Shown one piece after another: positions 1 to 64,000 of a DNA stretch of 64,000 nt. A program made the translations under genes and the position numbers. The notes beneath the pieces were generated by a model. That model searched no databases, was not told where the DNA came from, and saw nothing but the letters and a program-made list of their open reading frames with translations. The stretch's first letter is position 1. The number at the start of each line of letters is the position of its first letter. Source of the stretch: Felis catus (lineage: Eukaryota); NCBI RefSeq assembly GCF_018350175.1, contig NC_058368.1:102922001-102986000 (forward strand), given 5' to 3'.

Positions 1-95
1 TGGCTGCTTTCACTCTAAAATGGCAGAGCTGAGTACTTGTGATAGGGGCTGTGTGGCCTGCAAAGTAAAAGTATGTTTACTTTTTGGCCCTATAT
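1..95 (+). mobile_element. MER58-like hAT-Charlie MITE, 3' part (cut by window edge)
   Basis: tggctgctttc..ggcagagctgagtacttg..gtggcctgcaaag..tttactttttggccc resembles the recalled MER58A 3' half. Confidence 0.7.
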
Positions 96-560
96 ATGAA
101 TATGTATGAACACTTAGAGACGAATTTTTAAATTTCTTGGTAATTTTATCTCAAAAGACCAAAAGCTCTCGACGTGGGAGAAAGCAATCGAGGAAGAAGG
201 CATGGTCCTATCTTAGAGCTTTGCCTGATGGGAATGGAACAGAAGGATCTCTAAGTAGATGTATTTGTACACAGACATACACATAAAACGAAGCAAAGAG
301 AAGGTCTGATTTCCCTTTGAGGAGACTCCCTCATGCTTTTGACTTTATTGTGATTTAATGTTCAAGTCAAACCTCTAAAGCCACTCCTGGGCCTTACTTT
401 GTGAAAGTCCAGGAGGAATTCAGACGTTCTGCTAGTCAGTGATAAAAAGGAGACCAAGCCTATCCATCCTCTTGAAAATGGGAATTGAAGCTGGACACTA
501 AGTTGTTTTGAGTGCCTGCAGGAGGCCACCAATTGTTATAGAGTATTCTATTCATGTTTC

Positions 561-796
561 TTTTCTTTTTTTTTTTTTTTTAATTTTTTTTTTCAATGTT
601 TATTTATTTTTGGGACAGAGAGAGACAGAGCATGAACGGGGGAGGGGCAGAGAGAGAGGGAGACACAGAATCAGAAACAGGCTCCAGGCTCTGAGCCGTC
701 AGCCCAGAGCCCGATGTGGGGCTCGAACTCACGGACCCCGAGATCGTGACCTGGCTGAAGTCGGACGCTTAACTGACTGCGCCACCCAGGCGCCCC
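561..796 (-). mobile_element. Young Can-SINE (SINEC_Fc)
   Basis: Full tRNA-derived head, (CT)n body and A-tail; perfect 14-bp TSD tctattcatgtttc at 547-560 and 797-810. Confidence 0.97.
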
Positions 797-1293
797 TCTA
801 TTCATGTTTCAACGAACTTGAGATGGACAGAGAGTTCTTCCACCTGAAAATTGTTTAGACATGCTGAGTAACACTTTTAATGTATCTGTTGCATTCTCCT
901 GGATTTACTTAGTTTGACCTGAGTGGCTATTTACCTAGCAATGTCTCTTTAGGTTTGTAATTCAAATTGAGTGGAAAAAAAAAATAGAGTTTACCCACAC
1001 ATTGACCTCCGGACTCCAGTTAAGTCCTTGTGCCTGCAGAAGATGTCCATAGCTAAAACTACTATATGAGTAAAGAGTAAAGGAGGATACAGGATGAATG
1101 TAATCATTGTATTGAAGAAGCAAACTTAGTTCTTGGTTTGTGACTGATTCAGAGAGTAAGGGTCAGCATCCATCCTTTGGCCAAATATTGGCACCAAAAA
1201 GTTGAATTCATAACATTATGCCCCTATTTCAATGATTTAGCCTCAGAGAGAAAAAAACCTTGCAGCTATGCTCATCCCATACTACCGTACCCA

Positions 1294-1297
1294 CCCA

Positions 1298-1346
<49 letters not shown>

Positions 1347-1359
1347 TCATACACACACA
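1294..1359. repeat. (CA)n microsatellite, imperfect
   Basis: Direct reading of the CA run with a few interruptions. Confidence 0.95.
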
Positions 1360-1561
1360 TTGGCGCATGTTTTACAAATATAAATCCAAGTACGAATGAG
1401 GTCATTAGGTTCATTCATTCATGTCAGGTATGGGGCTATAGGTATTAGGTCTATAGCAGTGATTCTCGCAGATAGGGTCTTTTGAAGCTTATAGTCTGGA
1501 AGACTGAACTCTCAGGAAAATAAAGGCCAAGATTTGGAGCTCACCTTGATTTTTCTACTCT

Positions 1562-1781
1562 ATTTTTTTTAAGTTTATTTATTCATTTTGAGAGATGGGG
1601 GCGGGGAGAGAGAGAATGAGCAGGGGACAGGCAGAGAAAGAGGGAGTGAGTGAGAATCTCCAGCGGGCTCCCCACTGTCAGCCCAGAGCCCCACACAGGG
1701 CTCGAACTTACAAACCGTGAGATCCTGACCTGATCCTGATGAACAGTGGGACGCCTAAATGACTGAGTCACCCAGGCGCCC
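1562..1781 (-). mobile_element. Can-SINE (older subfamily)
   Basis: SINE body; TSD tgatttttctactct at 1547-1561 and 1782-1796. Confidence 0.93.
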
Positions 1782-2696
1782 TGATTTTTCTACTCTTAAA
1801 GCAGTAAACTTAGGGGAGAGAAAAACCAACCCCATGTCCATATGTTTCTTAGAGTTTCGGAATATATGTATTTCCTGGGTTTTGAAACTCTTTAATATTG
1901 ACTTAAAAAATGATTATGGTTAAACTTTTCTTTCACTATTAAAAATGCTTTGATTCTTATATGTGTCTGTTACCTTAACTGAAGATTCACAAATATATTT
2001 TAAGAGCCCCTCAAGAGCACAACTTCTGTGTTTTAGAAATCATTGGACAGCCATATCTAATAATTTGTGTTTCAGAAAAACAGATGGGTGGCAAGGTTGA
2101 CCCTTATTCATTTATTCATTCATAAATAAGTGATTGTGTGCCGAGCTGTATGCTGGGGGCAGATATAAAGGAGAGTTAAACATTAGGAGAAGGATGTCAT
2201 AAATGAAGTCACAATGATTGGAATGAGTCTCGTCAGAGGGAAACCAAGGAGAGCGAGGACATCCCCTTCATAGTAATGGGGACTGGCTGATAGAATCTCA
2301 GATTGAATTCTTGACTCAGGGAGTAATCAATATACAATGATGTGAAGTGGAATGTGCATCAAATAAGAAAGAATGTGTGAAATGTCTGAAGTGAACAATT
2401 CAGCGTGTGACTTGTTTGAATTCTGCAGGTAAGAGGTAGAAGATATTTCAATTGATTTCAACCAACCATGAGAGACCATGAAATAGGAAAAATATTTAAG
2501 TCAGCAAGGTGAAACAGATCCCCTGTGCCCCATCGTCAGGCAGTTACTTTATCTTTATAATTAAAAAAAAAGAACTTTGGGCATTTGTGTAGCCACACTT
2601 AGGTTATCTGTTCCTGAAAAGAAACCCTGCAAAATTCTGCCAAAAGTGAGCTTTCAAAAAATCGTGACTGTCATAAAAACATGAAAAAGGAACATG

Positions 2697-3055
2697 TGTT
2701 AAAGTTTTAATCCTGTTCATTAATTAATGAGGGAACCAAGCAGATTTTCTCATTGTCAGCCCAAAGGAGAAACTTAAGAACACGTAGACTTATAGGTCGG
2801 AAATACTGCAATGGATGTACATACGGAGAACAAAACTGTGTTTCGGGATGTGGAGAGCGAAGTCAGCTCTTATCCACAGGACAGAGTATGCATGTCAGTA
2901 GATAAGAATTGTTTTTCTTTTCCTAGAAGGTATTCACAATTTCTAGTTGATTGCAAAATTATTTCAGGGCATTCACAACTAGATAACCCTGAGGAGTATC
3001 TTTTAGAGTCCAGGCAATGCATAGTTTTTCATTGAAGCACAAATTCCTTCCTACA
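2697..3055 (-). mobile_element. Solo LTR, ERV1-class (LTR37-like)
   Basis: Minus strand begins TGTAGGAAGG and ends ttggttccctcattaattaatgaacaggattaaaactttaaCA (TG..CA termini); family name from memory; no clear TSD. Confidence 0.5.
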
Positions 3056-3147
3056 ATTCTAAATATGGAACTAGAACATTTTTTTTTTAACCTACAGTGG
3101 TTAAGGATCATTAAAAACAAAGTGAACAGTCCATTCCATTCATATTT

Positions 3148-5084
3148 ACCCACAGTTGAATTTCTTTCAAAATTGGAGTGAGTCCTCTCGAACCCTGCTA
3201 CTGCTTTATCAATGAAGTGTATGTCATGTTCTAAATTGTCACTTCAACTATATTCACATCATCTCCACTAGGAGTGGATTCTGTCTTAAGAAACCAGTTT
3301 ATTTGCTCATCTATAAGAGCCACTGTTTATCCATTCAAGTTCTATCAGAAGATCACAGCAGTTTGGTCACATCTTCAGGCTCCTGCTTCTAGCTCTCTTG
3401 CTGTCCCCACCATATCTGCAGTGACTTCTTCCACTGAAGTCTAGAACTGCTCAAAGTCATCCATGAGGGCTTGAATCAACTACTTCCAACTCCTATGCGC
3501 TTTGATATTCTGACCCCTTCCTATGAATCACCAATGTTCTTAAAGGCATCTAGAACAATGAATCCTTTCTAGAAGGTTTACAATGTACTTTGCCCACAGC
3601 TGTCAGAAGAATCTCCTCAATAGCAGCCGTAGCCTTAGGAAATGTATTTCTTCAGTAATAAGACTTGAAAGTGGAAATGACTCCTTAACCCCTGGGCTGC
3701 AAAATGGATGTTGCATTCGCAGGTTTGAGAATAACGTCAATCTCATTGTCCGTCTCCATCAGAACTCTTGGGTGACCGGGTGCATTGTCAATGAGCAGTC
3801 ATATTTTGAAAGGAATCTTTTTTTGTTTTGTTTTCTGAGTGGTACGTCTCAACACTTAAACTATTCAGTAAACCATGTTGTAAGCAGATGTGTTGGTATC
3901 TAGGCTTTGCTATTCCACTTATAGAACACAGGAGAATAGATCTGGCATAATTCTCAAGACCCTAGGGTTTGCAGAATGGTAAATGAGCAGGGGCTCCAAC
4001 TTAAGGGTCACAAGCTGCATTAGCCTCCAACAAGAGTGAACTTGCCCTTTGAAACTCTGAAGCCAGGCACTGACTTTTCCTCTGTAGCTATGAAAGTCCT
4101 AGCTGGTATTTTCTTCCAGTAGAGGGCTGTTTCATCTACACTGACGATCTGTTGTTTAGGGTAGCTCCCTTCGTGGATTATTTTAGCTACATCTTCCAGA
4201 TAACCTGCTGCAGCTTCCACATCAGCACCTCCTGCCTCCCCTTGCACTTTTGTGTTACAGGCATGGTTTCTACCCTCAAATCTCATGAACCAATCTCTGC
4301 AGCTTCAAGCTTTTCTTCTCCGGCTTCCTTACCTCTCAGCCTTCTTAGAACTGGAGAGAATTATCCTTGCTCTGCATTAGGCTTTGGCTTCAGGCAATGT
4401 TGTGGCTGGTTAGATCTTCCGACCAGACCACTAAACCTCTCTCCATGTCGGCAACAAGGCTGTTTCTCTTTCTCACCATGCATGTGTTCACCGGAGCAGG
4501 ACTTTTAATTTCCTTCAAGAACTTTCATTTGCCTTTACAACTGCGCCAAATGTGAAGGTGCAACAGGCCTACCTTTTGGCCTCTTGGCTTTCTGACATGC
4601 CCTTCCTCACTAATCTCAATCATTTGTAGCTTTTGTTTTCAAGAGGCAGACATGCAACTCTTCCTTCTCTTGAAGGAAGAGGCCAATATTGGGAAATGAA
4701 CTGGCCTAGTTTCAAAATTGTGTCTCAAGGAATACGGAAGCTGAGGAGAAGAAGACAGATGAGTACAGGCAGTCAGTGGAGCAAGTGGAACATTATCCAC
4801 TTGTTAAGTTTGCTGTCTTAACATCGGCACATCGGCACGGTTCACGGTGCCCCAAATGATTACCACAGTAATATCAACGGTCACAAAGACGAAACCAATG
4901 AAAACATTTGAAATATGCCAAGAATTACCAAAATGTGACGCAAAGACAGAAGGTGAGCAAGTGCCGTTGGAAAAATGGCGTGATGGACGTGTTTAACGCA
5001 GGATTGCCACAAGCTTTCAACGTGTGAAAAACATGGGTCTGCAAAGTATAATAAAGGGCAGAACAGTAAAATGAGGTAGGCCTG
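3148..5084 (-). mobile_element. Tigger1 (TcMar-pogo) DNA transposon, decayed, missing its 3' end
   Basis: TIR-like end gaggtaggcctg followed by TA at 5085-5086; continuous similarity to recalled Tigger1 transposase DNA over about 1.9 kb. Confidence 0.93.
4020..4286 (-). pseudogene. Tigger1 transposase fragment (end of CENP-B-type HTH to first catalytic D)
   Basis: ORF reads KVQGEAGGADVEAAAGYLEDVAKIIHEGSYPKQQIVSVDETALYWKKIPARTFI, matching the Tigger1 VDETA.YWKKMP.RTFI motif; adjacent frames broken. Confidence 0.9.
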
Positions 5085-5651
5085 TAATTTGCCTCTCGGT
5101 TACCCTGAGCAAAGGAAACAACCTGGTTTTATTTTTTAAGTGTCCAGCTCCGAATTACACAAAGGGAAGGTTCTCAAGAGACAAAGTCTTGGACCAGCAT
5201 TTCAGCTGGGACCATGGAGCCCCTCAGATTATCCTGTCTCATTCATTTATTTATTCCTAGGGTGAAGGGTGAAATGAGTTTGCCAACCAGGGTAGGGAGA
5301 GAATTAATAATACGAAGTAGACTCTGCAATCCCAGCCTGGTTCTAACCAACCAGCTGTCAAGATCCAGGCACAGAAGGCACAACCAGAGTCAGCCAGTAT
5401 GCTGGATAACAATGCACTTGTAATTTCAGTGTTATCTTGGCAGTGTTTTCCATTTCAAGTCTTCATAAAACAGAAAGTGTTGTAAAATGCTACGATTTAA
5501 GAAAGCAATTAACATACCTTGCTTAGAAAACATTTGGCAAAAGAAATATCTGTATCTACAACCATAAAGCAAATCTGTGATTCTACTTTTATTTAACTAA
5601 GACGTAAAAAAGGAGCATTCTCATACGGTTCCTCAAAAGCAAGTAGTTTCA

Positions 5652-5895
5652 GGGGCGCTTGGGTGGCTCCGTTGGTTAAGTATCCAGCTCGATTTTGGCT
5701 CGGGTCATTGCATGGTTCGTGACATCAAGCCCCGAGTTGGGCTCTGAGTTAATAGGGTGAGTTAAGAGCATGGAGCCTCCTTGCGTATCTCTGTCTCCCT
5801 CTCTCTCTGCCCCTCCCTTGCTCATGCTTTCTCTCTCTCTCTCTCTGTTTCTCAAAATAAGTAAATAAATAAACAAACAAACATACATTTTTTTT
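5652..5895 (+). mobile_element. Can-SINE
   Basis: SINE body; TSD aaagca(a/g)gtagtttca at about 5636-5651 and 5896-5911. Confidence 0.92.
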
Positions 5896-6244
5896 AAAGC
5901 AGGTAGTTTCATATAAGCTAGTTTATTTGTTCAACACATTCAACATCAGTGACTGGTTTTTGAGGATACGGTGATTAATATACAAAGAACTTTTGCTGTG
6001 CTTAACACTCGTTAAAAGTCAAAGACACTTCTGAGAATTTCACAAAACTGATAGTACTTCCCAGAAAAATGTACAAAATCTGCAAAAAATGCATTTATTC
6101 GCGTTTTCCAAATTATCTTCACCATGATAATGATAATGGGGAATGAGAAAATACGAATGATAGTAATAGGCGCTGGTTACTATCCAAGAGTTAGTCATGG
6201 GGTAAGTGACCGAAATGTAGGACTTCATCAAACCTTAAATATTC

Positions 6245-6493
6245 TTTTTTTTTTTAAGTTTATTTATTTTAAAGTTTTTTCTTTTAAGTTCATTTATATT
6301 TAGAGACAGTGTGAACACGTGTCTGAGCGGGAGAGGGCAGAGAGAGGGAGAGTGGGAGAGAGAGAATCCCAAGCAGGCTCTGCGCTCACAGGGCAGAGCC
6401 TGAGGTGGAGGCTGATCCCACAAACAGTGAGATCATGACCTGAGCCGAAATCAGGAGTCTGCTGCTTAAATGACTGAGCCACCCAGATGCCCC
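6245..6493 (-). mobile_element. Can-SINE
   Basis: 17-bp TSD tcaaaccttaaatattc at 6228-6244 and 6494-6510. Confidence 0.94.
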
Positions 6494-6519
6494 TCAAACC
6501 TTAAATATTCCTATCTGGT

Positions 6520-6620
6520 CACTTTAGTATCCCCAATCTACAGATCAGGTGACTGAAGCCTAGATAAGTTATGTAGGTGACTCAGGGTCACCTACAGTAG
6601 CCAGGATATGGCTACTCATC
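6520..6620 (-). mobile_element. MIR fragment
   Basis: atccccaatctacagatcaggtgactgaagcctaga..gactcagggtcac resembles the MIR core. Confidence 0.55.
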
Positions 6621-7679
6621 TTGAACAGCTACCACTTTTGTTTTCAAGTAAATAGATGGCATGCAACGGAATAAAATCCTAAATAGTTTGCTTGTATATA
6701 CACCTAAGTCCGTGTTTTGCCGTTTTGCTATTACTGCCGTGTAATATCAAGCGTTCAAAGAGAGAATGGTTACTTCTCACAGTTTTAGGGTGAAAATGGG
6801 AAAAAAATGAAAACAAAGTAAGATGCATGGAACTTTGGCAAAAATAATTATGTAGCTCACAAAGGAAATATCTGGAAACTATCAAGAAAATAGACTATAA
6901 GGTCTTGATTGCACGAACAGGACCCAAACTCTGTCCTTTCTGAATTGATGATGTCACGCGATCCCTTGACTCATTTCTCTGGAATTCAGAGTTACCCATC
7001 ATTTTGCAGAGTCGTCACATAATTTCCCTCAAGCTATCCAGAGGAGCTACAGAAAATAAAACAATGATTTTATGTCATTGCTTCGCTAATGCCCTGGGAG
7101 CTATTCAGCCCACCCACATTCTATCAAGATGTCATTATGGGAAGAATAAGCTCTTTGTAACACAAGGCAATATAATTCCAAGAATGTGGTGTTGTGTGTG
7201 CCTGTCATCATTATAAAAACGTCTATTCAAGGAACCTACAGGCATCTCATGGTTCATCTCTTTCATCCAATTCTGCCTTGGATCATTTGCATGTAAAATT
7301 AGCAGAAGAAGGACTTTGGTAAATGGAAACCCAGGGTCTGGTTCACTTAGGAACTCAATCCTCCCCACCTCTCAATTCCGCGTCCTGGAGTGAGGAACAC
7401 AACACCAGGTAATAGTGAGGCCACACTGGTTACTATACATCATCACCTTCTTAATTCCTATGGATTACGTTTATGATGCCGGGAGAATCAAGAGTGACGT
7501 ACGGGTACAAAAACAGTACTGCTTTTGCTCTATCGTAGTTTGATGTCCCACACAATTTAGTATTCTCCGCCCCCTCCCCCCCCCCCCCCCCCCCCGCCCA
7601 GAATGAAGACAAGCATAAAACATTGTTCTATATTTGTTTTATTTAGGAACTCTGTGTTTACTTTGGGGGGGGGTTGTGG

Positions 7680-7990
7680 GCAGTTTAACATACTGGTTAA
7701 ATGCATAGCCCTCTGGAGATAAGATACTTTATGTTCAAATCCTGGCTCAACAATGTTATTTGTTCTGCACCAGGGTTCTAAAACTTTCCAGTGTATCTAA
7801 ATGACTTGGAAGCCTTGTTAAAATGCAGATGACCAGGCCATTCCCAAAGATTCTACACAGGCGTGAGACAGACCGCCCAATAATTTGCATTTTTCATGAA
7901 TTTCCAGGTGTTGCTAATACTGCGAATCCAGAGACCACACTTTGAGAATCACAAAAGCATCTCAGAACCTCAGTGCCCTCATCTGTAGGG
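7680..7990 (+). mobile_element. MIR split by a MER5A insertion
   Basis: tggttaaatgcatagccctctggag..gttcaaatcctggctc on the left; aacctcagtgccctcatctgta on the right. Confidence 0.55.
7771..7952 (+). mobile_element. MER5A (hAT-Charlie MITE)
   Basis: cagggttctaaaact..cttgttaaaatgcagatg..atttgcattt..gaccacactttgagaatcac. Confidence 0.8.
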
Positions 7991-8200
7991 ATACTAACTA
8001 GCAGTTTTTTTTTTTAATAAGGTTGCTAATTTCCCAAATACCATGATTTAGCACAAAAAAAGCAAACCAAGCCAAAATGGGTTATTTCAACGTAAATTAT
8101 AACCCATTGAAGAAATTGTGCTGTTTTTAGTTTTTTAATTGTGCTATTTAAGTAAATCCTGTATGTGATAATCTGGGCTGTCGTTAAGAATACACGACTA

Positions 8201-8415
8201 GGGGCGCCTGGGTGGCTCAGTTGGTTAAGTGTCCGACTCTTGATTCTGGCTCAGGTCATGATTTCATGGTTCATGAGTTCGAGCCCCACAGTGGGCTCTC
8301 CGCTGTCACCGCAGAGCCTGCTTCAGATCCTCTGTCCCCTTTGCTCTGTGCCCCTCCCCCACTCATGCTCTACCTTTTTCTCTCTCACTCTCTCAAAATA
8401 AATACATATAAAAGA
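8201..8415 (+). mobile_element. Can-SINE
   Basis: ggggcgcctgggtggctcagttggttaag head, CT-rich body, aaaataaa tail. Confidence 0.93.
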
Positions 8416-8564
8416 ATGTTTTTAACAAGCATGTGACTAATTTTTCTCTCTCGTAAAAGAGTTACTCGCTTTATCAAGGATTTTCAATCAGACCTTGGGA
8501 ATACTCATCCTCTCTCTACTGGTTAGCACCAACTTTTGATTCATGCCCAAGAATATGTGCCAGT

Positions 8565-9139
8565 TATGACAGACACTATTGGTTGTCTTCTGATGATTCC
8601 CTTTCCTTTCTGTTTCATCTTTGACTCCTGATTCCTCCAGGGAGCCACCTACCTAAAAATGGCCACACGCCTTAGAGAAAGGTAGACTCCTTTCTTTACC
8701 TTGAACACCCTGATTCATGTAAGCCCCTGATGGTGGTCTTACTGTATGAACACAGGATGCAATTCTGGTCACAGAGAAATATGGGTGAGTCTTCAGGTGG
8801 CTCTTCCGGGAAATGGTTTTTATTCAGATAAAGTACCACTTAGGAAATGCCACCTTCTTTTTCTGTTGGCTCGAGAGGCATAAGTTGCTTGGTACTACTT
8901 GGTACCACTCCCCGGTGGTCTCATGGCCAGAAGGGGAGCCGGCCTGAGAACAATCTGATACAGTGAGGACGGGAGAACGGAGATGAAAAAATATCCAAGC
9001 CGTTGACAGAGTTAACTAACCTTGGAATTGCTTTATCTTCATGCTGTCTGTTATACAAGATAATGCGTTTTCCTTATTGTTTAAACTACTTCCAATTCTA
9101 TCTCCAGCTATTTGCCACTGAAGGTGTCTTAAGTGATAA
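8565..9139 (+). mobile_element. MaLR solo LTR (MLT1J/K/L-like)
   Basis: Begins ..gacagacactattggttg; ends tttccttattgtttaaacta..tttgccactgaaggtgtcttaagtgata, like MLT1 termini. Confidence 0.6.
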
Positions 9140-9673
9140 ACCAATTTATAAAGCATATTATTCTTGGAATTAATTAAAATGATCAGAGTAGTCTATGCCA
9201 GGGGTCTCATTTTAGCTGCAGCATTAATGGACAATGTGACTGAGCAAATTATTTAACTTCTCTTGGCTTCAAATCCCTCGTTTGTATAATGATGCATTGG
9301 CTGAATCATCTGGAAAGTCACTCCAAGTTGAAAATGCTGGGACTATTTGATTCAGTGCCACATGAAACATGCTGATGCTCTCTATGCCCATTGAACAATG
9401 GATTACACATGTGTAACCCAACAACGACAATGCAATGACATGTATGTAATATAATGACCACACGCACTTTTACAATAATTTAATATCACACTACTTATAC
9501 GACCTCATTTAAGCAGAAGGAATATCTGGTCATTACTATGGTGGAATCACTTAAAAAAAGACAGTTCTTTAAATGAAATAACAGCAAGAAAGAACAGAGT
9601 CCTCATATTTTCAGTCTGGGGGGAAGATAAAAAAAAAAGATTCTCTCAAGGCACATTCAAATACAGAAATATG

Positions 9674-9888
9674 CGGGCATCTGCATGGCTCAGTCGGTTA
9701 AGCATCTGAATTTGGCTCCGGTCATGATCTCACGGTTCGTGAGTTCGAGCCCCACGTTGGGCCCTGTGCTGACAGCTTGGAGCCCGGAGCCTGCTTCGGA
9801 TTCTGTGTTTCCCTCTCGCTGTCTGCCTCTCCCCTAGTGGCATTCTGTTTCTCTCAGTCTCAAAAATAAATACACATTAAAAAAATTT
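9674..9888 (+). mobile_element. Can-SINE
   Basis: TSD aaataca(g/t)aaatatg at 9659-9673 and 9889-9903. Confidence 0.93.
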
Positions 9889-10229
9889 AAATACATAAAT
9901 ATGGACATGGGTATTTTAAGTTACAGGTCATTTGTTAAGATAATAAGAAATGAGACCAGCAATGTTTTTTTTTTTTTCTCTCTAGAAGTGTACTTATCTG
10001 TGTATCCACCACCTTTATTGCTATTATGGATTTCATACATATAATATATATATATTATATATAATATAATGTATTTCATACATTGTACGACTCACGTATG
10101 CAAAAATGTAATAGGAAAGTTTCTCTACAGCCGCCCGTACCGTAGCTTTTGGGCCCATAGCCGCTAACAACAAAAAATAACAAAACAAAAAGTCAAGGTA
10201 AAGCACTTTCAGATTTTTGTTAGCATATT

Positions 10230-10700
10230 CTGGGCCAGTATCAGTCAACTGAAGATATTCTCAACTATGCCCTTCCTTCCCTTCTCTTCAGTTCCAGGCT
10301 GGTTGCACTGTGGCAAGGACATGGGGCCAGTCACTGGCGCCCAGTCCCAATGCCTTCCAACGACATATAAATATCCCTCTGCTCTCACATCACTGCCGTT
10401 TATTCCTGGTGCATCCACAGCCTATCTGTTTACGGCCGCCATTCTTCTTCAGTCACACACTTCCTTTGGCGTCCTTCTGGTCCTGGCTATGGAGTGCTTT
10501 TCTGATTTGTAAGTCCACTGACTACTCGGCACACGTGATGACACGTGATGAAGGCACGCGTGATGTTGACGCGAGGGCTTTCGTGGGAATCCCACAACCG
10601 CCTTGCGCCTCACCCAAGAAGCAAGACACCATTCTCTGGTAGCCACACCCAAGCTTGTTGGGGTTCTTTACGGAGCGCTCATCCCTGGGTTTGGCCTTGG
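10230..10700 (-). pseudogene. Possible decayed class III (ERVL-like) pol relic, RNaseH-integrase junction
   Basis: Motifs in retroviral order across shifted frames: W-L-P..W..SW.RRKAVVG, HHVSSR, NQK, WMHQ, PQCNQ, Q.TDTGP. Confidence 0.4.
10531..10565. promoter_or_regulatory. Tandem E-box cluster
   Basis: CACGTG 10532-10537, CACGTG 10542-10547, CACGCG 10555-10560. Confidence 0.35.
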
Positions 10701-11129
10701 GGAGGCAGCAGCAGATCCCCAGCTCCCCAGCTTTGGATCCCTACGTAGGCCCTTCTGATCCCCCCCATCACAGCTGGTGGCATGCTCGGATCCTCTCGGG
10801 TTAGAATACTGTTCTTACACCAGGTCGTATTCCTTCAATTGAGTTATGGCTTGAACTCAGGGCTGTGAGCCCCTACAGCGCCTAATCTTGATGTGTAAAG
10901 TCACATGGTTGGACAAAAAAAAAATATCTTCATAAGCTTGGTCTTTGCTATTCGTGGCCGTTGCCTCTGCTGTGAGTTCAAAAAACCAGAAACCAGAGAG
11001 GAAGAGAAATGCCGAAGAGAAACACTGTGGCAATTATTTCAGAACTTCGCCTTGTCACGCTCGAAAAATAAGCAACTTGATTTTCTGTGTGTTTTCTCGA
11101 AACGACGCATGTATGTGCTTATCCTCAAT

Positions 11130-11330
11130 TTATGTATTTGTTTGTTTATTCGTTTACTTATTTAGAGAGCGCAAGTTGGGAAGACAGTCAGAGGGAGAGG
11201 GAGAGAATCTCAAGCAGTCTCCACGCTCAGTGTGGAGCCTAGTGAGGGGCTCGATCTCATGACCCGGGGATCATGACCTGAGCTGAAAACAGGAGTCAAG
11301 GATGCTCCAATGACTGACACCCAGGCACCG
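11130..11330 (-). mobile_element. Can-SINE (old, diverged)
   Basis: gagagaatctcaagcag..gggctcgatctcatgacc..acccaggcacc. Confidence 0.88.
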
Positions 11331-11542
11331 CACTTGTTTTCTTTTTGGCTATGCCAGCATCATATTGTCACCTGCTTGAGCTCTCCCTTTCTCTTGTCAC
11401 TCTAACTTGGTGCCTCCATAGTGTCTTCCATGGCCACTGCTTTCTTTCCCTTGATACAGCTCTTATGTATCAGAGGCTTTTATTGCTTTTCTCTTTGATT
11501 ATTGTGGAAGTCTACTGATTCATTTCTATGCTTTCCTTTTCT

Positions 11543-11769
11543 TTTTTTTTTTTAAATTTTTTTTCCACATTTTATTTATTTTTGGGACAGAGAGAGACAG
11601 AGCATGAACGGTGGAGGGGCAGAGAGAGAGGGAGACACAGAATCGGACACAGGCTCCAGGCTCCGAGCCATCAGCCCAGAGCTCGACGCGGGGCTCGAAC
11701 TCACGGACCGCGAGATCGTGACCTGGCTGAAGTCGGACGCTTAACCGACTGCGCCACCCAGGCGCCCCC
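11543..11769 (-). mobile_element. Young SINEC_Fc inserted at the tail of an older SINE
   Basis: 18-bp TSD tctatgctttccttttct at 11525-11542 and 11770-11787. Confidence 0.97.
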
Positions 11770-11787
11770 TCTATGCTTTCCTTTTCT

Positions 11788-11998
11788 GATGCTTTACTTA
11801 TTTTTGAGAGAGAGAAACCGAGCATGAGTGGGGGTGGGGGTGGGGGAGGGGCAGAGAGAGGGAGACAGAAAATCTGAAACAGGCTCCAGGCTCTGAGCTG
11901 TCAACAAAGAGCCCAACGCGGGGCTGGAACTCAGGGACCGTGAGATTGTGATCTGAACCAAAGCGGAAGCTTAAACGACTGAGCCACCTTGCTGCCCC
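11788..11998 (-). mobile_element. Can-SINE (older host)
   Basis: SINE body; outer flank ctatgctctct resembles the same target site. Confidence 0.92.
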
Positions 11999-12256
11999 TA
12001 TGCTCTCTTTGTTTCTATTACAGTTCATCCCACATAGAGGTTGTTCGTTCGTTCATTCATTCATTCACTCATTCATTTATTCATTCAGGCGTTTATTCTA
12101 AAAACATTTATTGAGTGCCAACAGGGTACCTGGTGCCAAGCTAGATGCTAGTGATCTAAAAATGAGAAAGTAACAAAGAACCTCTCCTTAGAGACCTCCT
12201 TGAAGTCTTTCGTGAGAGAGAGACTGAAAACTACCTGATTGAAAAAGTGTGGCAGA

Positions 12257-12459
12257 GGGGTTCCTGGGTGGTTCAGTCGGTTAAGCGTCTGACTTCGGCT
12301 CAGGTCATGATCTCACTGTTTGTGAGTTAGAGCCCCGCGTCCGGCTCTGTGCTGACAGCTCAGAGCCTGGACCCTGCTTTGGATTCCGTGTCTCCCTCTC
12401 TCCCCGCCCCTCCCCTGCTCCACTCTGTCTTTCTCCCTCTCAAAAATAAATACCACATT
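12257..12459 (+). mobile_element. Can-SINE
   Basis: SINE body; degenerate TSD aaagtgtggcaga / aaagtgtatcaga. Confidence 0.93.
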
Positions 12460-12467
12460 AAGAAAAA

Positions 12468-12693
12468 TTTTTTTTTTTAATTTTTTTTTTCAACGTTTAT
12501 TTATTTTTGGGACAGACAGAGACAGAGCATGAACGGGGGAGGGGCAGAGAGAGAGGGAGACACAGAATCGGAAACAGGCTCCAGGCTCTGAGCCATCAGC
12601 CCAGAGCCCGACGCAGGGCTCGAACTCCCGGACCGCGAGATCGTGACCTGGCTGAAGTCGGACGCTTAACCGACTGCGCCACCCAGGCGCCCC
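12468..12693 (-). mobile_element. Young SINEC_Fc inserted antisense in the A-tail of the preceding SINE
   Basis: Diagnostic head; flanks aagaaaaa(a)tttt on both sides. Confidence 0.96.
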
Positions 12694-14069
12694 AAGAAAA
12701 AATTTTAAAGTGTATCAGAAGTTAGAAGGTAGAGGTATTGGGGACCATTGGGGAGTGAGAGCAGGATCATCTGATCTAGCCAGGAGGCCAGGGAACACTT
12801 CCTCCAGGCTGTGAGTCTTAAACATAATCTCTAAAGGATGCAGAGGATTTAGGCAGAAAGAACACTCCTGGCAGGAAAAATTGTTTGTGAAGGGACCAGA
12901 AGTGAGAAGAGATGTATAAAAGAAATTCCATGTGGCCAGAGCCTAGAGCTCCAGGGTCTAGACAGGTTGGCTCTGGGGAGGACCCAACAGGATGAGTCTG
13001 GAGAGACAGCACAGCAAAGACTGTCAAGGGCCATGCTAGAAACTGGATGTCATCGTAAGGACAATGGAAAGGACTGGTGGGACTTTTCGTAGAGGAATAA
13101 CTGAATCAGTTTTGGGATTTAGACACATTTAGGCAGGTTGCAGGTTAGAAAAAACTGGATGCGAGGCCTATTCCAAAGCTGAGTCCGTTAGCCACCTGAG
13201 GAATGACGATTAGCTGGATTAGGATACAGCAGTGGGAGCAGGGTGGTGAGAAGGGAGAGAGGCTGTGACCAGCGCCAGGTGAATAGGTGAGGGGAGCATG
13301 TTGAGGTAGGCGGGGAGGATTCCCGAGTGTCTCAGGCGACCCTGTGCTTGGTAAGCATCGCTCCCTGAGACAGTAAACCAGACAGACTGGGGTCCTATTA
13401 GATGGCATTTTGGCTAGCGATCCCAGAAACATCTGAATCTTATCCAAACATAGTTGCAGACAAGGCCCCTCAAGACCCAGTGGAAATGTATTTAAAAGGA
13501 AAAAAAAAGAAAAGCCGAGTAAACTGAAGAACAGTCATGAGCAGAGCTTTGGCTCCAAAGGACAGAGTGAAATTAATTTACAAGGTCTGCTGGATCACAC
13601 AAGAGAATCGTGTATCCCTAGGCAAAAAGTCGGGGGTCTTACTACCCCGTGCCTGCCAAAGATGACACGGTCTCGTATTCTACCAGCTTTTGTATTTTTG
13701 ACATAAGCCCTCATAACAGATGATAAATTCCCCGAGGACTGTTGATTTGTTGGCTATTCATCATTTCTTTATTCATGCGGCAAATACCGAGTGTTCGTTA
13801 TATACACGCCACTCTGCTGGACGGCGAGATTGTAAGAAGTCTATCACCTGGTGGGGGAGACGGACAAGGACCTAGGAAAGCATGAAGCAGAATCAGGGCT
13901 CTTACAGAGCTGTTCAGCAGGACCAGATGGGCTCAGGACAGACCTGAACCCAGTGGGATGGGAACTTAACAGCACCAGGCTCAATGTTGTTCATAAACGA
14001 TTTGATGAAATAAGTTTTTCTTTCACGGTTGAATATTCTCATTCTTCTTTTCTCTGATATTAAAAGCTT

Positions 14070-14286
14070 TAAAATTTTTTTTTAACATTTATTTATTTTT
14101 GAGACAGAGAGAGACAAAGCAGGAACGGGGGAGGGTCAGAGAGAGAGGGAGACACAGAATCGGAAACAGGCTCCAGGCTCTGAGCGGTCAGCACAGAGCC
14201 CGACGCGGGGCTCGAACTCATGGACCTCGAGATCATGACCCGAGCCGAAGTCGGATGCTTAACCGACTGAGCCACCCAGGCACCCC
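14070..14286 (-). mobile_element. Can-SINE
   Basis: Full-length SINE body and tail. Confidence 0.95.
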
Positions 14287-14459
14287 TAAAAAATTTAATA
14301 AATGATTCTTAATGCCCACATTTTTGTGTGTTTTTTTCCCCTGTAAATCTTTGCTTACTGCTAGCAGATTAAGTTTCCGTATATTAGGCCAGCAGCGTGC
14401 TGAAGAAAATGTGTGGTGTGACCACGAAAGACTAAGAATGATCTCCCCAAGATACATTC

Positions 14460-14511
14460 AAAACGAAACAAAACAAAACAAAACAAAACAAAACAAAACA
14501 AAACAAAACAA
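14460..14511. repeat. (AAAAC)n pentanucleotide STR
   Basis: Direct reading. Confidence 0.95.
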
Positions 14512-14643
14512 GAAAAACCTCAGTCCTGTTACTTTGATAGACCACACAAGTGTAGGTTATTTCAGTCATATTTTATAAGGAAACAAAAAAGATTAATCTG
14601 AGTCTAGCACTTAGATAGATACCTGATAGGATCTGAGTAACTT

Positions 14644-14858
14644 AAAAAAATTTTTTTTAAATGTTTATTTTTGAGAGAGACAAAGACACAGCGTGAGCAA
14701 GGGACGGGAAGAAAGAGAGGGAGACACAGAATCCGAAGCAGGCTCCAGGCTCTGAGCCCTCAGCACGGAGCCTGACCCGGGTCTCAAACTCACAAGCTGT
14801 GAGATCACCACCGGAGCTGAATTCAGACACTAAACCGACTGAGCCACCCAGGTGCCCC
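14644..14858 (-). mobile_element. Can-SINE
   Basis: TSD tctgagtaactt at 14632-14643 and 14862-14873. Confidence 0.93.
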
Positions 14859-15072
14859 GGCTCTGAGTAACTTTTGATGATTGTACAGAGAAACTCTGAT
14901 CCATCCAAATTCATTTCGTAATAGAGTGAATTACATTGACAGCTTTCTATTTTTAAGACAAGTAATAAATCGGATCTAATTTAAATGCACCAAGTATTTG
15001 TAGAAAAATAACCATCTTCCAGATTTTGTGTTGGGACCGGTGCAAATAATCATTTTAAAAAGTTCTACCTAG

Positions 15073-15216
15073 ATGGGTACTAAGGAGGGCACCTGTTGTG
15101 ATGAGCACTGGGTGTTGTACGTAAGTGATGAATCAGTGAATTCTACTCCTGAGACCAGTTATTGCACTGTATGTTAACTAAAATAAAAATAAAAATAAAA
15201 AATGATAATCAAAAAT
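15073..15216 (+). mobile_element. Severely 5'-truncated carnivore L1 3' end with A-tail
   Basis: gatgggtactaaggagggcacctgttgtgatgagcactgggtgttgtacgtaagtgatgaatca..tatgttaacta followed by A-rich tail; degenerate TSD ttctacctag / ttccacccag. Confidence 0.85.
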
Positions 15217-15718
15217 AAAGAATTCCACCCAGCCTTTTCACCAAATAATGCTGGACCAAGTGGACACTCACAGGGAAAACAATGAACACGGACAAAAATC
15301 ACCCCCTTTATAAAAAAATTAACTCAAAATGGATCATACGTTTAAATGTGAAAAGGAAAACCATAAAACTTTTAGGAAAAAAAATTCAGAATCTAGGTTT
15401 TAGACTTCAGACAAAAAGCACAATCCATAAAAAGAAAATATCACACGCTAGGCCTCGGCAAAATTAAAATTAAAAATGTTTGCTCTGTCAAAGAGCCTTT
15501 TCAGCTAAAAACACAAGCTACTGACTGGGGGAAAATATTTGCAAACCACTTATCTGACGGAGAATTAGTTTCTAAAATATAAATAAATCTCAAAACTCAA
15601 TAGTAACAAAAACACACAGACAATCCAATTGGAAATGGAACAAAAGACATAAACAGACATTTGATTTAAGAGGATAAATATATACAGTGAACAAGCACAT
15701 GAAAAGATACTCAACGTA

Positions 15719-15948
15719 GGGGCGCCTGGGTGGCGCAGTCGGTTAAGCGTCCGACTTCAGCCAGGTCACGATCTCGCGGTCCGTGAGTTCGAGCCCCGCG
15801 TCGGGCTCTGGGCTGATGGCTCAGAGCCTGGAGCCTGTTTCCGTTTCTGTGTCTCCCTCTCTCTCTGCCCCTCGCCCGTTCATGCTCTGTCTCTCTCTGT
15901 CCCAAAAATAAATAAACGTTGAAAAAAAAAATAAAAAATAAAAAAAAA
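15719..15948 (+). mobile_element. Young SINEC_Fc
   Basis: 18-bp TSD gaaaagatactcaacgta at 15701-15718 and 15949-15966. Confidence 0.97.
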
Positions 15949-16005
15949 GAAAAGATACTCAACGTAAATGGACGTGAAGGAAAGGCAAATTTAAACTACA
16001 GTTTA

Positions 16006-16238
16006 TTTTATTTTTTTAATTAAAAAAATTTTTTTTTAACGTTTATTTATTTTTGAGACAGAGAGAGACAGGGCATGAATGGGGGAGGGTCAGAGAGAGG
16101 GAGACACAGAATTCGAAGCAGGCTCCAGGCTCTGAGCTGTCAGCACAGAGCCCGACGCGGGGCTCGAACTCACGGACCGCGAGATCATGACCTGAGCCGA
16201 AGTCGGCCGCTCAACCGACTGAGCCACCCAGGCGCCCC
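16006..16238 (-). mobile_element. Can-SINE
   Basis: 14-bp TSD taaactacagttta at 15992-16005 and 16239-16252. Confidence 0.96.
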
Positions 16239-16980
16239 TAAACTACAGTTTAAATACAACACAAATTTAAACTTCCCTACATAAAATAAAATAAAAAATA
16301 GTTAAGACACCAAATATAGTCAAGAGGTGTAAAAGACGAAGATCACGCAAGCACTGCTGGGTGGAAGGCACAATGGTACAGCCCCTCCGGGAAACAGTTT
16401 GCTACTTTCTTATTACAACCATCACAGGACGCCACAAACTCGTGGGCATTTCCTCCAGGGAAATAAAAAGGGCTATACCCCCCCCCCCCCCCCCAATCCC
16501 GCTCAGAATGTTCACAGATGCTTTGTGACAGCCCAGACCAATGAACAACCCAGCTGTCCTTCAAGGGTTGAAAAGTCAAACTCTGGCAGATTGATACCCC
16601 TGGATACAGTGAAGCAACAGAAAGAGGAACGGGTTACGGATACCCTCAACAGTTTAGAAGAATTTCCAGGGAATCACGGTGCATGACAAAAGCCAGTCTC
16701 AAAAGGAGTCACACTGTATGGTTACATTCCCATTACATTCTTGAGATCAGAAATCTACTGAATAGTGAAGAGATTAGCGATGCCAGGAGTCAGAGTGTGG
16801 GAGGATGGGCGGATGTGGGGGTACAGCACAGGGATCCTCATCCTGACAGAACTCTTCTTCATCTTGACTGAATTAAAATTAACATCAGTGGCTTGGCTGT
16901 GGCAGAGTAGCACTGTTTTGCAACATATTATCAGTGGGACAAACCAGAGAAAAGATACCTGGGATCGTTCTGTATCATTT

Positions 16981-17200
16981 TCTTTTTTTTTAATTTTTAA
17001 AAGTATTTATTTATTTTTGAGAGAGAGAGAGCGAGCATGAGCAGGGGAGGGGCAGAGAGAGAGGGAGACACAGAATGTGAAGCAGGATCCAGGCTCTGAG
17101 CTGTCAGCACAGAGCCCGATGCGGGGCTCGAACCCACAAACTGTGAGATCATGACCTGAGCTGCCGTCGGCTGCTTAACTGACTGAGCCACCCAGGTGCC
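16981..17200 (-). mobile_element. Can-SINE
   Basis: Full SINE body and T-rich tail. Confidence 0.93.
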
Positions 17201-18789
17201 GCTATCTCAGTTAACGTTTCAGGCATTTTGCAAGTGGTTGTAAAACACAGTCATTAATAAAACTTAAATTATATAACTTGTAATTAAGCTATATTAAAAA
17301 CAAAGGCGATAATACCCCAATTCATCATTTCCTAATCTTTTTACGATTATCTCTGCCCTTGAGGGTGTTTATATCTATAGGAACTGCGTGGTGCACATAC
17401 CACATCACGATATACTATTTTGCATTTCTTACCAGCTCTGTATCCAGGGATATCATTTTAGTTTGGCCCCTGTGGGTATATTTACATCATGTAAACCAGA
17501 CAAACATTAGGACAGGACTTTTTTCTAATGCTGGTGAGCCCGTTATTAAACATTTACTGCCACAACACTGGGCAAGCCACGTGGCTGGGAAATTTGGATG
17601 CTCGTCTGGGAAAGAGGAGAAGGAAAAGTTGCTGGCGAGGGTATAAGGCACTACCTACCATATTCCTGAAGACTGTTGCACTTAAGTATTTCATTCAATT
17701 CTTTCATATAGGGCTCTCGAAATTAATTGAGAGGTTCATAATCAGAAGCCAAAGTAAGAGAACGGGCTTCAGGAAATGTGTTTCTTCCACTGTGCACTCT
17801 TCCCTTTGAACTGCTCCTGAGCTGGAACGCGCTGAGTGAATTTTGAAACTGACTTGCACTGACACAGTAATACGTTTTCCAGGCTGTGCAAGTTGGAGGC
17901 CGAGATGCTGCTCAGGGACGTCTTGGTACGGACTCCACTTTTCTGTCCTACAGGAAATGATGCTATGATACTGCCTTGCTGTTGCTGAATCACATTCAAG
18001 AGCCAGGAAAGCCCACTATTTGTAAACATCCCCTTAAGTGGAAGCATTCATTGCAGAGAATGCATTAAAGCCTTTTGAATGGTAATACTAGTCCTGTTGG
18101 TAAACGTTCTCAAATATCTCAAATATCTCACGCCCCTACCATTTACAGCCAATGCACACATCCCAGAAGAGATTTTGCGGGACCAAGGAACACTACAGTT
18201 GTTACTGTGGCCACCTGGCCACATGGCCACAGTGTTACTGTGGCCACCTGGATTCCATATTTGTAACCCCAGTTATCTCTATGGAGTTTGATCCAGTCTA
18301 TACAGGAGGCTGTGTTCTGCTGGGGTACCTTTCTAGGTTTGGATATGCGGCTTTGTTAGTACAAGTTGGGGGAACCTGAATTGCTCTACATAACAGAGGG
18401 AGAAGAATCTGGCCCTCTTGATGCATCAGGGTGAGTAGGTCTGGAGGCTGTGTTTTCTTTCTGGTTTAACCCAGTGCATTAGAGAAAGAGCAACCACTGA
18501 GTGGAGAAAAACCTAGGAGGCACAGCTGTGGAATTTGCAGCAAATCTGCAAATCCTGTGAGCAAACTCCCTGACTCACACAGACCTTGGAGTAGGGAGGG
18601 TGGGATAAACAATGCCAGACTATCCAGGGGGTGCCGCTCCCACTCAGCGTGCACATGTGTATAAATGACGTTAAAATGTTTCCAATAATTTTCAAAGCGG
18701 ATGAAGCATTCTCTCCACCATCTCGTACGGACTGTTTATTTGCTTAACAAATCACTTCTCCAAAAGCGAGTTCCACTAGTTCTCACAAA

Positions 18790-19032
18790 AACACCGGAAG
18801 CATAATTAGCTCAACTTCTGGGAAGTTTTCTAAAAAGTTGGCAGAATCTCCCTTTTGGGGACTTCAGTAGGGGGGGCGCTGTGCGCATGCGTGAACACCC
18901 TCCCCCGCCCAGAGGAGGCGGGCACATGCGCGATCTCCCTCCATGGCTGGGGGCGGGGGGTGCGCAAGCGCAGACGCCCTACCTTGCCAGCAGAAAACAG
19001 TTACTCTGAAAGTTAAGTTCAATGGCGGCCCT
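18790..19032. promoter_or_regulatory. Compact GC-rich promoter-like element (NRF1 x3, GC box x3, ETS, YY1)
   Basis: CCGGAAG 18794-18800; TGCGCATGCGTG 18882-18893; CCCGCCC 18904-18910; GGAGGCGGG 18914-18922; GCACATGCGCG 18922-18932; GGGGCGGGG 18950-18958; TGCGCAAGCGCA 18961-18972; AATGGCGGC 19021-19029. Confidence 0.65.
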
Positions 19033-19044
19033 CCTGACTTACCA

Positions 19045-19545
19045 CTGCAAAACTGGTTGGTGGCATTTACTAAAGTAAACCATACACAACCCTTTGACCC
19101 AGCAAGGTCACTCTTGGGTATATGCCCAACAGAAACACATACGTATATTCAGCAAAAGTCATGCACTAGAATATGGAGAACAGCATTGTTCTAAATAGCC
19201 AAAAAGTAAACAACACGAATGTCCATTTGTAGATGGGCAAACCAACTGTGGTATTGGTATACAAGGGGACACCACAAAGCATACACAATGCATGGTCTAC
19301 AGCTTCACGAATCTCACAATGATGAGTGTCCCACAATGTGATGTCACCAACACTGCGTAAGAGTATATACATACTGACAATTTCAATATATCAAGTTCTA
19401 CAACCAACAAAACTAACCAATAGCAGGAGGAGTGGTGGTAGTGATGGTAAGTGGCAGGAGGGGGCTTCTGGCACGGTGCTAATTTCTTGATTTGGGGATG
19501 GTTATAGTACCTTAGACACCTTCACTCAAAGTATGATTAAATGTA
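19045..19545 (+). mobile_element. Old L1M (L1MC/ME-like) 3' fragment
   Basis: accctttgacccagcaaggtcactcttgggtatatgcccaacagaaac..cagcattgttctaaatagccaaaaag..aatgtccatt. Confidence 0.8.
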
Positions 19546-19547
19546 CA

Positions 19548-20059
19548 CTATAGTATCCTGAGCGTTCGTTCAGCCCCACCCTCAAATACATGTACACGTC
19601 AAGTCCTGGAACCTGTGAATATTCACTTGTTTGGTAAAAGGATCTTTACAGATGAAACTGAGTTAACGTTATTGAAATGATGAGACCATTCCGGATTATC
19701 TGGGTGGGCTGTAAATTCAAAGGTAAGTGTCCTTATAAGAGACACACGGACAGAAAAGAAGGCCATGGGATGAGAGAGGCAGAGTGGAGTCATAGTGCGA
19801 CAAGCCAGACACACAGAAAACGTGGAGACAGATGCCGGGATGGCAGTGATGTGGCCGTAAGACAAGGATGGCCTGTAGCCCCCAGAGGTTGGCACAGAGG
19901 CATGAAAAAGATGCTCCCACGGAGCCCCTAGAAGTGGTGTAGCCATTCCAACCCTTTGATTTAGAACTTCTGGCCTCCAGGACTGTGAGAGAACACATTT
20001 GTGATTTAAGCCTCCAAGTTTGGGGTAATTTGTTAAAACAGCCCTAGGAAACCACTACA
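19548..20059 (+). mobile_element. MaLR solo LTR (MLT1B/C/D-like)
   Basis: cctggaacctgtgaatat..ggtaaaaggatctttacagatg..acttctggcctccaggactgtgagagaac..cagccctaggaaaccactaca. Confidence 0.88.
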
Positions 20060-20574
20060 TAGAGTTTTCTGCATACTGGCTGTATTTCAATACACTCTGC
20101 ATCGAAAGGGTACCCTTTCATTTAGCAGGTGGTTGACAGTGAGGTAAAGATCATTTCAGCCTGATCTCTTTCAAATATTTTACCTGTTTACAACAGGTAG
20201 GAGTATGGGTTTCTACCTGTAAATATCCATCATCTTCCTTTGGAGAAACAAGCCTTCAGTCCTGCCCACCCGCACCTGCTGCATGTGCCATGCTGGATTC
20301 TGCCCTCCACATGGGACCACCTTGCTCTAGTCTCTCTCAGTCTCTAATTATTCTATGTGTTCCTCAGTTAATCACATGTAACTTTTTGTACACCAATTGC
20401 AGGCTTTTTCATTGTTTATTTCAGTTTGAAGGGCAATCCTTATGTAATCATCTGAGAAATCTTTACATAGTTTGAAAAAAAGCCTGGGACAATAGGAAAC
20501 CCGATTTTTGCATGGTATTGTGCATAAAAAACATAGCCCAGAGTCTGAACTTGACTAAATCTAACGGTAATCTT

Positions 20575-20790
20575 TTTACTTATTTTTTTAAAGAGAGAAA
20601 GAGAGGGAGAGGTACAAGGAAAAGAGGGGCAGAGAGAGAGAGAGAGAGAGTGAGACGGAGGGAGAAAATCTTAAGCAGGCTCCACAGTCAGTGAAGAGCC
20701 TGACTTGGGGCTCGATCCCATGACCCAGGGATCATGCCCTGAAGTGAAATCAGGAATCAGACGCTCAACCAACTCAGCCAACCAGGATCT
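20575..20790 (-). mobile_element. Can-SINE (old)
   Basis: aagcaggctccacagtcagt..ggggctcgatcccatgacc..gacgctcaaccaactcagcca. Confidence 0.88.
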
Positions 20791-21657
20791 TCTTTCCTTG
20801 TTCTTTCGTCTAACTCTGAATCTCTGGATCTCTCCCACTTCTTAGGCACCCAAAAGGGTGTATGTGCACTCTGTGTAGCACTCTCCAGCAACTCTCTACA
20901 AAGATCTCTCCACCAAAGTGAGCTGAAAAGAGTATCACACTTCTCCCTATTCTTTGCTTTCATCTATGGTTTTCCTTCTCTCCCACGAACAAACCATGAC
21001 TTCTTCCTGTGAAAATCCTGTATTTGCTCCTCTTGTTCTTGCTTTGTCTCTTGAGTCTACACCATCCAAGCTGCAGGAGCTAAGTTCATAGACTCAGCTT
21101 TTCTCTTGGAAGCCAGGACTGAGGCCAAGTGAACAAAGACGTTTCTATTTAGCTGAGTGGTTGGGGAGGGTGGGAGGGGGTACAGAGAAAAAGACCACAA
21201 AGCCTTTGGAACTAGCACCTTCTTTTAGCCACATATTAGTATCACTTAAGGTGACAAAGAAGGGCTTGTGGTGGCCCAGACGCAAACTGGCCAATGAAAA
21301 TTCTTTGATTGACTTTACTATCTTTTCTCCTCTGGAATGCCAGTTTCTATCTTTGTGAGAGAAGGCAGGCAAATACTCTTTCTCAAGACCCAAGCACTGC
21401 CATGAATATTTTACCCACTTACTTTTAAGGCAACCTGGGGATTATGGAGATTTTAATTTCAATTTGGCAAATGAGGATCTAAAGAAATAGAATACTGAAG
21501 GTCACGTGGTAACATTGATCAGGCCAGGATTCAAACAGAAGCTCATCTGCCTCCAAAGCCTAGGCCTGCTTGCTGCTTTAATCATTAGTCAGCAGTGTCT
21601 GCTGAGTATCCCTCAGGTCAACAGGTACTGTGTTGGGTGTAGAAATAACAGTGATAG

Positions 21658-21879
21658 GGGTGCTTGGGTGGTTCAGTCAGTTAAGCATCTGACTCCTGGT
21701 TTCCACTCAGGTCATGATCTAATGGTTTCGTAAGCTGAAGCCCCACATCAGGCTCCATACTGGCAGCACGGAACTTGCTTAGGATTCTCTCTTTTTCCAT
21801 CTTTCGGTGCCTCTTCAGAACTTACACTGTCTCTGTGTCTCTCAAAATAAATACATTAATTAGAAAAAGAAAGAAAAAA
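21658..21879 (+). mobile_element. Can-SINE within an L2 relic
   Basis: TSD agaaataacagtgatag / agaaattacagagatag. Confidence 0.9.
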
Positions 21880-22886
21880 AGAAATTACAGAGATAGAAGA
21901 CATAGCCCCGGGCCAGGAGGAGCTGTAGTGCCCATATATTTCCACTGTACCTTTCAGAATCTGTCCTATAGTTCTGGAAAATTCTGGAATCATATCTTGG
22001 TGTTTTGCCTATTTTCTTTCATAACTTTCAGTGATCTGCAAGGATAAAAATTCCTCCTATAGATGCTTCATTTAACACATAGCATTTATATATCAAATGA
22101 ATATTCAGCGAGCAATAATTTTTAAGAACTGTCTATTGGCTGATCACTGGGATAGACACTGTGCCGGGGTAGATACAAAATGAATGAGACACAGTCACCC
22201 TCAAACTATTTGCTCTCTGGTGGGGAAGACAGCCATGACCAAAGTCCTGGTAACTATATAGAAGAAAGGAGAAGGCTTAGAACAGACAAAAGTATTTACT
22301 ACAGGAAACACGGTGTGAGGAACAGGCAAACTATTGGTACCATTCACATATAGTAGGCAGCTTATATTGTTATATAGACAAATCTGGAGAGAAGGTAAGA
22401 GTATCTGTTGAGATTTGGGTGGTGTAACATCTCTTGTTCATGTTGAAAGAGCCCATGGATTACTGATCTATTTTTATTTGCAGTATTCACGTGGGAAAGT
22501 CTGTGTGCCTCAAACACAGAACCTGGCTTTTTCTGAAGTGCTCTTTTCGTGTCCAATTTTCCAGTTCAACTGAGGGTTTATGTTTTAGACTTTTTATAGG
22601 AGCTGAGTAGGAAACAATGATCGTAAGAAGGCTACCAAGACAGAAAACAGAAGACAGTATGGCTTAAACCTAACAACGGACGACAGAGATAGATGGGTTT
22701 ATTTCTCTTCATTCTTTCCGAAACTATTGCTTAGTTTCAGGCAAACAAGGCTTGATTTTCTGAGAATGTGACTGCAAGAAGGCAATATTGTGTATGCATA
22801 CAGAATGTTTTTGTGCACTGACTACTTGGTCTAGAATGCGTGAATGTTTAAAACATTCACAGTTTTTTTTTTCCTTTTTTTTCTCC

Positions 22887-22945
<59 letters not shown>

Positions 22946-22947
22946 TC
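22887..22947. repeat. (CTTT)15 perfect tetranucleotide STR
   Basis: Counted directly, 22887-22946. Confidence 0.97.
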
Positions 22948-22989
22948 ACACAAGCAACGCATGAATAAATTCTTATTTAAAAAACTTGT

Positions 22990-23740
22990 AGTTTTCCTTT
23001 TCATAGCTTCCTCTACCTATTATATTCTCTCCTCCCCCACCTCTCACTAACAAATCTTACTCGATTTTTCGGGAGTGACCATGCTTCATAGAGAGATATG
23101 CAGCCTTCTGGATCTTTTTCTCTGGATTGATTTACTTATAGATACACATCTACACAATGTGTAGTTTTGTGTTATTTTTTACATAGATAAAATTATACTG
23201 TACTTATTGTTCTTACAGTTCTTACACCATACTTGCTTTTTTCATTTAACAGTATAGCCTAGAAAATTTTTCAGGTCGGTATGTATTGATCTTCCATAGT
23301 CCTTTAAGCCGCTGGATGAAATTCTGCAGTATGAATATAGCATAATTATTTTTAACCAGGCCTTTACAGATTCAACACTGGGATTCTAATTTTTCACTAT
23401 TATATGCTGTTTTGTAGCGGGCTCCCTTGTACATACGTCAAGTGGGAGTATATCGTTACGATAACACTTGGAAGTAGAATTTTGAGGAATACTGTCAAGT
23501 GTTCCTCTCATAACCTGCCCTAATTTACATGTCTATTAATAGTGTAGCACTGGGCCTATTCCCTAGAACTTTGCCAGTGCTATATATTATTCATATTTAA
23601 AAGTTTTGCAGATACGCTAAGCAGAAAATGGAATATTGTGTTTTAATCGATATTTCCGTAGCAAGTTAGATTACTAGCAAGCTTGAACAAAATTGTCATG
23701 TGTTTATTAGCTACATGCATACTTTCTTCTAAGAAGTGCC
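22990..23740 (-). mobile_element. Old L1ME-like fragment
   Basis: aaattatactgtac..acttgcttttttcatttaacagtat..agtatgaatatagcataattattttaacca, typical of antisense L1M 3' ends. Confidence 0.65.
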
Positions 23741-23741
23741 T

Positions 23742-23924
23742 TTTTAAAAAAAGTTTATTTATTTTGAGAGAGAGAGCCGGGGAGGGGCGGAGAGAGAATC
23801 CCAAGCAGGGTCCACACTGTCAACATGGAGCCTGATGCAGGGCTCGGTCTGCCAACTATGAGAACATGACCTGAGCCAAAACCAAGAATCGGATGCTTCA
23901 CCAACTGAGCCACCCAGGCGCCCC
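23742..23924 (-). mobile_element. Can-SINE
   Basis: gagagaatcccaagcagg..ccaactgagccacccaggcgcccc. Confidence 0.92.
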
Positions 23925-24792
23925 TGTGAATTAACTTTTATTCAGGGATTATCAGTGTCTGACTAGGGGGAAAACCTTCCTCAGCTTTCTCTACTTTCTG
24001 AGAAGACCACACCCAAATTGTAAGCAGAAAGGACCCTAATGTAATTAACTTTCAGCTTTAGGCAGTAATTTCTCAATACTGAAGTTAATTGTCTGTTAAT
24101 ATACAAGGACATGGTTAGACTTATCCAAATCACCACTTTTTCTTTGGCCTTGCCTCTTTGGGCTCTATTTTTTGCATATTCACCTTGAAATCTGAGGAAT
24201 TCTTTTGTGCCCGATTCTTACTTATTTGCAGAAGGCAGTAATTGATAACCATAAAAGCTCTGCTAACGTGTAACCTATGTCTGCTAGGGAATACCTCTTA
24301 TACCAAAGTAAGCAAAATCTCCTCTTCCCTCCTCTTTTTATTCCCTCCATGTCCTGAGAAAAGGAGCCAGCCCACCCTCTTTTCCCTGCTCCCACCTGTC
24401 CCTGGCCCCTAGGCCCTGCTGAGCAGCTCCAGCTGGATCGATCTCCACTGCTTTTGAGCCGGTCCGAATTCAGAACTCAGGTCTCACTCCCCCAACTGGG
24501 ATGATGTTGCAAGGACAAAGTGTCTTCATAGAGGGAAATTAGAGGGCATTATAAACCTAAAACTGGATCTTGAATAGGATAAAAATTCTTTTAAAAAAGA
24601 AAGGGGGGAAAAGAAATAAAACTTCACGCTTTTCACTCAGGGTTTACAGGACTTTCTAGTCTGGCTTCCCTTGTGACTCCTCGACTTCTCTCCATCCTCA
24701 GTGAGAGGGCATGAGTAGCAGCCAAGAGGCAGCCTAACACAGCGGTGAAGAGCACAGACTGTGGGGCCAAATGTCTAGGCGGGAATACCACC

Positions 24793-25290
24793 TCCATCAC
24801 TTGCTGGCTGTGCCGTACGCAGGCTCCAAGATGGCGTCTAATCATCCTCAACAGCTGGTCCTTACGCTCTTGTGTGGTCTCCTCCCAAATGAAGGCCGTT
24901 TGTATGACCGATGGAACAGGGCAAAAATAAGTGCGTGACATCTGAGGCCAGATCAGGGCACTGCGACTTCTACCCTGCCTTCTTGAATCGGTTCCTCAGG
25001 TGAGAACAGCCACACGCCCTGTGGAAAGGCCCAAGTGGGGAGGAACTGAAGGATCCCATAAAGGGCCAGCACCAATTTGCCAGTCAGGAGAGGGAGTCAC
25101 CTTGAAGGTGGTTCTATTCCTAGTCAAGTTTTTGGATGACCACAGCTCTACTTGCTGTCTGACATCTTTTGAGTGACCTTAGAAATACCCAGGAAAGCCG
25201 TTCACAGAAACTGTGAAATAGAGAAACAAACGATTGTTGTTTTCAGCTGTTATGTTTTGGGGGATTTGTGATACGTTAGCTAACTGCCAC
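24793..25290 (+). mobile_element. MaLR solo LTR (MLT1F-like) following a MIR 5' fragment (about 24728-24792)
   Basis: ctccaagatggc..gccctgtggaaaggcccaagtggggaggaactgaagg..cacagaaactgtgaaata..gttttgggggatttgt..taactgccaca. Confidence 0.75.
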
Positions 25291-28145
25291 AGGTTGTATG
25301 GATATGAGTTATTTTTCACTGCGCCAGTCTACACTGTATCCAACGTTTTTAGGAAAAGGATTTTCCAGTCTGGCCCAAGAGCACAGTCGTGCCCATCCGC
25401 CTTGACCTGTGGTTCACAGCAACTCACTGCCTCAAGTTTGGCTTATGTGGTCTAACCAGGTTCACTCTTAATCTCTGAATAAAATATTAATTACGCCTAA
25501 AGACACCATAGCATAAACCCCTGTTTCCCTGAAGGCGATTAATCCACAATGGCTTCTACCCCTTTGCATTACTCTACAAATCCCCCTTTCTCACCTGTTT
25601 ACTTCATTTAAGCACTTTCCCGAACAGAAGAGCTTCCTATGCCCCACCCTCACCCTTGACATGTGTCTTGAGCTTTCAAGATTTCGATGTAGGAAAGTGA
25701 AGATGAGAAGTTCTTCACCAATTAACCAAAGGAAGACTATTTCAGGGAGAGGTTCTGTTCTGTTCATGGGATCCGTCTGCCTCCCTCTCAGATGTCAATG
25801 TTGGGTAGCTGTGCGCTTGAGAGGGGACGGGACTTGAAAGGTCATTTTACCCAACGTCTCATTTTAGAGATAAAGCTCTCAAGTGACCTGTCCTAGATGG
25901 TGGTGACTGAATACCAAGGCTGGGACAGCAAGAGTCCCTTGAGTTTGGGTTCCTTTCGTCAAGCGCTTAATCCTTCCCTCCGTGACGATGCAGCGACTGG
26001 ACAGGAACAGTTTTCATTGGCAACTGCGCTTCGGATATCTTTGCCATAAACAGCATTCTTGTCTATTCCCTTCCGTCTCAGGAAATAGGAAAAAGGCTGA
26101 CATCTCCACCACTCCTGTTTCCCAGCAGGATTGTTACCTCATAGCAGGCTTGTTACCAATTTCGTGTCCAGGGTGTTTCGAAACCTTTTAAAGCCGAAGA
26201 GGTTTGTGTTGCTAATTTTTCTCTGGAATAATGCTCTGTGGTTATGGAATGCTCCTTGGGCTTGAAACGTTGCTTTACTTGGAGGCCTCTTCCTGTCACT
26301 TCTGAACACTAACGGGAAAGGTGATTTATTCCCATGACCCTGAAGGTTCTAGATATTTTGTCTACCAGCCTGTGGATGGATTCTAAGAGTGGCTCATTAG
26401 CAGTTTCTCTGTCTGGTGACTGTACTGTCGGTGTAATACTTGGGGCACAGACACCAGGCTCCCAGAGGAATTTTCACAACTGTTTGAGGGACCGTAAGGA
26501 AACACCTCTCTAAGTAAACCAGCAGGAACATGTCCTGGCTGAAAATCAGTCTGTATCTGGTCCCCCAATTTCTAGCCAAAGAAACAGGGCGGGGTTTTTG
26601 ATATTCAGGGGTGGGGGCATGGGTGGGTGGTGCAGTAACAGCATTTAGACGTTCCTTAATCAAACTGCAAACACCAGGGGTAAGCCTGGATGAAACAAAG
26701 CTGCAAACGTAAGAAGCAATGAAAGAAATTAGCAACAGAAGCGCCCGCTCTGCCTCTCCTCTGTGGCATTGTTATTAAAGTTCAAATGTCTTTGATATGA
26801 TTAAAATAATCTTTTTTAGGATACTGCCACGTTGGAAGAGCCACAAAAGGAGGCCGAATGTGTTGAGAGATACACAAGTGGATCAGTAAGATGACAGCTG
26901 CTGCATTGAAATCGGGATTGTAATATGTCAGTTTCCAGCCCATCACATATAATCCAGACAGAGACATAGCTTTTCGTCTGCCTCGTTATGATTTCCCTCT
27001 GTCTGGTGCGGTTTGGGTCACATCTGTTGGCTGCATTCTCATATTCATGAGATCTGCATTGACTGATAGTTTAAACCCTGTGTTTATCTATGTCTGTGGT
27101 TCTTATTTCTCTCCCAGGGAAGTCTCCAGAGAAGCACAGTATCCCCTGATGCGGGTATCTTGGTTTCATTAACCCACCGTTGGTGCGTCCTTTCAGCCAC
27201 TTCTGTATGTTTCATGCTGGGATACTGGTTGCATTCATTATGCATGCTTTTTAACCCCTATTATCTCAGGAAAGAATAATCTGAGAAAATTAAAAACTCC
27301 ATAACAACTTCTTGGCTATCTCACACTGATTTCAAACACAGTGGTTCACAAGAAACGAAACAAGCTCTGCTGGTTGGACTTTTGCATGTTTTCTACTCAT
27401 ACGATGCTTTGTCTCTCATGATGAAAGACTGAGAAACACTGACTATTTCAAGCCTAGGAAATCCTTTTTCATTTCATCCATTGCTAATGTTTCATATCTG
27501 CTCATTGAAATCTAACCCCTGATTTCTGTTGTAGACATATGTAATCTGAAGGCATGCAACATTTTGCAAATGTTGGCCCATATTTTTATTTCATAAGGTC
27601 TTATTTGGTCTGTCGACCAAGTTTTGATTACTTCCATATTGCTCTTAATTGCCTTAATATCCCCAAAGACATTCCTATTTTGTGCATCCCTTTATCTTTG
27701 CTTCTTTTATCTCTTGCTGTGAGAGTACAAAATTGCTGACATACTCAATGTATTTAAATTCTGAGTGTTGCAGAAGAGTTTTCAAATCTGTTTTAATTTT
27801 CCGATACTCAGCTGAGGGCCATTACGCATTCTGTTCACTTACTCTGTTTTTAATCATATCTGTAAGTGCTAACGTTGTCCACGAGAGAAATGGTCTATAA
27901 AGTAAAACCAGACCAAGTGTATTTTAGCATACATCAAGTTCAATTCTGCCTTGTTCTACCTGTGTTATTGCCTTATAGTTGCGTGGCCTTGACTTACAAC
28001 AGAACTTCTGTACCCAACGTTTATGATACGCTCCTGAAATACTTGGTTTTTCCATGTTAAAAATACTTGTTAATTATTACCCATCTCTTCATGATCACGA
28101 TGAAAACTGGGGGACGTAACTGCTTTCAATTCTATTTCAATTCTA

Positions 28146-28613
28146 TGTATCAGCTAAGATGCATTTAGTGTGGATAACCCATAATTGCATAAATGGGTGA
28201 GCAGACCACTAGAACATAACTCTAACATTGACTTCCATCTTTTTGTTCTTCCATCCTTGGGTAGCCTATTTCATCTCCTTTTTGTCATACCTCCATGTAT
28301 CCCCACACTATAGTGACTGAGTAGGAAGAGAAGGGACAGGAGCAACGCCCCCCACCCTCTGTGGGGAATCTTTCTTGGCATCCCTAGGCAGTCTTCCCCT
28401 TAGGTCTTACCTAGCCGAGGACAGAGTCACAAGTTCATCCTTTTGATGACTGGACCAATTCTTGGCAAAATGTAAGAGCTCATGATGATCGTCTTAAGCC
28501 AACCATGATTATACTGTGCCCCTGCATATACTAATGCTGTATCAGAGAGTTCTGTTAGCAAGGAGTAAGGAGACTGGATGGTGGGTAGGAAGAAAGGATA
28601 GCTGCTTGCCACA
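28146..28613 (-). mobile_element. MaLR solo LTR (MLT1K/L-like)
   Basis: Plus strand starts tgtatcagctaagatgc and ends gttctgttagcaaggag..tgggtagg..gctgcttgccaca. Confidence 0.6.
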
Positions 28614-28906
28614 CTTCATAACTCTGTTCAAGGTTTAAGTCATGGGTACAGAGATCACTACTGTTGCATTGAGGCCTAGGAAGTCAACCACCATGTTCTC
28701 AAGTGCAACATGTTTATACATTATTCCTTGTGTTTTAAAAGAGCATGTTTTATTACATGCTTTTCTCCCCGACCACAATGGACTCTATGGAATACCCTCT
28801 TATGCATATGCAATAGAAAAAGAAACAAAGGCCTTGAAATGGGGAGGAGAAATTAAAAAGAGCGGGAAAAAAGACAAAGACTAAACTGTAATGTATTTTC
28901 TTTTTT

Positions 28907-29144
28907 TTTTTTTAAATTTAAAAAAAAAATTTTTTTTCAACGTTTTTTTATTTATTTTTGGGACAGAGAGAGACAGAGCATGAACGGGGGAGGGTCAGAG
29001 AGAGAGGGAGACACAGAATCGGAAACAGGCTCCAGGCTCCGAGCCATCAGCCCAGAGCCCAACGCGGGGCTCGAACTCACGGACCGCGAGATCGTGACCT
29101 GGCTGAAGTCGGACGCTTAACCGACTGCGCCACCCAGGCGCCCC
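28907..29144 (-). mobile_element. Young SINEC_Fc nested at the tail of an older SINE
   Basis: TSD tgtattttctttttt at 28892-28906 and 29145-29159. Confidence 0.96.
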
Positions 29145-29159
29145 TGTATTTTCTTTTTT

Positions 29160-29390
29160 AAACATTTTAATCGTTATCTTTTTTAATGTTTATTCATTTT
29201 GGGGAGAGAGAGAAAGGCAGAGTGTGAACGGGGGAGCGGCAGAGAGAGAGGGAGACACAGAATCGGAAGCAGGCTCCAGGTTCTGAGCGGTCAGCACGGA
29301 GCCCGATGTGGGGCTCGAACCCACAAACCGTGAGATCGTGACCTGAGGCAAAGTCGGATGCTTAACTGACTGAGCAACCCAGGTGCCTCC
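29160..29390 (-). mobile_element. Can-SINE (older host)
   Basis: SINE body; outer flank atgtattttc at 29393-29402 matches 28891-28900. Confidence 0.93.
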
Positions 29391-29714
29391 CGATGTATTT
29401 TCACTTGCAAAATCTCTCTTCCTATACACACTGCCAGTGGTGTTTTGTGTTTTGGCTTACCAATGGTGAATTCTTTCCTCAGAATGAGACTCTCGAGTTC
29501 AGTGGGTGAAGGGTTCCATCCAGTAGGGTGCAATTCTGCTTCAGAATCTACCCACTTCCCTAAATGAATTAATACTGAAATGAGGAAGGTGAGCATCTGC
29601 AGCCATTAATCTTCTGACCCCTCTTAACTCTTTACAGGAGTTTGGTCCTCTGTTTTGAGTTAGAACAAAAACTCAGTAGAAAAAGCTAACCGTAAGGTAG
29701 AAACATTCTTATTC

Positions 29715-29934
29715 TTTTTTTTTTTTTTTCAACGTTTATTTATTTTTGGGACAGAGAGAGACAGAGCATGAACGGGGGAGGGTCAGAGAGAGAGGGAGAC
29801 ACAGAATCGGAAACAGGCTCCAGGCTCCGAGCCATCAGCCCAGAGCCCAACGCGGGGTTCGAACCCACGGACCGCGAGATCGTGACCTGGCTGAAGTCGG
29901 ACGCTTAACCGACTGCGCCACCCAGGCGCCCCCC
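29715..29934 (-). mobile_element. Young SINEC_Fc without visible TSD
   Basis: Near-consensus body; flanks aaacattcttattc and ccatgacactttc do not match. Confidence 0.95.
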
Positions 29935-29997
29935 CATGACACTTTCTAGTTGTATTTTTGAAATTAAAATAAATAAATATATAAACGAATAACTATT

Positions 29998-31040
29998 TGT
30001 ATTAGGGTTTTCTTGGGTGCAAATGACAGAAATTAATTTCATAATAACTTCAAGTTTATTTATTTAGTTTGAGAGAGAGGGAGAGAAAGAGAGCTCACGA
30101 GCGAGTGGAGGAGGGGCAGAAAGAGAGAGGAAGAGAGAGAATCCCAAGCAGGCTCTGCATTGTCAGTGCAGAGCCCGACACAGGGCTTGAACTCATGAAC
30201 CTGCGTGGCTCAGTTGGTGAAGTATCCAACTCTTGATTTCAGCTCAGCACATGACCTCACAGTTTGTGAGGCTGGGATTCTCTTGGGAATTCTCTCTCTC
30301 TGTCCTTCCCCTATTGGCGCTCTCTCTGTCTCTCTCTGTCTCTTGCTCTCTCTCTCTCTCAAAATAAATAAATAAACATTTAAAAAAAAACCCAAAAAAC
30401 AAGAGTTGGGCACTTAACCAACTGAGCCACCCAGGCACCCTGACTTCAGGCTACCTTGAAACACAGGATTTGGGGTAAGAATATTAAAGTAGCACAGTGA
30501 CTCAAGAGGAAAACTCAAAAACCAAAACTCTGGAGGGGCAGTAGTGACCTAAGTTAGGGACTCCATGCGCCTCTGGGAATTTCCTTACATTTCTGCTTTT
30601 TTCTGAGCATTGGTTTCATTTCCTCAGCTCACTGTTTTCCATCAGCCAGGGCCAGGGCCACAGTCAGCCTTTGGATCACATCCTAACAACAGTGCAATCA
30701 AGAGAGAAAAACACTCTTTTTCTCCAGGAAACATTTAAAAAATTCCAAGAAGGGACTATGGTTTTTCTGGCTCGGGTCATGTGACCATGCTTGGAGTAGC
30801 CACCACCACCTCAGGTCCCAGATGAACAGGTAAGAAGGGAGTAGAGGAAGAAGGCCTGTGATTAGCCAGTCCATCTTGGATTACGTTCTACTCCCATGGT
30901 TAGGATTGCTAGGACTCTACCACATACTCCCCTATTAGAAGCGTGGCTTTGAAGAAATACTTTCTGAAGAAGGGAGTTGTTGTCAATGGGGCAACGGGCA
31001 ACCGTGCACTGGAACACAGACGCATAACACAGTCCTCATT
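29998..31040 (-). mobile_element. MaLR LTR (MLT1J/K-like) interrupted by a SINE composite
   Basis: tgtattagggttttcttgggtgcaaatgacagaaa start; ggctcgggtcatgtgaccatgc and tgattagccag internal motifs. Confidence 0.55.
30055..30440 (-). mobile_element. Can-SINE host containing an opposite-strand SINE (about 30200-30395, +)
   Basis: Minus SINE body 30055-30200, plus-strand SINE with own tail, then remaining minus head 30400-30440; outer TSD taacttcaag / tgacttcagg. Confidence 0.88.
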
Positions 31041-32919
31041 AGAGTTTCTGGTTTTGCAGTGTGTGTCTGGGAATCCAATATGGCAGAGCAGGGAAATGAT
31101 GCCCCGGCGTTCTATGCTGAGCTGGGATGGGCTGAGCACAGGTTACAGACCACGCCGTGGTGTGTGTGATCCAGGGTCAGCCTTGAGAACTGGTTTAAGA
31201 ACTCTCGTAGGCCCTTGCAATCTTAGGCTCTACACGATGGCACCAACACTGCTCTCCTATAAACAATCAAGTCCTCCCTAAATGCCACCCCACTCATCAG
31301 CAACATTTCCTCAGCTCATTCTTACCAACCTCTCTGCAGCGCTGAAATATTCATTCGTTCATCACTGTATTCGACGACTCAACAGTATTATTTGATGAAT
31401 CCAGGAGACTGTGCAAAAGACAAGGTCTCTCTTTTTGGGGAAACCAGAAATAAAGGAGCAAGCTGGAAAATGGGTAATTTACTTGCCACTTGGCAATAAA
31501 TGCTATGAAGGAAATAAATGGGAAGCTCTAACAGGGAATAAGTGTTTATGAAAGATCTACCTAAACAGTGTTTATGTGTCCATAACTCTCTGTGAAGGAA
31601 AAAAGCCTCTCCCCACTGAGAGCTCTGGTGTCAGACCTGCCTCTGGTCTGCAGCCAAGCCCTCGGATGTGCCCTTCTCTGCATTTGCTTTTCTCGACCTC
31701 TTTTATTTATTTATTTTTTTTGACACAGGTATCCCCCGAGACCAAATAACTAAGGAGACGACTTCAATTCTCCCAGACCCTCCTTTCATCCTCTGAGGGT
31801 CCTTCCTCATTTATCTTCTGCCCCCCCCCTATTATTTCTCTTGCTATGCACGGAAATTAAATTATTGATCTTATTCAAACCTCCTCCCCCAAGATAAAAG
31901 CCTACGAGAAAGTAAAGATCTTGTTGGAAGATAACCGCGCAGGGTGAAGGTGGGGCGTTTGGGGAGAGGTCTTCCCTGTACTTTTCACGTTGCCAAAGCA
32001 ACAGCTTAGTTCAGTTTCTCTGAGCTGACGTGCAAGGTATCAGGGTAAGGCAGTTCTCACATTTACATCTGTGTCATCTTCTGTTTTTCTGTTTATATCG
32101 TTCAGTCTTGGTTATTAACACACGGTCATGCCTATAAACACACACTGTCATCAAATTTCTTCAATACATAATAGCAGGTAGGTAATGGCATTAAAGATAA
32201 TCCCGGGGCTGTTTGGACTGGAGACAACTTTCACCTATCATTGGATGTCCTGAAAACACTTCTGTAACCTCCCTTATCCTCCCGTGCAGATGAATGCCAG
32301 GCTTTGTTTGTTTACCAGGCAACCGGAGTCCAGGATGTGGGCCAGGCTCATCATGTCTCGGCTTCCATGTTCTCTCTCAGAATGAATTGGTATTTGCCTC
32401 AGTTCCAAACTGGTCCTGTTTTGTAGCGATGGAAATCTGCCACCAAAATCTTGGTAGGGCTTCCCTGAATCCAGACTGTGCTGATGGAAATTACGGGGCT
32501 GAAAGGACTTTGTGGCTTGGAGAAATGACATTGTATTGAAAATATGCCGGTGACGTTTATAAGGCATATTAAGCACTTTTACTATATTTTAAAAAATCAC
32601 GGAAAATTACTTGGTAAGAAAACAAATATTCCAAGGCAATCGTTTGGTCCAACATTCTCAAAAGCTAGTCCTGTATCCAAAGTGTGATTGATCTCTCAGA
32701 GAGTGAGCCTTTATTAATTCTTCTCTTCCTTTCTTTTCAGAGACTATTCTTGAATGCTGTGTTTGCTTTTCTAGTCTTCCCTCTGTTGCCATAATATACG
32801 TTAGCCAGCAGGCTCAATTTTTCTGTTACCTAATGGGGGCTTCCTTTATTATGATACACTTTTGCTGAAATTCCCAGACTCTTCTATTTCTTAAGTCTTA
32901 CGGGAGAGTCAGCTAACCA

Positions 32920-33150
32920 AAAACAATAGAGAGAATTTATTGAACGTTTACTGTGGGAACAGAATGGTTGAGGTCAGGAGACGATGCATAAACACATGAA
33001 AATGACAAAGGAACAAAGAGGGGGCAAAAAGAGCCAGTAAGTGACGGGAGTGATGGCAGGATGGATAATCAAGGGATATCCAGTTGGATCAGGTTCATTA
33101 GGGGAAACCTTCTGGAAGAGAACAATTGAGACTAAAGGAAGGACTGGAGT
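32920..33150 (-). mobile_element. L2 fragment
   Basis: aatttattgaacgtttactgtg..ggggaaaccttctggaagag..gagactaaaggaagg. Confidence 0.5.
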
Positions 33151-35559
33151 GAGACCAGCTGGGAATACCGCTCTCTATTGCCCTGCAGAGTTACAATGAG
33201 AGTCACCTAAAGAGTTTTGCTTCTAACAGCCACCTTAAGAGTAGTCTTTGTGCCATCTGGACTCCCGAGCGTTCGATTGGTTTCCTAGCCAGTGCATGTG
33301 AATCAGAGCCAGTGTCTCAAAGAAACATTATACAGGAACATTCTCAAAGTGTCCACAAGAATCAATCTTTACTGCCTCACCATTATTTCGGAATCAAGCC
33401 CAAACTCCTTTCCGTGAAAACCCTGAGTATTTGCAATCAGACTAAACACTTCTTTTTAATGCTCCCAAGCGGGGAAGCCTGGGTCCTTACCTTGCTGAAC
33501 TTCTAGCAGTCAATAGAATGTGCCAGGCATGGCCATGCCTTTTTGCCTTGGGCTTGAATTCTCCTTTCATTGTTCTGTGAAGGCCAAACACCTCTTGCTG
33601 ATACTCCCAACGTCTTCTCTGAAAACTGCCTCTGCCTCTTTTTTGCGGGGCTAAGCATTCTATTTACTACACTCTGCAAATACACCCATCAGATATTTTC
33701 TACAGACTTAGCACAGAATATCATCATTTGGGGGAGAACATGCTTTTATACCCTACCATACTGTGAACTCCACAGGGTTAAGAGTGTGTTTTATTAGCTT
33801 TACAACCTCCATTCTGAGTACTGCAAAGGGAAGATAGTGGGTGTTCACAACACGCTTACTAAACAAGAATTGCTATTCGGCTTTTTGTACCCCTGCATTC
33901 CCTTAGGACTGCCATTTTCCCTTTCCCAAGTTGTTGACAATCTCTTAAGAGAGATTTCACTTAAGCATATATAACATTGCAGAGAATTTCAAAAATTCCC
34001 GTGAACTTGGGATTATTATCAGTCTCAAATTCTTTAGACACTTCTTATACCTGATTTCGTTCATCAGGTTAAACACAGAGAAATCTGTTAACATTGCCTC
34101 AACTCACACATGCACATAGATTCGAATTTCTTGCGCATGTTCATTAAAGTGTCCCCAAGTACAGGTGTCCTGATAGACATCTGAATTAAAAGCAGTGAAT
34201 GAGTTTGCTTTGCAAAATAAATAGAAATATGAAAAGTTGGTTATTTTGTGTACGGCTCCCCGGTTTAACATCTATTTCACTCTTTCACTTCTCCTACAAT
34301 ATATACAATTGATACATATTGCATATATTTGCAATTGATATATTGCATATCAATATATACGCATCCATTCTTTTCCCTACCCTTGGGTATTTTATTTGTG
34401 TTTCACATTTATTTCCCAAAAGTCCTAAGTATAAACATTCTTGCAGATTATCAACGAAGCTATGGAAAAGATTGGAATGTAGCTGACTGTATGCATGTGT
34501 ACATTTGTGTGCATATGGAGGATTTGTGTAGAATTTTTTTTTATCGTTAACTAGGAGGTTTTGGTGCTAAGCACAATGGTTTCAGAGCTAAGCACTGCAA
34601 ATTCTACTTTCAATGGTTTAGTAACCTAGTGGTCATAACAGGAGTGCAGTGACATAAGTGAAAGAGAAGCCAAAAATACCATGAAAGTGGTATTAGGAAA
34701 AAAAGTGACCTGGAACTTCCCTCAGCTGCAAAATAATAGCAGTGGGAGGTGACATATTTACTTGTACTTGAAGAAGACAGAGGAAGGATGTTCCAGGTAC
34801 CACAAAAAGTAAACAAAGGGGGGAAGGATTTGTAGGTCATTCATCTTGGGGCGCAGTGTGCTGAATCCTTGTTTGACCAGGATGTCATCTGGCTCAGTCA
34901 CCTTAATTCGTAAATCTGAATTTAAATTAAAATGAGAAGGATAGTCCAATATCTCACATTTTAAAGCTTATACTTCAGTTGTTCATTCCTTGTTTTTGAA
35001 AGACAGAGATGAAGTCGATCCATAGAGTGTATGCCAAACACAAGCCCGGCTTTAGGTACAAGTTTAACTGTAGAGACGTATTTCCTACTTCCTAAGAACA
35101 CATTATGGTTGCAGGCAGTTTATAGAGACATGGTCCTTAACAAAGAAACATGGGCTATATAAGGGTTGATCTCAGGGTTCAACCTACAATAGCATATTGC
35201 AATAGGGCAGATTCTCTGTCTGCCCCCTTGAATAACGAGAGGTGCAAGGGCTAAGGGAAGGGAACCAACGGATTTGGTTCAGCAATAGGTATGCGGGGTC
35301 TGCCCTCATGTGCTCACAGCAGCTTAGGTCTGAGGACAGATGTGACTGGCAGCAGGGAAGACCAGATCAGAGAAAAAAGGGACATAAGAAATAGTAGGAG
35401 TAATGGTGGCTCTAAGTAGATGATGATATTGGCAAAGTCAAACCTTGCTAGCATTTCTCTCCCTTCTCTCCTCACCCCACCCCCATTACTATAGGTCAGT
35501 ACTAAAGTCTCTTAATGTACTTATCTAGAGTCGGTTGTCCAGTAAGATCAAGGAGGTAG

Positions 35560-38550
35560 CTGAGCATTAAAATATGTGAGGTAAAAAAGGCTAGAGATGC
35601 AAAACAAACACACAAAGAAACAAACAAAGAACAAAAAAAAAATGATGAATTCATTATTACAGCTGGAGACTTTAACATCCTTCTATCAGAAACGGATAGC
35701 TCCAGCAAGCAGAAAATCAGTAAAGACACATTTTAACTCAAGAGCACTTTTAAACAACCGGATATAATCACCACTTTTCAACTACTCCATCCTACAACAG
35801 AAGATGACACATTCTTTTCAAACCCCCACGGTCCACTCACCAAGACAGACCACCTTCTGGGCCATAAAACACACCTTAACCAACTTAACAGAATACAAAT
35901 CATATAAATGCTCTCAGACCAGAGTGGAATTAAACTAGAAGTCAACAACCTTAAAAAGATAGCTAGAAAATTACCCAAATACTTGGAGATGAAACAGTAT
36001 GCTTCTAACTAACACAAGGGTCTCAGAGAAAAATGTCTGGAGCGGTTAAAAAATATTTTGAACTAAATAAAAATGAAAACCCAATTTATCAAAATTTGCA
36101 AGATGCAGCAAAAGCGGTGCTTCGAGGGAAATTTATAGCACTGAATGTTTATATTAGGAAAGAAGAAAGATCTAAAAATCAGTGATCCAAGGTTCTGCTT
36201 TAGGCAAACAGAAAAAGAAGAGCAAGTTAAATCCAAAGTAAGCAAAAGACAAGAAATAATAAGAATTAGAGTAGAAATCAATGAAATTAAAAACAGAAAA
36301 TCAAAGAGAATATCAGTGAAACCAAAAACTAGTTGTTGGAAAAGGTCAATAAAGTTGGTAAGCTTTTAGGCAGGCTAACTAAGGAAAGAGAGAGAGTGAG
36401 AGAGTGAGAGAAAGAGAGAAGGAGAGAAACACAATTTATTATACCAAAAACAAAAGAGAGGGCATTTCTATAGATACCATGGACATTAAAATGATAATAA
36501 ATTAGCATTATGAAAAATTTTATGCTCGCAGATTTGATAATCTACATAAAATGGACCAATACCTTGAAGGGCACAATCTCTCCAAACTTACACAGGAAGA
36601 AATACACAATTTGAATAGGCCTATATCTATTAATGAAACTGAATCAATAATGAATAACTTTCCAAAAAAGAAAGCACCAGACTCAGGTGGGTTCACCGGT
36701 GAATTACACCAAACCTGTAAGGAAGAAATTATACTAATTCTCTACAATTTCTTCTGGAAAACAGAAGCAGAGGGAATACTTCCTAATTCATTCTATAAGA
36801 CCAGCATTACCCTGAAAACAAAACCAGACAAAAACATTACAAGAAATAAAAACTAGAGACCACTATCTCTTTTGAAGGTACATGTAAAAATTCTCAACAT
36901 AATATAAGTAAATCAAATCCAGCAAAAATTTAAAAAAATATTTATACACCATGATCAAGTAGGATTTATCACAGGTATGTAAGGCTGGTTCAACATTCAA
37001 AAATCGATTAACATAACCCATCACATCAATTGACTAAAGAAGAAAAATCTCATGATTATCTCACAAGGTGTGGAAAAAGCATCTGACAATATCCAACACC
37101 CCTACTTGATACAAACTTTTAACGGACTAGGGATAGAAAGGAACTTTCTTACCTTGATCAAAGACACCTATAAAACCCTACATACTGAATGGAGAGAAAC
37201 TCAAAGCTTCCCTACTAAGATCAGGAACAAAGCAAGGATGCTCCCCTGCCAGCCACTGCTTCCTTCAATATTGTATTGGAAGTCTCAGCTAAAGCAATGA
37301 GATAAGAAAAAGAAATAAAATGTATGCATATTTATTTATTTATTTATTTATTCATTTATTTTTAAATGTATGCATATTTAGATTGAATACATAAAGCGAT
37401 CTTTGTTTGCAGGTGACTTAATTGTTTTTGTAGAAAATCTGGAAGGACGGAGGAAAAAAATCCGAAACTAGTAAGTGGTAATAGCAAGGTTTTAGGATTT
37501 AAGATTAATATACAGAAGTTAATTGCTTTTCTCTACATGTCAGAAGTGATGTAGTGAAATTTGAAATGAAACATAATACCATTTACATGACGCTCCCCAA
37601 AACAAAATACTTAGATATAAATTGAACAAAGGATATGTAAGATCTATATGAGGAAAACCATAAAACTGTCATGAAAGATATCAAATGACTAAAGAAATGG
37701 AGAGATATTCATGTTTGTGGATAGGAAGATTCAATATTTTCAAGCTATCAGTTCTTCCTAACTTGATTTATAGATTCAGTGTAACTTTAATGAAAATCTC
37801 AGCTAGTTATTTTGTGGGTATTGAATAACTGATTCTCAAGTGTACATGGGGACGAAAAAGACAAAGACGAGCCAATTCAAAACTGAAGGAGAAGAACAGA
37901 GTCAGAAGACTGATACTACCTGACTTCAAGGCCTAGTTTAATGTTACAGTAATCAAGACAGAGTGGAATTGACAGACCAATAGACAAATAGGTCAATGAA
38001 ACAGAATACAGACCCCTGAAATACACCAACATCCATATGGGTCACTGATTTCTTACAAAGGAGCAAAGGTAATACAATGGAACAGAGACAACTTTTTCAA
38101 CAATGGGTGTTGGAGCAACTGGATGTCTACACGCCAGAGGGGGGGGGGAGAGGGAGGGAGAGAGAGAGAGAGAGGGAGACAAAGTGGGGGGGGGGAGGGA
38201 GGGAGGGAATTACTTATACACAAATCTTACTGTGTTGACAAAAATTAATTCTAAATGGATAAGAGACCTAAATGTAACATATAAAACTGTAAACTCACAA
38301 AATTCAACAATAAGAAAACAAACAACCATTTCTAAATATATTTAAAATACCTGAACAAGCATCTCATCAAAGAAGATCTACCGTGGCAATAACCATATGA
38401 AGAGATGTTTGATATCACATGTCATTAGGAAATCGCAAATTGAAACAGCAATGTCAAAACACTGCACATTTACTTAAGTGGCCAAAATCTAAAATACTTG
38501 ACAACATCAAGGGAAAGCAAGGCTACAGAGCAACAGAAAGTCTCGTTCTT
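35560..38550 (+). mobile_element. L1M (L1MC-like) ORF2 region, decayed and internally deleted
   Basis: Endonuclease-region DNA gctggagactttaac..cagaaaatcagtaaagac; ORF2 peptides EKEEQVKSKVSKRQEIIRIRVEINEI and LNRPIS..KKAPDSGGFTGE..GILPNSFYKTSITL. Confidence 0.95.
36551..36856 (+). pseudogene. L1 ORF2 fragment (Z region leading into reverse transcriptase)
   Basis: MDQYLEGHNLSKLTQEEIHNLNRPI..GILPNSFYKTSITLKTKPDK matches the recalled L1 ORF2 MDKFL..LNQEE..LNRPI..LPNSFYEASI.LIPKP. Confidence 0.9.
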
Positions 38551-38556
38551 TCCCAC

Positions 38557-38700
38557 CTCAGAGCCTGCAGCCTGTTTCAGGTTCTGTGTCCCCCTCTCTC
38601 TCTGTCCCTCCCCCACGCATGCTGTGTCTCTCTCTCTCAAAAATAAATGTTAAAAATAAATTACAAATAAAGTTTTTTCAATAAAAAAATAAGTATAAAA
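38557..38700 (+). mobile_element. 5'-truncated Can-SINE at the junction of two L1s
   Basis: Starts mid-body ctcagagcctgcagcctgtttcaggttctgtgtc; A-tail present; no TSD seen. Confidence 0.85.
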
Positions 38701-40520
38701 GTATATGCAAGTGGCCACTAAAGCACTCCAAACATGATAAAATAAAAACCAATTACAACTAGATTGAGGTATCATTTCTTACCTCGCAAATTGCTAGAGT
38801 TCAAAACCTAAATGCCATGCTTAGTGAGGCCGTGGGATACTCTCAGACACTGCACAAGAAAATGCAAGATGCTGCGATTTCTATGGAGGGAAGTCTGGCA
38901 AAGTTCCATACGGTGACATATACATTTGACGACACAGCTACAGGAACACGAAATCAAAGAAGCCTATCCCAATAAGAATGGTGAACAGTTTATGTTGTAT
39001 CCACACAACGTAACGCTATGTAGTCCTTCAGCAAACAAACAAGACAGAGAGAGGGAGGGAGACACAGAATCCGAAGCAGGCTCCAGGCTCCGAGCTGTCA
39101 GCACAGAGCCTGACGTGAGGATCCAGCTCACAGACCATGAGATCATGACTTGAGCCAAAGTCGGAGGCTCATCCGACTGAGCCACCTAGATGCCCTGATC
39201 GTGGTTTCTAAATAGCATTCTCCACTGAAAGAAACCAGGTTCTTCAGAGAATTGGCTGATTCTTCCAGGGATAGGAAAGTACAGGATAAGGCTCAGTCAA
39301 TATGTGCTAGAAATTAAGAAAGCATTCAAGTCCAAATGAGCTTATGTCAGCAGGGTAAAGGTGCTAGCTTGAAGGGCTCCCATCAGACAAGTTAGAGACA
39401 GTCTGGCATCCAAATAATGATAATATCACTAACAGCACTGTGTTAAACATATATGGAAAAAAAAAAATCACAGTGAGAGACAGAAAAGACAAAGAGGAGA
39501 AAAGAAAAAGGAGTAGGATTTTTCTATTTCGAATAATGCCACATAAATCCAGATTGAATGGTAGAATATTACACGTTTCCAATGTAATAAGTGATTCTGG
39601 CAAGGATTACTAAAAGATGATTATACTATTGGGTGAAGTTGGTTAGGAAATAAGATAGTCATGCAATCTTAAGGTATCATCACTCAGATTATTTATTATT
39701 TATAAAGAGAAAATTATACACCTAGCAAAGAGACACGTGACAGTCACTAGTTTAACAAAATGGTCAAACTTCACACTGTCAATAGGGGGACGAATTGACA
39801 CATGTTTCTTTTAACGTGATGTTTCTCTGGACGTACAAATCCAGCTCTGAAATGTTCCCAACAAAAGTCTTCAACCTGGGTCTGGTGGTGAGGAATACAT
39901 CGAAGTGATCTGGAATCTGTGACACATTCTTTAAGGTGATTGCCTTGGAATCTTCGAAACTGTTCAAAATCAGAGAAGGTGAGGACAGTGCTTCCTCCAT
40001 CAGAAGGGAATCAACAAACATTTCCTGTGACAGGCAGCCACCAAGCTTTCACGCTTTCCTAAGCCGTCTGTCTGATATTCTTCCTTGTTTTTTGTTTGTT
40101 TTATTTTTGTTTGGTTTTACAACTCTTTAAAAATGTAAAAATCCTTGTTAGATTGAGACAGAAAAACAAACCATGCAGAAGTGTCCCATGCCGTAGTTTG
40201 ATGACTGCTGTTCCAGATTTAAAGGAAAAATGAAGAAATATAACAGCCAAAAGCAATTTGCAAACCTTGAATGAATTCGAGATTGAAAAACAAACCAACT
40301 ATAAACGTCACTTGGGGACTAACAGGAGAAATGCAAATGTGGTCTGTATATTAGTAGATATTTTTGAACTACTGTTGTTTTCTCTACCATGTGACAATGG
40401 CATAGTGGTTACACTGGAAGATGTCATTTTCAGCGATGACTACTGAAATATCCCCAAGTGGATTGTTACACTAACTACAAATTGCTTTTAAACGTTGTAG
40501 GGAACATATATAGAAATAAA
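38701..40520 (+). mobile_element. Second, older L1 3' region (L1MC3/4-like)
   Basis: ggtttctaaatagcattctccactgaaagaaaccagg..ggctgattc and gtgacaatggcatagtggtta resemble the recalled L1MC 3'UTR. Confidence 0.7.
39042..39195 (-). mobile_element. Tail-less Can-SINE
   Basis: Head and body present, A-tail absent. Confidence 0.88.
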
Positions 40521-40667
40521 AGATACTAGGAGGCAATACATGTTCTTAAATGATGGGATGCACATCCAATTTACTCAGTCTTCCACAAAAATATCTGGAG
40601 AGATAAAGATCACAGAAATCAGTTTCCCAATTCTAGGCAGGAATGAATGATATCAAGCCTCTAGAAG

Positions 40668-40851
40668 AGGGTCGCCTGGGTGGCTCAGTTGGCTAAGCTC
40701 TTGATCTCGGCTCAGGCTGTGATTTCACCCTTTGTGAGATTAAGCCCCATGTTGGGCTCTGTGCTGACAGGGCAGAGTCTGCTTGGGATTCTCTCTCTCT
40801 CTCTCTCCCTCTCTCTTTCTCTCTCTCAAAATAAATAAACCTATAAAGAAA
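40668..40851 (+). mobile_element. Can-SINE
   Basis: TSD core cctctagaa on both sides. Confidence 0.9.
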
Positions 40852-40871
40852 ACCCTCTAGAATATAATTTA

Positions 40872-41078
40872 TTCTTTTTTTCTAAGTTTATTTATTTTGA
40901 GAGAGAGAGAAAGTTCAAGTTGGGGAAGAGCAGAGAGAGAGGGAGAGAGAGAGAGAATCCCAAGCAGGCTCCACGCTGTGAGTGCGTAGCCCGATGAGGG
41001 ACTCAAACTCACAAACAATGAGATCATGACCTGAGCTGAAGTCAGATGCTTAACTGACTGAGCTACCCAGTTGCTCCC
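40872..41078 (-). mobile_element. Can-SINE, tail-to-tail with the previous copy
   Basis: 13-bp TSD agaatataattta at 40859-40871 and 41079-41091. Confidence 0.93.
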
Positions 41079-43614
41079 AGAATATAATTTAAATGTGATT
41101 TGTTAGTATTTTAAAATTTGGGTCATATATGAACAATCAGAGAGCAAAGAAAAGAATGGATTAGCTTGAGAGTAAAAAAGAAGTATTATGAGAAATCATA
41201 AACACAATTTATGTTTTGGGTTTCAAGTCAGAATTCTGCATTTACAAGCATCATGAAGACTATGACTCAAACCTCAGTCTGCAGATAAGAAAACCACTGC
41301 CCAGAGAGAATTTGTTCTATTCAAATTTATTCTTTCCAAAAATATTAGTTACTGTAAAAGAGCAGGAACTATAATGCACAATACATGTGTCTTTCCACTG
41401 TATTGTGGCTGCTTATATATAGCTCAAAATTACATATTTGCTAAAGCCTTCATTTACCTTAGTTTGTAAGATCAGCCTTCCCAATTCCTCTGAACACAGC
41501 AAACTATTTAATCGCCTTCTTTCTACTTGTGACTATCACTGTGCTGATAAAGAAAGAATGAATAACAAATCGAGCTATTTACTGGAAACCATGCCCCTTG
41601 CCTCTCACAGAAACACAACAAAACAAGCTCAGAGGGCACGGAGCTTTATGAAATCAAAGAAAGGGGTCCTGGTCTATGTGTTTGTCATTTACATTGTAAA
41701 GGACAGAAGATATTCCAAGAAAAAGTCTATTTGTAAAAGTCTGAATATCTTGTAGAGGTTCTTCTGAATCAGAAAAATCCCCTCCATCCCCCCACTCTGT
41801 TCCAAACAAAGTTGAACTGCATGGCACCTGATGGACGACTAAATACACCACACGCAAAGGTAAGGGGAGTAAGATGTGGGATTGAGAGAGAGGAAGGAAT
41901 GAGAGGGCTTTAAGGCATAGAGAACCCTTGGTGGAAAGAGACTCAACAGAGAGCACGTAAAGTGAAGGATTTCTCTTCCCCTAGACAAGAGGGAGGATTT
42001 TACAGTTAGCTTTGAAGATCCCCTTGCATTTTGTGGATGTGGATTCCCTTCCGTTTTATATTCAAAATTCCTTCTTCATTTGAAAAAAAAAATGAATTGG
42101 AGAGATTTCTGTGTTGATAGTATCCTTAAGTCTCTAATAGCTGCAATTATTTAAGTTCCCATTAGATTATATTGGCGTTTGACATCCAAGGACACCTCTA
42201 TTAAAAAGAGTTTGGTGGGTAGTCTGTTCCGTAGATATCTTTGATGTCTTTAGCAAAAGATGTCTTTTCAATGTAAAAAGAAAGGAGCAGTGGCTGTCCG
42301 TAGCTGCCTTCAGTGTGAGAATGTGCTGGAATATTTTATTGTTGGGTTGGCATTGAAGTCCGCTGTGAAATGATTTTTATGAATGCTATTTCCTGGGAAG
42401 CTCACAGTACTGAGAATTGCATGTCATGAGGCCGTGATCCCAGGGAGCAGAAATCAAATAAATAAAGGTCTTGGGGAATTATGGTCTATGGGATATATTT
42501 TCTTCCCAAAATGAGTCCATAGTTCACTTTGATGGTGAGTTTAAATGGATCATATGAGAACAGAAAAATACATCTATCTTTAAGTGGTAACAAAGTTCCA
42601 TTTAAGAATTTCCCCCATAAAAATAATATCCGAGGTCTAAAATTCCAACAGAAAAATAAGACAAGAAAAGGGAAGAGTGACTATAGTAGGGGACATGGTT
42701 TAATACACTGTTTTGAATCTTTTGATTTAATGATATACATATTTAGGAAGTGGGAAATGGCAACATAGAGCTTACTATTGCATAAGGATATATGCTTGAG
42801 GGTTCTTCTCTCTAACAGCCATATAAAAAGGGGTTCTCATTAAGGAGAAGTAGGCTAATCGCAAAAAAGGAAAAGATTATAACAGCTTGGCTATAGCTAC
42901 AGAGGGAGGGATGGTCTGTATTGGGACACAGAGTGGAGAGAACTACTGATTATACTCTGGGTCAATGCAATCATCTCCACAGCAGAATAGCCTGGGACTC
43001 TAAAATGTATGCATTCTTACAACCTTACCCTACAGAAATGCTGGGCAAATGTTCAGTAGGTCTCACTCAAGGAAATTTTGTAATTATCTTCCAGATAATT
43101 TTAAGGAGGAGGCATATTTTAGAACATGATGACAGAACAATAATTAACAAAAGCTTCATATTCAAATGAGACACAGACATCCTTCAGACATTCATATTCT
43201 GACAGACTATTAGGTTGACTCATTCGGTTGTTAATGACAATGAATTGGGCAATCCTTTGTAATATGCATTAAAATTTTAAATGATTGGGGCAATTTGGAG
43301 ACATGAGCAGAACCCAAGTGAAATCTAAAAGGAATAAAATCAGGATTTGTCAAGCTGTAGTAAGTAAAAGGAAAAGAAAGTTTCTCAGTAAGTTTTTTCT
43401 ATCAGAGTGCTATGAGAGTCAAAGGATACATCTGATGGAGAATATGTCAAGTATCTATGCAAATATTAGGAAAAATCAATCAATGCCAAGCATGGGTAAA
43501 TACTCAACATATGTGTTTTCAAAGAATATTAAACATTGAAAACAGTCTATTTATCATTTTATATCCTATTGTATGGGTACTCTATAGATCTGCTGTTAAA
43601 ATGAGGTGAATAAT

Positions 43615-43841
43615 GGGGCGCCTGGGTGGCGCAGTCGGTTAAGCGTCCGACTTCAGCCAGGTCACGATCTCATGGTCCGTGAGTTCGAGCCCCGCGTCGG
43701 GCTCTGGGCAGATGGCTCAGAGCCTGGAGCCTGTTTCCGATTCTGTGTCTCCCTCTCTCTCTGCCCCTCCCCCGTTCATGCTCTGTCTCTCTCTGTCCCA
43801 AAAATAAATAAACGTTGAAAAAAAAATTAAAAAAAAATAAA
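43615..43841 (+). mobile_element. Young SINEC_Fc
   Basis: 18-bp TSD taaaatgaggtgaataat at 43597-43614 and 43842-43859. Confidence 0.97.
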
Positions 43842-45306
43842 TAAAATGAGGTGAATAATAATGAACATAACCATTGCAAGACATAATGCTGAACCTCGGT
43901 ATTAAACGAGAAATATTATGGTAGAGCTCTTAAATTAGGATAATGCTAAAGTATACAGATTGATAAAATTCTGGCTTCCTCTTTTGAGAAAGACTCCATT
44001 AAAATAACACTCTAAGCTCGGAATGTGGTTTCCTGTCCAGCAGGCCAGGCCAGGATTCTGAAGCCTCCAAGCATTAAAAATAATAAGGACAAGAATAATG
44101 TCTACTCTAAGAACAATAATATGAGAGCATTATAGAGAATGCTTTCTCTGTTTTAGCTCCCTTCATTCCCAAAGATCAGTGGAGGAATTCTTTTTTCCCC
44201 CTTCAAAAAGAAGGCAAAGTAACTCGCCCAAGGTCATGCAGGTAATAAGCAGCCAAGAGAGCTAATTCTGAGTCTAGTCAGTAACCTTAATTGTCAACTC
44301 CAGCATTGTAGTTCAAACTAGCGAAGAGACTGGCCCCTCTTTTCTGTGTGGGCACGAGGTCATCACCAAATTCTAAATGTAAGCAGTTCCTGTTTCAGTG
44401 CTGCTTTGCGGGGGGTACAAATCTTTGGGGTCTCTTGGCATTTTGTTGACTCTGAGAGCAGGGCCTCAGATTTTAGGGGACTTGGTTTTGGCACTCTCTC
44501 CCGGCGGGTGAATTTTGGAGGTAGGTAAGACAGAGAGCAAATGTGAATCCATGCAGGAGACAAATATGGAGGTGCTCCAGTCAATGTGTCAACATGGACT
44601 TCTGGAAGGACCTTTAAAGTAGCTGAAATGATTGGCTCCTTCTTCTACGTCCTACTTGCTGCACTGTGTTCATCTAGAGAATATAAATGTAAATTAAAAA
44701 GGTTTCCCCCTGAAGCATATATGAAGACAAATAGGACTGAGGGTCACAGATGTTCTCCTCACTTGACTGTTGTTGGATATCTTAGGAAACTACCCAGAGT
44801 TATTTTTAAAGGTCTTCAGAATCAAAGAGCACTCAAAAATGTTCAACAGAGTTCCGAGTAGTCACGCTAGTAATATTCCTGCCTACACAATTACCAGCCG
44901 AACAAAATTATGATATAAAGTTTGGAGACTGGGGCTGCCATTGACTAGAGTCATTTTCAAAGAGACCCTTTCAGTGACTATGGTAATACACACAGTCAAA
45001 TTCCCATGTAGAATTTTTATTGTGAATTGAAATTCATACAGAATATGTAATCTCTTTTTTATTAGAGTGCTCCAAAAATCAAATAGGAAATAGCAAGAAA
45101 TCAAGATTAAAAAAAAAAAAAGCCAATGGAAATACCAACATAAATATTCCACATGATCACTGCTGTAGATATTTTAACAGATACCCCAAGACACCATAAC
45201 TCAAATCTCGAAAGTTACCTCTCTCTCATGTGCCTTCTGATCGCTCACCTCAGCCACCAACTTACAAAGTTTCTTCTCTTCCTCATTCCATTTAAAAGAG
45301 AAGTGA

Positions 45307-45514
45307 GAGGTATCTGGGTGGCTCAGTCAGTGAAGCTTCTGATTCTTGGCTTTAGCTCAGGTCATGATCTCATGATTGGTGGGGTTAAGCCCCACTTCAG
45401 GCTCTGTGCTGACAAGGCCAAGCCTTGTTGGGATTCTCTCTTTCTGCCCTCTTTTGCTCACGTGTGCATTTCTGCTCTGTCTCCAAAATACATAAACATT
45501 TTAAAAAATAATAA
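45307..45514 (+). mobile_element. Can-SINE (old)
   Basis: TSD aaaagagaa(g/c)tga on both sides. Confidence 0.9.
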
Positions 45515-46026
45515 AAAAAGAGAACTGAATATTCAGTTGCTGAACGACAAAATGCACCCCAAAATTACGGAGCTGAATCTTTTGCCTCTTCTCTAATATT
45601 TAGATATTTAGTAAAAAACAAAACAAAAACAACAAAAAACAGTACTGGCAATTTCACACTCTAAAAGGCACTCAAATCCATCTTTTCTCCATTCTCAAAG
45701 CCTCTGGCTATTTAATTCAGGCTCAGAACACCAATGACTTGAACTTTTACAGTAGATTTTCATTTCCCCTACTGCCTGCGTATCTTGAATTCATCTTCCA
45801 AACTGCTACTATAGCTATTTTTCTAAAATCACAAATCCAATTATCACACGTTCCTAGTTAAAACACTCCTCATGCCCTAGACGATAAAGTCTTAACTTTA
45901 GAAAGTCATTTGGGATTCTTTGTAGTCTGTCCTCAGTCTACAGTCCTCACTCTCTGGGGTGCTCCTGAACCCCTTCCTGCACACCCATTTCTTAGACACG
46001 TGTTCGGTTGTACGTGTTCTTTACAT

Positions 46027-46212
46027 CAGTGATCCGGAAACTCAAGTGTGCACTAGAATCATCTAGAAGGCACGCTAAAACACAGATGGCTGTTTCTCAA
46101 TCCCAGAGTATTCGATTCAGGAGGTCTGAATTGGGCCCGAGTCCGCATTTCTCACAAATTCCCAGATGATGTTGCTGTTGTTGACCTGGGTACCACACTT
46201 TGATGACCTGTT
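46027..46212 (+). mobile_element. MER5A MITE
   Basis: cagtg..tagaatcatctagaagg..taaaacacagatggctg..cccagagtattcgattcaggaggtctg..gcatttctcacaaattcccagatgatg..ccacactttga. Confidence 0.85.
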
Positions 46213-46538
46213 CTCTAAACCAAGTCAGATTTTCAACTAAGTAAAACTTTCGACTCAGCTCCAAATCCCTTTTGTTTCCTTTTTTTTTTTTTTTTTGCTG
46301 GGGCCCCTCTTGACCACTCCTAAGTTTATGTACAACTCTTTCTAGGTTTGTAAGTATTATTCATGATACAAAAGCTCTAGTTAGTTGATATGACTTGTCT
46401 TCTTCCTTTGACTGTAAGTTTTTTAAGCTAGAAAGTATGCTATATTCATTTTTATGTTCCTAGACTTGGCACATTGGAGGGGAACTCAGTCTCCTTTGCT
46501 GAATGAATGAATATTGGGAGTACTGTATTTGCATTCTT

Positions 46539-47019
46539 TTTTTTTTAATTTTTTTAACGTTTATTTATTTATTTATTTATTTATTTAATTTATTTATTTA
46601 AAAAAAATTTTTTTTCAACGTTTATTTATTTTTGGGACAGAGAGAGACAGAGCATGAACGGGGGAGGGGCAGAGAGAGAGGGAGACACAGAATCGGAAGC
46701 AGGCTCCAGGCTCTGAGCCATCAGCCCAGAGCCTGACGCGGGGCTCGAACTCACGGACCGCGAGATCGTGACCTGGCTGAAGTCAGACGCTTAACCGACT
46801 GCGCCACCCAGGCGCCCCTAACGTTTATTTTTGAGACAGAGAGAGACAGAGCATGAACAGGGGAGGGGCAGAGAGAGAGGGAGACACAGAGCCGGAAACA
46901 GCCTCCAGGCTCTGAGCTGTCAGCACAAAGCCCGACGCGGGGCTCGAACTCACAGACCGTGAGATCATGACCTGAGCCGAAGTCGGACGCTTAACCTACC
47001 GAGCCACCCAGGCGCCCCG
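46539..47019 (-). mobile_element. Can-SINE host with a young SINEC_Fc (46567-46818) inserted in its tail
   Basis: Outer TSD tgtatttgcattctt at 46524-46538 and 47020-47034; inner TSD taacgtttattt at 46555-46566 and 46819-46830. Confidence 0.96.
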
Positions 47020-48009
47020 TGTATTTGCATTCTTGACTGGGCCATTTTCCAGATATAGAATTGGCCGTGCTGTCTGTTAACTTTAAAAGCTACTAGTACA
47101 TGTGTTTCAGTGACCTTTTGATAACATTTCACAGCTCTTAACAATTCACCAAAGGGAATTTTAAGGCAACCCTAATCTTACATTCTAATGAACAAAAGAA
47201 ACATATATGACAGGTAGTCAGAAATCAGTCTGAGGAAATTCAGTACAACATGAAACAAAAGACTTTAAAATTACCCTGGAGGTGTCATGGGCCCCTTCCT
47301 CCCATCATCCCTTTGCTGAAGGTGTGGCTACCTGGTGAAAACATAATGAGGATACTGTGGTAGTTAACTGAAAAACAACAGGTGAATGAAAATGCAGTCA
47401 AAATAATAGCTTGGCAATGTGCTGAGTGAGCAAGTAGATGATTTATTGTTTCTCCTTCAACTGGTGTTCTTTCATTGCGAATAGAGCGTAAAGGGTGTAT
47501 ATGGATTTATATGATCTATAGAGATAAGGAAAGGATTCTTAGGAAAGGGTGAACCCTTTTCTTGCTTTTAACTCATGATCCAAAGTCAGTGATGAGGCCA
47601 ACCAACAGGCTGGGGCCTGAATCTTCTACTTTGACTTGACTAATACCTGGTCCTTGGAACTCTTACTCACATGGCCAGAAGAACATTTCTCAACACAAAA
47701 AGCAAGGCAATAACAGTTTTCTCACCCAGAGGTGAGCAAAGAAGACATGATCCTGGAATGCTGACTGGTGTGGTGAGGTTAGGTGTGGCGGGATGGGCAA
47801 CGGAGCTCAGGGGAACTGGCCCTGACTGGGAAGGACCTTGAATGTCATGCCATGAAGCCTGCATTTGATTCTGCAGGCATTTCAGAGCCACTGACCTAAT
47901 TTCAGATTGAGAATTAGAGAAACTAGAAGCAGAGAGATTACAAGTCAAAAGATTGGGCCCTGAGTCACTGCAGGATGAGGAAGAATATTTCAGAGAAAGA
48001 CTTGGTGAC

Positions 48010-48335
48010 TGTTTTACTCAGTGTTCTCCAGAAAAAAACAGAACCAATAGAAGACTCAGGAAAGAGCCAATGTTGCAATTCCAAGTTTGTGGGTGGAATT
48101 CCTTTTTGCCCAGGGGTGAGGAGTCAGGGAGAGGTCAATTTTTGTTATCTGAAGGCATTTAACTGATGGCATAAGACCCACCCCCATTATGGAGGACAGT
48201 GTGCTTCATTAAAAGGTTACCAATTTAAATGTCAAGGTCATCCAAAATAATCTCAACAGAAACATCCAGAACAATGTTTGATCAAATCTAGACACCATGG
48301 CCCAGATACGCTGATACCTAAAATTAACCATCATG
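48010..48335 (-). mobile_element. MLT2 (ERVL) solo LTR, internally deleted, within an L2 relic
   Basis: tgttttactcagtgttctccaga..acagaaccaatag start; aaaattaaccatca end; 5-bp TSD gtgac at 48005-48009 and 48336-48340. Confidence 0.85.
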
Positions 48336-48605
48336 GTGACCAATGGGATGGAGAACTAACAGCAAGTGAGATAAAGGACAGATGTCTGGTTGGTGTTTAG
48401 CTTGGATATTCAGCAAATGGTGATGTTTTTAATTAAGACAGGAGTGTTGAGGGGCAAATTTTGGTGAGAGGACATTTTTCATTACGCAAGGAACATTTAC
48501 TGTTCATCAAGCTTGCATCGAATACTAACCCAAAGAGGTCTTTTCACAGTATGTGCGGGACTGAATAAAGATATAGAAAATATCATATTAAGAGGAACCA
48601 TTTAC

Positions 48606-48805
48606 AGGGGCACCAGGTGGCTCAGTCAGTTAAGGACCGACGCTTGATTTCAGTTCAGGTCACGATCTCACGCTTGTGAGATCAGCCTCCATGCTAGGCA
48701 TGGAGCCTGCTTAAGATTCTCTCTCTCCCTCTCCCTCTGCTGCTTCTTTGCTCGTGCTCTCTCTCAAAAAAAAAAAAAAAAAAAAAAACAAAAACCAAAA
48801 AACAA
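48606..48805 (+). mobile_element. Can-SINE followed by a MIR fragment (about 48810-48920)
   Basis: ggggcaccaggtggctcagtcagttaag head; long A-tail. Confidence 0.9.
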
Positions 48806-49655
48806 ACATTACATGGTGATTAAGCATGTGCTTTAGAGGCAGAGACGCCTAAGTTCTGTAACTTGGACCAGCTGCTTAACATCTAAGTTTCAGTTTGCTC
48901 AAGTATAAAATTTGGTGTTCTAAGAATTAGAAATTACACATAGACGGATTGTAAAGTATAATATGCATTATCTGATAATTAAAACATAAGATGAATATAT
49001 GTATGTCATACATATAAAACCTCTCGTTCTCAGAAAAACTTGTGTATATTTGCTACCTGGAAGTGGCACTAGGTAGTTCATTAAGAGGCATCTCCAAAAG
49101 ATTTAGCGGTATTTCCACTGTATTGATTGTTGTAACTAATGCATAAAGCTAAACAAACATGAGACAGATTTTCCCCAGTGTTGTGACAATCTCAGGGGAC
49201 ATAGCTGCTGGCAGGGTACTAAGTGACTCTGTCTTCTGTTACAGTATGCTAAAGGGCTCCATGGTGGCTTGAAGCAGATAATGTAGTTCCCAAGGGAAGC
49301 GTGTTAGAACCAGGGAATAACTTAGGTACTGGTCTCAGCAGGGTCTATTATTTACTCGCGTAAACAATGTTTAAATGATCTAGTAGTGCATGTATAATAT
49401 TATAATAGGGGTCATAAAGGCCATAAATACTTCCAATCCAGAAGACCAATTCAAGCCCCTCTGAAATCATGTAATTAGAGCTGCTGGGATTGCATGCTAA
49501 TACACATTCATACGCACAAACCGTTTTAACCAGTGTGGAAGTAGATTCTACCGGCTGATGTGATAATTCAGTACAGTTTCACGATTCCTTAATAAATGGA
49601 TACTACAGAGTGAACGCACGGTAGATGTTCCAAAATCAAAGATGATGCTCTAAAA

Positions 49656-49834
49656 TAGGGGTCAGAAAGCTATGGCCCATGTCCAACTCTGTTTCACTGC
49701 CTGCATTTGTACATAAAATTGTACCGAAACACACCCGCACTCATCTGCTTCGTAGTTGAGATAGATTCCATATGGCCCGCCACAGTCCAAACTAGTTACT
49801 CTTGGGTGTTTCAGAGAAAAAGTTTCTGACCCTC
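49656..49834 (+). mobile_element. MER58A-like hAT MITE, internally deleted
   Basis: TIRs aggggtcagaaa / tttctgaccct; perfect 8-bp TSD ctctaaaa at 49648-49655 and 49835-49842. Confidence 0.88.
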
Positions 49835-50989
49835 CTCTAAAAGGATTTTGGAAACATGGCTTTACATCAGAGTTAGATTGGGGGAGTCGTGAAGCCAGGG
49901 GAAATGACAACATGAACAGCATCAGAAGACTGTGGCTGAGAATCCACCCCTGCCTGTTTCTGCCAAGGAGACATGCAAGCCCCAGGGCACCACTTCTTCC
50001 AAATTTGGAAAAAAAGACAAGTTTCCATTTCTTCAGTGGGATTTCCAGTTTTGGAGTCATTTTGGGGATAAGCCAAAGAGGTCTGCCCACCATTTGTGCC
50101 CTCTGGCTTAGAAGCTAAGGGAAAGAGTGGTGGAAAACAAGAGATAAGAAGTGGAATGAAGAAAGCACACGGCCGATACTGATTTTACAGACGGTTCTGG
50201 CTCCTTCGTGCAAAGGCCTCGGTGGACAGATTGAATGTATGTGCTGCAAAGAATGACAGACAGCATGGAAGGAGAAAAGCACCAGGCGCATCCATCAACT
50301 TCATTATAAACCCTACAGTTTCAAGGAGATGATGTCTGAAGAGAGGGAGAACACGGACATGGCAGTATCTGTAGGAGGCTGAGCAACGGAAAGAAGTTAA
50401 AAAAAATGCACTTACCTGAGCTGCCAAATCACAGCAGATGGTGTGATCTGAAGGGAGATAAACATTAAGGCTGGGAAAGCAAGCAATTCATCCTGTCAGC
50501 TTTCAAGGACTCGTACAGCTGAAGGATCAGCCCAAGAACTGGATAGAAACTGTACAACAGCAATGTTTGACAACAATCAAACCTGTCTACCAGACAGGTG
50601 ATGGAGGGTAACCTGCTGAGGAGAGAGGAACCCCTTCAGCAATGGGAAAGACTCCCACAACTGTTTGGAGTTAAAGAGCAGAAATGAACCAGATGTGAGA
50701 AATTGGAAGCAAATAGGGCATGCTATATGGCAAACACAAATCGGTAGACAAATGAAGTGATAACTCTCTTTAGGTACAACACAGCAGAGTGAGATAGCCT
50801 TGGGCTAGGGGAGAACGTGAAGATTCTGGCTTGTGGTTTTTATGTGTGCGTGAGCCTGACTCCCAGGATTTTCGTAGAGGATCTTGAATAAGTCACTGCC
50901 TGAAGCGCTGGCAGGATGACAGGCTTGATGGTGGCTGGATCTGCAGTACGACTTCGAGAGGCTGCCTCCATTCTCATACGAATTTCCCA

Positions 50990-51160
50990 TTCACTTATCT
51001 ATGTATTCATTGATTCCCTCTTGGATTTGTTTCATAAATATTTGCTTAAGTAAATACTTTGATCGTGTACCAGACACTGTCCTTGGTGCTGGAGTGAGAC
51101 CGGGGCATAAGACCAAGTCTTTCCCCTCCTGGAGCTTATATTCTACCGAAAGAGACATCA
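50990..51160 (-). mobile_element. L2 3' end fragment
   Basis: aaatactttgatcgtgtaccagacactgtccttggtgctggag..cctcctggagcttatattcta. Confidence 0.65.
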
Positions 51161-51344
51161 CTTAATAGCTATGTGGCCTGTTCTTTGTTTTTCTCCTTTA
51201 CAAAAAGTATATAATTATACTTGTTTTTACTTGTAGGATGGTGTAAGAATTACTGACACATTTCTATAAGGCAGAGCAAAAAGTCGGTCAGAATCAGATT
51301 TGATAATGTCATTCCCTACTCTGATGTCTTTTTATTATCTGGAA

Positions 51345-51564
51345 CATGGGTCTGCAAACTTTTCTGCAAAGGTGTAGGTAGCAAACATATCAGGCTCTGT
51401 GGGCCATATAGTCCCTCTCACCAATACTCAACTCTACTGGTGCAGTACAAAAGCAGCCATAGGCCGTGTATAAATGAATGAGTGGTTATGTTCCAATAAA
51501 ACTTTATTTATAAAACAAAGTGGTAGGCCGATATGGCCCGTGGGTTGTAATTTCCCAACTCCTG
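51345..51564 (-). mobile_element. MER58A MITE
   Basis: catgggtctgcaaacttttctgcaaagg..aaaagcagccatag..gttccaataaaactttattta..tttcccaactcctg. Confidence 0.88.
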
Positions 51565-51861
51565 ATGTAGTCTAGAGCATAACGTCCAAACGGTTAGTAT
51601 AGCAAACTGCCTGATCTAATTGTAACTCCATCTCCTTACCTTCCGTTTCTCCTGTAAAAATAAACAATTTGCTATTTCCTGAACCTTAACATAACGTCCC
51701 ATCTATCTTTTAAAAGTTGATAATAGCATGCTTAGTGTATATAACTCAAATAATGCAGTTACCTAAAAATTGAATTGGAGCCTAGTATTCATACCATTGT
51801 ATGACCCTAATTTTCCATTCCGAAATATATCATTTAATACATAGATGTTATCTTATTCTTT

Positions 51862-52098
51862 TTAAAGTATTTTTTTACTTAAAAATTATTTTTAGTGTTT
51901 ATTTTTGAGAGAGAGAGAGAGAGACAGAGAGACAGCGTGTGAATGGGGAGGGGCGGAGAAAGAGGGAGACACAGAATCTGAAGCAGGCTCCAGGCGCCAA
52001 GCTGTCAGCAGAGTCGGACCCAGGGCTCAAACCCATGAACTGTGAGATCATGACTTGAGCCGAAGTCGGTCACTTCACTGACTGAGCACCCAGGCGCC
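51862..52098 (-). mobile_element. Can-SINE
   Basis: TSD tatctt(a/g)ttcttt on both sides. Confidence 0.92.
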
Positions 52099-53034
52099 TA
52101 TCTTGTTCTTTTCAACGGTTGCTTAATATCTTATCGGACAGGTGACCCACAATTTATTTCACCACTCAGCCCTTCAAGCTTCCTCACCTCCCACGTGTTG
52201 CTTCCTCTGTCTTAAAGAGTCTTTCCTTGCCTATTTGGCAATCTTCTTCTTAAGCTCAAGGACCAGCTTAAACATAACTTTCTCTGTAAAATCTCCCTCT
52301 CATTTCCCAGGAAAAATTCACTCTGTTCTCATTTATATGCATAACTCCATTACAGCTCTTCAAGAGCCTGAGGAGAAGCGTGCTAGGTATTAAGAGATGA
52401 AGTTCAATGAGTGTTTATTAGATGCCAGATATTTTTTAAAGTCCTTAATCTGTACTAACTACCTGAAGAAACTGCTTTCTTGATGGCATTATCAAAATGC
52501 TGATTATGATGTCTTTTACTCTGAATTTTACACAAGGTGAGATGACTTTTTTCTTACGTGCAAGAGAAAAGAATCCCAACTCACCTGGTACTGGGGAATG
52601 CCTACCATTGTGCATGGAGTCTGGCGGGTGCAATATAAAAGCTGCATTCTCTCTCCTTTTAACCAGTAAGTTCCCTCCCTGACTGTGGTCATCAGACCTT
52701 AATCACATAGGTATCGCGGGGGGCCAGGATAATAATTTCCTCATGGTGGAATCTCAGTAAATATCTGCCTAGTGAGTTAATGAATCGGCCATAGAGGTGA
52801 GATAATTTACTAAATGGGAAGGAGCTGGACAACTTAATACCTTTCCTGAGTCCACAGTTTCTTCATCTTTAAGGGGTTTACTGTTTTAACTGCTTTGTTG
52901 ATGTAAAAGATTAGGGCTAAAGAACCCCTGATATTATATACTTGAGGGCTAGTAATTCAAGTTCTAGTACACATAGGCTGCAGTTTTTCAGAATTCAAGT
53001 CCTTAGGAGAGAGCCTTAATTTAAAACACAATCG

Positions 53035-53236
53035 GGGGCACCTGGGTGGTTCACTCTGTTGAGCGTCAGACTTTGGCTCGGGTCATGGTTTTGTGGTTTG
53101 TGGGTTCGAGCCCCTCATCGGGCTCTGTGCTGACAGCTCGGAGCCTGGAGCCTGCTTCGGATTCTGTGTCTCCCTCTCTCTCTGCCCCTCCCCTGCTCAT
53201 GCTCTGCCTCTCTCTGTCTCAAAAATAAATAAAACC
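53035..53236 (+). mobile_element. Can-SINE with microsatellite-expanded 3' TSD
   Basis: 5' TSD ttaaaa(ca)2atcg 53021-53034; 3' copy ttaaaa(ca)7atcg 53237-53260. Confidence 0.94.
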
Positions 53237-53639
53237 TTAAAACACACACACACACAATCGTATCATGTTATACGAAACTGAAAAAAGACACTGATTTAAA
53301 AAAATTTTTTTTTAGATATTTAAAGAAGACTCTTGCACTAAGATCTAGACAAGATAGTTACAGGTGACTAAGTTCTGTGCACACCTGGTTTCCTAGCAGC
53401 TCATCAGTGCCTATTAACCTTCCTTCTTCGAACTCCGTGATTGAGGAGAACAAAGTTGCAAAGTTGAACTGAGCATCTCACAGCAGCACATATCTCCATG
53501 ACGGTGAGCGTGCCGAGTGGGCACTGACTCTTGATTTACTGGCAATTTTAAGAATGGATCTCCGGACAGGTAGTAAATTAAGAGCAAACTTGCACTGGTC
53601 AGGTATTTTATAGCTTCCTGTGAGTGGCAGGGTAGCCAA

Positions 53640-53860
53640 TAATAACAACAATTATTCACAGAACCAGGCACTGTGCAAAGTGTGTTACAAATATTCTCTC
53701 ATTTAATCTCATGACAAGACTAGGATAAAGGTATTTTTAACCCCATTTTACCGATGAGTCGATTGAGACCTAGGTTAGATCCATTAAGGTGTCTATGGCC
53801 ATGCAGATAGGGATAGAGCTGTATTTGAGTCTCGGCAACTCCAGGCCCATGTTTTGTTTC
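53640..53860 (-). mobile_element. MIR
   Basis: ccaggcactgtgcaaagtg..ctcatttaatctcatgacaag..ccccattttaccgatgag..ttgagacc. Confidence 0.75.
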
Positions 53861-54167
53861 ACTAAAGCATTCAGGGCATGGGCATTCAAAGAGAGAAGTC
53901 AGTGCTGACTTCCTGTTTTCTTAGTAGAATCTGGACGCAGCCTCACGTCATAAATCATCATTTAAGAAGGGAACTAGAAAGTCCAAGTTTTTGTTCCTCA
54001 GCCCTGTAGCCTCAAGTGTTTGATTAATGCAACTGGTGGGCATTACAAGCTATTTAGAAGAGCGTGTAACCTTTATTTAAGGACCTTTAGGTCCTTAGAA
54101 CCTAAGGAAGTAGGAGATGATTGCCTCATGGAGAAATTCCAGGAACTGTTAGGAATAGGAAGGCAGA

Positions 54168-54318
54168 TTCTGTGTCTCCCTCTCTCTCTGCCCCTCCCCT
54201 GGTTGTACTCTGTCTCTGTCTCTCTAAAATAAATAAACATTAAAAAATAATAATAAAATAAAAGACTCAGGCTACAAACTCAAATATGCAAGGAATGCCA
54301 TGCTCATTAGAAAAAAAA
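54168..54318 (+). mobile_element. 5'-truncated Can-SINE plus 47-nt non-SINE tag plus second poly(A)
   Basis: Perfect 14-bp TSD aataggaaggcaga at 54154-54167 and 54319-54332 encloses SINE 3' half (54168-54263), unique tag (54264-54310) and A-run (54311-54318). Confidence 0.88.
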
Positions 54319-54629
54319 AATAGGAAGGCAGAAAAATGAGGACTGGAGAGACTGATACTCATTTTCCTCAATATGAAGGCAGTTTACATAATAACTCAGT
54401 TATGGACCTGGTTCTCCCTTTATATGACCTGAGGGCAAATGAATGGTACCCATAATACCTACCTGTGGCTCTAGAGCCAGGAAGATGCTCTCAAACCTGC
54501 ATGACCTCAAGAGAGGAGCAGAGCAACCTACATGTTCACCCCATATGTTTACCGGCTGCCACCTGTGAGATCCCCGTGCTGTGGGTAGTAAGGAGTAAAA
54601 AGCATGACTTACACTGCCAGCAGCCTCTG

Positions 54630-55114
54630 TTAGTATAAGATGGTCAGGAGATGAATCCCTGTTAGTCTCTGACATATCTGCACACCTTGCGAGCAGAAAC
54701 ATTTTTTCAAGGATGTTTGTACAGTAAATAGCCTCGGAGGACAGAGATAGCGTCGTTCTACAGAGCAGAGGTCTGGGTCATCTATCGTTCGGTATAATAA
54801 AGATGAGGTGGGCAAGGTGCACAGGCTAGGGCAAGGCTGAGGCACGTGTGCTTGCAGCCCGTTATAAAAGATGCAGGTTCCTCAGGCGTGATGCAAGCCA
54901 ACAGTGTCGTCAGCATCTATGGGAGGCACATCGCATCATCACACGGGACTCGGTGGGGGCGAGGGAAACTGACGTGGACGTGAAGCTCATGGTGTTTGCT
55001 GTACTGTGAGTCATAAAGTCCTTTGCCTCTGCCCCAGGGGCCTTGTGTCTTCTGCTAGGTTAATCTGTTTGCTTGCAAACAGGGTAAACTCGCTGATCCT
55101 TCACAGTCTTGACA
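54630..55114 (+). mobile_element. ERVL-class solo LTR (MER54-like)
   Basis: ctgcacaccttgcgagcaga..ttttcaaggatgtttgta..ttataaaagat..cttgcaaacagggtaaa..ccttcacagtcttgaCA; family name from memory. Confidence 0.7.
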
Positions 55115-56389
55115 TATACCTGGTGATCTACAGCTCCATGGAGCCCAAGATTGTTCTACCATTGTAACTAGAGAACCACAGCCCAAACAAATGCCTCATC
55201 CTTTATCATACCTTAGAAAGTTTCTCATGTTATGGTAGTCTGAATGTCACCCAGGATCTACCATTTCAAAAATAAAGCATGCCCGACGAGTGAGTTTTCT
55301 ATTACTCACGGGTCCTGAGTTACTTATTCCCATACAGCAATCTTTACAAAAAGACATAAACAAAAAAGAGGCCCTGAGGAAGAACACAGTCTAGCCCTTT
55401 TTCCTACCCATTCCTTAAATCTGTACAGGATCGAAAAGTTTTGATGATTATGGGTCCTTCCTTGAAGGAAAGGTAAATTAGGCTGAGCTAGTTAATGAGA
55501 CAATGACTGACTCATCTTTTATTGGTTATGAAGCTCTCCACACCCAAGCATTCAGTCCACTCGTAACTACTGCTGAGAGTCTGCCTAGAGCCTGTCTTCT
55601 ATGAAATACAGTGCATAAGCATCTTTTCCCAAGGCAACCGATCTCTGTTGCTGCAACATCAGTTCTCTTTAAGATGGTCACGGTGAGGGCAGGGCAGGGT
55701 TCCAACTTGCTTAACTCCAGGTTTCTCTGAGGTGAGCCGTCTTCAAGGGCTTCAAGAACTTTTTAACTTCAACCTGTGCTTTCAGATGACCTGTCCCCCA
55801 CAACACCCTCCTGCGTCTCTCTCTCTCTCTTTCTCTCGTTAATGGTATGTTTATAGGAGGTAATAAATATTTGTCCCATGACAACAGTGATTTTCCGTCG
55901 TTAATAAACATGTGCTCTCCCCTCTATTCTGAATTCTTGAGCCCACAATGATGACTTTACACGGGTGATTGTTTAAAAGACTCTCAATTTCTTTTCTAAT
56001 ACTATTAAAAACTCTGTCTCACACCCCTTACCACCCTGGAACGCCTTGTAGCCTCTCATACTCTTAAACCAAAATACAGTCTTCCCTATCCCTGTGTCAA
56101 CTCATACACACCCTCTTGGCTCTTTGACCTCACTGTCTGGACCACATGACTCCTTTCATTTCTTCACATTCCTGAGACAACTGTCCCCACTCCCAGCTAC
56201 CGTCACCACCTCAAACAGTCGCTGGGAAACCGTAGAGCTCTTTCTTATGCTGGACTGGTTTTCTCTTGACAATGGACTTTTGGAGCAGGCGTGTTTCACT
56301 CTTTGAAGATGCTATGCTGGCTATTCCCAAATGCTTTGTTTAAACAGGAGAAGGAAGGAGGCCTGAACTCTATACGTATGATTATTTTA

Positions 56390-56422
56390 TTTAATTATTT
56401 GAAGTTTATTTTTATTTATTTT

Positions 56423-56455
<33 letters not shown>

Positions 56456-56630
56456 CGAGCGAGCAAGGGGGGAGGGGTGGAGAGAGAGGGAGACAGACAG
56501 AATCCCAAGCAAGCTCTGTGCTGTCCGAGCAGAGCCCGATGCGGGACTTAAAGTCACGAACTGTGAGATCATGACCCGAGCTAAGACCAGGAGTTGGCCG
56601 CTCTACTTACGGAGCCACCCAGGTGCCCCC
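56390..56630 (-). mobile_element. Can-SINE
   Basis: SINE body; flanks tgattatttt on both sides. Confidence 0.9.
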
Positions 56631-57039
56631 ATGTGATTATTTTTTATTCTGTCATCTCAGCCTTGTATTCAGCTCTGCTAACTCTCTAACATCTTGTAGC
56701 AGATGATGTTATCACCTGATGGTTAAGGGCAACTGTTCGATGTTTTGATTCTATATTTGGGTTTGGTCCTTAGCTCCATTGGATAGGATTTCTTTTTCAC
56801 AGCTCATATTCCCAGGGAGTTTATACAAGCTTTCTCAGCTGGTTCGGCAGGACAGTTAATTAGCACAGTCACCTCAGCTGTGCTGACATTGGTTGATGAT
56901 ACCAGTGTAAAACCAGAAATGTTTTGGAATGATAGGCTGCGTGAACGGATGCCCAAAGAGCCGTGCTGCCTTTTCCTCTTCTGTTCAAAATATGTTTAAC
57001 TGTAGCTCTTCTTCCAAAGTACAGATAGCACTAGCGATT

Positions 57040-57062
57040 AACAACAACAACAACAACAACAA
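57040..57062. repeat. (AAC)n STR
   Basis: Direct reading. Confidence 0.9.
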
Positions 57063-57508
57063 AAGCCCCCTCCCCAAACCCAAAACTGGTATTCCAAAAA
57101 GCCAGATAGGAGATGATCACTAGCCATTAAACAAATCTTCTTTCCAAAGAGACGGTATAGAGCTGTATGGGTTTGAACGCACAGAATAATGTTCTTTGTG
57201 TCTTGCAATCCGGTTCCACATATGGCAGTCCTGCTGAGCGATGTGACCAGGCAAAGTTGAGGGACTTGTTACAGTGAGTCTATTAGCAGCAAGGGGATCT
57301 TGTTCCAGTGAATTTGTGCCAGGAGGCTGTTTCATGCAAATCACTAACATGGTACTGAGTTGGTTACACAGGAAGTATCAGGATGGAATGGAGAAAGGTC
57401 TCCATACTCTTCTAGCACTATCTCAGGGGTATCATTTCACCCCGTTGATTTTTGGGAACCATCTTAAGGATTACTCACCCTGTCCTCTTATTGAAAAAGG
57501 AACTATTT

Positions 57509-57746
57509 GGGGCGCCTGGGTGGCGCAGTCGGTTAAGCGTCCGACTTCAGCCAGGTCACGATCTCGCGGTCCGGGAGTTGGAGCCCCGCGTCGGGCTCTG
57601 GGCTGATGGCTCGGAGCCTGGAGCCTGTTTCCGATTCTGTGTCTCCCTCTCTCTCTGCCCCTCCCCCGTTCATGCTCTGTCTCTCTCTGTCCCAAAAATA
57701 AATAAACGTTGAAAAAAAAATTGTTTTTTAATAAAAAATAAAAAAA
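57509..57746 (+). mobile_element. Young SINEC_Fc
   Basis: TSD gaaaaaggaactattt at 57493-57508 and 57747-57762. Confidence 0.97.
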
Positions 57747-58476
57747 GAAAAAGGAACTATTTGAGACGACATTACGGTCATTATATTTAACATTCTGGGT
57801 AATTCATGCAAGGGGCTACTTTGAAATATCTCAGAATTGATGAATCCTCCTTAACCAAAAAGAAGGCGTTCCTTCACAGAGCCTGCTGTGCCTTGTACCA
57901 TCTGGCTTCAGTTTATGGGACAGGAGATCGGTACCCTCTCCTAAGAGCTTAAGTGCTCTGGCATGGGACAAGGACCTTGCTCAACAGGAGTACCTTTTGG
58001 GGAATGATGACCAGCTAAGTCAGGCACATATTCTCTCAGTACAACTTTTTGCACCTTCCCCCCCCCCCCCCCCCCCCCCATCACAAAAGAAAGACAATCA
58101 ATTGCATCTGGGACTCTATTAGAAGACCAGGCAGAAAGCTCCACCCCATTAAGCGGTCGTTCAACAGTAAGGCTCATATTTCCCTAGGACTTCCACTCCC
58201 AGTTTGGAGTTTATGATCATATTTACATGTTTCTGTCAGATGTTTCCTGGCATAATTGAAATGTTCCTAAGAGGCGTGCCGGAACTGTAATTGTAGCTAG
58301 AGTCATCATCTTTTTCAGCCTGGCACATGAAAGTGTAGGCAGCCCATTCAAGGTTGACATTCCAGGGTCTGGCTTGTATTGGTGACATTTAAACACCACC
58401 CATATCTTTGAGGAAACACAGTTCATTTGTTTGAGGAAAATGTTACTTTCATTCTCACTCGCTTTTCTATATTCAA

Positions 58477-58535
58477 AATAATGATGATGATGATGATAAT
58501 AATAATATAATAATAATAATAATAAGAATAATAAT
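58477..58535. repeat. Compound (ATG)n/(ATA)n STR
   Basis: Direct reading. Confidence 0.9.
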
Positions 58536-59584
58536 GCAAGCAGTGTCCTGAGCGGAGAAAGCTTTAACGGCCTATGATTTAAAGACATCAACTAAGAAGA
58601 TATTTACATGTTCATGTGGGGTAAAGGAAGCATAGAAGAGAGCTGAGAAATACATGTTTGTATGGGGTCAATTTGTATTTTCCAGGTCACATACGAATTT
58701 TGCAGAGACAGCGGGCTTTTAAAACTGTGAAGTTATTTTAAATAGCCCCTCGTGTTCTGCCACACTTCAACACGTCTCAACCACCCAGTCAGCTGCAGAT
58801 GAATGCACTGAACATCCAAACTCGTTTTAATTTCTCTCCCCAAGTATGGCATTCATTTTTTCCTCACTGGCCATTTAATGCCCCATGAATTATTTAAAAT
58901 CGGAAACCAAACAATAAGTGGATAGGGCCTCCTGACAAGTGGATTCCTGTTCTGCTTTCTAAAAATAGTTCAACAATCGTCAGTTGAATGCGTCCTGTGT
59001 TCTAGACTTTGCTTTATTGCCTTGTCAAGGGAAACTCCGCTAGAAGCAAAGTCTGGCTATCTCCGTACAGACAGAACACCTTGTTTGTCTGCATGCGAGG
59101 TGTTCACCCTCTGGTAAAGAAGGAATGTTCCCAAGTACTTGCCAACCATTACCTCCTGTACTAGCCTGGTAGCAGGTCCAGGGGAAAGTGATTCAGATAC
59201 ACTCTGACCTCACGGATCTCTTATTCCGTTTTCCCTATAACAATAATGATATTGTAACATCGATACTGGCGATTCAGAGCTTGCCAAAAAAATATCTTAT
59301 TAACTAAGCAGACAAGGGAAATAATGCCACGGGGAGTGTACTAGAATTCTTTGATAAAGTTTTCCCTTTGTCTGGTTAACAGAGCTAAGGAGATTCTGCT
59401 TCTGTTTCCTGATAACAACGTTTCATAGTGAGTCAGGGTTTTTAAGACCTTTTGCCTTCAAAACAAAGAGCTGAAGTCAGGGGCTCAAAAAGGACACGCG
59501 CATGACCACATCAAAGACCGGTTCACATTTTCTGTGTCTGCTCAAAGACAAACTTTGGCTGACTTCATACTGAAATTTGCCTTT

Positions 59585-59804
59585 TAACAAAAATTTTTAA
59601 CATGTTTATTGAGTTCTTTTGAGAGAGAGTGAGAGAGCCTGCATGTGTGTGTGAGTGGGGGAGGGCCAGAGAAAGAGGGCGAGAGAGAATCTCAAGCGAG
59701 CTCCAAGCTGAGAGCGCTGGGCTCGAACTCACGAACCAAAAGATCATGACCTGAGCCGAAATCAAGGGTCAGATGTTTAACCGCCTGGGCCACCCAGGCG
59801 CCCA
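59585..59804 (-). mobile_element. Can-SINE (old)
   Basis: SINE body; degenerate TSD tgaaatttgccttt / tgaaattcactttt. Confidence 0.88.
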
Positions 59805-61807
59805 TGAAATTCACTTTTGAACAAAATTTAAAGTGACATGTTTTTGCACATTTTTGAATGGCTTTAAATTACATTTAGGAAAGAGCCATAAATATTTGCA
59901 TGAAAATGAAAGGGAGCTGCGCAAAATACAAATTTTCCATTAAGACTGCTTTTCTATTTTGACTCAGTGAAGGAAGTCAGTACCAACGCACAATTTCGTG
60001 GTTAGACTTAGGGGCATTTTCAAACAGGAGCCATATTAAAACAAAAAAAATCAGATTCCCAGAGTGGTTAAGCATCACGGCGTTAAATCATGGACTCTGG
60101 GGAAGTTTTCTGTTAAACGAAATACATGGTCGCATACAGCTTTCTATGAGAAGTGGCTGTTCAACAAACATTGACTGAATGAAACCACTGCCTAGGAGTA
60201 ATTACTTGGTGCTCTGCACTTAGAGAATGCATTTCTTCTCAGGGACCCAATCTGTTCTACCATGTGACAGGTAATTTGGCCTCAGAGCAAAGTGGGAGAC
60301 GTGGATAAAGGCTAGAACGAGGGGAGAAGACTGACCAGTGCCTTACAACCAGCGACTACAACTCACTCCATTGTGAATGTTGCAGATACCTGTCTCCCCA
60401 GTACTGCAAAAATCTTGCTACAGGTTATTTTGTTTATTTATTTTGTGAGATGAGGCATAACACGGAAGGACACAGGTGCTGTGCAAAATCGCCAGCTGTG
60501 TCAAGATGCAGGAAATACTGTTGAGGCTGAAGAGGGTGGGGATAGAGATCCTATTATTGGGCTTATGTCTTCGTCCTCTGTTGTCCCCTCTTATAGGCTC
60601 GCTCTCTCTCTCTCTCTCTCTGTCTCTCTTGTGCTGTGTCCACTGCCTCTGCCCCCCACCCCAGCCCCATTCTCTTCTTCTCCCACCTCCTGGGCTGAGC
60701 CCCCCTCTCTGTTTTCTCATGCAGGCACTCAGACTCAGATTGGAGGAGAGCTATAGCTCTGTAAATGGCCCGAGGGAGGGACGGGCTCACATTTCATTCT
60801 CCTGGAAATTTAGAATTACAAATTAATCTACAGGAAACAATTGCTTGAGCAATTTAAAACTGATGTGGGCAAGAGTCCACACAGTCCCCTTCCAGGGGAC
60901 GCCCAGGCAGAGTGAGGAGGTGGGGGGAACGGGGGGGGGGGGGGGGGGGGGGCTGTGCGTTGCTATTGTGTTCCTTCATGCAGGGCCTCACTGACAACAT
61001 TTTCGCTTCCTAGAAGGGTTAAGGAGGTAATTGAAAATGTTTATAGCATTATGCTTCTACTGCAGCTACGTTGGGTTTTGACTTGATGAAATTATCAGCT
61101 ATTTAACAGCCTTTTACGTTGTTGTGACTGCAACATTTTTATTTATACCTTAATGCAGAAACGCCAACTGTAGAATTTCTGTTTGCTAGTGGGGGCTGGG
61201 CGGTAAAAAGAAGCTCAGACAATGTGATACATACAAGACGTGCTCTCATGAGACAGGTGCTACTTTGGACTCTTTGGAAATTACTACAGCACTTAAATTA
61301 ATTGCGCGCGCGCGCTCTCTCTCTCTCACTTAGCATCTGCTGAAAATAATTGCTCGTGTGTAAAGACCTCGGATTCAGTGTTTTTAACACTGAAAGTCAC
61401 AAGCATCTTTACACTTTTTGGTTTATTCAGTTTTATTATATATGGTATGGTAGCAACATTTCAAGAAGTATTGATATAAAGTATTGATTTTTATATCAAA
61501 AGTAGTTTTCTCTGTTTTGAGAACTTTTGCAACGAGGAGTCACGGTTTTCCCCATCAGTTCCCTAAGAGTCCCATCAGAGGATAGGGTCAAGGTCTAGAT
61601 ACGGTCACTCTAACTTGTATATAATGAGACTTCATTACATAGCCAATATTTTAGGTGAGTTTTCTATTAGTAATTAGCATATTCTTACTATTATGACTCT
61701 TAGTGATGGTTAGCTTTTATTGATATCTCTTTCTTTACAACTCAAATCAAAGATGATCATGGAGAGTCTGAATGAAGTGAGAGTACTCAAGAAGCAGAGA
61801 TTTTTTT

Positions 61808-62025
61808 TTTTAATTTTTTTTTCAACGTTTATTTATTTTTGGGACAGAGAGAGACAGTGCATGAACGGGGGAGGGGCAGAGAGAGAGGGAGACACACAAT
61901 CGGAAACAGGCTCCAGGCTCTGAGCCATCAGCCCAGAGCCCGACGCGGGGCTCGAACTCACGGACCGCGAGATCGTGACCTAGCTGAAGTCGGACGCTTA
62001 ACCGACTGCGCCACCCAGGCGCCCC
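61808..62025 (-). mobile_element. Young SINEC_Fc
   Basis: TSD agaagcagagattttttt at 61790-61807 and 62026-62043. Confidence 0.97.
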
Positions 62026-62130
62026 AGAAGCAGAGATTTTTTTACAAGAGAAGGATCGGGGAGGCTTTTGGCATTGCTTGGGGGTTGGAGGAAAGGGTAT
62101 GATGTGAATGGACAGAGATGAGGGAAGAAC

Positions 62131-62639
62131 ATTTATTTTTTATTAAAAAACATTTTTTTTTTAAATTTTTTTTTTTTCAACATTTATTTATTTTTGGGAC
62201 AGAGAGAGACAGAGCATGAATGGGGGAGGGGCAGAGAGAGAGAGAGGGAGACACAGAATGGGAAACAGGCTCCAGGCTCTGAGCCATCAGCCCAGAGCCT
62301 GACGCAGGGCTCGAACTCATGGACCGCGAGATCCTGACCTGGCTGAAGTCGGACGCTTAACTGACTGCGCCACCCAGGCGCCCCTAAAAAAATTTTTTTT
62401 AATGTTTATTTTTTCAGAGAGAGACAGAGAGCAAGCAGGGGAGGGGCAAAGAGGGAGACGCAGAATCCAAAGCAGGCTCAGGCTCTGAGCTGCCAGCACA
62501 GAGTCTGAAGCAGGGTCAAATCCACAAACCACGAGACCATGACCTGAGCCGAAGTGGGATGCTTAACCCACTGAGCTACCCAGGCTCTCCAAAGAAGAAC
62601 TTTTTTTTAATGTTTATTTATTTATTTATTTTTAAGAGA

Positions 62640-62671
<32 letters not shown>

Positions 62672-62815
62672 CAGACAGAGAGAGAAGCCCAAGCAGGCTC
62701 TGCACTGTCAGTGCTGAGCCTGAAGCGGGGCTCAAACTCACAAACCACCAAATCATGACCTGAGCCAAAATCAAGAGTCACATATGCATAAGTGATGAGC
62801 CACCCAAGTGCCCCG
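62131..62815 (-). mobile_element. Three serially nested Can-SINEs (young about 62152-62384, middle about 62400-62590, old about 62601-62815)
   Basis: Three same-strand bodies; the left flank gatgagggaagaac is echoed by gaagaac near 62594 and gatgaggggaag near 62817. Confidence 0.9.
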
Positions 62816-64000
62816 GATGAGGGGAAGCCTTCTAATCACAGCTAGAACAAAGTGATGGTGAACAACGGTGTGCATGTAGGAGGCTGTGAAGAAGTACTGG
62901 GAAGTCTGTGGAAACTGAGTCACACAGGGAGAGAGGTATGCTGGGGAAAAGACTGCAGGGGAAGGCCAGGAAGGTGGATGGAGGCAGACGACCGATGACC
63001 TGGTACAACACAGGAAGTTTGAAACTCTTTGCTGGCTGGTGACAAGTCACTGAGGACACTGGAACACAGTGTATGGTGGCATATTGTCAATTTCCATCTC
63101 CCACCCCGGAAATATGAAAAACTTGAAGGAGGGGTTAGAAGATAGGCCAATGTGATTCAGCACCAATTCGTTCACTTCTGTGCTAAGACCAGAAAATACC
63201 TTAAAAACAGGGAAGCAGAGTGCCTTAGGACACATACTATAAAAGTTCTCATCGATTGGTCTTAAATTTCCTTTTTATGTCTTAATCGCACGAGCATCCC
63301 CATGTCTTTTCCTGTCTTTCTCTTCCCTTCTCTGCTGGCCACACCCCTCCCTCCTCTACTTTGCCTCAGAGGGACATTATCATCACCAACTTTTATGCAA
63401 CCCAGTTCCAAGTTTCTTAGATCCAAATATGTTTTTATGTGACTGGATGTGAGATAACATACGCTAACAATTTATTATTATTATTATTATTTTGCTTAGG
63501 TCCATAGCTCTATAATTCTAATCTTCTCACCTCTTAGAAATTCTGTTCCCCAGTTTAAAGAGCACCAATATCAAAAGAAGGGACACAGACGCTTTCAAAT
63601 AATCTATACCATTACATGCCTCTGATAGGAAATTAATAGCTCTAATCTTAGTTTCTAGTGGAACTGGCAACTTAAGGGACTCATTAGTTAACTAGCCCTT
63701 TTAATGACTGAAGCTTACCAAAGAGCACAGGGATTTTAGCTTTATGTTCAAAGCTCTGTTTCAAAATAGAAGGAAGGTGTTTGCTGAACCAGCCAGCTTA
63801 TCCTCAGTCATGAATGTATCTCTCACTCAAAATTATCCCTGCTTTCCTCACATTACTATTTGTCTGCTGGTGAATTCCTTGCTACACACTTTGTTTCCAT
63901 GGACAACTCACTAATATATTCAGTCTTTCTACCAGGAAAGAACATAAAACACAACATGACTTTTATACAGTATTTTTTATTTATAAAATTGACCTTTTGC

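What the first reader, a model, noticed from the sequence alone, without database searches (positions are those of the whole stretch)
54154..54332. Apparent SINE-mediated 3' transduction: one TSD pair encloses SINE + 47 nt foreign sequence + second poly(A)
Seen: a perfect 14-bp TSD (aataggaaggcaga) brackets a headless Can-SINE 3' half with its AATAAA-rich tail, then gactcaggctacaaactcaaatatgcaaggaatgccatgctcattag (54264-54310), then an A-run. The tag has no TTTT. The 5' junction overlaps the SINE consensus (caga/ttctgtg), as expected for truncated L1-driven target-primed reverse transcription. Known: 3' transduction is classic for L1 and SVA. Inference: an RNA that read past a source SINE into its flank (Pol III read-through, or a Pol II transcript polyadenylated on the SINE AATAAA) was retrotransposed. 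The tag would then identify the source locus.
Basis: partly seen in the sequence, partly recalled or inferred. Interest (0 to 1): 0.72.

Follow-up and report, generated by a model that had tools for sequence, protein, structure and literature searches.

The report
Truncated SINE retrocopy carrying flanking DNA
A short jumping-gene copy in a cat-family genome was pasted in together with 47 extra bases that probably come from the DNA next to its parent copy; this is a known kind of by-product of retrotransposition, though whether SINEs cause it by themselves is disputed, and the parent copy could not be found.

Summary
The structure is real. A perfect 14-bp duplication (54154-54167 = 54319-54332) encloses 151 nt: the 3' 80 nt of a felid Can-SINE, a decayed A-rich tail, a 47-nt tag with no other match in the window, and 8 A. 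One L1-driven insertion of an RNA that ran past a SINE into its flank is the best reading (about 0.78). The decisive tests (source locus, empty site) could not be run: no genome is held and the one read search listed no run. Which polymerase made the RNA is open. The tail starts 48 nt after the last AATAAA, outside the 10-40 nt mRNA range and inside the 28-97 nt range of polyadenylated Pol III read-through RNAs of the B2 SINE. But those RNAs keep 2-5 T before the tail and this one ends TTAG; it is also the only truncated copy among 10 SINEs with a perfect TSD. I give Pol III read-through 0.42, Pol II passenger 0.36, two-RNA or two-step origins 0.16. The missing TTTT is no evidence (72% of 47-mers lack it). 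New example of a known kind.

The parts
54154..54167 (+). 5' copy of the 14-bp target site duplication; its last 2-4 nt overlap the SINE consensus (5' junction microhomology)
54168..54247 (+). 3' part of a feliform Can-SINE (polypyrimidine motif, two AATAAA, rudimentary TT terminator, A6); head with A and B boxes absent. Closest to the older-type copies at 53030 and 16996, not to the youngest type in the window
54248..54263 (+). decayed A-rich tail with two more AATAAA (54252-54257, 54257-54262); longest pure run in the whole tail is A6
54264..54310 (+). 47-nt non-SINE tag, inferred flank of the source locus; no poly(A) signal, no T-run of 3 or more, no unusual fold, no Rfam match; ends TTAG
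54311..54318 (+). terminal A-run (8 A), inferred priming site of reverse transcription
54319..54332 (+). 3' copy of the target site duplication

Best explanation
One L1-ORF2p target-primed insertion of a SINE read-through RNA. A Can-SINE elsewhere in the genome, whose own terminator was only TT and whose A-tail had decayed, was transcribed by Pol III past its tail into about 47 nt of flank. The RNA ended in a usable A-tract beyond the tag, either a genomic A-run or a poly(A) added after termination at a downstream T-run (AAUAAA-dependent, as described for T+ SINEs). ORF2p primed there, copied tag, tail and 80 nt of SINE, stopped, and joined the 5' end through 2-4 nt of microhomology, leaving a 14-bp TSD. 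Shown: the anatomy. Inferred: single event, RNA intermediate, tag = source flank. Least certain: Pol III. The result is an inert, promoterless copy. This route plus the Pol II rival (same single event, other polymerase) sum to about 0.78.
For: One non-chance TSD pair encloses all parts. The tag is unique in the window and not SINE-derived. The tail/tag junction is A-rich followed by ordinary sequence, as at the tail/TSD junction of other SINEs in the window. The 48-nt gap between the last AATAAA and the A-run is outside the mRNA range (15-25 nt, extremes 10 and 40) but inside the 28-97 nt (mean 50) range of polyadenylated Pol III read-through RNAs of mouse B2, PMC12101331; its Figure S6 shows RNAs with the same layout: SINE end, TT rudiment, A-tail, flank, poly(A). 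Dog Can-SINE Pol III transcripts are polyadenylated through AAUAAA, and that paper proposes capture of a terminator lying in the TSD, PMC9599045. In de novo Alu inserts priming seldom occurs in the first 20-25 nt of the tail and can occur beyond non-A interruptions, PMC3415434. An A8 run 30-110 nt ahead without an intervening TTTT occurs at 541 of 25552 sampled window positions, 2.1%, so the genomic A-run route is available to many SINEs.
Against: No source locus and no empty site were seen. The B2 read-through reads shown in the passages I saw keep 2-5 T directly before the poly(A); here the tag ends TTAG, which needs the G to be a later change in the tail, or a genomic A-run. This is the only 5'-truncated copy among 10 SINEs with a perfect TSD of 14 nt or more in the window; the other 9 start at the SINE head, and truncation is more typical of long RNAs (established knowledge). 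The promoter is absent and cannot be checked. A screen of 118,489 full-length AluY found 633 candidates and confirmed none. The target site is not canonical for L1 endonuclease (TATT/CC). The evidence on polyadenylation comes from mouse B2 and dog Can, not from felid SINEs.
Confidence: 0.42

Rival explanations
1. Same single insertion, but the RNA was a Pol II transcript in which an old SINE was a passenger: the 3' end of an mRNA or lncRNA, a cryptically polyadenylated intronic or intergenic RNA (class 1 TSIP-like), or an orphan L1 3' transduction truncated before it reached L1. This is not SINE-driven transduction.
For: 5' truncation, unique among 10 perfect-TSD SINEs here. The SINE part is an older type with a decayed tail. 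No T-run directly before the A-run. Sense Can-SINEs are about ten times enriched at 3'UTR ends in dog and supply AATAAA, PMC11699766. L1 3' transductions are documented in canids, about 1.8% of dimorphic L1s, PMC12458276. L1 copies polyadenylated intronic and intergenic RNAs in trans, PMC5110952.
Against: Nearest AATAAA ends 48 nt before the A-run and three more lie further up, all skipped; none of 18 signal hexamers lies in the tag. Dog 3'UTR peaks lie at 22-36 nt counted from the hexamer's 5' base; here that distance is 54. The tag folds no better than its shuffles (z +0.71 and -0.33), so a hairpin that shortens the distance is possible but not supported.
Confidence: 0.36
2. Template switch or RNA ligation in one event: ORF2p began on an unrelated polyadenylated RNA (the tag) and jumped through A-rich microhomology to a SINE RNA, as in U6/L1-type chimeras.
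For: One TSD pair would result; the junction is A-rich. Earlier notes on this genome report chimeric inserts in one TSD (AI notes, not checked here).
Against: The tag has no poly(A) signal, no Rfam match and no likeness to the L1 or other repeat fragments in the window, so no abundant partner RNA is evident.
Confidence: 0.08
3. Two steps: a truncated SINE inserted first with the 14-bp TSD; later a 47-nt 5'-truncated retrocopy landed in its A-tail, with its own TSD hidden among the A residues.
For: SINE tails attract later insertions in this window (tandem and nested SINEs near 11525-11900, 28946-29400, 46625-47018, 62243-62619), and the tail holds T/AAAA sites.
Against: The second TSD could only be about 4 A, whereas the perfect TSDs listed here are 14-18 nt; the tag lacks a poly(A) signal expected within 47 nt of an mRNA or L1 end; two uncommon events are needed.
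Confidence: 0.08
4. No transduction: the tag is native DNA, or the layout arose by deletion, DNA-level templated repair or an assembly error, and the 14-mer pair is not the TSD of the whole insert.
For: The endonuclease site is non-canonical; no reads were available to confirm the assembly.
Against: The repeat abuts the SINE truncation point and the terminal A-run exactly, chance about 8e-6; no shorter TSD closes the SINE before the tag; TSD plus A-tail are the marks of the L1-mediated class, not the repair class, in PMC5110952.
Confidence: 0.06

Closest known systems
L1 and SVA 3' transduction, including orphan/parentless cases (canine data: PMC12458276, PMC13103737, PMC13756887; passages read)
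   Same: Element 3' end + A-tail + unique tag + second A-tail inside one TSD; the tag should map to the source.
   Different: The element here is a Pol III-type SINE, truncated; no poly(A) signal within 48 nt of the tail; source not mapped.
Alu 3' transduction (386 high-confidence calls, 0.033% per element, in preprint 10.1101/2021.07.12.451456, passages; none confirmed among 118,489 AluY in 10.1101/2024.04.29.591526, whole text; a single Alu-monomer case by Kojima known to me only as cited there)
   Same: SINE with extra sequence before a distant 3' TSD. Unlike the rejected AluY candidates, the extra sequence here is not a mutated A-tail and the TSD is 14 nt and non-chance.
   Different: Can-SINE is a T+ SINE with AATAAA signals, which Alu lacks; this copy is truncated and its gap is under the 70 nt that screen required.
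Category C Pol III transcripts of mouse B2 (PMC12101331; sections 2.3.2 and 3.2, passages, and passages of Figure S6)
   Same: SINE end with rudimentary TT, A-tail, 28-97 nt of flank, then poly(A): the RNA that would give this insert.
   Different: Those are RNAs, not genomic retrocopies; the reads I saw keep 2-5 T before the poly(A), while this insert ends TTAG; different SINE family.
Class 1 templated sequence insertion polymorphisms / truncated retrocopies of Pol II RNAs (PMC5110952; part 1 of 4 and passages)
   Same: Short insert with TSD and A-tail, made by L1 ORF2p from a non-L1 RNA.
   Different: They have a poly(A) signal 10-30 nt before the tail and prefer TTTT/A sites; here 48 nt and TATT/CC; polymorphism not known.

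Membership tests
L1-mediated (TPRT) insertion | Target site duplication of typical length around the whole insert | tested here: met
   14 of 14 nt, chance about 8e-6
L1-mediated (TPRT) insertion | 3' A-tract next to the 3' TSD | tested here: met
   8 A, 10 with the TSD start; short of the 10-nt homopolymer cut-off used in PMC12458276 unless the TSD bases are counted
L1-mediated (TPRT) insertion | Endonuclease site like 5'-TTTT/AA | tested here: inconclusive
   TATT/CC at the perfect TSD edge; TCCT/AA if the nick lay 3 nt further left, giving a 15-of-17 TSD; 1 of the 9 other TSD pairs (6228, ATTC/CT) also has two pyrimidines after the nick
L1-mediated (TPRT) insertion | Empty site in relatives with one copy of the target | not testable with these tools
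   no genome held; read search listed no run
3' transduction | Unique, non-element sequence between element tail and 3' TSD | tested here: met
   47 nt, no match in window, to 42 SINE copies or to Rfam; no repeat library (Dfam/Repbase) was available, so an old repeat fragment is not excluded
3' transduction | Tag maps directly downstream of a source element elsewhere | not testable with these tools
   no felid genome searchable; exact scans with a 24-nt part of the tag found 0 matches in three mostly non-mammalian collections, which is uninformative
Pol III SINE-driven transduction (criteria of 10.1101/2024.04.29.591526) | No Pol III terminator inside the copied stretch | tested here: met
   no T-run of 3 or more in 151 nt; weak, 72% of 47-mers lack TTTT
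Pol III SINE-driven transduction (criteria of 10.1101/2024.04.29.591526) | Full-length source SINE of the same subfamily with a T4 terminator downstream of the tag | not testable with these tools
   source not found; head missing in this copy
T+ category C retrocopy (polyadenylated Pol III read-through) | AATAAA within about 30-100 nt of the poly(A) | tested here: met
   48 nt against 28-97 nt
T+ category C retrocopy (polyadenylated Pol III read-through) | Truncated terminator (2-5 T) directly before the poly(A) | tested here: inconclusive
   TT is followed by AG and then 8 A; fits only if the G is a later or untemplated change; reads have T directly before the tail
Class 1 TSIP / Pol II retrocopy | Poly(A) signal 10-30 nt upstream of the tail | tested here: not met
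   nearest AATAAA 48 nt; none of 18 hexamers in the tag
Class 1 TSIP / Pol II retrocopy | Presence/absence polymorphism and a distant donor locus | not testable with these tools

The most novel reading that the evidence does not exclude
This is a genomic retrocopy of a Pol III read-through RNA of a T+ SINE: a Can-SINE that carried its own 3' flank to a new site. If so, T+ SINEs, unlike Alu, transduce flanks routinely because their AATAAA lets far-terminated transcripts be polyadenylated, and such tags would name active source SINEs in cats and dogs. My 8 searches listed no paper showing this for carnivore SINEs, but the library lacks most subscription journals. Probability is for Pol III SINE origin by either route; the strict polyadenylation route alone I put near 0.15.
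Probability: 0.4. Interest if true: 0.55.

Novelty: new member of a known kind. Interest (0 to 1): 0.33.

Why it matters
The copy itself is inert and has no evident function. Its value is as a test case. SINE-driven 3' transduction is disputed (386 Alu calls in one study, none confirmed in a stricter one), and the sources of SINE amplification are hard to identify. T+ SINEs such as Can have a documented way to polyadenylate read-through RNAs 30-100 nt past their tail, which predicts exactly this layout. One BLAST of the tag against a felid genome would settle the case, and a genome-wide screen for the same layout would give a rate and a list of source elements. If the source proves to be a Pol II RNA, the finding is an ordinary truncated retrocopy.

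Tried and rejected
Whole-genome search: no genome is held for this window. Read data: the single run search (53850-54440, DNA runs, library word PACBIO) listed none; none was listed, which does not mean none exists; my filter may have been too narrow, and with no run ids the read-laying tool was not used, so empty site, source locus and assembly correctness stay untested. Exact scans with a 24-nt part of the tag: 0 matches in metagenome, viral and prokaryote contigs; expected for mammalian DNA. Earlier findings by sequence, nearby place and relatives: nothing. Rejected: tag as a local copy; tag as a sense or antisense SINE fragment, prompted by a likeness seen by eye (score reached by 41 of 200 shuffles and 73 of 200 random window 47-mers); tag as a structured RNA or Rfam member (5 matches at E 1.3-7.3, all far below gathering scores; folding z +0.71); absence of TTTT as evidence for Pol III; the perfect TSD as proof that the insertion is younger than its SINE sequence, since copies only 69% identical to the probe (1567, 6282) keep perfect 15- and 17-nt TSDs. 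Text searches of PMC9599045, PMC8466645, PMC12101331, PMC12984919 and PMC3415434 for 'transduction' gave 0 occurrences. Gene context was not determined: 47 ORFs of 100 aa or more were listed and not searched against protein families.

Full report
Observation. The window is feliform DNA, judged by its dense Can-SINEs (43 matches to a full-length local copy; the family name is from my knowledge of the consensus and from PMC4084570, passages). The 14-mer at 54154-54167 recurs exactly at 54319-54332. Between the two lie 151 nt: the 3' 80 nt of a Can-SINE (54168-54247), a decayed A-rich tail (to 54263), a 47-nt tag (54264-54310) and 8 A. No shorter TSD closes the SINE before the tag.

The SINE part. 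It aligns at 87-88% to the best other copies and is closest to the older-type copies at 53030 and 16996, not to the youngest type. The head with the Pol III promoter is absent. The other 9 SINEs with a perfect TSD of 14 nt or more are full length (218-249 nt); this one is the only truncated one. At the 5' junction the TSD's last two bases, GA, match 26 of 34 other copies and the last four match 3 of 34 (read by eye), so the microhomology is 2-4 nt. The perfect TSD does not date the event, because copies only 69% identical to the probe also keep perfect TSDs.

The tag. It has no second copy in the window, is not SINE-derived, matches no Rfam family and folds no better than shuffles. It has no T-run of 3 or more, but 72% of window 47-mers lack TTTT, so this says little. 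Four AATAAA lie in the SINE tail; the nearest ends 48 nt before the A-run, and none of 18 signal hexamers (list recalled) lies in the tag. No repeat library was on hand, so the tag may still be part of an old repeat in the source flank.

Target site. At the edge of the perfect TSD the bottom strand reads TATT/CC, unlike the L1 consensus; if the nick lay 3 nt further left it reads TCCT/AA and the TSD is 15 of 17 with two G read as A next to the tail. The second reading is my inference. One other SINE in the window also has an odd site.

What could not be tested. No genome is held. The one run search listed nothing, so no reads were laid. Scans of non-mammalian collections with part of the tag found nothing, as expected.

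Mechanism. A single L1-driven insertion of an RNA that held SINE, tail, tag and an A-tract explains every part with one event (about 0.78). Two-RNA or two-step origins need a partner RNA without a poly(A) signal and, for nesting, a TSD of about 4 A (0.08 each). For the polymerase the evidence is split. For Pol III: the 48-nt spacing lies outside the mRNA range (15-25 nt, extremes 10 and 40) and inside the 28-97 nt range of polyadenylated read-through RNAs of mouse B2 (PMC12101331), whose Figure S6 shows the same layout at RNA level; dog Can is a T+ SINE with AAUAAA-dependent polyadenylation (PMC9599045, abstract, sections 1, 3.3 and 3.4); priming avoids the first 20-25 nt of a tail and can pass non-A interruptions (PMC3415434, passages); an A8 run lies 30-110 nt ahead without TTTT at 2.1% of positions (541 of 25552). 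Against Pol III: the B2 reads I saw keep 2-5 T before the poly(A) and this insert ends TTAG; the copy is truncated; a strict AluY screen confirmed none of 633 candidates (10.1101/2024.04.29.591526, whole text). For Pol II: sense Can-SINEs often end dog 3'UTRs (PMC11699766, parts 1-2 of 6), L1 transductions occur in canids (PMC12458276, PMC13103737, PMC13756887, passages) and L1 copies cryptically polyadenylated RNAs (PMC5110952); but four AATAAA would have been skipped or used at an unusual distance. I commit to Pol III read-through at 0.42 against 0.36 for a Pol II passenger; these odds are judgement, not computation.

Comparison and novelty. The layout is that of a 3' transduction, long known for L1 and SVA. 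For SINEs it is reported but disputed: 386 Alu calls in the T2T preprint (passages), none confirmed later, one Alu-monomer case known to me only as cited there. Eight searches listed no paper showing it for carnivore SINEs; the library lacks most subscription journals, and I did not read the supplements of the canine papers or of the two preprints, which may list such cases. It works like a 3' transduction; membership is not shown because the source was not mapped. It fails the 10-30 nt signal test of class 1 TSIPs. Earlier notes on this genome describe other composite inserts in one TSD, unchecked here; they show only that chimeric routes are worth keeping as rivals.

Verdict. Real, well-formed, single-locus and inert; a new member of a known kind with a modest chance (about 0.4) of being a clean case of SINE-driven transduction in a T+ SINE. 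Interest 0.33; about 0.55 if the source proves to be an intact Pol III SINE.

Noticed in passing
window 54149-54153 and 54307-54310: TTAG stands just before both TSD copies (followed by G on the left, by the A-run on the right). Probably chance, but it allows a 17-nt imperfect TSD with a more L1-like nick site.
   Followed up: partly
window about 54430-55110: A block that looks by eye like a solo retroviral LTR (TATA-like and poly(A)-like motifs; resemblance recalled, not tested); no second copy in the window.
   Followed up: partly
window about 53660-53880: MIR-like old SINE upstream of the insert (recalled resemblance).
   Followed up: no
window 46625-47018, 62243-62619, 28946-29400, 11525-11900: Head-to-tail and nested Can-SINE pairs, where a young copy sits in or right after the tail of an older one.
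   Followed up: no
window 12257-12700: Two Can-SINEs in opposite orientation joined tail to tail.
   Followed up: no
window 53030-53260: Full-length older-type Can-SINE whose tail has turned into an (AC)n microsatellite that seems to have grown from its TSD.
   Followed up: no
window 18200/18233 and 37318/37364: Exact direct repeats of 19 nt (spacing 33) and 17 nt (spacing 46) not tied to a SINE: small tandem duplications or very short inserts with TSDs.
   Followed up: no
window about 36000-40000: A-rich stretch with an ORF fragment (36506-36856) that resembles L1 ORF2 by recall.
   Followed up: no
window 54266-54310: Read by hand, one frame of the tag ends in a C-x-x-C-H motif and a TAG stop just before the A-run; most likely chance in 15 codons.
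   Followed up: no
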